From IMG/VR virus record IMGVR_UViG_3300020047_004329, positions 1 through 39,303 of that record: a stretch of 39,303 bases of DNA. One strand, written 5' to 3'. The position numbers were made by a program, and so were the translations under genes. The notes below the pieces were generated by a model, which was not told the origin of the DNA, searched no databases, and saw only the letters and a list, made by a program, of their open reading frames with translations. Of the stretch, positions 1 through 39,303 are shown one piece after another. The stretch is from a virus. Positions within the stretch are counted from its first letter, which is position 1; each line of letters starts with the position of its first letter.

Positions 1-121
1 CTTGGATGGCCTGATGAACAACATAAACGCTGTGAAGCGCCGCACAAATGGACGACACACTTAAGGAAGATTTGGAGGCGTTCAAGCTGGCGTCGGAGCA
101 TGAGTCAGACCAGCGCGCCAC
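1..121. repeat. terminal overlap of a circularly closed assembly (identical to 39183-39303)
   Basis: Bases 1-121 recur verbatim at 39183-39303. The repeat spans the terminase-portal junction, so the unique unit is 39,182 bp. Confidence 0.9.
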
Positions 122-2309
122 CATGCTTGAAGTGTTGAAGTTCGTCAAGCAGGGCGAACAGTGGCCGGAAGAGGTCATTAACAAGCGCAAGAAGGAAGGG
201 CGACCGTGTCTCACGATTAACCGCCTGCCTGCGTTTGGCAAGCAAGTGCTGAACGATGCACGCCAGAACCGCCCCGCGATCAAGTGCCATCCTGTTGGCG
301 ACAAGGCCGACAAAGAGACAGCGGAGATTCTGGACGGGCTGATCCGCAACATCGAATATTCAAGCAACGCTGATGTTGCCTACGACACGGCCCTAGACTT
401 CTCCGTTCACGGCGGCATTGGCTATGCGACCGTCGATATTGACTACTCGGACGCCGACTCCTTCGACAAGGACATCAAGATCAACCGGGTGAGCAATCCG
501 TTCTCGGTCTACGGCGATCCAGCATCACGCGCCGCTGATTCGTCTGACTGGAATCGCGCCTTCGTTACCGACCGCATCACCGAAAAAGAGTTCAAAAAGC
601 GCTATCCAGACGCATCTGTATCTAGTTTCGACGAAGCTGAAGACGATGTAGACGAGGAGTGGTTCGAGGAAAATATGGTGCGCATCGCAGAGGCATGGAC
701 GCGAGAGCGCAAGCCCGCCAAACTGCTGAAGCTGACAGACGGCACGCTGTTGATGGAGGACTCGTACCTCAAGCTGAAAGACATTCTCGACGCGCAGGGC
801 ATCACGGTAAGCGGCGACAGGGACACGACGATGCTTGTGGTGAAGCAGCGCATCATCACAGGCGCGGAGATTCTAGAGCGCAATGACTGGCCGGGTAAGT
901 TCATTCCCATCGTGCCTTGTTATGGCGATGAGGTGAACGTCGAAGGCAAGCGCAGTTTTCAGGGCCTGTTTCACTTCGCCATGGACGCGCAGCGGAACTA
1001 CAACTACTGGCGCACCGCGACGACTGAACTAGTGGCGCTGGCTCCTAAAGTGCCATTTATCGGACCGACCGGCGCTTTCGATTCTGACGCTGACAAGTGG
1101 GCTACTGCCAACACCGATAGCCACGCATACATCCAGTTTGACGGGCAGATGATGCCGCAACGCCAACAGTTCGCTGGCCCTCCCGCTGGCGCGCTGCAAG
1201 AGGCGCTCAATGCAAGCGACGACCTCAAGAACATCATGGGCCTGCACGATGCAAGCCTGGGCAAGCAGGGCAACGAGACATCAGGACGCGCCATACTTGC
1301 GAGGCAGCGCGAGGGCGATATTGCGACATTTAACTTTGTGGACAACCAGAGCAGGTTTATCCGCCACATCGGCAGCATCGTGCTTGACCTGATCCCAAAA
1401 GTCTATGACGTTCCCAGGATCGTGCGAGTCATCAAAGAAGACGGCAGCAACTACAGCGTGCCTGTGAACCAAAAAGTGCAGCAACTGCCACCGCAAGCCA
1501 CGGAAGACGGGCAACCACCAGACCCAGCCGCACCGCCACAGTATCAGCCTGCCGACCCTGAACAACAGGAAGAGATCGCAGGGCTTATCAAAGTGTTTGA
1601 TTTAACCGCAGGCAAATACGACATCACGGTAGAGGCTGGGCCTTCGTTCAACACGCGCAGGCAAGAGGCAAGCGCACAGATGGGCGAATTCATCAAGTCC
1701 ATGCCAAATGTCCCGCCAAAGGCTATCGGGATGCTGGTGAAAAACATGGATTGGCCTGGTGCTGACGACTTCGCCAAAGCCATCGCAGGCGAGAAAGACC
1801 CGCAACTGATGCAGGCGGAGCAGGCTATCGGGCAACTGAAACAGCAAATGCAGCAAATGCAGCAGCAGCTACAGGACAAGCAGGCCGAATTGCAGCTTAA
1901 GGGCGCTGAAATCCAGATCAAGCAGATGGACGCGCAAACCAAAGCGATGCAGGCACAAAAGGCCATGCAAGACCCTGGCGAAGCACCAGAAGACAACAGC
2001 TTCGAAGCGTGGAAGTTGCGGACGCAAATGGAGTTCGACCGCTGGAAGACTGAGCAGGACAACGCGGTAAAGATTCAGATCGAAAGCATGAAGCAGCAGA
2101 CCGCACTGGACACAACGACCATGGGCATCGAGGCGAACAGCAACGCCAAGGTGCAGGATCAACTAGGTCCTGTGCTGGAGCAGATGGCAAGCCTTGGACA
2201 GACGATGCATATGTATATGTCGGCCCCACGCAAAATCATTCGCGGCAAAGATGGGCGGGCTGAAGGTTTGGCGATTGTTGGGCCAGGTACCCAGCAGGGG
2301 GTTGCGTGA
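48..2309 (+). CDS. portal protein (P22 gp1-like)
   Basis: 753-aa ORF directly after the large terminase on the circular map. Blocks align by eye to the P22 portal (FIPIVPCYGDE vs P22 HIPIVPVFGEW). It has a long Q/A/K-rich C-terminal coiled coil like the P22 portal barrel. Confidence 0.85.
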   Translation: MDDTLKEDLEAFKLASEHESDQRATMLEVLKFVKQGEQWPEEVINKRKKEGRPCLTINRLPAFGKQVLNDARQNRPAIKCHPVGDKADKETAEILDGLIRNIEYSSNADVAYDTALDFSVHGGIGYATVDIDYSDADSFDKDIKINRVSNPFSVYGDPASRAADSSDWNRAFVTDRITEKEFKKRYPDASVSSFDEAEDDVDEEWFEENMVRIAEAWTRERKPAKLLKLTDGTLLMEDSYLKLKDILDAQGITVSGDRDTTMLVVKQRIITGAEILERNDWPGKFIPIVPCYGDEVNVEGKRSFQGLFHFAMDAQRNYNYWRTATTELVALAPKVPFIGPTGAFDSDADKWATANTDSHAYIQFDGQMMPQRQQFAGPPAGALQEALNASDDLKNIMGLHDASLGKQGNETSGRAILARQREGDIATFNFVDNQSRFIRHIGSIVLDLIPKVYDVPRIVRVIKEDGSNYSVPVNQKVQQLPPQATEDGQPPDPAAPPQYQPADPEQQEEIAGLIKVFDLTAGKYDITVEAGPSFNTRRQEASAQMGEFIKSMPNVPPKAIGMLVKNMDWPGADDFAKAIAGEKDPQLMQAEQAIGQLKQQMQQMQQQLQDKQAELQLKGAEIQIKQMDAQTKAMQAQKAMQDPGEAPEDNSFEAWKLRTQMEFDRWKTEQDNAVKIQIESMKQQTALDTTTMGIEANSNAKVQDQLGPVLEQMASLGQTMHMYMSAPRKIIRGKDGRAEGLAIVGPGTQQGVA

Positions 2310-2662
2310 GTATCCTGCGCAACCCTTCTGGTTTCGGTCGCGGCACTTCTGACGGCGAGAACACAGGCGGCGGCGGATGGCTCCCGCAACAGCGCAGGCG
2401 CACCAGAAAAGAGCTACACGCCGAACGTGTGCGGCTTGGCATCTTGCCGCCCGATGTCGTTAAAGCGGCGCAAAAGGCTGCAGCGGTGGTGTTGGACGAG
2501 CCAAGCCCGGCGAAGGCTTACAGGGCCGATCCAGAGGCGGCAAACAAGGTGTTTCTGCGCGAACTAGGGGCAACCAAAATGCTGCCCGACTACACGCGGG
2601 CAATCAAGATTCAGATTGAAATCATGCAGCAGGAAGAAGAAGAAATTCTGCTGCTTCTATAG
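2306..2662 (+). CDS. hypothetical protein
   Basis: 118-aa ORF whose GTG start overlaps the portal stop (GTGA coupling). No recognisable domain. Confidence 0.4.
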   Translation: MSILRNPSGFGRGTSDGENTGGGGWLPQQRRRTRKELHAERVRLGILPPDVVKAAQKAAAVVLDEPSPAKAYRADPEAANKVFLRELGATKMLPDYTRAIKIQIEIMQQEEEEILLLL

Positions 2663-2670
2663 GACTAACA

Positions 2671-4293
2671 ATGGCAACCATCACCACAACTACTAGCCTG
2701 TCGTTCGACGCAGCGGCAAGCCTGACCGTGGGCGTTGACAAGAACTTTGAAGGCTCTATCGCGTTCACAAGTGCCAACGATGATGTGTGGCCGTCGTTCA
2801 CGGTGACGAAGCCGCAGAGCAAGGTGTACGGGCCGTTCGGCATTGCGATGACGGCGGTTATCACTGTTGGCAATGGATCGCTTGACTACACGATCAACGG
2901 GGGTATGGGCGGGTTTGGCTACGACACTGATGGCAATCCGACATCCCTGGTGTCAGCGGATGGGATTCCAAATACTCTGAGCGTGGGCGCAATCCAGGGC
3001 TTCAGCGCAGCGACCACGATCCCCGAGATTGTGTTTGACCAGTCCAAAGGCGGGCAGTACCTGTTTACGGCCTACGATGCTGGCAACAATTACACATCGT
3101 CGCTATCGGTTGCCACGGGCACGTTGGCAAGCATGACAAAGACGGCCATTTCCGCCACAAACGTCAGCAACTTGAAGGACACGGCTGGCGCGGCAATCAC
3201 GGCTGGCGCAGTTGTTTGCGCGTGGTGGATCAACGAAACCCGATTCATGTTCGTCGGCAAAAAGAACAGCGGCAACACGAATTACGTTTGGATTTGCGAC
3301 TACAACGGTGGCGCGTGGAAGGTCGGCAGCAACTCGACTACCTTTGACAACGGCAACGCCGTTCTCGCACTTGGCCTTTACTCTGGCGGGCAGGCTGGAC
3401 TTTCTGGGGTGCTGCACTCCCGTTCGGTTGCCATGAATTTGGACGCTTCCAAGATTCTGATTGCCGAGTACAACGTGGCAACCGGGCGCGTAACGGGTGG
3501 AACAAATGACGCAATCCGCGTCTACCAATCAGCCGATCAGGGCGCAACGTGGTCAGCATTGCTGACGCACAACACCAGCGGCAACCAGATGCGCCACTGG
3601 CATTTTGTGAAATTTGATCCATACAACAGCGCCCGACCATGGATCATTGGTGGTGGCGATGATCCGCTGAGTGCGTTGATCCGGTGGGATGGAACATCCA
3701 GCGCGCCCGCTGCAAATACGCCGCTGACACAGGCGGGTTTTGCTGGCTATCCGGGGTGGGAGGTCATGCACGACACGGCGGGGATTGAGTGCCGAAGTGG
3801 GGACATTGCGATCCATCCGCAGACGCTGCACTATATGTCGGACAACTCGGAAGTCAACACTGCAGAAAAGTACAACTTTCAAGTTTCCAAACATCGTCCA
3901 CTTGCCCGCGTGCGGGCGAATCAGCATGATCGCTCTATTGGGCGTTCCCCGTTGATTTGCTGCGAATTGCCAAACGGAGCGACGGTATGGGGCACGATCC
4001 GCGAGGCGCAGGACTTGGGGGCAGCGCCTGAATCGTGGCAGGGGTACGATTTCCTGTACACCCCGGACGGCGTCACCTTCCACAAGATCGCAAAGACGCG
4101 CGATGTCTCTGCCAGCGGCACCGGAACGCTGAGCAACATTTTCATGAGCAACGAGGGAATACTTGTAATTTCCGGGCTCAATGCGCGTGGCTGCAAGTTG
4201 CGGCCATCTGCATCCACGAATGGCGAGGGATCGCTGCTGGTGACGCTGCAGGCGTGGGACGGCGCGGTACGGACATTGCAAGGCACCGCCTGA
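2671..4293 (+). CDS. Asp-box (BNR) repeat protein, sialidase-like beta-propeller candidate
   Basis: 540-aa ORF with one canonical Asp-box (SADQGATW) and weaker copies (YTPDGVTF, YNGGAW). It sits unusually between portal and scaffold. Confidence 0.55.
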   Translation: MATITTTTSLSFDAAASLTVGVDKNFEGSIAFTSANDDVWPSFTVTKPQSKVYGPFGIAMTAVITVGNGSLDYTINGGMGGFGYDTDGNPTSLVSADGIPNTLSVGAIQGFSAATTIPEIVFDQSKGGQYLFTAYDAGNNYTSSLSVATGTLASMTKTAISATNVSNLKDTAGAAITAGAVVCAWWINETRFMFVGKKNSGNTNYVWICDYNGGAWKVGSNSTTFDNGNAVLALGLYSGGQAGLSGVLHSRSVAMNLDASKILIAEYNVATGRVTGGTNDAIRVYQSADQGATWSALLTHNTSGNQMRHWHFVKFDPYNSARPWIIGGGDDPLSALIRWDGTSSAPAANTPLTQAGFAGYPGWEVMHDTAGIECRSGDIAIHPQTLHYMSDNSEVNTAEKYNFQVSKHRPLARVRANQHDRSIGRSPLICCELPNGATVWGTIREAQDLGAAPESWQGYDFLYTPDGVTFHKIAKTRDVSASGTGTLSNIFMSNEGILVISGLNARGCKLRPSASTNGEGSLLVTLQAWDGAVRTLQGTA

Positions 4294-4339
4294 TCCCATC
4301 CCCTGCCGGTGGGTCACCGGCGCAAATTGAAAGGCAATT

Positions 4340-4651
4340 GTGGACTCCATCGAATCTGAAATCCAAGCCAAGGGGCTGACCGCCCCGCGCGTCACGCTCG
4401 ACGACCTGAACGCCGCCATCGCGCACACTGAGATCGTCAAGCACGTCTCGGCCGGAGGCCAGATCATGCGCTGGGCAGTCATCACGACCCGCAACGGCTA
4501 CGCCGTAACCGGACGCCCCTCGGTTGCGGTCTCCCCTGCCAACGACAACGCCGAACTCGGCGAGAAGCTGGCCGTGGACAACGCCCGCAACGAACTGTGG
4601 CCGCTCATGGGCTATGCACTGAAAGAACGACTGGGCGGGTATTTCCCATAA
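4340..4651 (+). CDS. Gp49-like protein (N4 gp49 / Sf6 gp66 family)
   Basis: 103-aa ORF with a GTG start after a gaaagg SD. The central TTRNGYAVTG...SPANDNAELGEKLA..NA...LWPLMGY pattern matches my memory of the Phage_gp49_66 family. Confidence 0.6.
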   Translation: MDSIESEIQAKGLTAPRVTLDDLNAAIAHTEIVKHVSAGGQIMRWAVITTRNGYAVTGRPSVAVSPANDNAELGEKLAVDNARNELWPLMGYALKERLGGYFP

Positions 4652-4790
4652 GTTGCCGGTGCTGACAGGATAAAGAACAACCAACCGCAACGGGCGGCGG
4701 ATTTGTAACCCACTCACCGGGGTTTTTTTACGCCCAAAAACGTCGAGAGACGCAGGGGCCAAAGCCTAATAAGCAGCGGCCATAGACCCC

Positions 4791-5618
4791 ATGGAAGATT
4801 TGGAACAACCGGCGACGGACTCCACAGTAGAAGACTTGCCCGAGGTAGATGACGAAGTTGTCAGCACTGATGAACCGGAACAAACCCCGGTGGAAAGTGA
4901 TGACGAGGAAATCGACTATGAAGGCGAGAAGTACAAAGTTCCCAAGAAGCTCAAAGATGCGTTTCTGCGCCAGGCGGATTACACCGTCAAAACGCAAACC
5001 ATCGCGGAGGAGCGACGGGCCTTTGAGGCTGCGCAACAGGAGTTTGTGCAGCGACAACAGTTTCAGAGTCAGCACATAGAGCGGATCGCTGAAGTCAAGG
5101 CAATCGACCACAGGCTAGAGCAATTTGGCAAGTTGGATTGGAACGCACTGACAGACGCGGACCCGGTGCAGGCCATGAAACTGGACCGCGAAATGCGCGC
5201 CCTGCAACAGCAGCGCGGCCAGCATGTAGCGGCTATCACCCAAGCGCAGGAGCAGGCGGCTCTCCAGACTCAACAGGCAACTGCAAGGAGTCTTCAGGAG
5301 GCACAAGCCACGCTTGCGCGGGAGATTACAGGGTACGGCACGCCAGAGGTCATGAAGGCCTTGAAGGCGACGGCAAAGGAGATTGGTTTTCGGGATGAGG
5401 AGTTGGCTAACGTCAATGACCCTCGCGCCGTGAAGCTGCTCTATGAGGCCAGCCAGTACCGCAAGCTGATGGCAAAGGCAAAGACAGCGGAAAAGCCCGA
5501 TGTGAAACCAATCACGCGGATCGCTGGCGCTACTGCCACGGCTGAGAAAAGTCCAAGCGCAATGACTGATTCCGAGTTCGCTAAATGGCGGCAGCGGCAG
5601 ATTGCACAACGTAAGTAA
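4791..5618 (+). CDS. scaffolding protein
   Basis: 275 aa with an acidic N-terminus and Q/A/E-rich coiled-coil composition. It lies immediately upstream of the coat gene, as P22 gp8 does. Confidence 0.65.
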   Translation: MEDLEQPATDSTVEDLPEVDDEVVSTDEPEQTPVESDDEEIDYEGEKYKVPKKLKDAFLRQADYTVKTQTIAEERRAFEAAQQEFVQRQQFQSQHIERIAEVKAIDHRLEQFGKLDWNALTDADPVQAMKLDREMRALQQQRGQHVAAITQAQEQAALQTQQATARSLQEAQATLAREITGYGTPEVMKALKATAKEIGFRDEELANVNDPRAVKLLYEASQYRKLMAKAKTAEKPDVKPITRIAGATATAEKSPSAMTDSEFAKWRQRQIAQRK

Positions 5619-5651
5619 ACCCTTAACGCCGAGAGGCGCTGGAGTATTTCA

Positions 5652-7172
5652 ATGCCCAATTCTTTGGTCACTATCGACATGGTGACGCGCGAAGCGTTGC
5701 GTGTCGCCCATGAGTCGTGCCAGTTCATTTCCACCACGGATCGCCAATACGATAGCTCGTATGCGAAGACCGGTGCAAAGATCGGCGCATCCCTTCGTGT
5801 TCGCAAGCCGAACCAGTACACCCGCACCCAAGGCTCCCGAGTCATGGATGTGCAGGACCAGGACGAGCAGACCGGCACGATCACTGTGGCAACGCAGGAT
5901 CACGTCGACATGCGTTTCAATTCTGCTGAACTCTCTTTGTCTATCGACGAACTGAGCAAGCGGTACATCGAGCCCGCCGTTAAGGTGCTGATTTCCAGCA
6001 TCGAAGCGGACTATCTGGCCTATGCCACGAAGAAGGTCTACAACGTCGTCGGCTCCGCTGGCACTGCCATCACAACCCTGTCCACTCCTGGCCTGGCGCG
6101 TGCGCGGCTGAACCAGATGCTTGCACCGAAAGACAACAATCGCGCCATCCAGATGGACAGCGTGACGATGGCTGGTCTTGTCAACGGTATGGCTGCGTAC
6201 TTCAACCCGAGTAACGCTATCGCTTCGCAGTACAAAGAAGGCTTGGTGGCTCGCACCTCCATGGCCGACTACTACGAAAACGAGCGTGTCTGGTCGTTGT
6301 CGAATAGCGCAGACGTTACCGTTACGACCGCTGGCGCTGCTGCCGTCACCGATGGCGGAACGAACATCACGCTTGCATCCGTGGCTAATGCTACGACCGC
6401 TGGCATGGTGTTCACTGTCGCTGGTGTCTACGCTTGCCATCCGGAGACGAAGCAGTCTCTTGGTTACCTGCAGCCGTATGTCGTCGTCACTGGCGGCACC
6501 ACGACGCAAGAGGTTAGCCCCGCAACGATTCTGACCGGCCCGCGCCAAAACGTGTGCTCGTCTGCATCGGCGCAACTGGCGACAACTGCGTACAACGGCA
6601 CGGCTGTTGCGGTCACGTTCTTCGGCGCAGCCAGCACGACCTACGCGCAGCCGCTGATGTACCACAAGGAAGCGTTCCAGTTCGTCACGGCAGATTTGCC
6701 ATTGATGGACGACGCTCACAAGTGCGTGCGCCGGACGCAAGACGGGCTGTCGCTTCGCGTGTGGCAGGCATCGGACATCAGGAATGACGAGTTAACAAAT
6801 TCCTTTGCATCTGCGAACGACTTTTCGTTTGCAGTAGCTGCATAAAGACGGCTCCTTTTCGCGGGAACGCGGATCGAACATTTCTCTAATTCGGTGAACA
6901 ACTCTGCGGAGTCAATACCGAGCCAAGCCGCGATAAGCGGAAGGTGTAACGACTAGTCGAAAGACGTAGGGCCAAGCGGTCCGAAATGGGAAACAGCCAG
7001 AACGGCTGAAGAGATAGTCTGCTCTGCATGGTGACATGCAGCGGGTCGAACGACCGGGCGTGAAATAGCGAATCACGTTGAACATTTGGTGCTTATGCGT
7101 ATCGACATCCTGTACGGCATGGCCGCACTTCGCCCCGAGTGGGCTTGCCGAATGATCGGCGCGGCCAGCTAA
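5652..7172 (+). CDS. major capsid (coat) protein, P22 gp5-like, intron-split: join(5652..6792,7090..7172), 407 aa
   Basis: The exon 1 ORF runs on into a non-protein-like tail (stop 6843-6845). In the same frame, 7090-7172 encodes LLMRIDILYGMAALRPEWACRMIGAAS*. This matches the P22 coat C-terminus ([28 protein letters not shown]) with identical DI-to-RI spacing. A terminator follows. Confidence 0.8.
6793..7089 (+). ncRNA. group I self-splicing intron (IA2, T4 td-like), no internal ORF
   Basis: 7014-7042 (atagtctgctctgcatggtgacatgcagc) and 6947-6955 (taacgacta) match the T4 td intron as I remember it. Foldable elements: P2 6858-6873 (GGAA loop), P3 6881-6886/6988-6993, P4 6891-6895/6917-6921, P5 6901-6912, P6 6927-6940, P7 6951-6955/7015-7019, P7.1 6956-6965 (GAAA), P8 6994-7008, P9 7024-7041 (GUGA). 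The IGS ggctc (6850-6854) pairs with exon GAGU, with a U6792-G6851 wobble. The terminal G is 7089. Confidence 0.8.
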
Positions 7173-7176
7173 TTGA

Positions 7177-7200
7177 AGGGGCTTCGGCCCTTTCTCTTTC
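7177..7200 (+). terminator. intrinsic terminator after coat gene
   Basis: The aggggc-TTCG-gccctt hairpin (UUCG tetraloop) is followed by a T/C-rich tract, 5 nt after the exon 2 stop. Confidence 0.6.
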
Positions 7201-7221
7201 TCAAACTTTCAAGGAAAAATC

Positions 7222-7434
7222 ATGGCAGCACAAGACTACGAGCAGGTAACGTACAACGGCCCTGAAGGCGCACAAATCGGCAAATCGGCCACGGAGAAAC
7301 TTGGTTTTTTCGGTGCCACGCCGGTCGTGCAAATTGCGAACGTGGTTGACGCCACGGACGCGGCAACGGCTATTACCAAGCTCAACGCGGTGATCGCTGG
7401 TCTGGAGTCGCTGGGCCTGTTTGCATCGGCCTAA
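7222..7434 (+). CDS. small head-associated protein (hypothetical)
   Basis: 70-aa ORF with a good SD (aaggaaaaatc-ATG) directly after the coat terminator. The KLGFFGATPVVQ motif is common in small genes downstream of coat genes. Confidence 0.55.
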   Translation: MAAQDYEQVTYNGPEGAQIGKSATEKLGFFGATPVVQIANVVDATDAATAITKLNAVIAGLESLGLFASA

Positions 7435-8068
7435 TGTGACTGGGCGACTGTTCATCTGTTCGCCCTCTTTTAGCGGGGACTATTGCGCCCCGTTCACAGA
7501 ATCATTGGTCGGGTCTATCAAAGACCTCGGCCAGCACGGCATCAAGTCTGTCTATAAGACTTTGGTGGGTGTGCATTGGATTGACATCGCCAGAGACATC
7601 CTATCGGCGGTGTTCCTGAAAACTGATTGCACGCACATGCTCCAGATCGACGCCGATCTGGGGTGGAGTGCAGACGCGCCGCGCAGGATGATCGAAGCGG
7701 ATAAGCCCGTTATAGGCGGCACTTACCCAATCAAGGCAGATGTGTCGCACTACTCGCTTAAACGTGATGGCGGGGCGATTACGGGCCTTCCCGGCGGCTT
7801 CTTGATGGTGCGCCGCGATGTTGTTGAGCGACTAAGCGCTGGGCCTAAGTATGCGTGTGCATCGCTGCAGTTTGGAGCAATGGAAGTCGCCCCGCTGTTT
7901 ACCCGCGTGTTTCGGGATGGCGGCTACCAAGGCGAGGACTACGCATTTTGCGCCAGGGCAATCGCTGCTGGTTACGAACTGGCGCTAGAGGCAAATATTG
8001 ATTTTGTCCACGTAGGACGAAAGGAATGGCATGGGAATTTCTCTCACACACCCGCAACGGCAGTCTAG
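7421..8068 (+). CDS. glycosyltransferase (GT-A fold, family 2-like)
   Basis: 215 aa with a DxD-type motif (QIDADL), PGGFLMVRR and GEDYAFC motifs typical of small phage/LPS glycosyltransferases. The exact start is uncertain because it overlaps the upstream gene. Confidence 0.6.
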   Translation: MHRPNVTGRLFICSPSFSGDYCAPFTESLVGSIKDLGQHGIKSVYKTLVGVHWIDIARDILSAVFLKTDCTHMLQIDADLGWSADAPRRMIEADKPVIGGTYPIKADVSHYSLKRDGGAITGLPGGFLMVRRDVVERLSAGPKYACASLQFGAMEVAPLFTRVFRDGGYQGEDYAFCARAIAAGYELALEANIDFVHVGRKEWHGNFSHTPATAV

Positions 8069-8261
8069 GCAATACGCCTACTCTGACCGCGATATTGCGT
8101 ATCTTGAAAAAAACGGATGGGTGCGCGAGAAGCCGCCAGAGCAAGTTGCAGTTCTTGTGCGGCAGATTGAAGACGACATTCTTGCTGGCGCTGGTTCGAC
8201 AAACACGGCCTTTGCTGCCGTCATCAAAAGCAAGGGCGGGCGACCCCGTAAGGTGAAATGA
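8031..8261 (+). CDS. hypothetical protein
   Basis: 76-aa ORF coupled to the next gene by an ATGA overlap. Basic C-terminus (GGRPRKVK). Confidence 0.4.
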   Translation: MGISLTHPQRQSRQYAYSDRDIAYLEKNGWVREKPPEQVAVLVRQIEDDILAGAGSTNTAFAAVIKSKGGRPRKVK

Positions 8262-8896
8262 GCATCACCACATATGCCGAACTGGTCACCGCGCTAGATG
8301 GCTTCGACGGCTATCTGCACCGCACCGACCTGACGGCGAAGATTCCCGACTTCATTGCACTCGCTGAATCGAAGATCAATCGCAAGCTGCGCGTTCTGCT
8401 GCAAGAAACGGAAAGCACGCTGACGGCTACGATTAGTAGTCGACTGATGGCAGCGCCCACAAGATTCGGCACGCCTATCGCGCTGTGGCTGACGACAGAC
8501 GAACCACGCGACGAACTGATCTATCGCACGCCGGAAGACTTGCCGGTAACGACGACTAACGGCGGCTCGGATTACTACACGGTCGACGGCTCCAACATCG
8601 CCACCGAGAATCCAGCCGACCAAGCCTACAGCTACACGCTGCGCTACTGGACACGTTTCGCGCTGGCAACGACTTCCACAAACACGGTGCTGACGAACTA
8701 TCCCGACGCCTATGTCTACGGGGCGCTGTGCGAGTCTGTGGGCACTACCCGCGACGACTCGCAACTGCAACTGTGGGAGGCGCGGTTTAACGCTGCGATC
8801 AAAGAAGCAATGACCGACACCACGAAAACCAAGGGCACTGCCACGCTACGAACTGAGTTCGGCGGGGATCGGCCCTCAATCCTGCGAGGTTACTAG
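8258..8896 (+). CDS. putative head-tail adaptor / head completion protein
   Basis: 212 aa placed between the head genes and the tail fiber. The N-terminal TYAELV...IPDFIALAESKINRKL pattern resembles connector/adaptor proteins. Confidence 0.4.
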   Translation: MSITTYAELVTALDGFDGYLHRTDLTAKIPDFIALAESKINRKLRVLLQETESTLTATISSRLMAAPTRFGTPIALWLTTDEPRDELIYRTPEDLPVTTTNGGSDYYTVDGSNIATENPADQAYSYTLRYWTRFALATTSTNTVLTNYPDAYVYGALCESVGTTRDDSQLQLWEARFNAAIKEAMTDTTKTKGTATLRTEFGGDRPSILRGY

Positions 8897-9414
8897 GCAA
8901 TGTGCGTCCACACCTTACGCGCGAGGATTCTTGAAATTACGTCTTGGCCAACTCCTAATTCGCGCGCAATAACGCCTTGTTTTCTTGTGTCTGCGCGTAT
9001 TCTCAAAACATCATCGCTAGTCAATTTGGCACAAGGGTTTTTTTCTCCTCGATTGGTTCTGCCTAGTTTTTTGGCATCTGCCATGTTCCCCTTCCTCGTG
9101 TCCCATCGCAGATTTTCCAGTGTGTTGTTTGTCCGGTTGCTGTCTTTGTGGCAGGCATCAAATGACTTCGGCATTTCTCCAACAAAAGCCATAAGGACAA
9201 GTCTGTGAACACGATGTTTTGTCCTGATGTTTTCTTTGCACAACGTGAGTGCGAGATAGCCCCATGTCCCAGTGTGCGGAGCAAGGATCGCGCCCTTAAG
9301 TTTTTTTGGTCCGCCGCTGTAATGCTTAACGATCCTATCTTCGCTACGTATCGCGCCAAGATTGGACGCGCTGTAAAGGCCTTCGTACCCTGGTATCGGC
9401 TTCCATATTTCCAT
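8893..9414 (-). CDS. HNH homing endonuclease (NUMOD4 + HNH)
   Basis: 173 aa with EIWKPIPGYEGLYSASNLG (NUMOD4) and HRLVLMAF...CHKDSNRTNNTLENLRW (HNH). It is one of only two candidate minus-strand genes in the virion operon (the other is the low-confidence 18102-18227 ORF). It is visibly AT-richer than its flanks. Confidence 0.85.
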   Translation of the reverse strand: MEIWKPIPGYEGLYSASNLGAIRSEDRIVKHYSGGPKKLKGAILAPHTGTWGYLALTLCKENIRTKHRVHRLVLMAFVGEMPKSFDACHKDSNRTNNTLENLRWDTRKGNMADAKKLGRTNRGEKNPCAKLTSDDVLRIRADTRKQGVIARELGVGQDVISRILARKVWTHIA

Positions 9415-9465
9415 AATTTCCCCAACTAGTTATGGCTCATATTTTAACACATAGGGGTACTTAAA

Positions 9466-10365
9466 GTGGCATTAGAAAGCGCGACCTATATCAGCGATCT
9501 TGTCTCCACCAATCCCACTGGTAGCGACGGCAAGGCGGCAGGCGACGACCATATCCGCTTGGTGAAAAGCACGGTCAAGGCGACGTTTCCGAACGTGGCC
9601 GGGGCTGTGACTCCGACGCATACGGAACTGAATTTCGTTGACGGCGTGACCAGCGCGATACAGACACAGCTTGATGCGAAAGCGCCCATTGCCTCGCCTA
9701 CGTTCACCGGCAACCCTGCGGCCCCTACACCAAGCCCTGGCGACAATGACACATCTATTGCGACGACGGCATTTGTAGCCACCAGCTTTGCGCCACTTGC
9801 TTCACCCACATTTACCGGCGTTCCCGCTGCGCCTACCGCATCAGTTGGCACCAACACGACACAGCTTGCGACCACTGCATTTGTGATCGCTGAGTCGTTC
9901 GTTAGCGCCCTTCCATCGCAGACGGGCAACGCGGGGAAGTACGTAACCACAGACGGCACTACGGCAAGCTGGGGCAGTCTTTCCGCTTACGCCACCACGG
10001 CAGCGGTGGCGGCATCGTATGCGCCACTCGCAAGCCCGACGCTGACCGGCACGCCTGCGGCACCTACAGCAACAGCGGGGACAAACACCACTCAACTTGC
10101 GACGACTGCTTTTGTCACTGGTGCAGTGGGCGCGTATGCGGCTGGGGCGATTGGAACGTATGCGATGTGCCGTGATAGTGGTGGCGGAACCCTTGCTTTT
10201 GGCGACACGGTTGCCGGCAGCTCGCTGGAAAACGCAGGGATAAATTTTCCAGCGAGCGTTGCCGCATCAATTGCGGGTCTCTCTTCTTTGTCTGGCACTT
10301 GGCGATGCATGGGCTATATGGCAGGCAGCACAAATGACACGACGATTTTCGTGAGGATTTCCTGA
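9466..10365 (+). CDS. tail fiber protein
   Basis: 299 aa with a GTG start. It has the N-terminal ATYISDLVSTNPTGSD...GDDHIRLVKSTVKATFPNV motif. Three repeats of ASPTFTG.PAAPT...T.(I/L)ATTAFV form the phage tail fibre repeat. Confidence 0.85.
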   Translation: MALESATYISDLVSTNPTGSDGKAAGDDHIRLVKSTVKATFPNVAGAVTPTHTELNFVDGVTSAIQTQLDAKAPIASPTFTGNPAAPTPSPGDNDTSIATTAFVATSFAPLASPTFTGVPAAPTASVGTNTTQLATTAFVIAESFVSALPSQTGNAGKYVTTDGTTASWGSLSAYATTAAVAASYAPLASPTLTGTPAAPTATAGTNTTQLATTAFVTGAVGAYAAGAIGTYAMCRDSGGGTLAFGDTVAGSSLENAGINFPASVAASIAGLSSLSGTWRCMGYMAGSTNDTTIFVRIS

Positions 10366-10748
10366 TGAACATCCGCAACGCACGCCACGCAGCAGGCGGA
10401 AGGATCGACTGCGAATACGAGCACCCAAAATTCGGCTGGATTCCGTTCACGGCAAGCCCGGTCGATGTTGAGCCGCTCGGGCGCGAAATACACGCTGAAG
10501 CACTGAAAGGCGCAATCGAGCCAGAGCGCGAAAAGTCGCAGGCGCAGATTGACGCCGAGGCAGCGCAGGCCAAGGCCAATGCTGATGCCGTAGCAGCCAA
10601 GGCAGACGCCAAGCTAACCGCACTCGGGGCAATGTCGCCTGCACAGGTGCGGGCATGGGTTGCTGCAAACGTGACAAACCTTGCAGACGCAAAGGACGTT
10701 CTAGGAACGCTTGCGGTTGCCGTTTCCATTCTTTCGCGGCGGCTATGA
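10365..10748 (+). CDS. hypothetical protein (possible fiber-associated/assembly protein)
   Basis: 127 aa with ATGA coupling to the tail fiber gene. Ala-rich coiled-coil centre. Confidence 0.45.
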   Translation: MNIRNARHAAGGRIDCEYEHPKFGWIPFTASPVDVEPLGREIHAEALKGAIEPEREKSQAQIDAEAAQAKANADAVAAKADAKLTALGAMSPAQVRAWVAANVTNLADAKDVLGTLAVAVSILSRRL

Positions 10749-12274
10749 CCATTGCGACCGTCAGCAACTGCGGGCAAGGCCTTAACGCCGACCTGACGCC
10801 AGAGGAGCTAGGCGTCGGCGTGTGGAGCGACGTATCGAACGTGCGTTTCTCCAATGGCTACGCGGAGAGATTCAGGGGTATGATGCAGGTGTTCGCCACT
10901 CCCGCAGTTACGCCTTACTGGTGTGCGCCTTATGTCTACGTGACCACGAAATTCATCGTGCATGCGGGCCTAGCGGCTGTGTACGTTGACGACGGAACGA
11001 CTAGGACGGACATAACAGGCACTGCGCCTACGGGGGCTATCGACGACCGGTGGAGCGGTGGAACCTTGAACGGCATCTTCGTATGTAACAACGGTGTTGA
11101 CCTTCCAAAATACTGGGTCGGCACCATTGCTACCAACTTAGTCGAAATGTCGGGTGTTGGCTGGGATTCTGGGTGGCGTGCCGAAGCGTTGCGGCCATTC
11201 AAAAACTTCCTTGTCGCGCTCAACATCACCAAGAGCGGCACGAAATATCCGCACATGGTGAAGTGGTCGGCGGCGGCAAATCCCGGCGCGGTGCCTTCCG
11301 ATTGGGACGAGACAGACCCCACGATTGATGCTGGCGAGCAGGATTTGGCCGGGGCTGATCCTTTGGTAGACGCGCTGCAATTGGGCGATGCGCTGATTCT
11401 GTATAAGCAGCGCAGTTCGTGGGCCATGACCTTTATTGGTGCCCCGTATATCTTTCGCTTTCAACGCCTTCCCGGCGAGTTTGGAATGTTAGCCCGTGGG
11501 TGCGCGGTAGATACGCCTTTGGGACACGTTGTCCTGAGTGCTGGCGATGTCGTTCTGAACAACGGAAGCGGCCCGGTGTCTATCTGCAATGGCGCTGTGC
11601 GTAAGTACATCTTCAACAACATCAATAGCACGCACTACAAGCGCGCATTCGTCACCAGCAATCCAAGCCGCGACGAAGTGTGGGTGTGTTTCCCCTTCGG
11701 CAGTGCCGAAGCATGCGACCGTGCTGCCGTGTGGAACTGGACGGATAAAACGTGGTCGATTCGGACGCTGGTAAACGCTACCTTTGGGTGTGTTGGTCAG
11801 ACTACGATAACCGACTCATGGGACGCTGATACCGAGACATGGGACCAAGACACCACAAGCTGGAACGAGAACGAATATTCCCCGGCTGAGAGTCGCCTAT
11901 TCATGACTCATTCCACGCCATTGATAAGCATCGTGGATAGCGGCTCTACAGACTTCGGGACCGTGATCAGCGGCTATCTAGAACGCACAGGAATGCACCT
12001 GGGCGACCCGAACGCAGTGAAGACCATCACAGGTATCCGCCCGCGCATTGACGGCGCTACAGGGGCCACAGTGACGGTGGAGATAGGCGGCGCTATGTCT
12101 CCAGATGCAACGCCTACTTGGTCGACAGCGCAGACGTTCGCGATTGGTAGCAGCATCAAGATTGACAGCTTTGCAACAGGCCGATTCTTGTCGGTGCGGT
12201 TCACGAATGTGGACTACGCGCAGTGGCGCATGCGCAGCTTCGATATCGACTACGTTAACGCGGGACGGTACTAA
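10745..12274 (+). CDS. virion structural protein (tail/nozzle candidate)
   Basis: The start was moved to the ATG at 10745, which overlaps the upstream stop (ATGA). 509 aa with the N-terminal GLNADLTPEEL...W..VSNVRF motif seen in podovirus tail genes. Confidence 0.6.
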   Translation: MTIATVSNCGQGLNADLTPEELGVGVWSDVSNVRFSNGYAERFRGMMQVFATPAVTPYWCAPYVYVTTKFIVHAGLAAVYVDDGTTRTDITGTAPTGAIDDRWSGGTLNGIFVCNNGVDLPKYWVGTIATNLVEMSGVGWDSGWRAEALRPFKNFLVALNITKSGTKYPHMVKWSAAANPGAVPSDWDETDPTIDAGEQDLAGADPLVDALQLGDALILYKQRSSWAMTFIGAPYIFRFQRLPGEFGMLARGCAVDTPLGHVVLSAGDVVLNNGSGPVSICNGAVRKYIFNNINSTHYKRAFVTSNPSRDEVWVCFPFGSAEACDRAAVWNWTDKTWSIRTLVNATFGCVGQTTITDSWDADTETWDQDTTSWNENEYSPAESRLFMTHSTPLISIVDSGSTDFGTVISGYLERTGMHLGDPNAVKTITGIRPRIDGATGATVTVEIGGAMSPDATPTWSTAQTFAIGSSIKIDSFATGRFLSVRFTNVDYAQWRMRSFDIDYVNAGRY

Positions 12275-12507
12275 TGGCACGCTACACACCCGGCCCCGTA
12301 GACGACCAGATCGTCGGCCAAGAACTGCAAAAGATAGCGCAGGCAATCGACACGCCGGACCAGTTTTTGACGCTCGAAAAGCTGTATGCCCTGCCGAACA
12401 AATACAGGGATGGAACGATCATTTACGCAGACGGAACCACGCTCGACCCTGGCAGCGGCGAGGGCGCATATATCTATTACGCATTGGCCTGGCATCACTT
12501 GGGATAA
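12274..12507 (+). CDS. hypothetical virion-module protein
   Basis: 77-aa ORF tightly packed in the tail gene block. Confidence 0.5.
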   Translation: MARYTPGPVDDQIVGQELQKIAQAIDTPDQFLTLEKLYALPNKYRDGTIIYADGTTLDPGSGEGAYIYYALAWHHLG

Positions 12508-12510
12508 ATC

Positions 12511-13482
12511 ATGGCAATCACACCTTTGAATGAACAAGATCGCGCCTGGGTTGTCGAAGAGGCAAAGCGCAGGGCTGGGCCTAACGCCACCGATGCGCAA
12601 CAAAAGCGCGAGCTTTACAACTACGCGCAATGGCAGGGCAAGACGCCGGAAGAGTTGGACCAATGGATGGGCTACACCACCGGCACTAGTGCGGCGTGGA
12701 ACGCGGCTAACCCGCTAGGCGGGACGCCTGCGCAGAACAGTCCTGCGACCATTGGCGCAAACATGGTGGTTAGCGGACCCGGCAATCAGGCGGCATACAG
12801 CACGCCTATGCCACCGGCTGCGAACCTCGGCATTGGCGGCGATGTAATGCCTAGCCGCAGCGGCGACAACCGATGGAGTGGCGACCCGACGCGGCAACCT
12901 AACGGCAGCTTCAATCCGCAACCATCGGGCAACCTCGGTATGGGAGATATGGGCTATCAGCGCAATCCCTACCTTGATGCGACATCACGCGATATTGGCG
13001 CGCAGATGTTCGACCAGTGGAATCGCAACGTAGCCCCCGGCCTGCGCTCTGGTGCTATGGCTACGGGCGGATATGGCGGGTCTCGGCAGGGTGTTGTTGA
13101 AGCAAATGCTTTGAACGACCTGGGGCGGAACTACTCGCAGGCATTGACCGGCATGTACGGCACCGATTACACCAATTACCAAAACAGAGGCATCCAGCGG
13201 CAAGGGCAGGCGCAATCGTACGACCTAGGTCTCAGGAATTCGGACCTTGGCTTCGCCTCCCTAGACGCCAATATTGCGCAGAATAATTTCGGGAACCAGA
13301 TGACGGCTGCGAACTTCGGCCTTGGCGTGCAGGACTATCTCAACCGCAACAACCAGACCGGCATTGCAGCGGGAACGAACCTGCAAAACACGCAGCTTGA
13401 ATATCAGAAGTACCTGAACCAGGCGGGCAATCAAGCGGGCAGCGGCTGGAACACAAGCACCACAACCAAGACTGGAGGCTGA
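12511..13482 (+). CDS. internal virion / ejection protein candidate
   Basis: 323 aa, G/N/Q-rich low-complexity protein in the tail-distal block. Confidence 0.5.
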   Translation: MAITPLNEQDRAWVVEEAKRRAGPNATDAQQKRELYNYAQWQGKTPEELDQWMGYTTGTSAAWNAANPLGGTPAQNSPATIGANMVVSGPGNQAAYSTPMPPAANLGIGGDVMPSRSGDNRWSGDPTRQPNGSFNPQPSGNLGMGDMGYQRNPYLDATSRDIGAQMFDQWNRNVAPGLRSGAMATGGYGGSRQGVVEANALNDLGRNYSQALTGMYGTDYTNYQNRGIQRQGQAQSYDLGLRNSDLGFASLDANIAQNNFGNQMTAANFGLGVQDYLNRNNQTGIAAGTNLQNTQLEYQKYLNQAGNQAGSGWNTSTTTKTGG

Positions 13483-13483
13483 T

Positions 13484-14365
13484 ATGGCTTTTTGGGAATC
13501 ACTCATCGGACCGGCAATCGGCGGCTTGCTCGGTGGCGGCGACGACGAACAGACGCAGACCAGCACAAACCAGCCATGGGCAGCGGCGCAACCGTTCATG
13601 TTGAGAAATCTTCAGGATACGGAAAAGCTCGGGAACTACTACAAGCAAAACCCGTTCAACCAGCAGCAGATTCAGTCCTATTCGAACCTTTTCGGCGACA
13701 ACAACAACTTCCGTTCGAACATTGCCCCCGGCCTGATGAACTTCGCAAACCAAGGCATGACAGGCCAATACCAACGCGCAACCGGTGGCAGGCCTGGAAG
13801 TGGCGCAGGCTACGGCGGGCCACGGCAACCTGGCGGACGCTCTCAGGGCCTTCTAGGTGCGTCTACGGGGCAATCCGCAGGGCCTTTCAGCGTCAGCAAT
13901 GGCGGCGGGCAATCTGGCGGGTTGTTGGATTTGAACGGCGCACAAAACCCGTTCGCCAATGGCGGCATCACGCAAGCACCGCAGACCGTAACCGAGGAAA
14001 TGATTTCGGCACTCAAGGCGCAAGTTGACCCGACACCGGGCAACGACCAAGACCGTGGCGGCGGCTACCAAGGCAGCGGCAAGGACGTTTTCGGCAGCAT
14101 CCAAGACATGATCAATACGCCATTTGGCGCGATGACCGTGGCCATGGCGGCGTCACTAGGCTTGCTAGGCAACATGTATCAAGACCCGTCCAAAGTGCCC
14201 GTAGAGGATCGGCAAGGCGTGCCGGTGGGAGGCTACAACATCGGCGGCTACAACTACGGCCCGAACGCGATGGACTACGGCGGCGCTGGTGGCGGCGGCA
14301 TGCTGGGCGGCGACTTCGGGGCTGAAGGTGGCCCGGCTGGGCCTGGTGAAAACGGACGCTGGTAA
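13484..14365 (+). CDS. Gly-rich internal virion protein candidate
   Basis: 293 aa, very G/Q/N-rich. Contiguous with its neighbours. Confidence 0.5.
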   Translation: MAFWESLIGPAIGGLLGGGDDEQTQTSTNQPWAAAQPFMLRNLQDTEKLGNYYKQNPFNQQQIQSYSNLFGDNNNFRSNIAPGLMNFANQGMTGQYQRATGGRPGSGAGYGGPRQPGGRSQGLLGASTGQSAGPFSVSNGGGQSGGLLDLNGAQNPFANGGITQAPQTVTEEMISALKAQVDPTPGNDQDRGGGYQGSGKDVFGSIQDMINTPFGAMTVAMAASLGLLGNMYQDPSKVPVEDRQGVPVGGYNIGGYNYGPNAMDYGGAGGGGMLGGDFGAEGGPAGPGENGRW

Positions 14366-14374
14366 GGGGGCGAC

Positions 14375-15700
14375 ATGGGGCTACTCGACAACATAGACGG
14401 CGACACGATCCTATCTGGCCTGCTGTCGGCTGGTGCTGCAAGCGGCGCAAAGGGGCCATACCTTGCGCGTGTTGCGGCAGGACTTGCGCAGGGCGAACGG
14501 TTCAAGCAGGGGCGCGCAGAACAGGCGCGGCAGCGTTCGCAGGATGAAATGCAGGCGGAGTACAAGCAGCTCATGATGCAGAAGATGCGCATGGATGCGG
14601 AGCGTGAACAGCGCGGCATGCAAGAGCAAGACAGCATGCGCGGCCTTGCCAAGCAATTCATGATTCCCGGCGCGCCTGCGAGTGCTGGCATGCCTGCGAA
14701 CGAAATGGACAGCGGCATGGATATGGGCGCTGTTGCTGCAAAACCTGCCGGGTACGACTTCGCGGGATACGCTAACGCGCTGTCTGCCATCAATCCGCAG
14801 GCCGGGTTTGCCATGCAGCAGTCGTTGCAGAAAGACAAGCCAAAGCCTATCGCGGTCGCAGAGGGTGGGCGGCTGTACGACCCGGAAACGAAGACGGAGA
14901 TTTTCAGCAATCCGAAGGTGGAAAAGCCTGCGACTCTGCCATCTGCCATCCAAGAGTACCAATTCGCGCAGGGGCAGGGCTACAGGGGCACGTTTGAACA
15001 GTGGGACCGGGAGCGCAAGAAGGCGGGCGCAACGAACGTGAACAACAGTGTCAGCATCGCCGGGCCTGAAAACAAGATGAATCAGGTTATCGGCGAGGGG
15101 GCCGGCAAGGCTGCGCTCGATACAGTCAATCAGGCAAAAGGCGCACCGGAGACCATTCGCAATGCGCGCATGGTTCGACAGGCATTGGATAGCGGCGCGA
15201 TTACCGGCACAGGCGCAGAGGCGCGATTCGCTGTGCAAAAAGCATTGGAGACCGTTGGATTGGTTGGACCCGGTAAGGCTGCGGATACGCAGGCGCTTAT
15301 GGCTGGCCTTGGCAAGATCACGCTATCCAGCATCGCATCGTCTGGGCTGGGTTCTGGGCAAGGCTTCACGGACAAGGATCGCGCATTCTTGCAAGAGGCG
15401 TCTAGCGGCTCAATCGACAGCACGCCAGCAAACCTTCGCCGGGTTGCCGAACTGTCGGAACGTGTCGCAACGGCAAGCCACCAAAAAGGCAAGGCTGTTC
15501 TTAATCGGTGGTCAAACGATCCCGCATTGCGTGCAGTGGCGCAGGATATGCAGATTGACGACATCCCGAGCGCACCGAAAGTGGCACCAGTAGCCGCGCC
15601 ACCAGCGGCGATAAACATGCTCAAGATGAATCCAAAGCTGCGCGAACAGTTCGACGCCAAGTATGGCGCAGGCGCAGCGGCTCAAGTCCTGGGGAAGTAG
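14375..15700 (+). CDS. internal virion protein candidate
   Basis: 441 aa with a coiled-coil N-terminus. TAG-ATG abutment with the next gene. Confidence 0.5.
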   Translation: MGLLDNIDGDTILSGLLSAGAASGAKGPYLARVAAGLAQGERFKQGRAEQARQRSQDEMQAEYKQLMMQKMRMDAEREQRGMQEQDSMRGLAKQFMIPGAPASAGMPANEMDSGMDMGAVAAKPAGYDFAGYANALSAINPQAGFAMQQSLQKDKPKPIAVAEGGRLYDPETKTEIFSNPKVEKPATLPSAIQEYQFAQGQGYRGTFEQWDRERKKAGATNVNNSVSIAGPENKMNQVIGEGAGKAALDTVNQAKGAPETIRNARMVRQALDSGAITGTGAEARFAVQKALETVGLVGPGKAADTQALMAGLGKITLSSIASSGLGSGQGFTDKDRAFLQEASSGSIDSTPANLRRVAELSERVATASHQKGKAVLNRWSNDPALRAVAQDMQIDDIPSAPKVAPVAAPPAAINMLKMNPKLREQFDAKYGAGAAAQVLGK

Positions 15701-18157
15701 ATGGCTAACCCGTTCGACAAGTTCGATGAAGTCAACCCGTTCGACAAGTTCGACGCGGTTGAAGCAAAGCCAGCGAAAGAGAAGTTTGACGTTCGTACGC
15801 TGATGCCGCCGAAGTACGATGCAACCAACGCTAACGCGGGGGCCATTCGTGGTGCTGGGTCAATCGGTGCAACGCTGCTACGTCCGAAGGACTTGCTAGA
15901 GGCGTGGATTGCGAAACAGATGGGCGCGGACATGCCGGCACCTGACAGACGCGCAGGCATGGACGCGGCGCTAACCAGTCTAGGCGCGGACACAAAGTCA
16001 GTGCCATTTCAGGCGACAAAGCTGCTGACCGAAGTGGCCGGGACGGCTGGCGCTGGCGGTGTGGTGGCAAATGGATTGCGCGCTGTGCCAATTCTGGCAA
16101 AGGCTGCGCCCGTAATAGACGCTATTGGCTCCAGCGGCATGACTGCGGGCGGCTTGTCGGGGGCAAAGGCTATCGGCGCTCGGGCGCTTGGTGGTGCGGT
16201 GTCGGGCGGCGCACAGGCGGGCATGGTAAATCCTGATGATTTCGCTATGGGTGCTGGCATCGGCGCGGTTACTCCGGGGTTGTTGCAGCTTGCGGGCAAG
16301 TTCGGCAAGACTGTTTATCAAGCCGTGAAAGGCGGGAAAGCTGGCGCTGGCAAGATGCTGGCCGATGCTATGGGTGTCACTGAGGCGGAACTACCCGGCA
16401 TCATCAAGGCTCTAGAGTCTGCGCCGGATTCGATCGTTCCGGGCTCCAAGCTGACGGTAAACCAGGCATTGCAGTTACAGGGGGCAAACCGTCCGGGCGT
16501 CAAGATGCTGGACAGAATCGTTGCCGGTGGGCCTGGGGGCGATGCGCTGCTGGCGCAATACGCGAAGCAAGGACCGGCGCGGCTAGATGCTCTTGGGCGT
16601 CAGGGCGCGGTGTTGGATGATTTTGCTGTGCGCGACGAAGCCACGCGGGTCGGTGACAAACTTGGATCAATACTGCGCACGCAGGCACTGGACGACAAGG
16701 CGGCGGCGCGCAAGGCATGGGGCGCTGTTGATGCGCGGGCACTTGCGGATAACGTGAGTCTCCGTCTTCCCATTGATGAAATGCAATCGTCAATGAAAAC
16801 CCTTGGGCGCGGAACTGTTGGCGCTGGTACGGATGCAAAGTCTGTCTTAGACGAGGCTCGCAGAATTGGCACGGAAACGCTGGACGCCATTAAGCCGATC
16901 CCGAAGTCTGCCGGGAGCGCGCAAACACTGGAACAGGCGGTTAGGTCTGCTGGCGGCATCAAGTCCGGCAATGCGTTGTCTGGAGAGTTGGCGGACTTGC
17001 GCATGAAGGGCAGCGGGACAACTGGCTTGGTAATGAAAAACGGCAAGCCTGCTGACCTGTTGGCAGAAATGATGCACCAGCGCGGGTTTATTCCAGACAA
17101 CGACCCGGCGACATTGTTTGAAGCACTGCGCAATGGCGGCGGACGTAAGGTGTTTGCCAATGATGCACCAGAGGCTGCATATCAGCGGGCGCTTGAGTCA
17201 AGCATGGGCGATATGCCTACCGCTGAAGTCGTAGAGAAGGCCGTGCCGTTTGACGAGTTCCAGCGGCTGCGCAGGTCTGCCGGTTCGCTTGGCGCAAAGG
17301 TCGGCAGTCAAGTTGGCAACGAGACGGAAGCCGGTGTTTTGTCGCGGTTTCAGGCTGCGCTGACCCAGCGGGCAGACGACGCGGCCAATGGCCTACCGAT
17401 GGCTGGCGACAACATTTCACCTGAGTTTTTGCAGCAGTACAACGCGGCTCGGGGCATGACTAAGGCCAATGCGGAACGGTACAAGGGCGGCAACAACATC
17501 ACGTCGATTCTGCGCAAGTTGCCCGGGCGGGACTACACGCTAACGGGCGACGAGATTACCGGCAAGCTGTGGCATGGCGGTGGCGGTCTTGCTGGTGATG
17601 TGGCTAACCTGAAAAGCGTGCTGAATGACAACAATCGCGGCCCGTCCATGGAGGCGCTACAACGGTTCATTCTGACGGACGCGGCCAGCAGGACAAAGGC
17701 TAGTGGCGAACTAGGTGCCGGGTTGCCTCGCTACGTGGAGCAACGGATGCCGGGGCTACTGGAGGCGCTGAACGATGACCAGTTGCGCGCCCTGACTGGA
17801 GTTGCTGGCGACATCAAGAACGACGCTGCGGCGCGGGATGTCGCTGGATTGCTTGGTTCCGACACGCAGGCAAAAATCACGCGGGCTATGGATGGTGGTC
17901 TGCTGGATTCGACACTTGCAAAGACGCTTGGTAAGTACACCAGTCTGCACGGTGTAGGTGGCGAATCGGTACGTTCTGCGATGGCTGGTGCTTATGTGCA
18001 GCACAAGGGAAAGACTATTGCGGCGCTGTTGGCTGATCCTAAAGCGGCGGCGGCGGCGCTGCGCGATGCTGGTTTTGTCAAGCAGTTAGAGCCTGCGGTT
18101 ATCAGTCGTCTCCAGGCGGCGGCTTCGAAGAGTCTCCCTGTTCTGGCAGCAGATTGA
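15701..18157 (+). CDS. large internal virion / DNA-ejection protein candidate
   Basis: 818 aa and the largest virion gene. Tandem NPFDKFD at the N-terminus (20-nt repeat at 15707-15726 and 15734-15753). Confidence 0.55.
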   Translation: MANPFDKFDEVNPFDKFDAVEAKPAKEKFDVRTLMPPKYDATNANAGAIRGAGSIGATLLRPKDLLEAWIAKQMGADMPAPDRRAGMDAALTSLGADTKSVPFQATKLLTEVAGTAGAGGVVANGLRAVPILAKAAPVIDAIGSSGMTAGGLSGAKAIGARALGGAVSGGAQAGMVNPDDFAMGAGIGAVTPGLLQLAGKFGKTVYQAVKGGKAGAGKMLADAMGVTEAELPGIIKALESAPDSIVPGSKLTVNQALQLQGANRPGVKMLDRIVAGGPGGDALLAQYAKQGPARLDALGRQGAVLDDFAVRDEATRVGDKLGSILRTQALDDKAAARKAWGAVDARALADNVSLRLPIDEMQSSMKTLGRGTVGAGTDAKSVLDEARRIGTETLDAIKPIPKSAGSAQTLEQAVRSAGGIKSGNALSGELADLRMKGSGTTGLVMKNGKPADLLAEMMHQRGFIPDNDPATLFEALRNGGGRKVFANDAPEAAYQRALESSMGDMPTAEVVEKAVPFDEFQRLRRSAGSLGAKVGSQVGNETEAGVLSRFQAALTQRADDAANGLPMAGDNISPEFLQQYNAARGMTKANAERYKGGNNITSILRKLPGRDYTLTGDEITGKLWHGGGGLAGDVANLKSVLNDNNRGPSMEALQRFILTDAASRTKASGELGAGLPRYVEQRMPGLLEALNDDQLRALTGVAGDIKNDAAARDVAGLLGSDTQAKITRAMDGGLLDSTLAKTLGKYTSLHGVGGESVRSAMAGAYVQHKGKTIAALLADPKAAAAALRDAGFVKQLEPAVISRLQAAASKSLPVLAAD

Positions 18158-18227
18158 AGCAACCAAGCAGGAACGCGATAAGCGCAAGCCCGGCCAGCTT
18201 CCACAGCATGTAGTCCGTGATTTCCAT
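18102..18227 (-). CDS. small antisense lipoprotein candidate (41 aa)
   Basis: Not in the ORF track because it is under 60 aa. Product: MEITDYMLWKLAGLALIAFLLGCFNLLPEQGDSSKPPPGDD. Strong SD (GGAGGG 7 nt upstream), a hydrophobic signal and an LLGC lipobox. It overlaps the 3' end of the 818-aa gene. Confidence 0.3.
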   Translation of the reverse strand: MEITDYMLWKLAGLALIAFLLGCFNLLPEQGDSSKPPPGDD

Positions 18228-18253
18228 AACCAACCCTCCAAAAAGGCCATTCT

Positions 18254-18523
18254 ATGCCCGCACAGCAACCCAGCACAGGATGGCACCTCGACAAGAAGGT
18301 TCCCATATCCATCATCCTTGTAATCGTCATGCAGGGAGTCGCTGGCCTGTGGGTGATCGCTGACATCAAAAAAGACGTGGAAATCCTGAAAGCATCAATG
18401 GTGCAGCAGCGCGAGAGAGACGACCGGCAAGACAAAGCATCCATAGACGCGGCAAGCCTTATCCGCAGCGACCTGCGCGAGTTGGGGCAAAAAATGGACC
18501 GGCTGATAGAGCGAAACAAGTGA
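18254..18523 (+). CDS. i-spanin-like protein (N-terminal TM + coiled coil)
   Basis: 89 aa with one TM segment (ISIILVIVMQGVAGLWVIA) followed by a charged coiled coil. It lies upstream of the endolysin. Confidence 0.45.
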   Translation: MPAQQPSTGWHLDKKVPISIILVIVMQGVAGLWVIADIKKDVEILKASMVQQRERDDRQDKASIDAASLIRSDLRELGQKMDRLIERNK

Positions 18524-18696
18524 TTTCCTGGCTGATTGACCTGTGGCAAACATGGCGCAACCAGCCGTTCGAGTGGGACGCAGATTTCCCCGATTCTGAC
18601 GCCTGGACCGACAGAATACCAATCGACGCAGATTGTCCAGATACGCAACCCTCACAACCGGGAGCCTTAGATGATTTGTCCGATGTGCCACGGTAG
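18520..18696 (+). CDS. hypothetical acidic W-rich protein (58 aa)
   Basis: GTG start overlaps the upstream stop (GTGA). It fills an otherwise unexplained 147-nt gap. Below the ORF-track size cutoff. Confidence 0.25.
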   Translation: MISWLIDLWQTWRNQPFEWDADFPDSDAWTDRIPIDADCPDTQPSQPGALDDLSDVPR

Positions 18697-18922
18697 CCAC
18701 GCCATAGAAGCCTGTCCGCGCTGGCGTGTGCCGGTGATCCTGTTCGCATTTTTGCTAACCGGCTGCGCGACGATTCCCGGCCTGGAGATAACAGCAGAGG
18801 ATAGGGCTGCATGTGAGGCGCAGGGCTGCACGGCCTGGACGCGGGCGGAACTAGAGGCGCTGGTTAGGGCGGCGATGCTCAATGGGATAGAGGCTGCGCA
18901 ACGACAACGGGGCGGCATATGA
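18671..18922 (+). CDS. outer-membrane lipoprotein, o-spanin-like
   Basis: 83 aa with a signal peptide ending in the lipobox LLTGC. ATGA coupling to the endolysin gene. Confidence 0.5.
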   Translation: MICPMCHGSHAIEACPRWRVPVILFAFLLTGCATIPGLEITAEDRAACEAQGCTAWTRAELEALVRAAMLNGIEAAQRQRGGI

Positions 18923-19401
18923 ACTTCGACACCGCTTTTCAGCTAGTGCTAGGCCACGAAGGCCGATTCTCGGACCACAAGGACGACCCCGGCGGCAAAA
19001 CCATGTGGGGCATAACTGAGCGGGTAGCCCGTGCTGCTGGCTACGACGGAGAAATGGAAGACATGCCGGTGGAGTTTGCCAAAGGTGTGTACGCCAAGGA
19101 CTACTGGAACGCCTGCCGGTGCGAATCGTTCGCGCCTGAAGTTCGCTTTCACCTGTTTGACGCAAGCGTTAACTCTGGCGTGTTGCAGGCCACGAAATGG
19201 CTACAGCGGGCGCTGAACGTCGAAGACGACGGCATCATAGGCAAGATCACGCTTATGGCCGGGAAGAACCAACCAGGCGCGGTTACGGCCATGCGTATGA
19301 CCGGCTACCGGCTTCAGTTCATGTCGTCGCTGTCTACGTGGAGCGTGTTCGGCAGGGGCTGGGCTAACCGCATCGCTAAGAATTTGATTGGTGCACCATG
19401 A
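18919..19401 (+). CDS. endolysin, glycoside hydrolase family 108-type with PG_binding_3-like C-terminus
   Basis: 160 aa. The LVLGHEG...DDPGGKTMWGIT motif is characteristic of GH108 lysozymes. Confidence 0.8.
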   Translation: MNFDTAFQLVLGHEGRFSDHKDDPGGKTMWGITERVARAAGYDGEMEDMPVEFAKGVYAKDYWNACRCESFAPEVRFHLFDASVNSGVLQATKWLQRALNVEDDGIIGKITLMAGKNQPGAVTAMRMTGYRLQFMSSLSTWSVFGRGWANRIAKNLIGAP

Positions 19402-19796
19402 ACCCACTCATCATCGGACCCGTCCTTGAAATCGGCAAATCACTGATAGACCGGCTGTTTCCCGATCCCGCACTCAAGGCCAAGGCCGAACTAGACATGA
19501 TGGTGCTGTTGCAGACGCAAGACCTGCAGCGTGTGCTGGGACAGCTTGAGATAAACGCAAAGGAAGCGGCAAACCCTAATATGTTCGTGTCGGGATGGAG
19601 ACCGGCCATAGGCTGGTGCTGTGGCCTGGGCTTTCTGTGGGCGGCGATAGGACAGCCCGTGTTTACCTACGTCGCAGCCGTGAAGGGATGGCCCCCTGCC
19701 CCTGCGATTGATACAGAGGTGCTGATGTACGTGTTGGGCGGTATGCTGGGCCTTGGTACTCTGCGCACCGTCGAAAAGGTGAAGGACAAGGCCTAG
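19398..19796 (+). CDS. holin (3-TM, GTA/HP1-type)
   Basis: 132 aa. The N-terminal LIDRLFPDP...K motif and C-terminal hydrophobic segments fit the Holin of 3TMs family. ATGA coupling to the endolysin gene. Confidence 0.7.
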   Translation: MNPLIIGPVLEIGKSLIDRLFPDPALKAKAELDMMVLLQTQDLQRVLGQLEINAKEAANPNMFVSGWRPAIGWCCGLGFLWAAIGQPVFTYVAAVKGWPPAPAIDTEVLMYVLGGMLGLGTLRTVEKVKDKA

Positions 19797-20032
19797 CCCT
19801 TACGGATAGCGGCGGCAAGTTCAGTCGCCACCACAACCGCGCCATGCATGCGATCTTCCGCGCCAAGTTTCGCCATGAAGTCGCACACCTTCGCGCACCG
19901 CTCCCGCTCTGCTGCTGTAGCGTCACGCCATGCTGCCTGCCAAACAACCTTCACAGCGTCGAACATTCGTTCCGGCCTAGCCTTGGTGGAATGTGCGGCC
20001 CACCATTGCCCGAACGCTTCTTCTTCTGTCAT
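19793..20032 (-). CDS. hypothetical protein (AERERCAKVC...AAAIR family)
   Basis: Start trimmed to the ATG at 20032 (SD ggaga, ATGA overlap with the upstream gene). 79 aa. Confidence 0.5.
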   Translation of the reverse strand: MTEEEAFGQWWAAHSTKARPERMFDAVKVVWQAAWRDATAAERERCAKVCDFMAKLGAEDRMHGAVVVATELAAAIRKG

Positions 20033-20247
20033 GTGCCAATCTCCAGTTCTTCTATCATTCGCGCCAGCACTAGCCCGTAATTGCTCAGGCTGTCGGTAGC
20101 GTCGAAGTCGCGGCACACCTTCGCCGCAGCCTCAATCGCAACCCGCATAGCCTCGCGCTGTATGGCGCGGACTTCTGCGGGGCTCACAATCCAGTTTCCA
20201 TCACTTAGGACGAATTCCGTCTTCACGGGGGGCAATGGGATGGTCAT
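20029..20247 (-). CDS. hypothetical protein
   Basis: Start trimmed to the ATG at 20247 (ATGA overlap). 72 aa. Contains an AAAKVCRD motif related to its neighbours. Confidence 0.45.
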   Translation of the reverse strand: MTIPLPPVKTEFVLSDGNWIVSPAEVRAIQREAMRVAIEAAAKVCRDFDATDSLSNYGLVLARMIEELEIGT

Positions 20248-20516
20248 GCTTGCGCTCCAAAGCCAGCCGCGCTCATCCATTGGTCGCTCGACTTTCTCAG
20301 GCTCCAGTTTTCCCGGCGAAGGGCATTCACCTCCGCGACAAGTTGCGCCATTTGCCGTCCTGTGCGGATTGCCTCAAAGTCTCTTGGGTCAAGTTGATCC
20401 TCCATCCAGCCGTCATCCTTCGGGTCATACGCCCGGCTGGTTTGCATAAAGCCATCGTTTGTGTAAACGTGATACGGCTTCCCGTTTTCGTCGCGCGATA
20501 GTTCAAATTCCATCAT
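20244..20516 (-). CDS. hypothetical protein
   Basis: 90 aa. Starts MMEFE directly after a conserved junction cassette. Confidence 0.5.
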   Translation of the reverse strand: MMEFELSRDENGKPYHVYTNDGFMQTSRAYDPKDDGWMEDQLDPRDFEAIRTGRQMAQLVAEVNALRRENWSLRKSSDQWMSAAGFGAQA

Positions 20517-20690
20517 TCAGTCCTTGGTGGTTGGGGTGGTGCCTTCCGGCTTGCGCCGTGCAAGCTCATCTTTGCAGGCTCTTGCAAATTCAAGATCGCT
20601 CGGTTCGCCGCTTTCCATGCACTCCCTTGCCATGTACAGCAAATCGGCAATGCTCATGTGGCTCAAGTCTGGTGCTTCGTATTCCATCAT
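20517..20690 (-). CDS. hypothetical protein
   Basis: Start trimmed to the ATG at 20690 (ATGA overlap). 57 aa. Starts MMEYE and ends TTPTTKD. Confidence 0.45.
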   Translation of the reverse strand: MMEYEAPDLSHMSIADLLYMARECMESGEPSDLEFARACKDELARRKPEGTTPTTKD

Positions 20691-20947
20691 TGCTCCTTGG
20701 TGGTTGGGGTGGTAGGGATGCGAATGGCGGCAGCGTAAGCCGCTGAATCTTCTAGCAAGTAGCTCAAGCCCTCGCATACCCTGGCTGCTCTTTCCCGCTC
20801 CGCTAGGGCGCCAGCCTGCCATGCCTCCCATTGGATGGCTATGGTTGCATGAAGATAGTCTCCCGACTCATTCCTGCCGGATAGCATCTGCTTTTGATCT
20901 TCATCGAAGTCAAGCCACATTTCAAACGCGGTTCTGTCGAACATCAT
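20687..20947 (-). CDS. hypothetical protein (AERERAARVC...AAAIR family)
   Basis: Start trimmed to the ATG at 20947 (SD ggagaaaa). 86 aa. Paralogous motif to 19793-20032. Confidence 0.5.
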   Translation of the reverse strand: MMFDRTAFEMWLDFDEDQKQMLSGRNESGDYLHATIAIQWEAWQAGALAERERAARVCEGLSYLLEDSAAYAAAIRIPTTPTTKEQ

Positions 20948-20966
20948 TTTTCTCCGTGTAAGTTGG

Positions 20967-21182
20967 TTACAGCAGGTCACGCGGCGCAGGCTCAAACCAG
21001 TCGGCGTCATACAGCGATTCCGAGGTGCCATTTTTCAGTGTCGGCGTAACCCGGAAACAGATGCGGCTTTGGCTGGCCGTATTTTCTAGCCTGTCCACAA
21101 TACGAACCAGCGTCATGCCCTTGCCGTTGTAGTCGGTAACAGCATCGTCACCGGGTTTGAGCATTCGTCCTGCTTTGCTCAT
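20967..21182 (-). CDS. hypothetical protein
   Basis: Start trimmed to the ATG at 21182. 71 aa. First gene after attP-like element 1. Confidence 0.45.
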   Translation of the reverse strand: MSKAGRMLKPGDDAVTDYNGKGMTLVRIVDRLENTASQSRICFRVTPTLKNGTSESLYDADWFEPAPRDLL

Positions 21183-21432
21183 GCGGCCACCCCGCAAAAA
21201 ATCCGTGAAAACTTTGTGAATTTGTAGGCTATTCCGCGTCCCGCCGTAGGCTTGTCGCTCCGGCTCTCACTGGGGAAAACCGTGATTTGACGCGGGGTTG
21301 CATGGAGCGGGTGAAGGGAATCGAACCCTCGGACACTTTGCGCTAACGTGTTGATTTTGTTCATATTTTTTGCTGCCGCAAAATTAATTCGTGAGAATTC
21401 CGTGAATTTCAGGGGGTTGCGGTGGCTGGTAA
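21183..21432 (-). other. attP-like non-coding element 1 with tRNA-Gly 3'-end core
   Basis: The reverse complement of core 21303-21328 is GGGTTCGATTCCCTTCACCCGCTCCA (T-loop, acceptor 3' strand, discriminator U, CCA). TTCACGGA-type octamers flank it on both arms (plus-strand tccgtgaa at 21202 and 21399; variants at 21214 and 21388). Confidence 0.6.
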
Positions 21433-21603
21433 TGCCGTGCAAAGTCCGAACCACGGTTCACCGTCGCGCCAAGCTGACTTGATTTCAGCCACCTTTTCAA
21501 TCGTGCGAACCATGTGCCAAGCGGTTGCCATGTCGCCAACATCGTGTTGCATGACGCTGCCGTCCGCGTACTCAAACTCTATTTTGATGAATGCTGGCGT
21601 CAT
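21409..21603 (-). CDS. hypothetical protein
   Basis: 64-aa ORF coupled by ATGA to the upstream gene. Its last codons lie inside element 1. Confidence 0.5.
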   Translation of the reverse strand: MTPAFIKIEFEYADGSVMQHDVGDMATAWHMVRTIEKVAEIKSAWRDGEPWFGLCTALPATATP

Positions 21604-21755
21604 GCCGTCGTCACCGCTGGCTCAGTTGGGCCTGTCTGTGCGTTGATAAACCCGCGCAGTCTGATGGTTGGACCATTCGCGCCGCCCTGCATATGTTCAA
21701 CACAATCAATGTCCAGTAGTGCCAGTGATTTAGCCTGCGATGGGTCCATGCTCAT
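21600..21755 (-). CDS. hypothetical protein (51 aa)
   Basis: Below the ORF-track cutoff. ATGA overlaps at both ends link it to its neighbours. Confidence 0.35.
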   Translation of the reverse strand: MSMDPSQAKSLALLDIDCVEHMQGGANGPTIRLRGFINAQTGPTEPAVTTA

Positions 21756-21792
21756 TCTCCTTTGGGTTTGGTCGGGGCTGTAGGTGTGGCTG
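21752..21792 (-). repeat. 41-bp gene-junction cassette, copy 1 (identical to 22073-22113)
   Basis: tcattctcctttgggtttggtcggggctgtaggtgtggctg. On the minus strand it encodes ...ATPTAPTKPKGE*, the SD and the ATGA start of the next gene. Confidence 0.85.
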
Positions 21793-22003
21793 GTGGTGTG
21801 GGTTCTGGGTCTGTCTGATGCGTCTTTTGCACAAACATGTGGAACCCGCAGTCACCGCAGTTAATTGACGGTGCCACTTGCTGCCCGTCAAAATGCCACG
21901 GGCCTTCAGGGATCATCATCAGGTCGTATCCATTCCGGCACTTGTGCCGCAGCCAAGCATGTTTGCCATCGGCATCCGGCCAGCATTGATAGTCCCTTAC
22001 CAT
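21752..22003 (-). CDS. hypothetical Cys-rich protein
   Basis: 83 aa with SD aggagg upstream. The C-terminal tail PTAPTKPKGE is encoded by the 41-bp junction repeat. Confidence 0.5.
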   Translation of the reverse strand: MVRDYQCWPDADGKHAWLRHKCRNGYDLMMIPEGPWHFDGQQVAPSINCGDCGFHMFVQKTHQTDPEPTPPATPTAPTKPKGE

Positions 22004-22072
22004 TTCACCTGCCTCCTGTTTCCTTGGTTGACGGTCGTCTGCACCGGGTGGGTTTTGATCTCTTCGTCCATA

Positions 22073-22113
22073 TCATTCTCCTTTGGGTTTGGTCGGGGCT
22101 GTAGGTGTGGCTG
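22073..22113 (-). repeat. 41-bp gene-junction cassette, copy 2
   Basis: Identical 41-mer at the 3' end of an unrelated gene. Confidence 0.85.
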
Positions 22114-22303
22114 TCCGCTTGTCGTGTTCGGCCTTGATAGCGACATACACGCCATTGAGCGGCAATTTGTCGGTTACCTCGCCGGCCTGCGCTTCGATTG
22201 GGGCTGTTGACCATTCCTGCAGGTCTTTCACCCGCAGCGTGCGGTTGTTGAAGTGCCGTCGCGCTTCGGATGCGATGGCGCTCTCCAGGGATCGCATGCT
22301 CAT
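22073..22303 (-). CDS. hypothetical protein
   Basis: 76 aa. First gene after attP-like element 2. Starts ATGAGC like 20967-21182. Confidence 0.5.
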   Translation of the reverse strand: MSMRSLESAIASEARRHFNNRTLRVKDLQEWSTAPIEAQAGEVTDKLPLNGVYVAIKAEHDKRTATPTAPTKPKGE

Positions 22304-22548
22304 GGCTGTGCCTCCGAATAAATCCGTGAATATTCCGTGAATCTGTAGCCCCGATCCCGTCCTGCCGTGGACGGGTTGCGCTGGCTCTCACAGGGGAAAA
22401 CGCTGATTTGGCGCGGGCTTAGATGGAGCGGGTGAAGGGAATCGAACCCTTGTACGGTTGGCGCTAACGTGTTGATTTGCATGGTGTTTTTGGAATCGCT
22501 ATATTTTCTGTGCAGCGAACGTGTGAATTTCAGGTGGTGGCGGTGGCA
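22304..22548 (-). other. attP-like non-coding element 2 with tRNA-Gly 3'-end core
   Basis: Core 22424-22449 is identical to 21303-21328. Shared flanking blocks: AAATCAACACGTTAGCGC and CCCGCG.CAAATCA.CG.TTTTCCCC.GTGAGAGCC. tccgtgaa octamers at 22323 and 22334, with a variant at 22521. Confidence 0.6.
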
Positions 22549-22549
22549 G

Positions 22550-22744
22550 TTATTGCGGGTTGTTGTGAACGTACACAGACGCGCCAGTTTCCGGATCAAC
22601 GTAATCCAGCACAGGGGCGCACCAGCAATCGGCGTTTGTCTCATGCCTTCGTTTGGTGCAATCTGCGTCACCGCATACGGGCCTATCGCAAGCGCAATCC
22701 GGCCATCTGCAAACGTGCGCTTCTGGTGTGGTTGGGGCGGTCAT
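22550..22744 (-). CDS. hypothetical Cys-rich protein
   Basis: Start trimmed to the ATG at 22744 (SD ggaggagga, ATGA overlap). 64 aa. Confidence 0.5.
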   Translation of the reverse strand: MTAPTTPEAHVCRWPDCACDRPVCGDADCTKRRHETNADCWCAPVLDYVDPETGASVYVHNNPQ

Positions 22745-22872
22745 TCCTCCTCCAGTGGCACATCGCGCCATTCGCCTTGGCCTGTCTGCACATCACGCCA
22801 CCATTGCTGTAGGACGCGCTGGCCAACTTCGCTTTCAATCCAGCGCAGTTGCGTGGTTGCTTCCAGTGTCAT
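22741..22872 (-). CDS. hypothetical protein (43 aa)
   Basis: Below the track cutoff. ATGA overlaps at both ends. Product MTLEATTQLRWIESEVGQRVLQQWWRDVQTGQGEWRDVPLEEE. Confidence 0.4.
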   Translation of the reverse strand: MTLEATTQLRWIESEVGQRVLQQWWRDVQTGQGEWRDVPLEEE

Positions 22873-23051
22873 GGGGTTCCTTTCTTGTCTCCGAGTGCTG
22901 CGCGAGCCGCTTCCGATGCAGCGGTATAGCTTTCGAGCGTCGATTCAGCATCTTCACCAGACAGCAGTCCCCGCAGCGCATCCTCTAGTTCCTTGACCCG
23001 CTCACGCAGTGGTCCCACGACTTCGTTTTGCAGGCGGATGTTGAGCGCCAC
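22869..23051 (-). CDS. coiled-coil protein, or C-terminal part of a -1 frameshift product with 22985-23212
   Basis: GTG-initiated 60-aa ORF overlapping the upstream gene by 67 nt. Its end is ATGA-coupled to the next gene. Confidence 0.4.
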   Translation of the reverse strand: MALNIRLQNEVVGPLRERVKELEDALRGLLSGEDAESTLESYTAASEAARAALGDKKGTP

Positions 23052-23212
23052 CGTTCTGCGTCGTCCCGAAGCCGCTCCACTTCATCGCAAAGCGCATTGA
23101 TAGCCAATATCGCCCCCGGTGGCGCTACATGCAGCCGCCAGCCGTTCGTGATGCGCTCCCATGCTGCGAGGTCGTAGTTTGCTCGGTAGGTGGCTATGTC
23201 TTCGGGGCTCAT
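22985..23212 (-). CDS. hypothetical protein (N-terminal part if frameshifted)
   Basis: Start trimmed to the ATG at 23212 (ATGA overlap). After ...LRDDAERWR the frame gives a junk-like tail. Confidence 0.45.
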   Translation of the reverse strand: MSPEDIATYRANYDLAAWERITNGWRLHVAPPGAILAINALCDEVERLRDDAERWRSTSACKTKSWDHCVSGSRN

Positions 23213-23916
23213 GGCGTGGCCTTCCTGGCTGCGTCGATAGCGGCGTCTATGTCGTTGTGCCCTTTGCGCTGATCCTCGGTTAGAACACAATCCCAAATCC
23301 AGTCGTCGCGCTTGCTTCCATGCTCTCCGCTTGTAAGCCAACGATACCGCTCTGCATCCTCCCGCAGCCTCGCATTCACACACCCAGCCCGCGTGCAGCC
23401 TGCGTGACACGAATGAATATCGACGGCACGGGCGTTGGCAAGCTCCCGCGTCAGGCGCTCCAGTTCGTCACGCAGCGCGGCGTTCTCCGATGCGCGCTCA
23501 CGCCATCCGGGAATGAACTCGTCAAGTTCATCGGTTCCGAAACCGCCACGGCACAAGCCTTCTATCAGGGCTGGCTGCGGGCTCCACTTCTTGCAGTAGG
23601 CGGCGTATGCCTCAAGGTGCAACGACCACGGGATTCCTTGCGGCCAGCCTTGGACAGGGGCTATCTTTCGTTCAGGCGGCTTCAAAATATTCTGGCCCAA
23701 ACCTATCGGGCAGGGCTTCACCGGGCATTCGGCGCAGTACCGATGTGGCGCAGCATGCGGGCAATCTTCAAACCTTGCCTCACACAACATCCGCAGCATA
23801 TCGGCGCAGCCTCGCAAAGCCTCGCGCCGGTCTGGACTACCTTGGCCGCTGTCGGCTTCGGCTTGCCATACGCCGGCCAGCGTTGCAAGCGCGAAAAGAG
23901 AAATGCTGTCAGCCAT
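23209..23916 (-). CDS. hypothetical Cys-rich protein
   Basis: 235-aa ORF with multiple Cys/His clusters and a coiled-coil segment. Confidence 0.6.
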   Translation of the reverse strand: MADSISLFALATLAGVWQAEADSGQGSPDRREALRGCADMLRMLCEARFEDCPHAAPHRYCAECPVKPCPIGLGQNILKPPERKIAPVQGWPQGIPWSLHLEAYAAYCKKWSPQPALIEGLCRGGFGTDELDEFIPGWRERASENAALRDELERLTRELANARAVDIHSCHAGCTRAGCVNARLREDAERYRWLTSGEHGSKRDDWIWDCVLTEDQRKGHNDIDAAIDAARKATP

Positions 23917-24043
23917 TACGCGGCCCTCCCTTTGCCCGGTGGTCCATGCTCTTGTCCTTGAGAACCTCGGTGTAGAGCTTCAAGTTCAATCCGAGGATTG
24001 CAATGTTCGCCAGCAGGATCAATACGCCCGTTACGTCAATCAT
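23909..24043 (-). CDS. small membrane protein (44 aa)
   Basis: Below the track cutoff. ATGA overlap upstream. TM segment VTGVLILLANIAILGLNL. Confidence 0.4.
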   Translation of the reverse strand: MIDVTGVLILLANIAILGLNLKLYTEVLKDKSMDHRAKGGPRNG

Positions 24044-25077
24044 TTGCTGTCTCCCGTAATGCCGCGCAGGGCGTCGACTGCAGCGTCCAAATGCTCGCCA
24101 TTGATGACCACGTTGTCAGGCGTCTTGCCAGCAAACACACCGCCGGCCCTGATCGCGTCGATCGGCGCATTGCGCAGGATCGCGTACCGCACCGCATAGT
24201 CGCGCATGTCCTGCGGCGAGATAGCGCAGTTGCATCCACTGCAGTCTGGTCCGCATGCCGGCTTGATGCAGAGGTAGGGCTCATGCGGCTCCCGCACAGC
24301 AGGGGCGGCAGCACCCTTATCGATCAGCGCCTGCGCTGCTTCCGACACTGCCGGGTCGAGCGCGATCATCACCTCAGTCTCGATCACTCGGTTCAGGATT
24401 GACGCTGGCGGCTCACCAATTGGCGCGTCCAAGCACAGGATGGCAAGGCGGTCCAACACGGCAGACTTCCAATGGTCGGCGGGCACAGCAGGGGCGGCAG
24501 GCCGATCATTGCAGCAAACATCACCCACGCGGCGCGGACAGTTTGTCCATTCGCAATTCACAGCAGGGGCGGCATCCTCAACCCGCACCCGCACCACATC
24601 AGCACCCATCTGCCCGCACACAAACAAAGCATCGGGCGGGATCAGGTCGGGCACAGCAGGGGCGGCAGACAGTCGCTCCAGTGCGTCAGCGGCGGCAATC
24701 AGCGCCCGATGCGTTTCATCGTCTCCGTTGCCCTCAATCAATTGCCAGTGCGCGGCCTCGCGCGTCCGCTGAATCAGCACCGCCATGTCATCGGGCACAG
24801 CAGGGGCGGGCTGTGCTTGCGGGGTGGCGAGGCCAAGCGTCATGCTGGCATCTTCGCCATTGCGCCACGCATCGAATACAGCGTTGATAGACTCGATTTG
24901 CTGGTTCACCGGCTGCGTTTCCGGCTGTGCCAGTGCTGCGCGCAGGGCGGCAAGCGTCAACTGTGCGCGGTGTATGAACGACGAGCTGGCCGCGTCGATA
25001 TTGAGCTTCCCGCCAGCGCGGCGGTCCCACATGGCTTCGATGGTGTCTGCAGCCAGTTGCAAAAGTTCGCGGCTCAC
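24040..25077 (-). CDS. modular Cys-rich protein with five AAPAV linkers
   Basis: 345 aa with a GTG start (GTGA overlap). Five in-frame copies of one 14-mer encode (A/P)APAV between small segments. Confidence 0.6.
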   Translation of the reverse strand: MSRELLQLAADTIEAMWDRRAGGKLNIDAASSSFIHRAQLTLAALRAALAQPETQPVNQQIESINAVFDAWRNGEDASMTLGLATPQAQPAPAVPDDMAVLIQRTREAAHWQLIEGNGDDETHRALIAAADALERLSAAPAVPDLIPPDALFVCGQMGADVVRVRVEDAAPAVNCEWTNCPRRVGDVCCNDRPAAPAVPADHWKSAVLDRLAILCLDAPIGEPPASILNRVIETEVMIALDPAVSEAAQALIDKGAAAPAVREPHEPYLCIKPACGPDCSGCNCAISPQDMRDYAVRYAILRNAPIDAIRAGGVFAGKTPDNVVINGEHLDAAVDALRGITGDSK

Positions 25078-25247
25078 AGCTTAATCCTCCGACAATCATG
25101 GTTATCCCGCTCGGGCCGATACACCGGTCGGCGGAACAAATCATTGCGCGGCGGTAGTGCTTCGCCTGGTTGTTTCTGCCGTGGTTTGTAGCCGCGATAC
25201 TCCGCGCCGAGGGCATCGCGTTCGCGTTTTGACAGGGTGATGTTCAT
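25074..25247 (-). CDS. hypothetical basic protein (57 aa)
   Basis: Below the track cutoff. Fills the gap between the exonuclease gene and the 345-aa gene, and is coupled downstream by GTGA. Confidence 0.4.
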   Translation of the reverse strand: MNITLSKRERDALGAEYRGYKPRQKQPGEALPPRNDLFRRPVYRPERDNHDCRRIKL

Positions 25248-25248
25248 G

Positions 25249-25986
25249 CTATTCAGCCTGAAAAGTCATGCGCCGATAAGCTGCGCGAGTGATGGCAACA
25301 TCGTTCTCGCAGTACCTCGCAACGTCGTCCAACTTTCCAGCCTGCACCATCGGCCACACATCGGCACCTGTAGTCATGCCCTTGCCTTCTATACCGAGCG
25401 CAAGGCACAACTTATCCAAACTGATGCGATTGCCAACACCGGCAAACTGCACCATCGTGTCGTACACGCGGTCAGACTCCCATGGTTTTGCTTGTGCTGC
25501 ACGCCAGATAACCGGGTGCGGTCGGATGCCGTTAACGATGTAGCGTTGCAGCAGAAAACGCAGATCGAACGCGGCGACGTTGTGCCCGACGATAGTGATT
25601 TGCACCTGATCTGCAAGCCGGGTGTTGTTGGCAAGTGCTTGATTGAATTTGGACAGTACAAAACCTTCATCCATGCCGTATATCGTGGTTGATTTTCCGT
25701 CATCGTGCATGTCGTAGCCGATGCACACAATCTGCCCAAACGCGCCATCAAGCCCAGTCTTGTCGATCTTGTCGGCCAGTTTCCCGGCAAAGTCCGCCTT
25801 AAGGTTTGCCTTTGCGTTTTCGATGTACTCTGCGATCTTCACTTCGTCCTTGTAGTTGGACGGTGCCTTGACGGCTTCCAGCGCCTGGGCCAGTTCGTCG
25901 CGCATTGATTCCTCAAAATAGGCGCGAACGTCCGAGCGTTGTGCGGGTATCGTCTCAATATCCAGATAGATGGGGTACGTGTTCAT
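25249..25986 (-). CDS. 3'-5' exonuclease (DEDD, PolB-exo-like)
   Basis: 245 aa with ExoI YLDIETIP, ExoII HNVAAFDLRFL and ExoIII YCENDV motifs. Confidence 0.75.
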   Translation of the reverse strand: MNTYPIYLDIETIPAQRSDVRAYFEESMRDELAQALEAVKAPSNYKDEVKIAEYIENAKANLKADFAGKLADKIDKTGLDGAFGQIVCIGYDMHDDGKSTTIYGMDEGFVLSKFNQALANNTRLADQVQITIVGHNVAAFDLRFLLQRYIVNGIRPHPVIWRAAQAKPWESDRVYDTMVQFAGVGNRISLDKLCLALGIEGKGMTTGADVWPMVQAGKLDDVARYCENDVAITRAAYRRMTFQAE

Positions 25987-26573
25987 GCTGTCTCCAGTTT
26001 TGGTTTGGCCTTAGAGACTTTCGCCTCGGCACGTTTGTTAATCCTGCTGATAGCGTCTGCGTCGTTCTCTTGCATTGCTGTGGAGATGGCGTCGGCTACG
26101 ATGCGTTTCAGTTCGCCAGCAGTGGCAGCGGTGTCAATGGCTGCGTATTGGTCTGCAAGCCAGTTGTCGCGGGCTTCGTTTCTGGCGGCGTCCTGCTTCG
26201 CCTTGCTGCCTGCGTTGCCGTCGTCGTCTTCCGGGGCGATGCCACACGCGGCCATGAGTGAGTACCTGCGGGCGTAGGTAAGAGCGGACCCGTAGCCCTG
26301 CGGGTCTTGCTTGGCGGCAGGAACGTGCAGGCTCCCGCATGACAGCGTTTCACCCGATTCGTGGATAAACATGGTTTCCACAATCACGCCATTGGCCGAT
26401 TCGTGACACTGCTGAATAAGGGCAATGCCGTTGTCGTTTAGGGCGTCAATCACCGCTTCCACGCACGCGGACAGGTCGGCGTACTTGCTTTTGAAGTGCG
26501 GGTTAGTGTTGGTCTTGAGCGCAGGCCCGAAGGCCTTTTGCGCCTTGACGAATGCCGATGCAATGTTTTTCAT
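25983..26573 (-). CDS. erf: ERF-family single-strand annealing recombinase
   Basis: 196 aa. The AF.KAQ......K...NPHFKSKYADL..........L...GI...Q pattern is typical of the ERF superfamily. ATGA-coupled to the exonuclease gene. Confidence 0.8.
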   Translation of the reverse strand: MKNIASAFVKAQKAFGPALKTNTNPHFKSKYADLSACVEAVIDALNDNGIALIQQCHESANGVIVETMFIHESGETLSCGSLHVPAAKQDPQGYGSALTYARRYSLMAACGIAPEDDDGNAGSKAKQDAARNEARDNWLADQYAAIDTAATAGELKRIVADAISTAMQENDADAISRINKRAEAKVSKAKPKLETA

Positions 26574-26581
26574 GGTGATCC

Positions 26582-26695
26582 TCAGAAGGGCAGTTTTTGA
26601 AACGCAATCCCGTAGGCGATGCGCAGCGCATAGAAGCGCGGGTTGTGTTGGCTATACAGGCGATACACCTGTAGGAATTCGGTGATGCGGCTCAT
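26582..26695 (-). CDS. hypothetical protein (37 aa)
   Basis: ATG at 26695 overlaps the stop of the upstream small ORF (ATGA). Confidence 0.3.
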   Translation of the reverse strand: MSRITEFLQVYRLYSQHNPRFYALRIAYGIAFQKLPF

Positions 26696-26868
26696 GCTGC
26701 CCACCAGTGCGCCAATGAAGCGGCAAGCAAAATCCCAATGACGACAGCCAGCACAACACCAGCGGCAGATTCCGTGCGGCTTTGCGGGAAGTGCTGGATT
26801 GCATTCCCTCCCGCGATAAACGTACATTCATCAAGAGTGCGCGGCGATTTTGTGTAGCTGGATTTCAT
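26692..26868 (-). CDS. small membrane protein (58 aa)
   Basis: Below the track cutoff. ATGA overlaps at both ends. C-terminal TM segment AAGVVLAVVIGILLAASLAHWW. Confidence 0.35.
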   Translation of the reverse strand: MKSSYTKSPRTLDECTFIAGGNAIQHFPQSRTESAAGVVLAVVIGILLAASLAHWWAA

Positions 26869-27065
26869 TGCAGCGGCTCCCCATATGCGGTGTTTGCGCG
26901 AACGTGCTTTGTCAGCGCAGCAGGACGCGACACAGCGGCGACCTGTTCGGCGTCGTCGGCGGTTACTTCCAAGTCGCTGCGAGTCGTTCGCATGATTGCC
27001 AGGATGGCGACCATGAGAGCGATGTAGACGGCCAGGCCGATGGCGATGGCGATAACTGTGTTCAT
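26865..27065 (-). CDS. small membrane protein
   Basis: 66 aa with an N-terminal TM segment VIAIAIGLAVYIALMVAILAI. Confidence 0.5.
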   Translation of the reverse strand: MNTVIAIAIGLAVYIALMVAILAIMRTTRSDLEVTADDAEQVAAVSRPAALTKHVRANTAYGEPLQ

Positions 27066-27370
27066 GCCGCCTCCGTGTCGAACGTGAGTGCTTGAAGTTT
27101 GCTTATCTTGTCGTTTATGTGGTTGACCTTGACCTGTGCGTCAGCTAGAACCTCGGCGCGTTGCCGCTCAAGCTCTGCCGTCGCGTCGGCAATAGGGTTC
27201 CAGTCTTCCGGCAGTTCAATGGTTACTTCCATCTTGCTGATAAACCGGTCCCTGTCGTACAGCCAGTTCCTGACTGCAATCTCCATGCCGTCGATCTTGC
27301 AGGGGCTTTTGTCCCATGAAGAATCATCAATTTTTGCTGTAAAGTAAATCGGGAAAGTCAGTGTTTTCAT
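27062..27370 (-). CDS. hypothetical protein
   Basis: 102-aa ORF with a C-terminal coiled coil. Confidence 0.55.
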   Translation of the reverse strand: MKTLTFPIYFTAKIDDSSWDKSPCKIDGMEIAVRNWLYDRDRFISKMEVTIELPEDWNPIADATAELERQRAEVLADAQVKVNHINDKISKLQALTFDTEAA

Positions 27371-27379
27371 GATTGCCCT

Positions 27380-27649
27380 TCAGATTGAGTTAAAAAGAAA
27401 CGGCAGCACATGCCCCGACTGGCGCGGCGTGTCTGCATCCAGTTCCATCACGCGGCGTGGGTGCTGCGCGAAGTCTTCAAGCGTTAGCGTTTCCTCGCTT
27501 ACGCATTCCTCAAGAATCGAAATGCAGTCGTCAAGGCACTGCGTATCGAAGCTGCATTGCTTGCCTGCGAGACACTGCACGATGTCGAGCGCATCCTGTG
27601 CGGTGATGACTCGCATTTCTCGGATTGCGCGTAGGACTGCGGTTGTCAT
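27380..27649 (-). CDS. hypothetical acidic Cys-containing protein
   Basis: 89-aa ORF. Confidence 0.5.
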   Translation of the reverse strand: MTTAVLRAIREMRVITAQDALDIVQCLAGKQCSFDTQCLDDCISILEECVSEETLTLEDFAQHPRRVMELDADTPRQSGHVLPFLFNSI

Positions 27650-27664
27650 GTCTGCTCCTGTGGG

Positions 27665-28354
27665 TTAGTCTTTGCGGGCGTGAGTAATCCGTGAAACGGC
27701 GACCTCGATAAGCAGCCGGTATTCAAGGTGCGTTCTGTCGTCGTGTTCTTTTTCGGACTTGGACAGAAACTCATCAATAGAACCTGCGAAGCAACCGCGA
27801 GCCAGTTCAATGCTGTTGTCTTTGGTGTTGTAGGCGGTAAGCGTTCCGTTTTCAGTGCCTACTTTGCTTGCCCAAAAAATCAAGCCATCGCCGTACACCC
27901 CCGCATCGCCGGACACCCACGCATCGCCGTACACCCGCGCATTGCCGAACACCCGCGCATTGCCGTACACCTACGCATCGCCGGACACCCACGCATCGCC
28001 GGACACCCACGCATTGCCGTACACCCGCGCATTGCCGGACACCCGCGCATTGCCGTACACCCGCGCATTGCCGGACACCCGCGCATTGCCGGACACCCGC
28101 GCATCGCCGTACACCCGCGCATCGCCGTACACCTGCGCATCGCCGGACACCCGCGCATTGCCGTACACCCGCGCATCGCCGGACACCCACGCATTGCCAT
28201 CTTGGCTAAGTGATTTTTCGCTCTCGATATACCCGCCCAGCGAACCGGCAGATGCAAAGTAGGAGATTGCAACGAGCGCCCGAATGCGCTTCACGGTGCG
28301 GCCCGGTGCGATGGTGATTTCATCGCCTGGGACGAATTCGTATTTTTTGCTCAT
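27665..28354 (-). pseudogene. hexapeptide-repeat (left-handed beta-helix) protein interrupted by an in-frame TAG at 27971-27973
   Basis: ATG at 28354 (SD aagga). About 17 units of G-[DN]-A-x-V-[SY]. The TAG sits where other units have TGG, CGG or CAG. The frame continues into a well-formed C-terminal domain ending at 27665. Confidence 0.6.
27884..28198 (-). repeat. 18-bp tandem repeat array (about 17.5 units), coding
   Basis: ggacacccgcgcattgcc / gtacacccgcgcatcgcc variants reiterated head to tail. This generates long spurious ORFs in several frames. Confidence 0.9.
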
Positions 28355-28371
28355 GGTCTGTTCCTTGGTGG

Positions 28372-28575
28372 TTAGGCGGAAACGTGGCGTAAATGGCTGG
28401 TGACCTCTTGGCGAACCCAAGGAGCGCCGCCGTGCAGACTCATCATGTCCACGCCGCTGACAGACTTGTCGACGCTCTGCGACACGACGATTCCCGTGCC
28501 CATAGGACGCCATTCGTTCAGCACGTAGACGCCGACGCGCACTTTGTCGCCGACTTTGATTTCATTGGTTTGCAT
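28372..28575 (-). CDS. hypothetical protein
   Basis: 67-aa ORF flanked on both sides by the 25-nt CCTAACCACCAAGGA(A/G)CAGACCATG junction cassette. Confidence 0.55.
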   Translation of the reverse strand: MQTNEIKVGDKVRVGVYVLNEWRPMGTGIVVSQSVDKSVSGVDMMSLHGGAPWVRQEVTSHLRHVSA

Positions 28576-28592
28576 GGTCTGCTCCTTGGTGG

Positions 28593-29210
28593 TTAGGCTG
28601 CGATCAATGTCATTTGCGATTCAGAACCCCATTGATCGGCCATTGCTTTGGCGATGCCGGGGAATGTGGCGCTGCGAATCTTCCAGCGGTCTGCGGATGG
28701 CGGCAGGTTGTACCAATCGGGCAAGCTGTTGCCGCCCTTGGTGATGTGCCGTGCGCCTTTGTCGACTACGTTGGTAGGCGTAAGGGTCGGCAACCCCTTG
28801 AGCCACAGGCAAGTGGTTTTCGTGGCCTCATGCCCGAACTGCCACGGCTGGATAATTTGCGTTGGCGGCTCGTACAGCGTGGACATGATTCCAACCGGGT
28901 TCTCTACTCCCGTCTTCGGTATGTGCGCAGATTGCCGCAGGACGCGCATGAAGAACGACGCGCCCGCTGCTTGCCTGCCGTCCATCCATTTCGCTGCAAA
29001 GTGCTTTGCTCCACTGACGGCAAGGTGCGTGCAAGGCGAGAAGAAAATCGCCAAGTCCCACGGGTAATCAATAACGTCGAACAGGTCGCCCTTGTAGTGC
29101 GGGCCGGGACTGTCTGTGTCCAGCAAGTCGCAGGACATAGCCTTGTGCCCTTTTGCCAAGAAGGCATCGCGCACAGCGCCCGACGACTCGCAGCCGATAA
29201 GCACGTTCAT
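28593..29210 (-). CDS. DNA (cytosine-5)-methyltransferase-like protein
   Basis: Start set at the ATG at 29210 (the track start is a TTG). SPCTHLAVSG (PC motif IV) and VENPVG (ENV motif VI) are present. The N-terminal motif I is atypical (GCESSG). Confidence 0.65.
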   Translation of the reverse strand: MNVLIGCESSGAVRDAFLAKGHKAMSCDLLDTDSPGPHYKGDLFDVIDYPWDLAIFFSPCTHLAVSGAKHFAAKWMDGRQAAGASFFMRVLRQSAHIPKTGVENPVGIMSTLYEPPTQIIQPWQFGHEATKTTCLWLKGLPTLTPTNVVDKGARHITKGGNSLPDWYNLPPSADRWKIRSATFPGIAKAMADQWGSESQMTLIAA

Positions 29211-29211
29211 G

Positions 29212-29385
29212 TCAAGCAATCAGGGAAAGGCGGGCGGAGTCAATGCCAACCGATGCGATGAACTGCGCAAGGGTGGAAACCTGCATGCCGTAGAACTGCG
29301 CGACATCAGTGCAGGCGTCGATGGCGTTGGCCTGCATGTCGTGCCTGGCGAAGCTGTAAGCGGCGAGGATGGTGGGGTTGATCAT
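29212..29385 (-). CDS. hypothetical protein, first gene of leftward operon
   Basis: Start trimmed to the ATG at 29385 (SD aggag), downstream of the predicted leftward promoter. 57 aa. Confidence 0.45.
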   Translation of the reverse strand: MINPTILAAYSFARHDMQANAIDACTDVAQFYGMQVSTLAQFIASVGIDSARLSLIA

Positions 29386-29416
29386 TTGCGGCTCCTGGGT
29401 TGTTTGCTGGTGTGCC

Positions 29417-29600
29417 TCTAGTCTAATCACCTTTGACTTGATTGTCAAAACATATTTGACCTAAATCGTAGGGGAAAACCCTAATCCGACAAAAAAGACG
29501 AAAAAAAGCCAGCACGCGGCGGGGCCATAGTAGGACCAGTTCAATCGCGGGGTCAAAATGTATTTGACTTGATTGTCAAATGTGTTTAGACTATCGCACA
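29417..29600. promoter_or_regulatory. back-to-back divergent early promoters with duplicated 18-bp operator
   Basis: TTTGACTTGATTGTCAAA occurs at 29432-29449 and 29563-29580. Leftward promoter: TTGACA (complement of 29444-29449), 17 nt, TAGACT (complement of 29421-29426). Rightward promoter: TTGACT 29565-29570, 17 nt, TAGACT 29588-29593. Confidence 0.6.
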
Positions 29601-29863
29601 TGGACATTTCTCAACCCTCCCACAAAGCGGCGCTGTACCGTGCTGCCGAGATGCTCGGCGGGCAAGCTGGCGTTTCCAAGAAACTCGGTTATGACGATAG
29701 GCGCAACGTGTCGCCTTGGTTTACTACCGACAGAGTCTTGCCACCTGAGCATTGCGTAACGATTGAGCAGGCCACCGGAGGCGCAGTCACTCGAAAAGAC
29801 TTGCGCCCCGACGACTGGGAGGCTATCTGGCCCGAGTTGGCAGACAAGCACGCATCTGTCTGA
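29600..29863 (+). CDS. Cro/YdaS-like HTH regulator
   Basis: Start set at the ATG at 29600, about 7 nt after the -10 element, so possibly leaderless. 87 aa. The GGQAGVSKKLGY..RRNVSPWF....LPPEHC..IE..TGG motif resembles the YdaS/Cro family. Confidence 0.6.
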   Translation: MDISQPSHKAALYRAAEMLGGQAGVSKKLGYDDRRNVSPWFTTDRVLPPEHCVTIEQATGGAVTRKDLRPDDWEAIWPELADKHASV

Positions 29864-29911
29864 GCACCAAGCCCAGACACCCAGCGCACACACACCCGGA
29901 GCACACCCGCA

Positions 29912-30256
29912 ATGCCCGACCTGATCGACCAAGCCCGCGCCCTCGCCGCCCGTCACTTCACCAGAAACGCCATGGCCGTCGAGCTGGGGCTTACCTGCTC
30001 CCAAGTCGACCGGCTCTTGCGCGTCAACAACATCACGACCCGTGGCAAGCGCGGAGTGAAGCCAATGGACGACACTCCAGCGGTCCACGGTTGTGGCGGG
30101 CAGAAGCCTGCAAAGCTGATGCCATCCGCGCAGGCGCTGGCCCGTGCTTCTATTTGGAGTTTCGCTGGTGGCGTTGGTCATGTTTCAACTTTGCCAGTTC
30201 GAGCCACTCAGGAAGAGAACCAAGCGCTTCGGCGCGTACTCATGGGGGCCAAATGA
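29912..30256 (+). CDS. HTH-containing hypothetical protein
   Basis: 114-aa ORF with an HTH-like segment (RNAMAVELGLTCSQVDRLLR). Confidence 0.45.
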   Translation: MPDLIDQARALAARHFTRNAMAVELGLTCSQVDRLLRVNNITTRGKRGVKPMDDTPAVHGCGGQKPAKLMPSAQALARASIWSFAGGVGHVSTLPVRATQEENQALRRVLMGAK

Positions 30257-30818
30257 ACGCATTCGACATCCCGAAACAGTCAGCATTCGCTGGCGACCCG
30301 GCCTTTTACGGCCAGCGCCTGATTCAGCATCGTGGCGCACCAATGCAGATTGGTCCGGGCAGGCCCAGGGTCGCGGTGAACAAAGAAGCCCTGATCGCCT
30401 ACCGCCTATCCGGCAAGACCATGCGCGACTGTGCAAAAGAGTTCGGTGTGTCGACCAAGTGGATTTATCTCAACTGCAAAGACTTCCCGTCTGTGGAAAT
30501 CGCCGAGCGCCAGAAGACCTACAAATATTCTGCCGACACCGAAGCAGTCAAAGCCATGCGAGATACGGGCGCGACATACGAAGCTATTGCAAAGCACTTC
30601 GGCATGACGATTGGAGCCACGCGGTTCCGTCTTCAGGGCCACCCAAAGCCGCGCAGGATGGCGACAACACCACAGGCAGACAAGCAGCGCAAAAGGGCAG
30701 CAAAGGCACCACGGGCGCGGCATATGAGATACGGCTATCGGCAGAGCAGCGCGAGATTGTGCGTCGCATGGGTGGCGCTGTATGGGTTCGATCACTGATA
30801 GATGGGGCGGCAGCATGA
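30253..30818 (+). CDS. HTH DNA-binding protein, apparently needing a -1 frame change (30253..~30705 frame 1, then frame 0 to 30818)
   Basis: ATG at 30253 (ATGA overlap). Two HTH-like segments. The frame-1 tail is junk-like. Frame 0 gives YEIRLSAEQREIVRRMGGAVWVRSLIDGAAA*, whose stop is ATGA-coupled to the next gene. Confidence 0.45.
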
Positions 30819-31018
30819 GCCCGTTTAACTGGCGCGGCCCATCGCAAAGCGGGCTGTGTGATGCGCCTCCGCTGGTCGAGTTGCGGCCACAAAACGCATA
30901 TTACTGGCGCAAGAAAGCCGGACTAACAGGTTCCCGCGTTGCCCCCGTCCGGGGATGGCGCAAAACAAAACCCGCAAACAGCGCGAACTGTGAGCGGGCT
31001 TCTAACCACGGTAACTAA
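30815..31018 (+). CDS. hypothetical protein
   Basis: Start trimmed to the ATG at 30815. 67 aa. Confidence 0.4.
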   Translation: MSPFNWRGPSQSGLCDAPPLVELRPQNAYYWRKKAGLTGSRVAPVRGWRKTKPANSANCERASNHGN

Positions 31019-31029
31019 AGGACAGCTAC

Positions 31030-33261
31030 ATGGCTAAAGAGATTCTAGACGAATACAGCGAATTCATCCAAGCGAAAGCGGAGGCCAGCACCCCGGTGGG
31101 CTTTGAGCCCAAAGACATGGGGGCTGATTTGTTCGACTTCCAGCGGGCGATTGTCGAATGGGCATGTAAGCGCGGGCGGGCTGCGATCTTTGCGGATACC
31201 GGCCTGGGCAAGACTGCCATGCAGGTCGAATGGGCAAGGCAGGTCAACGAGCACACCGGGGGCGATGTTCTGATTGCTGCGCCCTTGTGTGTTGCACAGC
31301 AAACGGTCGAAGAGGCCGCAAAGTTTGGCATCCATGTCCGCTACTGCCGGGACAAGAAAGACGCCAAGCCGGGGATCACGATTACCAACTATGAAATGCT
31401 GGAGCGGTTCAACCCGGCAGACTTCGCTGGCGTGGTTTTGGATGAATCCTCGATTCTCAAGGCGCACGACAGCAAGACCCGCGCACGCATCACGGCCATG
31501 TTTCGGGATACGCCTTACAAGCTGTCTTGCACGGCCACGCCATCGCCAAATGATCACATGGAGCTTGGCAACCAGGCTGAGTTTCTCGGGGTTATGTCGG
31601 CGGTCGAAATGCTGGCAATGTTCTTTGTTCACGATGGCGGAGACACATCGCAATGGCGACTCAAGGGCCACGGCAAGACGCGGTTTTGGGAGTGGATGGC
31701 TACGTGGTCGATCTGCATCCGCAATCCTGCCGATCTTGGCTTTGATGGGTCCCGCTACAACTTGCCTGGACTGCGCATGCATCAGCATGTTGTCGAGTCT
31801 CCGGAAGCATTGCCAGGCCAGTTGTTCAGCGGCATTGCGCAAACCCTGACAGAACGCCGGAATGCCAAGCGCCAGAGCATGGCGGAGCGCATCCAAGTGA
31901 CCGCCGATTTAATCAACAGCCACAACCGGCCCGCCATCGTCTGGTGCCACCTGAATGATGAATCAAAAGCCATCGCAGCAACAATCCCGGATGCCGTAGA
32001 GGTCACTGGCTCGATGACACTGGACCAGAAAGAGGCCGCGATCGTGGCCTTCACACATGGCACGAAGCGAGTCATTGTTACCAAGCCATCTATAGCGGGT
32101 TTCGGCATGAATTGGCAGCACTGCCATGACATGGTTTTTGCTGGCCTGGATGACAGCTATGAGTCGTTCTACCAAGCCATTCGGCGGTGCCATCGTTTTG
32201 GACAGCATCACATCGTGGATGTGCACCTTGTCTCTGCCGAGTCCGAAGGCGCAGTAAAGGCGAATCTTGAGCGCAAACAGGCGCAGGCAGACGACATGGC
32301 TGATTCGATGGTGGCGCACATGCGCGAAATGACGCAACAAGCAATTAAGGGGGCGGCGGTGGAAAAGAGTGAATACAAGCGCGAAGTGGCGCATGGTAAT
32401 GGCTGGACGGTGCACCTTGGCGACTGCGTGGAAGTGGCCCGCGACATGCCCGACAACAGCATCGACTACTCGGTTTTCTCGCCGCCATTCGCATCGCTCT
32501 ACACCTACAGCAACAGCGACAGGGACATGGGGAACTGCAAGACGACCAGCGAGTTCTATGAGCATTTCCGGTTTTTGGTGCGCGAGTTGTACCGCGTCAT
32601 CAAGCCGGGTCGGTTGCTGTCTTTCCATTGCATGGACTTGCAGACATCAAAGTTTCGCGACGGAGTGATCGGCCTGCACGACTTCACTGGCGAACTGACC
32701 CGCATGTTCACGGAAGAGGGATGGATTTACCACTCCAAGGTGACGATCTGGAAAGACCCGGTAACGGCCATGCAGCGCACAAAAGCGCTCGGGCTACTGC
32801 ACAAGACCATCCGCAAGGATTCCAGCATGTCGCGCCAGGGCATCGCCGACTATCTGGTGACGATGAGAAAGCCGGGGGACAACGCGGAGCCCATCGCGCA
32901 CACACACGAAACATTCCCGGTCCAGAAGTGGCAGCGCTACGCATCACCCGTTTGGATGGACATAAACCCGTCTAGGACGCTTCAATTCAAGACGGCAAGG
33001 GAGTCGGACGACGAACGCCACATATGCCCGCTGCAGCTTGATGTGATCGAACGGGCCATGGAGCTTTGGAGCAATCCCGGCGATCTGGTTTTCTCGCCAT
33101 TCACCGGCATAGGTTCAGAGGGTTACGTCTCGATTGAAATGGGCCGGAAGTTTGTGGGCGCTGAGTTGAAGCGCAGTTATTGGGAGCTTGCAAAGCGAAA
33201 TCTGTCCGAAGCCCGCGAGCATCAAGAAACGGGGTTATTCGCAGAACTGGAAACGGCATGA
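31030..33261 (+). CDS. SNF2-family helicase fused to N6A/N4C DNA methyltransferase
   Basis: 743 aa. Helicase motifs: ADTGLGKT, VLDESS, CTATPSPN, QAIRRCHRFGQ. The C-terminal beta-class MTase has SPPF (motif IV) before FSPFTGIGSEG (motif I). Confidence 0.85.
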   Translation: MAKEILDEYSEFIQAKAEASTPVGFEPKDMGADLFDFQRAIVEWACKRGRAAIFADTGLGKTAMQVEWARQVNEHTGGDVLIAAPLCVAQQTVEEAAKFGIHVRYCRDKKDAKPGITITNYEMLERFNPADFAGVVLDESSILKAHDSKTRARITAMFRDTPYKLSCTATPSPNDHMELGNQAEFLGVMSAVEMLAMFFVHDGGDTSQWRLKGHGKTRFWEWMATWSICIRNPADLGFDGSRYNLPGLRMHQHVVESPEALPGQLFSGIAQTLTERRNAKRQSMAERIQVTADLINSHNRPAIVWCHLNDESKAIAATIPDAVEVTGSMTLDQKEAAIVAFTHGTKRVIVTKPSIAGFGMNWQHCHDMVFAGLDDSYESFYQAIRRCHRFGQHHIVDVHLVSAESEGAVKANLERKQAQADDMADSMVAHMREMTQQAIKGAAVEKSEYKREVAHGNGWTVHLGDCVEVARDMPDNSIDYSVFSPPFASLYTYSNSDRDMGNCKTTSEFYEHFRFLVRELYRVIKPGRLLSFHCMDLQTSKFRDGVIGLHDFTGELTRMFTEEGWIYHSKVTIWKDPVTAMQRTKALGLLHKTIRKDSSMSRQGIADYLVTMRKPGDNAEPIAHTHETFPVQKWQRYASPVWMDINPSRTLQFKTARESDDERHICPLQLDVIERAMELWSNPGDLVFSPFTGIGSEGYVSIEMGRKFVGAELKRSYWELAKRNLSEAREHQETGLFAELETA

Positions 33262-33455
33262 CACAAGCAGAAATCCTAGTACGCGCTATCAGGCGCAAGG
33301 CAATGACCTACGGCGACCTAGAGGCACTGCGCGTTTCTACATGCCCATGGAAACGATTGCAGGAAGCTGGACATCGTTTCTTGAAAGACGGCGAGCAGAT
33401 TGTGCGCAAGGTAGGGAGCGATGGCCTGGTGCGGATTGGGGTGACGAAGCTATGA
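33258..33455 (+). CDS. hypothetical protein
   Basis: Start trimmed to the ATG at 33258 (ATGA overlap). 65 aa. Confidence 0.45.
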   Translation: MTQAEILVRAIRRKAMTYGDLEALRVSTCPWKRLQEAGHRFLKDGEQIVRKVGSDGLVRIGVTKL

Positions 33456-34114
33456 CCCTGCAGATAAAGGACTGGAGCAAGTTCCAGCACTTCAAGGACC
33501 GCACGCCGCCATGGGTGAAGCTGTACCGAACCCTGTTGGATGACATTGAATGGCACAAGCTCGATGGTGTATCAGCAAAGTACCTCGTGATGCTTTGGCT
33601 GATAGCTGCAGAAACAGACCACGGCACATTGCCAGACACCGAAGAGATAGCGTTTCGGTTACGGACTGATATCAAGACGATATCAAAACTGATACCAAAG
33701 TTGCATCACTGGATAGTCGACGTTGATATCAAGACGATATCAAAAGTGAGATCCAAAGTGCCCGGAGAGACAGAGACAGAGACAGAGACAGAGACAGAGA
33801 GAGAGGCAATGCTGCTCTCTCAATTTTCGCCAAGACACCGGGAAACCGCAAAAGCCAAACGCCCGGACCTCCATGCCGAACGGACTTGGCTTTCGTTCTG
33901 CGGGTACTACGAACCGGAAAAGCGCAATCACACGAACTGGCTGAACTGGCTGGCCCGCGAAACCGGGGGAGCAGACAAGCCGCCATCGGTGCATGACGCC
34001 GACAGCAGGGCATCGGTTGAGGCGCTCGGGATGTCTCGGGGCATGGGCAAATGGAACGAAATGACGGAACGATGGGACGCATACGCCAGCCGCGTGAAAG
34101 GAATTCCAGCATGA
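33452..34114 (+). CDS. replication-initiation / origin-binding protein candidate
   Basis: Start trimmed to the ATG at 33452 (ATGA overlap). 220 aa. N-terminal W.KF.HF......W.KLY..LLDD.EW..L motif. The gene contains iterons and a microsatellite, much as lambda O contains ori. Confidence 0.45.
   Translation: MTLQIKDWSKFQHFKDRTPPWVKLYRTLLDDIEWHKLDGVSAKYLVMLWLIAAETDHGTLPDTEEIAFRLRTDIKTISKLIPKLHHWIVDVDIKTISKVRSKVPGETETETETETEREAMLLSQFSPRHRETAKAKRPDLHAERTWLSFCGYYEPEKRNHTNWLNWLARETGGADKPPSVHDADSRASVEALGMSRGMGKWNEMTERWDAYASRVKGIPA
33667..33806 (+). repeat. candidate origin: two 22-bp iterons plus (CAGAGA)n purine tract
   Basis: tgatatcaagacgatatcaaaa occurs at 33667-33688 and 33724-33745, each with two GATATC palindromes. 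A GAGACA-type hexanucleotide microsatellite at 33765-33806 encodes (ET)6. Confidence 0.45.
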
Positions 34115-34281
34115 CCGAAAAAACCTGCACCCGCTGCGGCGACAAGTGGCCGCGAGACACCGAGTTTTTCCGCAAAGAGACACGCGGAGCCGGGTATTAC
34201 CTGCCCTGGTGCCGCGCCTGCGAAGCGCAGCAAAAGCGCGAGAAACGGGCGCAGCAGGCGCAGGAAATGGCGGCGGCATGA
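34111..34281 (+). CDS. small Cys4 zinc-ribbon-like protein
   Basis: Start trimmed to the ATG at 34111 (ATGA overlap). 56 aa with CTRC...CRAC. Confidence 0.45.
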   Translation: MTEKTCTRCGDKWPRDTEFFRKETRGAGYYLPWCRACEAQQKREKRAQQAQEMAAA

Positions 34282-34436
34282 CCCTAACCGAACGCATATC
34301 AGCCCGCGTTCAAGCCTGGCGCGACATCGGCCAGCACGAACACGCGGAAGCACTGCGGCGCAGCATGTGGCAGTTGCTGGGGCAATACATCAAGGGCGCA
34401 AATGACGAAAGCCGAAATCATCGCGGAGTTGCGTAG
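34278..34436 (+). CDS. hypothetical protein
   Basis: Start trimmed to the ATG at 34278 (ATGA overlap). 52 aa. Confidence 0.35.
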   Translation: MTLTERISARVQAWRDIGQHEHAEALRRSMWQLLGQYIKGANDESRNHRGVA

Positions 34437-34593
34437 GAGTGCGGTGGAGGATGAAAGCCCATGGGTTTTGGTTGAAGAGGAGGCATTTTTGGCTTGTGTT
34501 CCGTGGAAACTGAAATCGCAATGGATGGCCGATTCTGGCGAAGATTTGCGCACATTCTTTCTTTTAGTCGCCTGCGCACTGGAGAGCGAATGA
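34402..34593 (+). CDS. hypothetical protein
   Basis: 63-aa ORF, ATGA-coupled to the VRR-NUC gene. Confidence 0.45.
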   Translation: MTKAEIIAELRRSAVEDESPWVLVEEEAFLACVPWKLKSQWMADSGEDLRTFFLLVACALESE

Positions 34594-34874
34594 GGCGTGC
34601 CGCAAAGGTCGATTCCAACCAGGGTGAGATTGTGGAAGCACTACGCGCTGCCGGTGTCAGCGTTCAATCTCTGGCAACCATCGGCAAGGGATGCCCCGAC
34701 ATTCTCGCGTCAAGGGAGCCGGATATGTGGCTGATCGAGATCAAGGGCGCAAAGGGAAAACTTACGCCGGATCAAGTGGCATGGATTCACGGCTGGCGCG
34801 GTGTCGTGCATATCGTGCGCGGCGTTGACGATGCGTTAGAGCTGGTGGGGGTTTCTCAGGTGCGCGATTTATGA
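34590..34874 (+). CDS. VRR-NUC domain nuclease
   Basis: Start trimmed to the ATG at 34590. 94 aa. The GCPDIL...WLIEIKGAKGKLTPDQ..W motif fits the PD-(D/E)xK VRR-NUC family, a usual partner of phage SNF2 helicases. Confidence 0.75.
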   Translation: MRRAAKVDSNQGEIVEALRAAGVSVQSLATIGKGCPDILASREPDMWLIEIKGAKGKLTPDQVAWIHGWRGVVHIVRGVDDALELVGVSQVRDL

Positions 34875-35239
34875 AACAAACCTACATCCTTGCACACCCA
34901 ATCGCACGCCAAAGGGCCATAGATGCCGTTAAACAAGCTCCAGACGGGTTTGTGATTACTGTGGCTGAGGCTACAAGGAATTTGGAGCAAAACGCAGCCC
35001 TATGGGCAATCCTGCACGAAATCAGCGAAGGCGTCGATTGGCATGGCCGCAAGCTGTCGCCTACCGATTGGAAAAACGTGTTTACAGCGTCACTGCGCCG
35101 GATGGATGTCGTGCCGAATCTGGAGGGCACCGGGTTTGTGGCGCTGGGGCAATCTACCAGCAGCATGGGCAAGCGCGAGTTTTCGGATTTGCTGGAGCTG
35201 GCGAATGCCTTCGCGGCGGAGCGCCTAGTAACGAGTTAG
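34871..35239 (+). CDS. ninB: NinB/Orf recombination mediator
   Basis: 122 aa and collinear with lambda NinB as remembered (RNLEQNAALWAILHEIS..VDWHGRKLS..DWKNVFTA.L....VVPNLEGTGFVALGQSTS.M...EF..LLEL). Confidence 0.8.
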   Translation: MKQTYILAHPIARQRAIDAVKQAPDGFVITVAEATRNLEQNAALWAILHEISEGVDWHGRKLSPTDWKNVFTASLRRMDVVPNLEGTGFVALGQSTSSMGKREFSDLLELANAFAAERLVTS

Positions 35240-35280
35240 GGCTAATCCGTGCGGCCATTTGCGCGGAAACAGGAGAAAAC

Positions 35281-35553
35281 ATGGAAACATTTACACAGCC
35301 AAAAATCACGGGCTATCGGCAACTGAGCGAGGCCGAAGTGGCGCTGATGAACGAGGGTAAGGCACTGGCCGAGGCATGCGGCGCTTACGTCGCCAAACTG
35401 CGCACGCATCCAGCCGCAAAGCCGGACCAAGCGCCTACTGAGGGTTACGCGCTGCCACCGCTTGACCAGCGATGGATCAGCATCGGCGCGACCGACCTGC
35501 AGCGCGGGTTTATGTGCGTCATTCGTGGCATTGCGCGGCCAACGACGTTCTAA
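35281..35553 (+). CDS. conserved phage hypothetical protein
   Basis: Start trimmed to the ATG at 35281 (SD aggaga). 90 aa with a PKITGYRQLSEAEVALMNE...DQRW.SIG.T.LQ.GFM motif. Confidence 0.5.
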   Translation: METFTQPKITGYRQLSEAEVALMNEGKALAEACGAYVAKLRTHPAAKPDQAPTEGYALPPLDQRWISIGATDLQRGFMCVIRGIARPTTF

Positions 35554-35563
35554 AAGGATGGTC

Positions 35564-35755
35564 ATGAAAAAACAGAGCTGGTTTACTTCGGTCGAGTTGC
35601 TGGTGTTGGTAATCATCTTGGGCTGCATTGGCGGCTGGATCGCAAACGTCGTTAAGTTGGTCGGCCTACTTGGTGGCGACATTACGGCCATGTTTGTGGC
35701 TCGGGTTGTCGGCGTGTTTGCGGCACCACTAGGCGCGGTTCTCGGGTTCGTGTGA
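35564..35755 (+). CDS. small membrane protein
   Basis: Start at the ATG at 35564 (SD aagga 5 nt upstream). 63 aa with two hydrophobic segments. Confidence 0.5.
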   Translation: MKKQSWFTSVELLVLVIILGCIGGWIANVVKLVGLLGGDITAMFVARVVGVFAAPLGAVLGFV

Positions 35756-36045
35756 GCAAGATCACGGCAAGCGCAAACGGCGAAGACTGCCAGGTGCGGA
35801 TTGTTGGCGTGTGCACATTCGACCCTGCCAAAACCATATGGAGCCATGCGCGGCACGGTTCGGCAGGTAAGGGCAAGAGCATCAAGGCGCTAGACATTGC
35901 TGGCGCGTATGCCTGCACGGCATGCGATGCCGCCTATGACCAACTACAGGGGGTCGGGCATATGACGCGGCAGGAAGTCGATTTAGATTGGTTCCACGGC
36001 CATCTAAGGTCGCTGGTGATATTGGCTAACAAGGGGTTGATATGA
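35752..36045 (+). CDS. YbcO/DUF1364-like protein
   Basis: 97 aa with a GTG start (GTGA overlap). The GEDCQVRI.GVC..DP..T.W.H...G.GK..K..D......C..C pattern resembles lambdoid YbcO-family proteins. Confidence 0.55.
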   Translation: MSKITASANGEDCQVRIVGVCTFDPAKTIWSHARHGSAGKGKSIKALDIAGAYACTACDAAYDQLQGVGHMTRQEVDLDWFHGHLRSLVILANKGLI

Positions 36046-36587
36046 GCGATGAGACTTGGAAGCAGCTTCCGGGGTATGGCGGGCACTACGACGTTTCCGA
36101 CATGGGGCGCGTAAGGGTAAGGGACCGGCATGTAGAAAGAAAGCACCCAACCGGCATGATTGTTAAGTTCTTTTACCCTGGCCGACTTTTGCAGCCATGC
36201 GCATCAGGCAGGTACGGGCACCAATCCGTTCACGTTGGGGTCGGTGGAAAGCGGTACAGCTTGGCTGTGCATTGGATGGTACTGGTTACGTTTGTAGGGC
36301 CGCGCCCGGAAGGCATGGAGGCATGTCACGGGAACGGCAATGCGTCGGACAACAGGCTTCAAAACTTGCGATGGGATACGCATTTCGAGAACAACCAAGA
36401 CAGAAAGCGTCACGGACGTTATGCAACTGGCGCAAAGCATGTCATGGCAAAACTGACCGACGAAACCGTGCGGGAGATCAAGCAATCTAGCATGAATGGA
36501 CTGCAAGTGGCGCAGCGTTACGGCATCGGAACCAGCACGGCTCACAGGATATTGACTGGCAAGTCTTGGGCGCATGTCTCCGCTTAA
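36042..36587 (+). CDS. HNH homing endonuclease (NUMOD4 + HNH), second copy
   Basis: 181 aa with WKQLPGYGGHYDVSDMG (NUMOD4) and HWMVLVTF...CHGNGNASDNRLQNLRW (HNH). Same architecture as 8893-9414. Confidence 0.85.
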   Translation: MSDETWKQLPGYGGHYDVSDMGRVRVRDRHVERKHPTGMIVKFFYPGRLLQPCASGRYGHQSVHVGVGGKRYSLAVHWMVLVTFVGPRPEGMEACHGNGNASDNRLQNLRWDTHFENNQDRKRHGRYATGAKHVMAKLTDETVREIKQSSMNGLQVAQRYGIGTSTAHRILTGKSWAHVSA

Positions 36588-36648
36588 CGATTTTCGAGCG
36601 CCCGTTTACGCAGGCGGTTTTGTTGGATGACGCATTGAAGGGGCTAAT

Positions 36649-37029
36649 TTGATCGACCTCCACCACATAGACGCCCGACACGACTCGGTAAACATTCGCC
36701 TGGAATCGTGGGCAAGGTGGGTGCAAGTCAGGCCACAGCCCTGGAAGATGCAGCCCATGTTTCGCCTCTACAAAGCACCGCCACAGTGGGAGCCACGTGA
36801 ACTGAAGGTGGAGGCGAACCCCATTGAAGCCATGGAAATCGAGCGCATCGTTTCGCACTTGCCAGAAAAGCACCGGCACGCACTGCGCTGGTTTTATGTG
36901 TACCCGTACATCAGCGACTCGCGCATTCGCAGGGAGTTAGGCGAAACGCGGGCGGGGTTGGTGGATTTGCTGCACAAGAGCAGGTCTATGGTTGTCAATC
37001 GGTTGCGGGAAAAGATAAGGAGCGAGTGA
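36649..37029 (+). CDS. late-gene antiterminator, Q-like
   Basis: 126 aa with a TTG start. The LESWARWV motif and its position just upstream of a promoter-plus-terminator unit and the terminase genes fit the phage antitermination Q family. Confidence 0.6.
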   Translation: MIDLHHIDARHDSVNIRLESWARWVQVRPQPWKMQPMFRLYKAPPQWEPRELKVEANPIEAMEIERIVSHLPEKHRHALRWFYVYPYISDSRIRRELGETRAGLVDLLHKSRSMVVNRLREKIRSE

Positions 37030-37298
37030 TGTTTTTTCACAAGAAGTCGGACATTGAAGGATTGCAGGAAGAGATAAAGGCATTAAAGGCGCGACTGTGG
37101 GCGCTGGAAGATGCCACAGCAGTTTATGAGGCCCCTTCTCGTTTCTCATTTGTTGGGTGCAAGCAAATAAAGATAAATGCCGCCATCAATGCTATGTTGC
37201 GGAACATGGGACTTCAGCTTAAATCAGTGCCGGCAACACATGAATATGTCACTGCCGAACTGATGCCGGTAAATAATGACTTGCACACATCGGAGTAA
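37026..37298 (+). CDS. hypothetical protein (AT-richer insert)
   Basis: 90-aa ORF with an ATGA overlap to Q. The late promoter -35 lies in its last codons. Confidence 0.5.
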   Translation: MMFFHKKSDIEGLQEEIKALKARLWALEDATAVYEAPSRFSFVGCKQIKINAAINAMLRNMGLQLKSVPATHEYVTAELMPVNNDLHTSE

Positions 37299-37309
37299 TG
37301 TGTTATTGT
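37281..37309 (+). promoter_or_regulatory. late promoter (PR'-like)
   Basis: TTGCAC (37281-37286), 17 nt, TATTGT (37304-37309). About 50-70 nt downstream is a strong terminator, mirroring the lambda PR'-tR' (6S RNA) unit acted on by Q. Confidence 0.5.
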
Positions 37310-37362
37310 GCGCGGGTCAATAGACGTTTATCCACGCTTTGCGGCGGCGGAACTGTCAGTAA

Positions 37363-37388
37363 AGCCAGGCAAGTCGCTGGCTTTTTTC
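37363..37388 (+). terminator. intrinsic terminator (tR'-like)
   Basis: The agccag-gcaagtcg-ctggct hairpin is followed by TTTTT. Confidence 0.65.
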
Positions 37389-37394
37389 GTTTCT

Positions 37395-37500
37395 GCATCA
37401 GTAGCTCAGTGGCAGAGCAGTCCCCGCCCCGAGTAGCTGGTTTCCAGCGCGGCCAGCGATGCGGTATTGGCCGCTGGTTCGAGTCCAGCCTGATGCACCA
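37395..37500 (+). tRNA. tRNA-shaped gene without a canonical anticodon arm (106 nt, encoded CCA)
   Basis: Perfect 7-bp acceptor stem (GCATCAG/CTGATGC). D arm GCTC-AGTGGCA-GAGC. T arm GCTGG-TTCGAGT-CCAGC. Discriminator A plus CCA. The 53 nt between the D and T arms contain no 5-bp/7-nt anticodon hairpin in any register I tried. Confidence 0.55.
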
Positions 37501-37531
37501 TTTGCCCTCCTTGGTCGCTTCGGCGGTCTTC

Positions 37532-37564
37532 GCCCCTGCTTTGAGTAATCGGCAGGGGCTTTTT
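37532..37564 (+). terminator. second intrinsic terminator in late leader
   Basis: Perfect 8-bp stem gcccctgc/gcaggggc with a 12-nt loop, then TTTTT. Confidence 0.6.
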
Positions 37565-37596
37565 CATTTGGCGAACAATCCCCGAAAGGAATTCGC

Positions 37597-37914
37597 ATGG
37601 CTAACTCAACAGCGTTTAAGAAAGGCGAGAAAAAGCCGAACCAGGGCAAGCGCGGACCCGGCAAAGTGACATTGCAAGCCCGTGAAGCTATCGCCAAGCT
37701 CGCAGACGGCAACGTCGATAGGTTGCAGGGCTGGCTAGACGATATCGCCGCTGATGACAAACAAGGGCCGGCGGTTGCCTTCAAGCTGTTCATGGATGTG
37801 CTGGAGTACCACGTTCCGAAGCTGGCCCGCACAGAACACACCGGCAAAGACGGCGACGTAATCCGCCATCAGGTGATTACGCGCACGATCATTGACCCCC
37901 GTGCTGAATCTTGA
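37597..37914 (+). CDS. terS: terminase small subunit
   Basis: 105 aa with a basic N-terminus (FKKGEKKPNQGKRGPG). Immediately upstream of and overlapping the large terminase gene. Confidence 0.6.
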   Translation: MANSTAFKKGEKKPNQGKRGPGKVTLQAREAIAKLADGNVDRLQGWLDDIAADDKQGPAVAFKLFMDVLEYHVPKLARTEHTGKDGDVIRHQVITRTIIDPRAES

Positions 37915-39196
37915 GACTCCGCGCATATTCGTACCGCTGCTAAAGCCATCAAGATACAAAGGCGTTGACGGCGGGCGCGGTTCCGGCAAGTCTCATTTCT
38001 TTGCGGAGAAGTTGATAGAGGACTGCATGGCAGAGCCGGGAGACTTTGGCGAGGGAATGCGCGCAGTCTGTATCCGCGAAGTACAAAAGGACTTGGCGCA
38101 GTCTTCCAAGGCGTTGATTGAGTCGAAGCTGAGTAAGTACGGGCTTGGCGAGGCTGACGGGTTCAAGGTGTTCAAGACTGAGATTGAAACGCCTGGCGAC
38201 GGCCTGATGATCTTCAAGGGCATGCAGGACTACACAGCAGACTCAATCAAGTCACTGGAAGGGTTCAAACGTGCTTGGTGGGAAGAGGCGCAAACGGCCA
38301 CGGCAATATCACTGAACATGCTACGCCCGACACTGCGGGCCGATGCTTCGGAGTTGTGGTTTAGCTGGAATCCCCGGCGCAAGACTGACGCGGTAGACGA
38401 AATGCTTCGCGGCGAGTCGCTGCCAACAGACGCAACAGTCATCCGGGCCAATTGGCGTGATAACCCGTGGTTTCCGTCAACCCTGGAGCAAGAGCGTTTA
38501 GATTGCCTGCGCATGCAGCCAGAGCAGTACGACCACATATGGGAGGGCGGTTATGCAACCGTTCTGTCTGGCGCTTACTATGCAAGGTCGATAGCTGACG
38601 CAACAACGCAAGGCCGAATAGGTCGCGTGTCTGCTGACCCGCTGATGACGCGGCAAGCGTTCTTTGACATCGGCGGGACTGGTGCAAAGGCTGACGCTGT
38701 AGCGATATGGGTCGCGCAGTTCATCGGCAAAGAGATACGCATTCTGGACTACTACGAAGCAGTCGGGCAACCGCTGGCGGTTCATCTGGAATGGCTTCGC
38801 TCACGCGGCCATGGATCGGCAAAGATCGTGCTACCGCACGACGGTGACACCAACGATAAGGTGTACGACGTAAGTTATGCGTCTGCATGCCGTGCTGCGC
38901 AGTTCAAGGTAGAAGTGATCCCGAACCAGGGCAAAGGCGCAGCAAAGGCGCGCATCGAAGCCGGGAGGCGTCTATTCCCCGCGTGCTGGTTTAACCAGGC
39001 CACAACGCAAGCGGGACTTGATGCGCTGGGCTGGTATCACGAAAAGAAGGACGACAAGCGAAACATTGGGCTTGGTCCTGAACACGATTGGGCAAGCCAC
39101 GGAAGTGATGCATTCGGCCTGATGTGTGTCGCATACGAAGAGCCTAAGGTAAAGAAACCACCGGCAGCACAAAGATCAACCTCTTGGATGGCCTGA
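37892..39196 (+). CDS. terL: terminase large subunit
   Basis: 434 aa with Walker A GGRGSGKS after RYKGVDGG, a downstream Walker B/nuclease region, and PBSX/P22-type layout. The start is TTG at 37892 or GTG at 37901. Confidence 0.9.
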   Translation: MTPVLNLETPRIFVPLLKPSRYKGVDGGRGSGKSHFFAEKLIEDCMAEPGDFGEGMRAVCIREVQKDLAQSSKALIESKLSKYGLGEADGFKVFKTEIETPGDGLMIFKGMQDYTADSIKSLEGFKRAWWEEAQTATAISLNMLRPTLRADASELWFSWNPRRKTDAVDEMLRGESLPTDATVIRANWRDNPWFPSTLEQERLDCLRMQPEQYDHIWEGGYATVLSGAYYARSIADATTQGRIGRVSADPLMTRQAFFDIGGTGAKADAVAIWVAQFIGKEIRILDYYEAVGQPLAVHLEWLRSRGHGSAKIVLPHDGDTNDKVYDVSYASACRAAQFKVEVIPNQGKGAAKARIEAGRRLFPACWFNQATTQAGLDALGWYHEKKDDKRNIGLGPEHDWASHGSDAFGLMCVAYEEPKVKKPPAAQRSTSWMA

Positions 39197-39303
39197 TGAA
39201 CAACATAAACGCTGTGAAGCGCCGCACAAATGGACGACACACTTAAGGAAGATTTGGAGGCGTTCAAGCTGGCGTCGGAGCATGAGTCAGACCAGCGCGC
39301 CAC
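39183..39303. repeat. terminal overlap copy (equals 1-121), includes duplicated portal start at 39230
   Basis: Verbatim repeat of the window start. Confidence 0.9.

Follow-up and report, generated by a model that had tools for sequence, protein, structure and literature searches.

The window, by which we mean the whole 39,303-nt stretch of viral DNA analysed here, carries a coat gene whose neighbours code for a scaffold protein and for a portal resembling that of P22. The annotated coat ORF (5652-6845, + strand) specifies 397 amino acids and ends in ...NDELTNSFASANDFSFAVAA, followed by a TAA stop at 6843-6845, which agrees with the tail unlike that of a protein recorded in a preliminary description of this DNA; the following ORF begins at 7222, so that the gap after the coat ORF is of 376 nt and not of 375 nt as first given. 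Within this gap, 7090-7172 is in the same frame as the first part of the coat gene and translates as (L)LMRIDILYGMAALRPEWACRMIGAAS and a stop, the in-frame coat C-terminus that had been proposed, and joining 5652-6792 to 7090-7172 yields, again as predicted, a protein of 407 amino acids. The features of the locus are:

5652..6792, + strand: coat exon 1, 380 codons and the first base of codon 381, with U6792 as the last base (alignments of homologues and of empty-site alleles)
6793..7089, + strand: group I intron, subgroup IA (td-like/IA2-like), ORF-less, 297 nt (RF00028, empty-site alleles, covariation)
6843..6845, + strand: in-frame stop TAA, 51 nt into the intron, close by the guide sequence on its 5' side; terminates translation of unspliced RNA
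7089..7089, + strand: terminal guanosine (omega-G); 3' splice site between G7089 and U7090
7090..7172, + strand: coat exon 2, the last two bases of codon 381, 26 codons and the stop at 7170-7172
7175..7194, + strand: terminator-like hairpin with a T-run, 3 nt past the exon-2 stop (consensus match only)

The 407-residue product of the joined exons matches the Pfam profile P22_CoatProtein (PF11651) with 79.8 bits (gathering threshold 24), over profile positions 9-423 of 423; the unspliced 397-residue ORF has no Pfam match at all. Over 4600 homologues of the coat protein are on record, and more than 40 intron-free ones, 92-95% identical, read ...SDIRNDE(L/M)LMRIDILYG... without interruption through the junction. 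The product of exon 2 is identical or near-identical to the C-termini of the homologues and aligns with the strand at the C-terminus of 8skg_F, a P22-like coat protein of solved structure. At the DNA level, alleles lacking the intron read AATGAYGARTTGCTGATGCG, and the window carries exactly 297 additional bases between T6792 and T7090. Since both the intron-free homologues and the intron-less DNA alleles define it, the junction 6792/7090 needs no RNA model to be placed; it is also the only one with both a U at position -1 and a G as the final intron base. The alternative junction 6800/7089, already held to be inferior, does not reproduce the sequence of the homologues. The hairpin at 7175-7194 is kept in the intron-less relatives L003 and L004, and no comparable terminator-like site was found on the + strand after the stop at 6845.

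The public protein P0027 (397 amino acids, no Pfam domain) is exactly the truncated coat call that had been expected of gene callers. The coat gene is mis-annotated, the public call being a protein recognised by no family profile, and a pipeline that relies on the major capsid protein to classify viral contigs would overlook or mis-score genomes of this sort. The same annotation problem is found in GenBank records of Bacillus phages, where two CDSs stand for one capsid gene (see below).

The intron and its conserved fold

Rfam family RF00028 matches 6834-7041 on the + strand with 66.4 bits (gathering threshold 50; E 7.6e-15; model positions 1-253 of 253), the result that the preliminary description had put forward as a check. 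No endonuclease ORF was found in the intron, in which the longest stop-free stretch has 67 codons and lies on the minus strand, and the five longest stop-free stretches gave no Pfam match even at E<=1; the intron-encoded homing endonuclease of a mobile group I intron is therefore lacking, as had been claimed. Base pairing was counted over 12 related introns, with slid partners and 500 shuffles as controls. In helices P3-P9.2, 98.2% of the cells are paired (35-42% for slid partners), compensatory changes on both sides are seen in 32 of the 56 pairs, and none of the 500 shuffles attains any of these measures. All the base pairs are standard in the window's own sequence and each core helix is intact. 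The elements of the fold are:

6789..6793, + strand: P1 5' strand, exon GAGU and the intron U; 5' splice site after U6792
6811..6834, + strand: 10-bp hairpin within L1 (MFE folds; region not common to the relatives)
6850..6854, + strand: internal guide sequence GGCUC (P1 3' strand)
6858..6873, + strand: P2 hairpin (6858-6863/6868-6873) with a GGAA tetraloop (MFE fold)
6881..6886, + strand: P3 5' strand, pairing with 6988-6993 (6 pairs, 4 compensatory, 100% paired)
6891..6921, + strand: P4 (6891-6895/6917-6921) and P5 (6901-6904/6909-6912), with 100% and 97.9% of cells paired and compensatory changes in both
6922..6945, + strand: P6 (6922-6924/6943-6945), with a C-G to G-C swap, and P6a (6928-6931/6937-6940), with two covarying pairs
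6951..6955, + strand: P7 5' strand GACUA, the guanosine-binding helix, pairing with UAGUC at 7015-7019
6956..6982, + strand: P7.1 (6956-6958/6963-6965, GAAA loop) and P7.2 (6969-6973/6978-6982), the additional helices characteristic of subgroup IA, lying between P7 and P3'
6988..6993, + strand: P3 3' strand GGGAAA
6994..7008, + strand: P8 hairpin (6994-6998/7004-7008), short and without an ORF (5 of 5 pairs compensatory)
7015..7019, + strand: P7 3' strand UAGUC, preceded by J8/7 AAGAGA
7024..7077, + strand: P9 (7024-7030/7035-7041, GUGA loop), P9.1 (7044-7047/7052-7055) and P9.2 (7059-7063/7073-7077)

The core thus has the P3-P8 helices of a group I intron, with the P3/P7 pseudoknot, and is backed by covariation. 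P7 itself is invariant in 12 of 12 related introns and identical in td; being invariant, its pairing is consistent with the fold and yields no evidence from covariation. Compensatory changes were seen in two of the three pairs of P7.1 and in four of the five of P7.2, whose innermost pair (C6973-G6978) falls in a gapped column and is paired in 6 of 12 rows, as well as in three pairs of P9, two of P9.1 and all five of P9.2. The GNRA loops that had been drawn throughout P2-P9 hold for L2 (GGAA), L7.1 (GAAA) and L9 (GUGA), and fail for L5 (UGCG), L6a (GAUAA), L7.2 (AAGC), L8 (AGAAC) and L9.1 (GAAC). The helices P7.1 and P7.2 lie between P7 and P3', td carrying helices at the same places, and it is the likeness to td, which is classed IA2, that makes the intron IA2-like. 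The definition of subgroup IA is that of PMC3984707.

At the 5' end, the guide sequence GGCUC reported earlier is present, as are the U at position -1 and the terminal G. P1 consists of G6789-C6854, A6790-U6853, G6791-C6852, U6792.G6851 and U6793.G6850 (5 bp, -4.8 kcal/mol), so that the arrangement typical of group I introns, with a U as the last exon base in a U.G wobble with the guide and a G at the end of the intron, is found here. In the window, L202, L191, SerPounce and td, each guide complements its own exon end, with U always at -1 and G terminal. An equivalent P2 with a GGAA loop occurs at the same place in L202, and P1 and P2 as drawn agree with the homologous layout in that intron. 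The P1 loop (L1, 6794-6849) is unusually long, at 56 nt, and the hairpin within it is without comparative support since the region is not shared with the relatives. Several points speak against the self-splicing reading developed below: a short P1 of 5 bp closes a long loop that lacks comparative support, the Rfam alignment puts its first helix elsewhere, the P10 candidate does not stand out from random exon 13-mers, the stop lies 51 nt into the intron and not at its start as in td, and the insertion is carried by a single genome. Two other pairings were discarded: the first helix of the Rfam alignment (6838-6846/6856-6864), taken as P1, would deprive the U at the splice site of a partner and place the guide in a loop, and a candidate P10 (6839-6844/7094-7099, -6.9 kcal/mol) was dropped when 16% of random exon 13-mers were found to pair equally well.

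Distribution and relatives of the intron

The same intron was absent from 97 of 97 related coat loci (80 from IMG/VR, 13 from GTDB, two GenBank phages and two ENA contigs) searched with blastn at word size 7 and with nhmmer; the insertion in the coat gene is carried by one genome only, or 1 of about 98 loci. It lies within the codons for the most conserved coat peptide, RNDELLMR, present in 74 of 84 loci. The relatives of the phage sit in Betaproteobacteria and Gammaproteobacteria bins. Six IMG/VR loci returned by exact-word scans (an 18-mer of the guide/P2 region and a 17-mer of the 3' junction) were set aside as chance matches, with no similarity to the coat region and no Rfam match. The Rfam gathering threshold misses both td, in which an ORF splits the core, and the SerPounce intron, and for this reason the lack of an Rfam match in a relative is uninformative.

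The closest relatives of the intron itself, about 77% identical, are found in other phage genes, coding for another major head protein family, tape measure, terminase and DNA polymerase, and the td-like lineage, marked by its P7-P7.1-P7.2 block, was found 104 times in metagenomes. The distribution shows that a single td-like lineage hops among the most conserved phage genes: those of two capsid families and those for tape measure, terminase and DNA polymerase. The closest introns found, in the uncultivated-phage metagenome contigs L202, L181 and L165, are 77-78% identical from P2 to the 3' splice site; they have the same helices, are ORF-less, measure 271 nt and also interrupt a major head protein gene (phrog_1328). 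That gene belongs, however, to an unrelated capsid family, the guide is GUCC and pairs with exon GGAU, and the P1 loop is of 23 nt. In the Bacillus phages SerPounce, Claudi and Baseball_field (Salasmaviridae), a short ORF-less intron, 77% identical over 161 nt of the core, also splits the major capsid gene near its 3' end, and the two parts are annotated as separate 'major capsid protein' CDSs; unlike the window intron, these introns are in phages of a Gram-positive host, in the gene for a phi29-like capsid protein, lack P2 and score below the Rfam gathering threshold. Literature searches on the SerPounce/Claudi introns and on a P22 coat protein with an intron returned nothing relevant.

The td intron with which we compared the window is T4-type (L005, 1301-2316) and, at about 76% identity across the alignable core with long identical blocks in the 3' half, is not the closest relative of the window intron; the epithet 'td-like' is a fair one all the same. 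The two share the P1-P9.2 architecture with P7.1/P7.2, the U.G at the 5' splice site, a UAA at the start of the intron and the UGAACAU...G of its 3' end. The preliminary description had both 6947-6955 and 7014-7042 identical to td: the first, TAACGACTA, is, whereas the second (J8/7-P7-P9) agrees at 28 of 29 bases, with C7022 being A in td. The likeness of the 3' ends was correctly noted, td finishing in ...TGAACATAATG and the window intron in ...TGAACATTTGG, and in all the relatives compared a UGAAYA motif likewise precedes the terminal G. In contrast, td is 1016 nt long with the gene for I-TevI in a loop, forms a tiny loop in P1 and has its stop codon at intron bases 1-3, and its host gene codes for thymidylate synthase and not for a virion protein. 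The td intron, with which the long identical blocks are shared, is experimentally self-splicing.

Introns in capsid genes, and phage introns without an ORF, have been documented before. RT-PCR has demonstrated splicing of the introns in the capsid gene of LittleE and a tail gene of BAKA, both Cluster J mycobacteriophages, and in the capsid gene of the lactococcal phage Tuc2009; the BAKA intron is of 265 bp and without an endonuclease gene, and that of LittleE is of 819 bp with an endonuclease ORF, its type being described by the authors as 'unclear, most likely group I' (PMC3706429). Likened here by description, these are also introns of virion structural genes with a U at -1 and a G at the intron end, in siphoviruses of Gram-positive hosts. 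A P22-type coat gene now joins the virion genes invaded by group I introns. This does not overturn current understanding: as read from the DNA, the insertion is a known kind of element at a site where it was seen in none of the relatives examined.

Probable splicing, persistence and alternative readings

The identity of the intron, its exact borders, its conserved fold and the absence of an ORF are established here; that it splices, and does so without the help of protein, is what we infer from them. We consider it very probable (about 0.93) that 6793-7089 is a group I intron which splices itself, is of subgroup IA (td-like) and lies in the P22-type coat gene of a podovirus-like, uncultivated phage. 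P1 would form in the late transcript when the guide (6850-6854) pairs with GAGU at the end of the exon, placing the U6792.G6851 wobble at the splice site; a free guanosine held in P7 would attack after U6792, and the released 3'-OH of U6792 would then attack after G7089, joining the exons as ...GAC GAG U/UG CUU AUG..., with ...GACGAGU-UGCUUAUG... as the expected ligated junction. The spliced mRNA would give the full 407-residue coat protein, and unspliced RNA only the 397-residue product, without the conserved C-terminal 27 residues. Since every particle requires the coat protein in hundreds of copies, splicing would have to be efficient. Given a stop 51 nt into the intron, ribosomes could traverse the P1 5' strand and the L1 hairpin, reaching the edge of the guide. 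As a small ORF-less ribozyme, the intron is a reasonable candidate for study in vitro.

With no endonuclease gene, the intron cannot home alone, and it may persist by vertical inheritance or move with help supplied in trans. Two free-standing HNH_3+NUMOD4 genes are present in the window (8893-9414 and 36042-36587), the first on the opposite strand, wedged in the structural block about 1.8-2.1 kb downstream of the intron and missing at that place in the relatives L004 and L015; in the intron-less relatives L002, L079 and L083, an HNH gene directly follows the coat gene. A real intron, more than a passive passenger, could be mobilised, or could have been delivered, by a free-standing HNH homing endonuclease whose cut in intron-less coat genes falls at the insertion site or close to it, the intron then also shielding the coat gene from this cut, and the position of the insertion in the most conserved coat peptide would suit such a route. 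Exon identity to the closest intron-less allele also drops, over the last ~120 nt around the site, from about 90-100% to 78-83%, but this comes from one comparison in which there is another dip mid-gene. Collaborative or trans homing is documented for T4 mobE with the nrdB intron and for F-CphI of cyanophage S-PM2 with the psbA intron (PMC2790892, PMC3984707, PMC6083498), systems that likewise combine an ORF-less or defunct group I intron with free-standing endonuclease genes in the same phage genome. In both, however, the endonuclease gene adjoins the intron-bearing gene and the cleavage site is mapped; here the two are about 1.8 kb apart, trans homing needs close proximity (PMC2790892), and the window's HNH proteins, putative enzymes for such a route, share just 25-33% identity with those encoded next to the coat gene in the relatives. 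Occurrence in a single locus is, moreover, unlike that of an actively spreading element. We therefore regard delivery in trans as unlikely, and slightly more doubtful still is that the coat intron and the free-standing HNH genes form a collaborative-homing pair aimed at the RNDELLMR-coding site. If they did, the coat-adjacent HNH enzymes of the relatives would cut the intron-less coat genes of co-infecting phages while the intron rides along and immunises its carrier, and related phages of wastewater communities would be fighting over the capsid gene.

A decayed intron, dead for splicing, would leave a defective phage that makes the 397-residue protein or no coat at all. The single known copy and the weak P1 with its long loop would fit such a reading. 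All the core helices are, however, intact with standard pairs, exon 2 is undamaged, stays in frame and is virtually identical to the homologues, and the 397-residue product loses the conserved C-terminus and escapes the family profile. The rest of the 39.3-kb contig is that of an intact-looking phage, with portal, scaffold, adaptor, terminase and lysis genes, and a dead coat gene is for that reason improbable; we give decay very little weight, and self-splicing remains the preferred reading.

Translational bypassing in T4 gene 60 spans roughly 50 nt. A chimeric join in the assembly, as might be suspected in a metagenome contig of which a second copy was not found, or a gap bridged in some other way, such as by bypassing, has a negligible chance of being correct, as 297 nt far exceeds the gene 60 bypass, the insertion is base-exact with a U at -1 and a G at its end, a random chimera would not yield a guide complementary to its own exon end, and a full group I fold accounts for the region completely.

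The coat gene and its predicted splice junction

The window has the look of a nearly complete P22-like phage genome with 57% G+C, which also encodes an SU10-type adaptor and tail, lysis and recombination genes.

Head and packaging genes of the window, with the element 3′ of the coat gene
48-2309, P22-type portal
4791-5618, scaffold
5652 to a TAA stop at 6843-6845, coat ORF as called
7175-7194, terminator-like hairpin and T-run, 3′ of the exon-2 stop
37892-39196, large terminase

The proposal that splicing at 6792|7090 would restore a 407-aa coat protein was borne out at the sequence level: the joined exons (5652-6792 and 7090-7172) are matched end to end by Pfam P22_CoatProtein (profile positions 9-423 of 423; 79.8 bits), and the homologues run continuously over the junction. 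The unspliced 397-aa ORF gave zero family matches in the Pfam search. A protein search returned more than 4600 coat homologues, the best 26 uninterrupted ones having 407-408 aa and 92-95% identity; the sole truncated entry, P0027 (a public entry of 397 aa with no Pfam domain), is the window's own coat gene call, the kind of product expected from ORF callers. In an alignment of 44 homologues, SDIRNDE(L/M)LMRIDILYG spans the proposed junction in all uninterrupted proteins, and the tail TNSFASANDFSFAVAA is confined to the window's call. In DNA, the window's AATGACGAGT-[297 nt]-TGCTTATGCG corresponds to AATGAYGARTTGCTGATGCG in the intron-less alleles of L003 and L004 (82-83% nucleotide identity), of L212 (90.8%) and of two GenBank phages; this alignment, suggested as a check in the preliminary description, places the 297 extra nt exactly at 6792|7090. 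Only this cut leaves a U last in the exon and a G last in the intron, and the borders are thus fixed to the base. The spliced C-terminus aligns with the C-terminal strand of 8skg_F, a solved P22-like coat protein. The hairpin at 7175-7194 is conserved in relatives; nothing resembling it lies 3′ of the stop at 6845.

The first gene 3′ of the coat ORF begins at 7222. Two genes of unknown function, 7222-7434 (+) and 7421-8068 (+), follow there; of 97 related loci (80 from IMG/VR, 13 from GTDB genomes and four others), 57 keep the 70-aa product of the former 3′ of the coat gene, and the product of the latter (215 aa) matches only phrog_1574, of unknown function, with no match in Pfam. In other relatives a 161-aa gene occupies the slot directly 3′ of the coat gene.

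Structure of the intron RNA and predicted splicing

The Rfam group I intron model, RF00028, matches 6834-7041 (+) with 66.4 bits, above the curated threshold of 50 (E 7.6e-15, full model covered), and this is the sole intron match in the window. Helices were assigned by homology with related introns.

Helices of the window intron, with loops
6789-6793/6850-6854, P1, with U6792.G6851; L1 of 56 nt
6811-6834, 10-bp hairpin inside L1 (from the MFE fold)
6858-6863/6868-6873, P2, GGAA
6881-6886/6988-6993, P3
6891-6895/6917-6921, P4
6901-6904/6909-6912, P5, UGCG
6922-6924/6943-6945, P6
6928-6931/6937-6940, P6a, GAUAA
6951-6955/7015-7019, P7
6956-6958/6963-6965, P7.1, GAAA
6969-6973/6978-6982, P7.2, AAGC
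6994-6998/7004-7008, P8, AGAAC
7024-7030/7035-7041, P9, GUGA
7044-7047/7052-7055, P9.1, GAAC
7059-7063/7073-7077, P9.2

Most hairpins were recovered independently by an unconstrained MFE fold (z = -2.84). In an alignment of 12 related introns, 98.2% of cells are paired, versus 35-42% after the 3′ strands are shifted by one to three columns; 32 of 56 pairs show both-sided changes, and none of 500 shuffles reached any observed measure. Compensatory changes occur in P3, P4, P5, P6, P6a, P7.1, P7.2, P8, P9, P9.1 and P9.2; P7 is invariant and therefore uninformative, and P1 lies outside the reach of the count because the 5′ parts differ among introns. The presence of P7.1 and P7.2 between P7 and P3′ is a mark of subgroup IA (PMC3984707). 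In the window, the metagenome introns L202 and L191, Bacillus phage SerPounce and td, the four to five bases after the conserved G, at the homologous position, complement the intron's own exon end, a U stands at -1, and a G after the UGAAYA motif ends the intron.

Judging from family membership, the intron most likely uses standard group I chemistry: P1 would display the U6792.G6851 wobble, exogenous guanosine held in P7 would attack after U6792, and the exon 3′-OH would then attack after G7089, yielding a ligated message for the 407-aa coat.

What the preliminary description states on the match to td was checked directly against an authentic td intron (L005, 1301-2316, of a T4-type phage) and proved almost exact: TAACGACTA (window 6947-6955) is identical, whereas 7014-7042 agrees at 28 of 29 bases and is not fully identical. 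Identity is about 76% across the alignable core, the 3′ ends being UGAACAUAAUG in td and UGAACAUUUGG in the window; td is not the nearest relative. Three features unlike td could alter splicing efficiency. P1 is short, at 5 bp (-4.8 kcal/mol), and its loop spans 56 nt; an in-frame stop lies 51 nt into the intron, just 5′ of the guide; and in the MFE fold an AGGAAU/AUUCCU exon-intron hairpin (6780-6785 with 6799-6804), whose loop includes the 5′ splice site, could compete with P1. A candidate P10 (6839-6844 with 7094-7099) was no better than chance.

Group I introns are common among phages. A capsid-gene intron has RT-PCR proof in LittleE, a BAKA tail gene holds a 265-bp intron without an ORF, and a capsid-gene intron of Tuc2009 is cited in the same paper (PMC3706429); large surveys keep adding examples (PMC11878797). 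A search of the open-access literature turned up none described for P22-type coat genes. The window intron is cleanly delimited and of an established phage type, no surprise to a specialist, and is useful for annotation.

Distribution of the intron and its lineage

None of the 97 related coat loci carries the intron (blastn and nhmmer with the intron), and all protein matches there are unbroken over about 1.2 kb. The insertion site lies within RNDELLMR, the coat peptide with the highest conservation: the motif could be placed in 84 loci, and 74 of them have it unchanged. Conserved sequence is the usual location of homing sites and of intron insertion sites (PMC2814812; PMC3984707). Coat relatives occur in bacterial bins (Rhodocyclaceae, Nitrosomonas, Burkholderiales, Rhodoferax, Ideonella, Methylococcaceae and Competibacteraceae MAGs), several of them from activated sludge, which hints at the host range.

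Portions of the core are shared by 671 GenBank phage records, none covering 80%. A 24-mer over P7-P7.1-P7.2 that differs from td, AACGACTAGTCGAAAGACGTAGGG, occurs in 104 metagenome stretches (L108-L211) and marks a widespread td-like lineage in uncultivated phages; none of the 104 resembles the window coat exons. The best three (L202, L181 and L165; 77-78% identity between P2 and the 3′ splice site) split a major head protein gene of another family, phrog_1328.

Other genes carrying members of the lineage
Tape-measure genes: L191, L125 and four near-identical copies (L121, L179, L177, L206)
Large terminase gene: L188
DNA polymerase gene: Klebsiella phage RCIP0099 (Rfam match, 70.6 bits)
Major capsid gene: Bacillus phages SerPounce, Claudi and Baseball_field (two CDSs in GenBank)

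In one stretch, L176, an HNH-like ORF precedes the intron core. In SerPounce (L008, KY947509) the gap of about 210 nt between the two capsid CDSs (1491-1702) is a group I intron, as in Claudi and Baseball_field; it is 77% identical to the window over 161 nt and below the Rfam gathering threshold. In these three records an intron in the capsid gene seems to have gone unannotated.

Absence of an intron ORF and free-standing HNH genes

As first described, the intron holds no homing endonuclease ORF: its longest stop-free stretch on either strand is 67 codons, and a Pfam search with the five longest came back empty even at E≤1. P6a, P8 and P9, whose loops are among the usual seats of intron ORFs, are short closed hairpins. 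An ORF-less intron such as this cannot home alone.

HNH genes of the window and their neighbors
8258-8896, SU10-type adaptor gene
8893-9414 (-), HNH_3+NUMOD4 gene, 173 aa, within the plus-strand structural block
9466-10365, structural gene following the adaptor and HNH insertion
36042-36587 (+), HNH_3+NUMOD4 gene, 181 aa, upstream of the terminase region

The position of 8893-9414 is vacant in the relatives L004 and L015. In three intron-less relatives (L002, 2751-3332; L079, ~3768-4340; L083, ~3791-4360) an HNH gene lies directly 3′ of the coat gene, in the slot of the 70-aa gene conserved in the window and most relatives; mobile endonucleases land repeatedly in this flank. Both sets of HNH genes would fit movement of the intron by trans or collaborative homing through a free-standing HNH endonuclease, a documented pathway (PMC2790892; PMC3984707), as would a fall around the site, from ~90-100% to 78-83%, in the identity of the exons to the nearest intron-less allele. 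The dip, however, comes from one comparison only and the distance from HNH gene to intron is large for such homing, and we consider this route improbable.

Directly 5′ of the large terminase gene, 37395-37497 (+) gave an Rfam tRNA match (48.1 bits; threshold 29) that overlaps ORFs 37298-37669 (+) and 37398-37847 (-); ARAGORN called zero tRNAs across the entire window, this segment included. The acceptor, D and T arms are perfect and CCA is encoded, but the anticodon arm is 44 nt versus 13 in the model; the segment could be a tRNA with an anticodon-arm insertion, a tRNA-like element or a remnant.

Follow-up and report, generated by a model that had tools for sequence, protein, structure and literature searches.

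The Locus and Its Genes

The stretch of DNA analyzed here (the window, 39,303 nt) carries an exact 121-nt terminal overlap and therefore represents a closed and complete circular phage genome. Its leftward operon, encoded on the minus strand, has just two non-coding gaps of more than 100 nt (226 and 246 nt), in agreement with the first-pass annotation, which had singled them out as the only sizeable ones. Each gap is occupied by one of two related elements, copy 1 and copy 2, which bracket a cassette of four small open reading frames (ORFs; Table 1). The left block of copy 1 overlaps the final codons and the stop of the 64-aa ORF. None of the cassette ORFs matches a known family, and a PHROGs search with ten flanking small ORFs, those of the cassette included, returned two weak matches of unknown function, neither of them in the cassette. 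An exact-protein look-up of the 76-aa, 83-aa, and portal proteins found none on record, and megablast and blastn searches of 50,697 phage records with the region gave no match.

No integrase domain was detected by a domain search among window ORFs of at least 150 aa, and tblastn with the integrase of related phages revealed no remnant (best E value of 0.79). The absence of an int gene, noted at first reading, thus holds for a genome that is circular and complete, and both elements, read as attachment sites, are orphans. No excisionase candidate or recognizable repressor was found in the window genome; for the repressor, Pfam, PHROGs, and tblastn with the CI-like protein of L137 were all negative. 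A small ribbon-helix-helix (RHH)-like gene, the candidate excisionase, precedes the site in relatives and has no homolog in the window; the candidate itself has no Pfam match. The phage may be a virulent derivative.

Table 1. Features of the two elements and neighboring genes (window coordinates)
Feature	Position	Strand	Description
71-aa ORF	20967..21182	-	directly downstream of copy 1
Probable attP copy 1, whole	21183..21426	-	left block GCCACCGCAACCCCCTGA to base before the 71-aa ORF ATG
Copy 1 P'-arm direct repeats	21202..21220	-	TTCACAAAGTTTTCACGGA, 11-bp spacing
Copy 1 P'-arm conserved blocks	21237..21280	-	GTTTTCCCCAGTGAGAGCC (21262-21280), ACGGCGGGACG (21237-21247)
Copy 1 core	21303..21328	-	tRNA-Gly T-stem/T-loop, 3' acceptor strand, discriminator, CCA
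Copy 1 T-loop	21319-21325	-	TTCGATT, within core
Copy 1 IHF consensus match	21344..21356	-	AATCAACACGTTA (consensus WATCAANNNNTTR), 15 nt 5' of T-stem GGG
Copy 1 P-arm	21391..21406	-	two direct repeats, 11-bp spacing, TTCACGGAATTCTCAC; candidate arm-type integrase sites
Cassette between sites	21427..22303	-	ORFs of 76, 83, 51, 64 aa
64-aa ORF	21409-21603	-	cassette
51-aa ORF	21600-21755	-	cassette
83-aa ORF	21752-22003	-	cassette
76-aa ORF	22073-22303	-	cassette
Probable attP copy 2, whole	22304..22547	-	left block GCCACCGCCACCACCTGA to base before the 76-aa ORF ATG
Copy 2 P'-arm	22323..22341	-	two perfect TTCACGGA units, 11 bp apart
Copy 2 P'-arm conserved blocks	22358..22401	-	GTTTTCCCCTGTGAGAGCC (22383-22401), ACGGCAGGACG (22358-22368)
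Copy 2 core	22424..22449	-	tRNA-Gly 3' end, same sequence as copy 1 core
Copy 2 IHF consensus match	22465..22477	-	AATCAACACGTTA
Copy 2 P-arm	22510..22527	-	TTCAC unit (22523-22527), degenerate CTGCAC unit (22510-22515)
73-aa ORF	22550..22771	-	directly upstream of copy 2

Anatomy of the Two Elements

The elements are repeats of about 245 bp, each built around the same 26-mer and set 1,121 bp apart. They align directly over 195 nt (21176-21370 and 22297-22491) at 75% identity and over a second block of 34 nt (21402-21435 and 22523-22556) at 85% identity, which bears out the two diverged direct repeats described earlier. The copies differ at approximately 25% of the arm positions, while the core, the IHF site, and the internal blocks are unchanged.

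Read on the minus strand, each element opens with a left block, followed by P-arm TTCAC direct repeats with 11-bp spacing and the predicted IHF site. A variable spacer of 11-15 nt leads to the core, which comprises the two T-stem halves around the 7-nt T-loop, the 3' acceptor strand, and CCA; two conserved blocks, the P'-arm TTCAC repeats, and a ribosome-binding site with the next gene start complete the unit. The conserved block on the 5' side of the core, previously recognized as such, turns out to be a perfect IHF consensus, which in each copy lies on the 5' side of the core at a distance of 15 nt; six such matches occur in the window, where 0.4 would be expected. Among 18 homologous elements, namely the window pair and 16 further ones in metagenome contigs, this predicted accessory site is unchanged in 15. 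The conserved blocks of the P' arm are candidate protein-binding sites.

The octamer TTCACGGA lies at 21202, 21399, 22323, and 22334 on the minus strand, exactly where it had been reported. It is not enriched genome-wide (35 occurrences with one mismatch, 30 expected). The paired form, TTCAC-N8-CAC, occurs five times against 1.4 expected, and three of the five are inside the elements. TTCAC repeats spaced by 11 bp are present on both arms of both copies and may be bound by the Arm-DNA-bind_2 domain of the integrase found in relatives. The assignment is tentative, since int-carrying relatives such as L136 have fewer clean TTCAC units; the P-arm layout of copy 2 is also seen in the left arm of L136. 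A separate occurrence of TTCACGGATTACTCAC at 27680-27695 is within coding sequence and was taken as chance.

The tRNA-Gly Core

The 26-mer GGGTTCGATTCCCTTCACCCGCTCCA was found in exactly two identical copies in the window, at the positions first reported, with no further match even when three mismatches are allowed (0.00 expected from shuffled sequences). It equals the 3' end of genes called as tRNA-Gly(CCC), tRNA-Gly(UCC), and tRNA-Gly(GCC) by ARAGORN in many fetched loci, which substantiates its original identification, and the similarity begins at the T-stem. ARAGORN calls no tRNA in the window and Rfam finds nothing significant over 21100-22650, consistent with the proposal that the elements hold tRNA gene fragments. 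The single core variant among the elements, A to G, corresponds to the 3' terminus of a different natural tRNA-Gly, of the E. coli glyU type. Across 119 IMG/VR loci with the 26-mer, none has TTCAC repeats or window-like flanks. An 11-mer acceptor-strand match in L153, L156, L157, and L158 was dismissed, as it falls within a coding gene on the other strand and lacks a T-loop.

The resemblance to a tRNA raises the question of whether the element acts as RNA, with a T-arm/acceptor mimic serving as a processing or stability signal for RNase P/Z or the CCA-adding enzyme. The elements are within a co-directional operon and would be transcribed, and the T-arm hairpin is preserved, a change from A-U to G-U being the difference between the two copies. 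However, the 5' acceptor strand, the D arm, and the anticodon arm are all missing, neither a cloverleaf nor a covarying structure was found, and the covariation term obtained by RNAalifold with seven elements is just -1.0 kcal/mol. Double changes occur in two of 30 pairs, both in a weak outer helix, and the copy 1 pairing CCGCGTC/GACGCGG is lost in L120 and L132. The compensating pairings and the tRNA-like punctuation put forward in the first-pass annotation are thus left without comparative support. In addition, the tRNA segment of L151, a site of the related integrase clade, is inverted relative to the operon, which fits a DNA site and not an RNA signal. An RNA function is extremely unlikely.

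Integrase Linkage and Integrated Forms in Relatives

Relatives connect the element to an integrase. In L125 and L136, it is located 0.7-0.9 kb downstream of a tyrosine integrase of approximately 400 aa with an arm-binding domain. The L125 enzyme (422 aa) matches Phage_integrase (4.5e-22) and Arm-DNA-bind_2 (1.2e-14), with the element 0.9 kb downstream, while in L136, whose integrase is 90% identical, three small genes separate int from the element. A C-terminal stump of the integrase survives in L131 (68 aa) and L132 (35 aa), in each case approximately 1 kb upstream of the element. The orphan state of the window sites is due to loss of int in this lineage, relatives carrying either the full gene or stumps. 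The right arm of copy 1, from core to ATG, is identical to that of int-carrying L125, and the 71-aa ORF together with an R1-type right arm makes up the side of the site that does not vary among relatives.

Apparent integrated forms are also found. The end of a 72% identical integrase from a Comamonadaceae genome reads AAATTCACACACAATTCACACAC, and an identical 26-mer is located 50 nt past the integrase stop, followed by a degenerate second island; this integrase/TTCAC/tRNA-fragment junction resembles a prophage attR. In prophage L135, AATTCAC repeats like those of copy 1 lie inside the 3' end of int at the putative attR. L152, a clade member with 62% identity, shows an int-proximal junction in which int, GTGAA repeats, and an IHF site border on a complete tRNA-Arg and on genes of the host. 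Among the sequences scanned, neither an attL or attR of the window lineage itself nor an int-less lysogen was found. IMG/VR scans for the right-arm block (CAAATCANNGTTTTCCCC... and GTTTTCCCCNGTGAGAGC) gave no match, and a scan for the IHF block gave one, in the unrelated phage L124.

Each element is therefore very probably (roughly 80%) a complete attP of a tyrosine-integrase family that integrates at the T-loop/3' end of tRNA-Gly, the int gene having been lost here. The attP-like reading of a tRNA-Gly 3' end in an integrase-less phage, proposed from the window, is supported by the int-adjacent elements and the attR-like junction. The site type is a known one, but its doubled and enzyme-less arrangement is unusual.

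The same features had suggested duplicated promoter/operator modules, in which a phage regulator of the downstream genes would use the TTCAC repeats as its operators. The repeats do occur just upstream of ribosome-binding sites, and IHF sites are found in promoters too. Yet no sigma-70-like promoter was found on the minus strand within either element, and the repeats recur inside the int 3' end at the putative prophage attR. More distant homologs of the 71-aa gene, with 61% identity, lack the element altogether and show translational coupling to the gene upstream. The regulatory proposal is accordingly unsupported and very unlikely.

Apparent Recombination at the Core

The metagenome contig L145 represents the same lineage minus exactly the 1,121-bp core-to-core repeat unit. 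It carries the same 73-aa gene followed by one hybrid site. Its identity to the window is 100% for 620 nt, ending where the copy 2 core ends; past the core, it continues with the right arm of copy 1 and the genes downstream, now with 99.3% identity. The crossover thus maps within 27 bp (GGGTTCG...CTCCAT). Of the two recombination products that the first-pass annotation proposed to look for, the deletion is thus present in a public contig with its junction in the core, whereas the circle junction (copy 1 left arm-core-copy 2 right arm) was not found.

Among the 18 elements, left-arm types are joined to right-arm types in many-to-many combinations at the core, and one left arm type is paired with four right arm types. 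The left arm of copy 2, from the first TTCAC repeat to the core, is identical in L120, L141, and L145, and the identity with L145 extends through the left block. Junctions are likewise seen outside the core, at the conserved IHF and left blocks.

Misassembly of two strains through their shared core could in principle mimic such an arrangement. Several short contigs end exactly at the core, as in L139 and L140, or, as in L121, at the element's left edge, which reveals assembly difficulty at this position. However, the identical stretch is approximately 27 bp and the longest shared block approximately 60 bp, and the 121-nt overlap points to assembly with a far longer k-mer. The join between the 64-aa gene and the left arm and core of copy 1 also recurs, independently, in two other samples at 99-100% identity, and a chimera is exceedingly improbable.

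With the elements read as attP sites, their present status can be viewed in two ways. The sites may be relics, held by descent and now unused, that persist since the loss of int is recent, with the duplication and L145 produced by ERF/Sak or RecA recombination; the odds of this are slightly below even. The absence of int from the window and its truncation in L131 and L132 point to ongoing decay of the integration module, and the lack of an RHH homolog is in line with this. The phages encode ERF or Sak single-strand annealing proteins, and in conjunction with the junctions at the IHF and left blocks, homologous recombination could explain the mosaicism without an integrase. A few substitutions within conserved blocks are already seen in int-less lineages (for example, GGCTTTCCCC in L145 and L148; CCTCAGTGAAGG in L141). 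In contrast, neither window copy is less intact than its counterparts in int-carrying relatives, the copy 1 right arm being identical to that of L125, and the preservation of core, IHF site, and internal blocks amid diverged arms points to constraint, even if the copies may have diverged before int was lost.

Alternatively, the sites may function with a prophage integrase supplied in trans, the 1.1-kb cassette moving by integrase-mediated attP x attP recombination. Both roles raised at the outset, sites for an integrase in trans and an excisable or insertable cassette, are plausible, and their combination as a present activity is possible but unlikely. Phages that carry int with the same core and arms occur in similar metagenomes. 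The presence/absence polymorphism is exact, with its junction within the 27-bp core, and one left arm type is combined with several right arms. Integrase-less cis-mobilizable elements provide a precedent for att sites used in trans (PMC5704250). On the other hand, neither a circle junction nor an int-less lysogen was found, and homologous recombination fits the same data. In lambda, moreover, attP x attP recombination is inefficient. A more elaborate version holds that int-less lineages keep attP to borrow the integrase of a prophage and that attP-bounded groups of early genes are swapped by attP x attP recombination in an integron-like manner; this is quite improbable.

Proposed Mechanism

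By analogy with lambda-type sites, the catalytic domains of the integrase would bind the inverted T-stem halves, with strand exchange in or near the T-loop, while the N-terminal arm-binding domain would contact the TTCAC repeats and IHF would bend the P arm. What has been observed is the homology, the linkage to int in relatives, an attR-like junction, and a junction in the core, whereas the protein contacts, the precise site of strand exchange, and any current activity are inferred. Because the core is identical to the tRNA from T-stem to CCA, integration would rebuild the gene: the phage-borne 3' end would restore the host tRNA-Gly (attL), and the displaced host fragment would be placed beside the P arm (attR). 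Recombination between related genomes at the core they share probably accounts for the second copy and for the 1.1-kb segment. With int and the RHH-like gene lost, the window phage alone would be unable to use either site, and the sites would be workable only with an integrase from a related prophage or a co-infecting phage.

Comparison with Known Systems

The elements resemble tRNA attP sites of the T-stem region, in which the core is identical to the tRNA from T-stem to CCA; this class accounts for 1,836 of 3,919 islands in Islander (PMC4383910). They share with lambda-type attP the IHF consensus beside the core and the direct repeats spaced by approximately 11 bp on both arms, and, as for tRNA-targeting sites, the element in relatives adjoins an integrase with an arm-binding domain. 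In contrast to such sites, the window genome has no integrase, and two probable sites occur in tandem, 1.1 kb apart, in an early-left operon.

Cis-mobilizable elements (CIMEs) are att-bounded, lack int, and are mobile only with a related integrase in trans (Pavlovic 2004, Bellanger 2011, reviewed in PMC5704250); insertion at an att site that is already present gives rise to tandem sites (PMC5704250). The cassette is likewise bounded by att sites in direct orientation, and the genome has lost its own integrase. However, CIMEs are chromosomal islands flanked by attL and attR that derive from ICEs, while the window has full attP sites on a phage genome, and its mobility is hypothetical.

Lambda att2 phages, studied by Shulman and Gottesman in the early 1970s, reportedly segregate single-site phage via Int-promoted intramolecular recombination. 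They too have two directly repeated att sites per phage and give a derivative that lacks exactly the intervening DNA. Unlike the window, att2 phages are laboratory constructs with attL, attR, and int, whereas the window has two diverged natural attP and no int.

Integron cassettes are also short promoterless gene units bounded by recombination sites. Their insertion into and removal from an operon are carried out by an integrase that they do not encode, and the window cassette might, by analogy, be handled similarly. Integron attC sites are folded single-strand substrates of IntI. The window sites are unrelated to attC in sequence and structure, and there is no sign in the window of a dedicated platform or repeated cassette arrays.

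Biological Implications

tRNA fragments in phage genomes are a frequent annotation puzzle, which is here resolved into probable attachment sites by way of an int-carrying relative. The integration module is found at several stages of decay in one phage group (full int, stumps, and none), such that the DNA site outlasts its enzyme and doubles as a junction for the gain and loss of small early-gene blocks. If a borrowed integrase were used, seemingly virulent phages could lysogenize solely those cells that carry a related prophage, which would bear on the prediction of host range and lifestyle from genomes. If the sites are relics, they would be useful as a marker of a recently temperate phage.

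Architecture of the elements

The 26-mer GGGTTCGATTCCCTTCACCCGCTCCA, which the first-pass annotation had read as a tRNA-Gly 3′ end, occurs in two copies on the minus strand of the window. Both positions and the count are reproduced against an expectation of 0 from shuffles, and no third site is found in the window when up to three mismatches are allowed. A repeat finder places the two cores in a direct repeat of 195 nt (75% identity, spacing 1,121) and detects a second block of 34 nt (85% identity). In pairwise alignment, the copies are similar from the GCCACCGC block as far as the start codon of the next gene. The elements are the only non-coding gaps of more than 100 nt in the minus-strand operon. 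ARAGORN predicts no tRNA in the window, and Rfam yields no significant match over the element region.

The conserved 5′ block AAATCAACACGTTAGCGC includes AATCAACACGTTA, which in both copies matches perfectly the IHF consensus, WATCAANNNNTTR. In each copy, the predicted IHF site is 5′ of the T-stem at a distance of 15 nt. The window holds six consensus matches, all on the minus strand, compared with 0.4 expected for both strands together. The TTCACGGA octamers recur where they had first been annotated; the octamer by itself shows no genome-wide enrichment. Its paired form, TTCAC-N8-CAC, occurs five times in the window (1.4 expected), with three of the five inside the elements. The elements share the standard layout of tyrosine-integrase attP sites.

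Unrelated upstream ORFs run in frame into the left block GCCACCGCnACCnCCTGA, also present in the related contigs L125, L142, L143, and L144, and for this reason all end in ..ATATP* or similar. In L120, another relative, a left-block copy and one TTCAC unit, without a core, precede a different four-gene cassette. Within the cassette of the window, the 83-aa and 76-aa ORFs owe their common C-terminus (..TPTAPTKPKGE*), ribosome-binding site, and overlapping next-gene start to a perfect 41-nt direct repeat, which looks like gene-boundary linker sequence.

Coordinates of the elements and of other features in the window
Feature	Position	Strand	Remark
26-mer core, copy 1	21303-21328	minus	GGGTTCGATTCCCTTCACCCGCTCCA
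26-mer core, copy 2	22424-22449	minus	GGGTTCGATTCCCTTCACCCGCTCCA
195-nt direct repeat	21176-21370; 22297-22491		
Left block	21409-21426; 22530-22547		GCCACCGCnACCnCCTGA
IHF consensus matches outside the elements	19377; 25632; 36030; 38107	minus	consensus match
41-nt direct repeat	21752-21792; 22073-22113		perfect
Terminal overlap	1-121; 39183-39303		exact
397-aa ORF	5652-6845		no Pfam match, structural region
Group I intron match	6834-7041	plus	Rfam, 66.4 bits, E 7.6e-15
tRNA match	37395-37497	plus	Rfam, 48.1 bits, 103 nt
Acb2/Tad1 hairpin-domain protein	35002-35553	plus	Pfam, 5.3e-13
HNH_3 + NUMOD4 protein	8893-9414	minus	homing-endonuclease-like
HNH_3 + NUMOD4 protein	36042-36587	plus	homing-endonuclease-like

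Relatives and the linked integrase

An exact scan finds the 26-mer in at least 119 IMG/VR contigs. Many of these contigs have a full tRNA that ends in the 26-mer; ARAGORN identifies such tRNAs as tRNA-Gly with anticodon CCC, UCC, or GCC. Many other matches are phage or island att sites, in which a partial tRNA is followed by tandem direct repeats with 11-bp spacing; none of these att sites has flanks resembling the window elements. In an unrelated IMG/VR phage (L124), a non-coding stretch at 2620-2830 has three spaced AATCAAC-NN-GTTA(C/G)GC copies, which resemble the IHF consensus.

Scanning metagenome and genome contigs for a core preceded at 13-17 nt by an IHF consensus retrieves four homologous elements (L125, L128, L131, and L132) as well as unrelated sites of equal layout, one of them in a Burkholderiaceae MAG. 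Exact-protein look-ups add L120, L139, L140, and the nine contigs L141-L149, for a comparison set of 18 elements, including the two window copies.

The single element of L125 lies, following the operon direction, 0.9 kb downstream of a protein of 422 aa with Phage_integrase (4.5e-22), Arm-DNA-bind_2 (1.2e-14), and SAM-like domains. The two are separated by small ORFs, the last encoding an RHH-like protein (MGRPSKPPEDK..VRL..) whose stop falls in the left block of the element. Homologs of this protein occur in L120, L128, L131, and L132; the window has none. The L136 integrase shares 90% identity with its L125 counterpart; after it come three small genes, then the element, a single gene, and the lysis genes. 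Searches by tblastn with the L125 integrase recover C-terminal stumps of 68 aa in L131 and 35 aa in L132; the window gives no match (best E 0.79). No window ORF of at least 150 aa contains an integrase or recombinase domain, so the initial claim that this phage lacks int holds. Across the relatives, the module is therefore complete, decaying, or present as the DNA site alone.

At E ≤1e-20, the integrase has 189 homologs, including some from Comamonadaceae and Rhodoferax genomes. One homolog, 72% identical, is carried by Comamonadaceae bacterium G21597-S1 (L135). It ends in AAATTCACACACAATTCACACAC, and the same 26-mer lies 50 nt past its stop, followed by a truncated N-terminal fragment of a P4-type integrase and then a transposase-like stretch. 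Judged by its sequence, this junction looks like an attR at a tRNA-Gly hotspot, and the region 11280-12528 resembles decayed islands arrayed in tandem at this tRNA. Two loci of the same integrase clade, L151 and L152, combine int, repeats, an IHF site, and a tRNA-derived core in the same way; the core is inverted at the same distance from the AATCAACAACTTAG IHF site, and the arm repeats differ (GTGCTTATT in L151, GTGAA in L152). The inverted segment of L151 (~4000-4240) derives from tRNA-Gly, and L152 (5549-5720) adjoins a full tRNA-Arg and host genes, its target being tRNA-Arg(TCT).

The IHF site, the arm repeats, the int-linked homologs, and the attR-like junction support the attP-like reading first proposed from the window, with the elements as orphan tandem attP sites. 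That they are a pure relic is somewhat short of an even chance; continued use with an integrase borrowed in trans is less likely than that.

Two other roles had been suggested, and neither is supported. For an RNA element, RNAalifold on seven elements returns nothing beyond the T-arm hairpin and some invariant pairs, with a covariation term of -1.0 kcal/mol and double changes in 2 of 30 pairs; the pairing proposed for copy 1 is lost in L120 and L132. For a promoter/operator module, the minus strand of both elements lacks a sigma-70-like promoter or terminator-like site, and the 71-aa gene downstream of copy 1 has more distant homologs that are translationally coupled to their upstream gene with the element absent.

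Cassette presence or absence and arm reassortment

L145, a contig from a different metagenome, matches the window at 100% identity for 620 nt, through the left arm and core of copy 2, and past the core continues into the right arm of copy 1 and the downstream genes (99.3% over 572 nt). It is therefore the window lineage minus exactly the 1,121-bp unit. The deletion junction that the first-pass annotation proposed to look for is present, with its crossover in the core, within the 27 bp GGGTTCG...CTCCAT. That the duplication is an assembly chimera is unlikely: the shared stretch is much shorter than the k-mer implied by the 121-nt terminal overlap, and two other samples again show the 64-aa gene joined to the left arm and core of copy 1.

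Left and right arm types reassort among the 18 elements: four right arm types are found with the copy 2-type left arm, and at least five left-proximal types accompany the copy 1-type right arm. Five elements (L131, L143, L144, L146, and L148) carry the sole core variant, A to G. L149 has the A core, yet shares its left-proximal sequence with these five, so a crossover lies between that sequence and the variant position. Further junctions fall at two other conserved blocks, the IHF block and the left block, the latter being where unrelated upstream ORFs all end in ..ATATP*. With the ERF or Sak annealing proteins that these phages carry, the same pattern can arise by homologous recombination at conserved blocks; integrase-mediated exchange would fit the sequence data equally well, and the data do not separate the two.

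Genome of the phage

The identical termini indicate a closed circular assembly of ~39.2 kb. It encodes a P22-type portal, large terminase, SNF2 helicase-methylase fusion, ERF, exonuclease, lysozyme, Acb2/Tad1-like protein, SU10-type adaptor, and HNH endonucleases. The Acb2/Tad1-like protein is a candidate anti-CBASS/anti-Thoeris sponge. The HNH_3 + NUMOD4 gene at 8893-9414 lies within the structural gene block on the opposite strand. The group I intron match starts at the end of the 397-aa ORF and may split a structural gene. The Rfam tRNA match, missed by ARAGORN, precedes the large terminase gene by ~400 nt; its acceptor stem, D arm, and T arm are normal, with ~31 extra nt between the last two.

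Comparison with known systems

Sites in the T-stem region form the largest class in Islander, with 1,836 of 3,919 islands (PMC4383910). Among ICE-derived islands, att-bearing elements without their own integrase have been described, as have tandem att sites arising by accretion (PMC5704250). What is less usual about this case is that a complete phage genome holds two diverged full attP copies, that it has no integrase, and that a natural single-site sibling, L145, exists.

Follow-up and report, generated by a model that had tools for sequence, protein, structure and literature searches.

A tRNA body from which the anticodon arm is missing lies in the late leader of this phage, between an intrinsic terminator (t1) and the conserved leader box, second terminator (t2) and terminase genes that follow. 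We tentatively favour the reading that this 106-nt tRNA-like element (TLE) is a tRNA-derived, non-decoding and recently gained piece of optional late-leader cargo, most likely a rearranged tRNA. The analysis covered a viral stretch of 39,303 nt, called the window below, and the features on which the argument draws are collected in Table 1.

Table 1. Features of the late leader, the TLE and the neighbouring genes (positions in the window).
Feature	Position	Strand	Basis and details
Putative late regulator, Q-like; C-terminal half resembles sigma-70 region 4	36649-37029	+	PHROG, Foldseek
ORF, 90 aa	37026-37298	+	ORF list; between Q-like gene and late promoter
Late promoter	37281-37309	+	Sequence; -35 TTGCAC 37281-37286, 17-nt spacer, TG 37301-37302, -10 TATTGT 37304-37309
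Conserved initial transcribed leader	37310-37360	+	Alignments; CAATAGACG at 37318-37326, then CUUUGCGG-type hairpin
Intrinsic terminator t1	37361-37389	+	AAAGCCAG-8 nt-CUGGCUUU, then UUUCG; terminator scan
Insertion/deletion module (most of t1 + TLE)	37364-37501	.	Comparison with closest relative found, L256
TLE	37395-37500	+	Rfam tRNA, 48.1 bits; sequence
TLE acceptor stem	37395-37401 with 37490-37496	+	Sequence
TLE D arm; A26; T arm	37404-37418; 37419; 37473-37489	+	Sequence
Central 53 nt replacing anticodon arm and variable loop	37420-37472	+	Fold enumeration, ARAGORN
Mini-hairpin GCUGG-UUU-CCAGC	37436-37448	+	Sequence
Variable loop UGGCC	37468-37472	+	Sequence; residual stem GUCCC/GGUAU nearby in the central 53 nt
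TLE A73; encoded CCA	37497; 37498-37500	+	Sequence
Conserved leader box UUUGCCCUCCUUG and small hairpin GGUCGC-UUCG-GCGGUC (37513-37528)	37501-37531	+	Comparison with relatives
Intrinsic terminator t2, conserved leader terminator	37532-37564	+	GCCCCUGC-12 nt-GCAGGGGC, then UUUUU
terS, first late gene	37597-37914	+	ORF; homologues L001-L080
terL, late gene	37892-39196	+	ORF; Terminase_3, E = 2.3e-25
First late genes terS and terL together	37597-39196	+	ORFs

The tRNA body and the replaced anticodon arm

The TLE scores 48.1 bits with the Rfam tRNA model (RF00005, model positions 1-71), for which the gathering score is 29 bits, and has E = 2e-7 for the whole window. In the cmscan alignment, 44 unaligned nt take the place of 13 positions in the anticodon arm of the model. 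No family besides tRNA reached its threshold in the Rfam scan of the element, the tmRNA and YrlA models included. The remainder of the body is intact when read from the sequence. The acceptor stem (GCAUCAG/CUGAUGC) forms seven Watson-Crick pairs, the D arm reads GCUC-AGUGGCA-GAGC and the T arm GCUGG-UUCGAGU-CCAGC, all 16 pairs of the three retained arms being Watson-Crick. The core nucleotides U8, A14, G15:C48, G18G19, G53, U54U55C56, A58 and C61 are present, as are the discriminator A73, an encoded CCA and a U at position -1. The whole element folds with z = -2.47, and the cloverleaf-constrained fold reaches -40.6 kcal/mol compared with -44.2 kcal/mol for the MFE. The constrained fold contains a 4x4 internal loop (AGUA/GAUG) somewhat like half of the 5S rRNA loop E, a likeness without support from conservation. 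The anatomy described in the first-pass annotation, a tRNA body minus its anticodon arm with a mini-hairpin inside and a terminator on either side, is borne out.

We found no stem with five of five pairs and a 7-nt loop in the central 53 nt when every register was enumerated, in agreement with what had been noted at first pass. Three registers give four of five pairs, none of them with a U at loop position 2 (U33). The TLE does not pass as a decoding tRNA, since it is without a 5-bp anticodon stem and a 7-nt loop with U33, and it cannot read a codon because 44 nt lacking these features replace the inner anticodon stem-loop. A standard tRNA was also looked for. ARAGORN in its standard mode called no tRNA or tmRNA in the whole window, no proper fold gives a clear anticodon, and the only call is a forced one from the intron mode of ARAGORN, which is considered with the rival explanations.

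The insert itself (37420-37472) carries no sign of selected structure: it folds at -17.9 kcal/mol with z = -0.29, and 76 of 200 shuffles fold at least as well, on which ground we rejected a specially stable designed arm. It shares the words AGTAGCT, GCTGGTT, TCCAGC and GATGC with the tRNA body. Compared with shuffles, this sharing gives p = 0.015 for 6-mers, 0.06 for 7-mers and 0.16 for local alignment, and so lends modest support to an origin by self-duplication. Nothing else in the window is a significant copy or complement of the insert, so that we rejected both an antisense regulator and a repeated palindromic mobile element as explanations.

Searches for homologues outside the locus returned nothing related. 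With blastn against GenBank phages, both the 2-kb region and the isolated element matched no more than terminase genes or generic T arms, and plasmids yielded nothing relevant. Exact patterns in IMG/VR had no match for the 3' half of the TLE or for the junction of D stem and insert, and seven for a central 18-mer, all by chance and in coding DNA. In the JGI metagenomes, a flank-gap pattern had no match and a central 22-mer had four chance matches, likewise in coding DNA. The concatenated six-frame peptides of the TLE, a query meant to catch spurious ORFs laid over homologues, found no homologue among 5.8 billion protein clusters. These searches relied on exact words, and diverged relatives could hence be missed.

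The late leader and its variable slot

The product of ORF 36649-37029 matches the PHROG family phrog_79, 'anti-termination protein Q-like', with E = 0.0024. It has no Pfam match of its own; members of its family show weak matches to Sigma70_r4_2 (5/23) and to Phage_antitermQ (4/23). When the AlphaFold model (pLDDT 81) was compared by Foldseek, sigma region 4 was matched with probability 1.0 and E 0.1, and full-length Q21 (6p1b, 6p18 and 6jnx) with TM 0.48-0.58, probability 0.93-0.98 and E about 0.3, the sigma region 4 matches being at least as good as those to Q21. The label 'Q-like' stands here for a putative regulator with only weak similarity in sequence and fold. No close relative of the protein was found in IMG/VR in the search for related loci. 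A homologue lies directly 5' of the terminase genes in all longer related contigs. The 90-aa ORF between this gene and the promoter overlaps the -35 hexamer with its 3' end; it has no Pfam or PHROG match and no entry in the protein collection, and it is missing from the same position in L138, L148 and L256.

The late promoter had been called a good sigma70-type promoter. It agrees with the consensus at only 7 of 12 positions and was missed by the promoter scan, but it has a TGn extended -10, and the TTGC of the -35 and the TAT of the -10 are invariant across six aligned related leaders, four of which have TGTG ahead of the -10. Downstream, the leader box (CUCCUU) and its small hairpin show compensatory changes in L138, L148, L252 and L249 and are identical in L256. 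Promoter, leader hairpin, CUCCUU box and t2 are conserved 3' of the homologues of the Q-like gene and directly 5' of the terminase genes.

The t1 hairpin (37361-37384) with its U-tract was called by the terminator scan (dG -11 kcal/mol). Homologous hairpins occur in L138, L254, L144 and L141, and none in L148, L252 or L256. The t2 hairpin (37532-37559) with UUUUU is real (dG -17.7 kcal/mol), as had been proposed, and it was missed by the scan because its loop has 12 nt. Terminator hairpins with other stems hold its place in L138, L148, L252, L249 and L255. The layout is that of late control: a promoter just 3' of the regulator gene, an intrinsic terminator within ~100 nt, and then the late operon. 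The -35, extended -10, leader and terminator(s) are conserved in the window, L138, L148, L144, L141, L254, L256, L249 and L252, with terS/terL always next. To judge from these alignments, the setting is a genuine late leader, similar in layout to lambda PR'/tR', and the comparison with lambda made at first pass holds in the relatives, in which the promoter, leader and t2 are kept in the interval from the Q-like gene to the terminase genes.

The TLE is not part of this conserved framework. The closest relative found, L256, is without exactly 37364-37501 and has CCCCC in its place, while its flanks are identical to the window at 79/85 positions on the left (from the -35 to 37363) and at 62/62 on the right. 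L148 and L252 have minimal leaders with neither t1 nor cargo, and L138, L254, L141, L249, L251 and L255 carry other cargo at the slot; that of L138 includes a truncated remnant of an ORF that L254 has intact. None of the 18 related contigs that have a Q-like homologue and were reached via the protein collection, several of them too short to extend to the slot, has a tRNA by Rfam. There was no BLAST similarity to the TLE at 80 terS-homologue loci, the first 60 of which also gave no tRNA call with ARAGORN. A lack of conservation in relatives was half of what the first-pass annotation had named as speaking against it, and that half does apply, the closest relative being devoid of exactly t1 and the element. 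The best reading of these comparisons is that the TLE would be optional cargo in a variable slot between t1 and the leader box with t2. It was probably gained recently; the near-identical flanks of L256 fit recency without proving it. The two terminators, which had been presented as a paired arrangement, are not one designed unit: by the same alignments, t2 belongs to the conserved leader and t1 travels with the optional cargo.

Anticodon-less tRNA-shaped genes and comparable systems

Other tRNA-shaped genes without an anticodon arm were found in IMG/VR, where 38 of 57 pattern matches were left uncalled by standard ARAGORN. When 18 of these 38 loci were scanned with Rfam, 13 carried an anticodon-less element of 93-107 nt that scores 31-50 bits as a tRNA, mostly beside ordinary tRNA genes. 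One IMG/VR family, F1, comprises 16 distinct sequences from phage tRNA arrays; its replacement arm, CAUGGYGAAGGRCC, covaries, with 14 pairs changing on both sides and none of 500 shuffles reaching the observed values. The same 25-nt 3' half as in the TLE occurs in a single sequence of the GTDB genome collection, L157, which shares with it the acceptor stem, A73, CCA and T arm and has a 61-nt hairpin instead of the anticodon arm (cloverleaf fold z = -3.55). By alignment, the T arm of the TLE is also identical to those of phage tRNA-Arg (S-TIM54) and tRNA-Lys (Arash).

The 'tRNA-OTHER' of the Streptomyces phages AbbeyMikolon and Nesbitt, known from only two phage records, which are identical, comes close to the TLE as well. 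Its acceptor is GCAUCCG rather than GCAUCAG, its D stem, T arm and A73 are the same, and its identity to the TLE is about 90% over the 5' 32 nt and the 3' 29 nt. It is likewise without a 7-nt anticodon loop. However, it is 80 nt long, compared with 106 nt, its third arm is a different one that ends in CCCC-GUAA-GGGG, and it adjoins tRNA-Asn near the genome end, whereas the TLE lies in a late leader. We found no functional study of phage anticodon-less tRNA-shaped genes in the literature searched.

The position of the TLE recalls the lambdoid Stx phages, in which three tRNA genes next to stx, downstream of Q and pR', likewise form accessory cargo that follows the late promoter and its terminator, precedes the first late genes and is expressed with the late transcript. 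In phage 933W, these genes are ileZ-argN-argO. Q, pR' and qut are described in PMC6266700, and three tRNAs around stx2a in PMC7946995. These, however, are canonical decoding tRNAs, whereas the TLE has no anticodon stem-loop and its regulator is only weakly Q-like.

Among RNAs that are not decoding tRNAs, the tRNA-like domain of tmRNA has an acceptor and a T arm with CCA, is processed by RNase P and has no anticodon (PMC3985003). The TLE differs from it in having A3:U70 instead of G3:U70, a full D arm, no pseudoknots and no tag reading frame. The tmRNA mode of ARAGORN reported nothing even at an 80% threshold, and no Rfam tmRNA family matched at E up to 10; together with A3:U70, this led us to reject a tmRNA. 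YrlA and the bacterial Y RNA-like mimics are also non-decoding RNAs with a tRNA-like module, but the TLE reaches only 13.5 bits with the Rfam YrlA model, far under its gathering score of 69 and with only the T arm covered, and was rejected as a YrlA. The ends of YrlA RNA lie in the Ro-binding stem, and not in an acceptor stem with CCA.

Origin and possible roles of the element

The TLE starts 5 nt past the U-tract of t1 and has no promoter-like sequence of its own; it would therefore be transcribed only on read-through of t1 from the late promoter, presumably after modification of the polymerase by the Q-like protein. The determinants of tRNA processing are intact (acceptor stem, T arm, D/T elbow nucleotides, U at -1 and RCCA end). 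Under the known rules of RNase P and of E. coli maturation, RNase P would cut at 37394/37395 and the 3' end would be trimmed to the CCA at 37500, which may free a stable RNA of ~106 nt, apart from the terminase mRNA. The likely source would be a phage-type tRNA that underwent an internal rearrangement, in which pieces of its T arm and acceptor were copied and its anticodon arm was scrambled. Two observations weigh against a mere relic: a pseudogene would keep so perfect a body only after recent damage or with selection acting on the body, and other tRNA-shaped genes without an anticodon loop exist (L157, AbbeyMikolon and the covarying F1).

A possible, though on balance doubtful, alternative is that selection has shaped the TLE into a tRNA mimic, a natural 'tRNA scaffold' whose body is kept for tRNA-type processing, modification and stability and whose anticodon arm was deliberately replaced. 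Proteins that read the acceptor/T-arm/elbow or the CCA end might bind it as well. Late in infection it might be a decoy or sponge, for example for host nucleases or toxins directed against tRNA bodies or CCA tails, or might present the arm to a partner. The perfect body and tertiary core suit this idea, as do the strictly late expression that t1 imposes and the recurrence of such genes in the IMG/VR loci, F1, L157 and AbbeyMikolon. Engineered tRNA scaffolds likewise keep the acceptor, D and T arms around a foreign segment that replaces the anticodon stem-loop, and in E. coli this design secures stability and processing by RNase P (PMC3753655); these scaffolds are man-made, whereas nothing marks the TLE segment as functional cargo (z = -0.29). 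Further against a mimic, a homologue of the insert was found nowhere, the element is missing from the closest relative, the fold of the insert does not surpass that of its shuffles, and only tRNA reached threshold among the Rfam families. The other anticodon-less elements are unrelated in their inserts, which makes the analogy architectural only, and no tRNA-related enzyme occurs among the part of the window's ORFs that was checked.

It is quite improbable that the TLE is a processing or insulation signal, at which RNase P and 3' cuts would detach the terminase message, with a defined 5' end, from the short leader. The element does separate leader and terS message, with t1 5 nt before it and the conserved box directly after it, and its 12-bp acceptor/T stack, elbow, RCCA and U at -1 are intact. 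In E. coli, tRNA precursors are cleaved 1-3 nt after the CCA and then cut by RNase P (PMC2190699), and a precedent exists in the plant mitochondrial t-elements, tRNA-like structures in mRNA precursors that are cleavage signals for RNase P/Z (PMC1920247). The t-elements are organellar, however, and L256, L148 and L252, relatives that share the leader, box, t2 and start of terS, manage without a TLE. The TLE is therefore not required for terminase expression and, as far as these comparisons go, is apparently not needed for late gene expression; nor is there any indication here that a defined 5' end matters.

We regard a working tRNA with an intron-like insertion as very improbable. The intron mode of ARAGORN offers a tRNA-Trp(CCA) after removal of a 17-nt 'intron', and Rfam identifies a self-splicing group I intron elsewhere in the window (6834-7041), by which RNA splicing occurs in this phage. 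However, the proposed intron lies at 31/32 instead of 37/38, the stem contains a C-C mismatch and a G-U pair, the 'variable arm' is a 19-nt unpaired region, and cmscan picks a different alignment. At 31-44 nt, the insert is much too small to hold a group I core, and Intron_gpI had no match at the TLE locus even at E up to 10. Bacterial tRNA-Trp has G73, which the A73 of the TLE does not fit, and bacteria are not known to have a bulge-helix-bulge endonuclease pathway, which also counts against an intron. With neither a canonical 37/38 intron nor a group I core, the TLE was not classed with the intron-bearing tRNAs. It is hardly credible that the likeness arose by chance or that the TLE is an attachment-site fragment of a tRNA, and the match to the model over its full length (both halves present, a perfect 7-bp acceptor, E = 2e-7 for the window) effectively refutes this: tRNA gene fragments are common beside integrated elements (PMC9897764), but the 3' half of the TLE has no second copy in the window with up to 3 mismatches allowed, and the locus is a late leader and not an integration module, with no integrase among the ORFs checked.

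If the TLE is only a scrambled tRNA, as in the rearranged-tRNA reading that we favour, it would be a clean example of the gain and loss of small cargo in a slot after a phage late promoter. It also belongs to a kind of gene on which tRNA finders disagree, Rfam reporting a tRNA and ARAGORN nothing. If it is selected, it would join a scattered set of phage anticodon-less tRNA-shaped genes. A broader proposal, unlikely in our estimate, is that phages repeatedly use the tRNA body as a non-decoding RNA chassis with the anticodon arm swapped, the TLE being one late-expressed member of a class that would include the F1 family, the AbbeyMikolon tRNA-OTHER and the long-hairpin element of L157. The retained acceptor, T arm, D arm and CCA may let the tRNA enzymes of the cell process and stabilise such an RNA, and the TLE may act as a decoy against defences that sense tRNA bodies or CCA ends, or carry an odd arm. 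Many known bacterial defences act on tRNAs, which makes tRNA-shaped decoys a testable idea, and the phage together with a natural L256-like deletion variant would be a ready experimental pair.

The tRNA body and the insert

The Rfam tRNA model (gathering score 29) covers the tRNA-like element over its whole length with 48.1 bits (E = 2e-7 for the 39-kb window), and 44 nts of the element occupy the place of the inner 13 nts of the model's anticodon arm. All 16 pairs of the acceptor, D and T arms are Watson-Crick, the core nucleotides U8, A14, G15:C48, G18G19, G53, U54U55C56, A58 and C61 are present, position 73 is an A and the CCA is encoded. UGGCC, the five nts just 5′ of the T stem, is compatible with a normal class I variable loop, and the T arm and neighbouring nts are identical to those of a phage tRNA-Arg (S-TIM54) and a phage tRNA-Lys (Arash).

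Standard ARAGORN found neither a tRNA nor a tmRNA at the element, and the 53 nts between A26 and the T stem hold no 5-bp stem that is paired throughout and closes a 7-nt loop; three registers have four of the five pairs, all without a U at loop position 2. The intron mode of ARAGORN gives a tRNA-Trp(CCA), which differs from the cmscan reading; this call has to place a 17-nt 'intron' at 31/32, accept a stem with one C-C mismatch and one G-U pair, and allow a variable region of 19 nts. No other Rfam family came near its threshold at E up to 10, and the YrlA model gave 13.5 bits vs a threshold of 69. Tested as a tmRNA, a YrlA RNA and an intron-bearing tRNA, the element was placed in none of these classes. 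The first-pass annotation had described a tRNA-shaped gene without an anticodon arm; this description is correct, since the Rfam match, the reading of the arms and the ARAGORN outcomes agree with it, and neither ARAGORN mode nor the Rfam models gave a standard tRNA with a clear anticodon.

We found no homologues of the insert, the central nts replacing the anticodon arm, in GenBank phages or plasmids, in IMG/VR (exact patterns) or JGI metagenomes or, hidden as spurious ORFs, among 5.8 billion protein clusters. The insert has neither a copy nor a notable complement elsewhere in the phage, and the element's 3′ half has no second copy there. The central 53 nts fold no better than shuffled sequence (-17.9 kcal/mol, z = -0.29) and make an irregular long arm when the cloverleaf is enforced (-40.6 kcal/mol for the element, vs -44.2 kcal/mol for the unconstrained minimum). 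In the unconstrained fold, the strands of the mini-hairpin pair with those of the T stem, because the two stems are identical. The insert and the rest of the gene have AGTAGCT, GCTGGTT, TCCAGC and GATGC in common, and the repeated pieces look like, in order, the acceptor end with the start of the D stem, the T arm without CGAG, and part of the acceptor's 3′ strand. Common 6-mers exceed those in shuffles (p = 0.015); the results for 7-mers (p = 0.06) and local alignment (p = 0.16) are no more than suggestive.

Features of the window and of the contigs compared
Feature	Contig	Position	Strand	Basis or remark
Group I intron	window	6834-7041	+	Rfam RF00028, 66.4 bits, E = 7.6e-15
Short tandem repeat	window	~33750-33800		in ORF 33188-34114
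HNH endonuclease gene	window	36042-36587	+	HNH_3 and NUMOD4 domains
Q-like gene	window	36649-37029	+	putative late regulator
Late promoter (putative)	window	37281-37309
Terminator t1	window	37361-37389	+
tRNA-like element	window	37395-37500	+	Rfam tRNA model
Acceptor stem	window		+	GCAUCAG/CUGAUGC; sequence reading
D arm	window		+	GCUC-AGUGGCA-GAGC; sequence reading
T arm	window		+	GCUGG-UUCGAGU-CCAGC; sequence reading
Leader box, hairpin and t2	window	37501-37568
Terminator t2	window	37532-37564	+
'tRNA-OTHER (Thr/Tyr)'	L258	198-277		AbbeyMikolon NC_047904.1 41010-41089
Aberrant tRNA array	L157	5800-7400		non-coding
Match to 3′ half of element	L157	6404-6522		Oscillospiraceae MAG JAZNWG010000428.1
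F1 member	L098	7804-7902		IMG/VR; adjoins ordinary tRNA genes (Rfam)
F1 member	L120	10642-10739		IMG/VR; adjoins ordinary tRNA genes (Rfam)
F1 member	L134	1493-1591	-	IMG/VR; adjoins ordinary tRNA genes (Rfam)
F1 members, further	L162, L176, L177, L181, L183, L187, L191, L193, L218-L221, L227			IMG/VR
Non-coding slot DNA	L249	2470-2640
Non-coding slot DNA	L251	2470-2690
Non-coding slot DNA	L255	2470-2680
Non-coding slot DNA	L141	3930-4110

The late leader and its cargo

The surroundings of the element are a genuine late leader. The Q-like ORF matches phrog_79 ('Q-like') weakly (E = 0.0024), and some members of its protein family show weak matches to sigma-70 region 4 and Phage_antitermQ. The AlphaFold model of the protein (pLDDT 81) has structural matches to sigma region 4 and, over the full length, to Q21 (TM 0.48-0.58, probability 0.93-0.98, E of about 0.3). 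We collected 42 homologous proteins, whose genes, in the longer related contigs, sit immediately upstream of small and large terminase genes belonging to several different families. Downstream of the Q-like gene, relatives keep the -35 TTGC and the extended -10 (TGTGnTATTGT), CAATAGACG and a CCUUGCGG hairpin, the box CUCCUUG with a small hairpin bearing compensatory changes, and an intrinsic terminator equivalent to t2, followed by the terS ribosome-binding site.

The first-pass annotation had placed a good sigma70-type promoter in a PR'/tR'-like late leader. Its conservation in relatives upholds the setting; the rating fails, as the window's hexamers fit the consensus at 7 of 12 positions and were not called in the promoter scan, and the putative late promoter is better argued by conservation than by consensus match. 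Both terminators reported around the element hold: t1 was called by the terminator scan (dG -11 kcal/mol), and t2, missed by the scan because its loop is 12 nts long, is the more stable (dG -17.7 kcal/mol).

Between the element and t2 lie the conserved leader box UUGCCCUCCUUG and the hairpin GGUCGC-UUCG-GCGGUC, which shows compensatory changes in the related leaders L138, L148 and L252. CUCCUU in the box resembles an anti-Shine-Dalgarno sequence and complements the terS ribosome-binding site AAGGA, and the box region has a weak, sub-threshold match to the Burkholderia anti-hemB sRNA (17.7 vs 49.5 bits). This stretch, including t2, might control translation or give rise to an sRNA-like product of the leader.

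On sequence comparison, the element is optional and probably recently exchanged cargo, for which L256, the closest relative found, is decisive: it is identical to the window at 79 of 85 positions from the -35 to 37363 and at 62 of 62 from the box through t2, and carries CCCCC where the window has 37364-37501, i.e., most of t1 and the whole element. The minimal leaders of L148 (Q-like protein 83% identical to the window's), L252 and L256 have neither t1 nor cargo. In other relatives, a t1 homologue precedes different cargo: L254 has an ORF, L138 a small ORF and a leftover of five codons from the L254 ORF, and L141, L144, L249, L251 and L255 other non-coding or coding DNA. Rfam found no tRNA in 18 related contigs, several of them too short to reach the slot; among 80 terS-homologue loci, there was no BLAST similarity to the element and, in the first 60, no ARAGORN tRNA. 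Conservation in relatives, a test named in the first-pass annotation, was thus not found, the element being missing from L256 and the others compared. The two terminators thus form a modular arrangement, in which t2 belongs to the conserved leader and t1 moves with the cargo, which it would keep silent until the terminators are read through.

In the more distant relatives L249, L251, L255 and L141, the 150-260 nts of non-coding slot DNA have common long-range complementary motifs (CUUAAGGUUGAAU ... GCCAACCUUAACUAAC) and may be an undescribed structured RNA of late leaders. The window's HNH gene lies between a YbcO-like nuclease gene and the Q-like gene; since L138 and L148, which are among the closest relatives, have none at the equivalent position, the gene was probably inserted as a free-standing homing endonuclease. 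Elsewhere in the phage, ORF 5652-6845 (397 aa) of the structural-gene region, for which Pfam gave no match, carries the group I intron at its 3′ end; the intron probably interrupts a late structural gene. In the + frame, the tandem repeat encodes ETETETETETE, and the opposite strand encodes LSLSLSLS; it is possibly a slippage-prone tract in an early gene.

Anticodon-less tRNA shapes in other genomes

The 80-nt 'tRNA-OTHER' of the Streptomyces phages AbbeyMikolon and Nesbitt, a type restricted to these two identical records, is ~90% identical to the element (5′ 32 nts and 3′ 29 nts). It forms a cloverleaf whose third arm terminates in CCCC-GUAA-GGGG; with this GUAA tetraloop and no 7-nt loop, it is another anticodon-less tRNA-shaped gene, in a cultured phage. 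The 25-nt 3′ half of the element has a single match in the GTDB genome collection, in the L157 array. The L157 element matches the window's in acceptor stem, A73, CCA and T arm but not in the D arm, and a near-perfect hairpin of 61 nts takes the place of its anticodon arm. At minimum energy it folds into a cloverleaf (z = -3.55), and it went undetected by the tRNA model at E up to 0.1. This array of >1.5 kb has several aberrant members, including a tRNA with a D-loop insertion (~6546-6646) and one with a 37-nt variable region (6945-7051).

A pattern of the window element's D arm and T loop, 46-62 nts apart, matched 57 IMG/VR loci (L081-L137), 38 of them uncalled by standard ARAGORN. Some matches are ordinary (eukaryotic-type intron-bearing tRNA-Tyr, class II tRNAs, suppressor tRNAs). 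Rfam, run on 18 loci, found in 13 a 93-107-nt element scoring 31-50 bits as tRNA, mostly adjoining ordinary tRNA genes. One family among the matches, F1, comprises 16 distinct tRNA-shaped genes of 98-100 nts with a conserved CAUGGYGAAGGRCC hairpin motif, which we did not find in the literature. A covarying helix and hairpin replace the anticodon arm (both partners vary in 14 pairs, and values as high as those observed came from 0 of 500 shuffles), and a tmRNA adjoins the members in L098 and L134. All these elements have their architecture, not the insert, in common with the window's element. The survey suggests that phages commonly have tRNA-shaped genes in which the anticodon region is expanded or replaced; a limited literature search found no description of phage tRNA-shaped genes with replaced anticodon arms.

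Origin and possible role of the element

The element starts 5 nts after t1, inside the conserved late leader, and its transcription would depend on read-through by polymerase coming from the late promoter. RNase P recognises the acceptor/T stack, the elbow and RCCA (PMC4919913); by these rules and those of E. coli tRNA 3′ processing (PMC2190699), it would cut after U37394, and the 3′ end would be trimmed to the CCA, giving an RNA presumably without decoding ability. The tRNA genes that Stx phages carry in their Q-dependent late region (PMC6266700, PMC7946995) occupy a comparable position but, unlike the element as we read it, decode. The element's architecture is like that of engineered tRNA scaffolds (PMC3753655), of tmRNA in its tRNA-like domain (PMC3985003) and of the t-elements of plant mitochondria (PMC1920247).

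We tentatively favour, at somewhat less than even chances, a recently rearranged tRNA carried as cargo. The flawless tRNA body, and the fact that such shapes recur among other phages, speak for a selected mimic or scaffold, which is nevertheless rather unlikely. A processing signal is improbable, as the same operon is expressed in relatives that lack the element; a spliced tRNA, as in the intron-mode call, is very doubtful, and chance resemblance or an att-site fragment is hardly credible. A small part of the probability is assigned to none of these readings. In summary, the interpretation in the first-pass annotation is partly supported, and the element, a recently rearranged tRNA on our preferred reading, is best filed as non-decoding phage leader cargo of tRNA type, which would gain in interest should anticodon-less tRNA shapes at large turn out to have a function.
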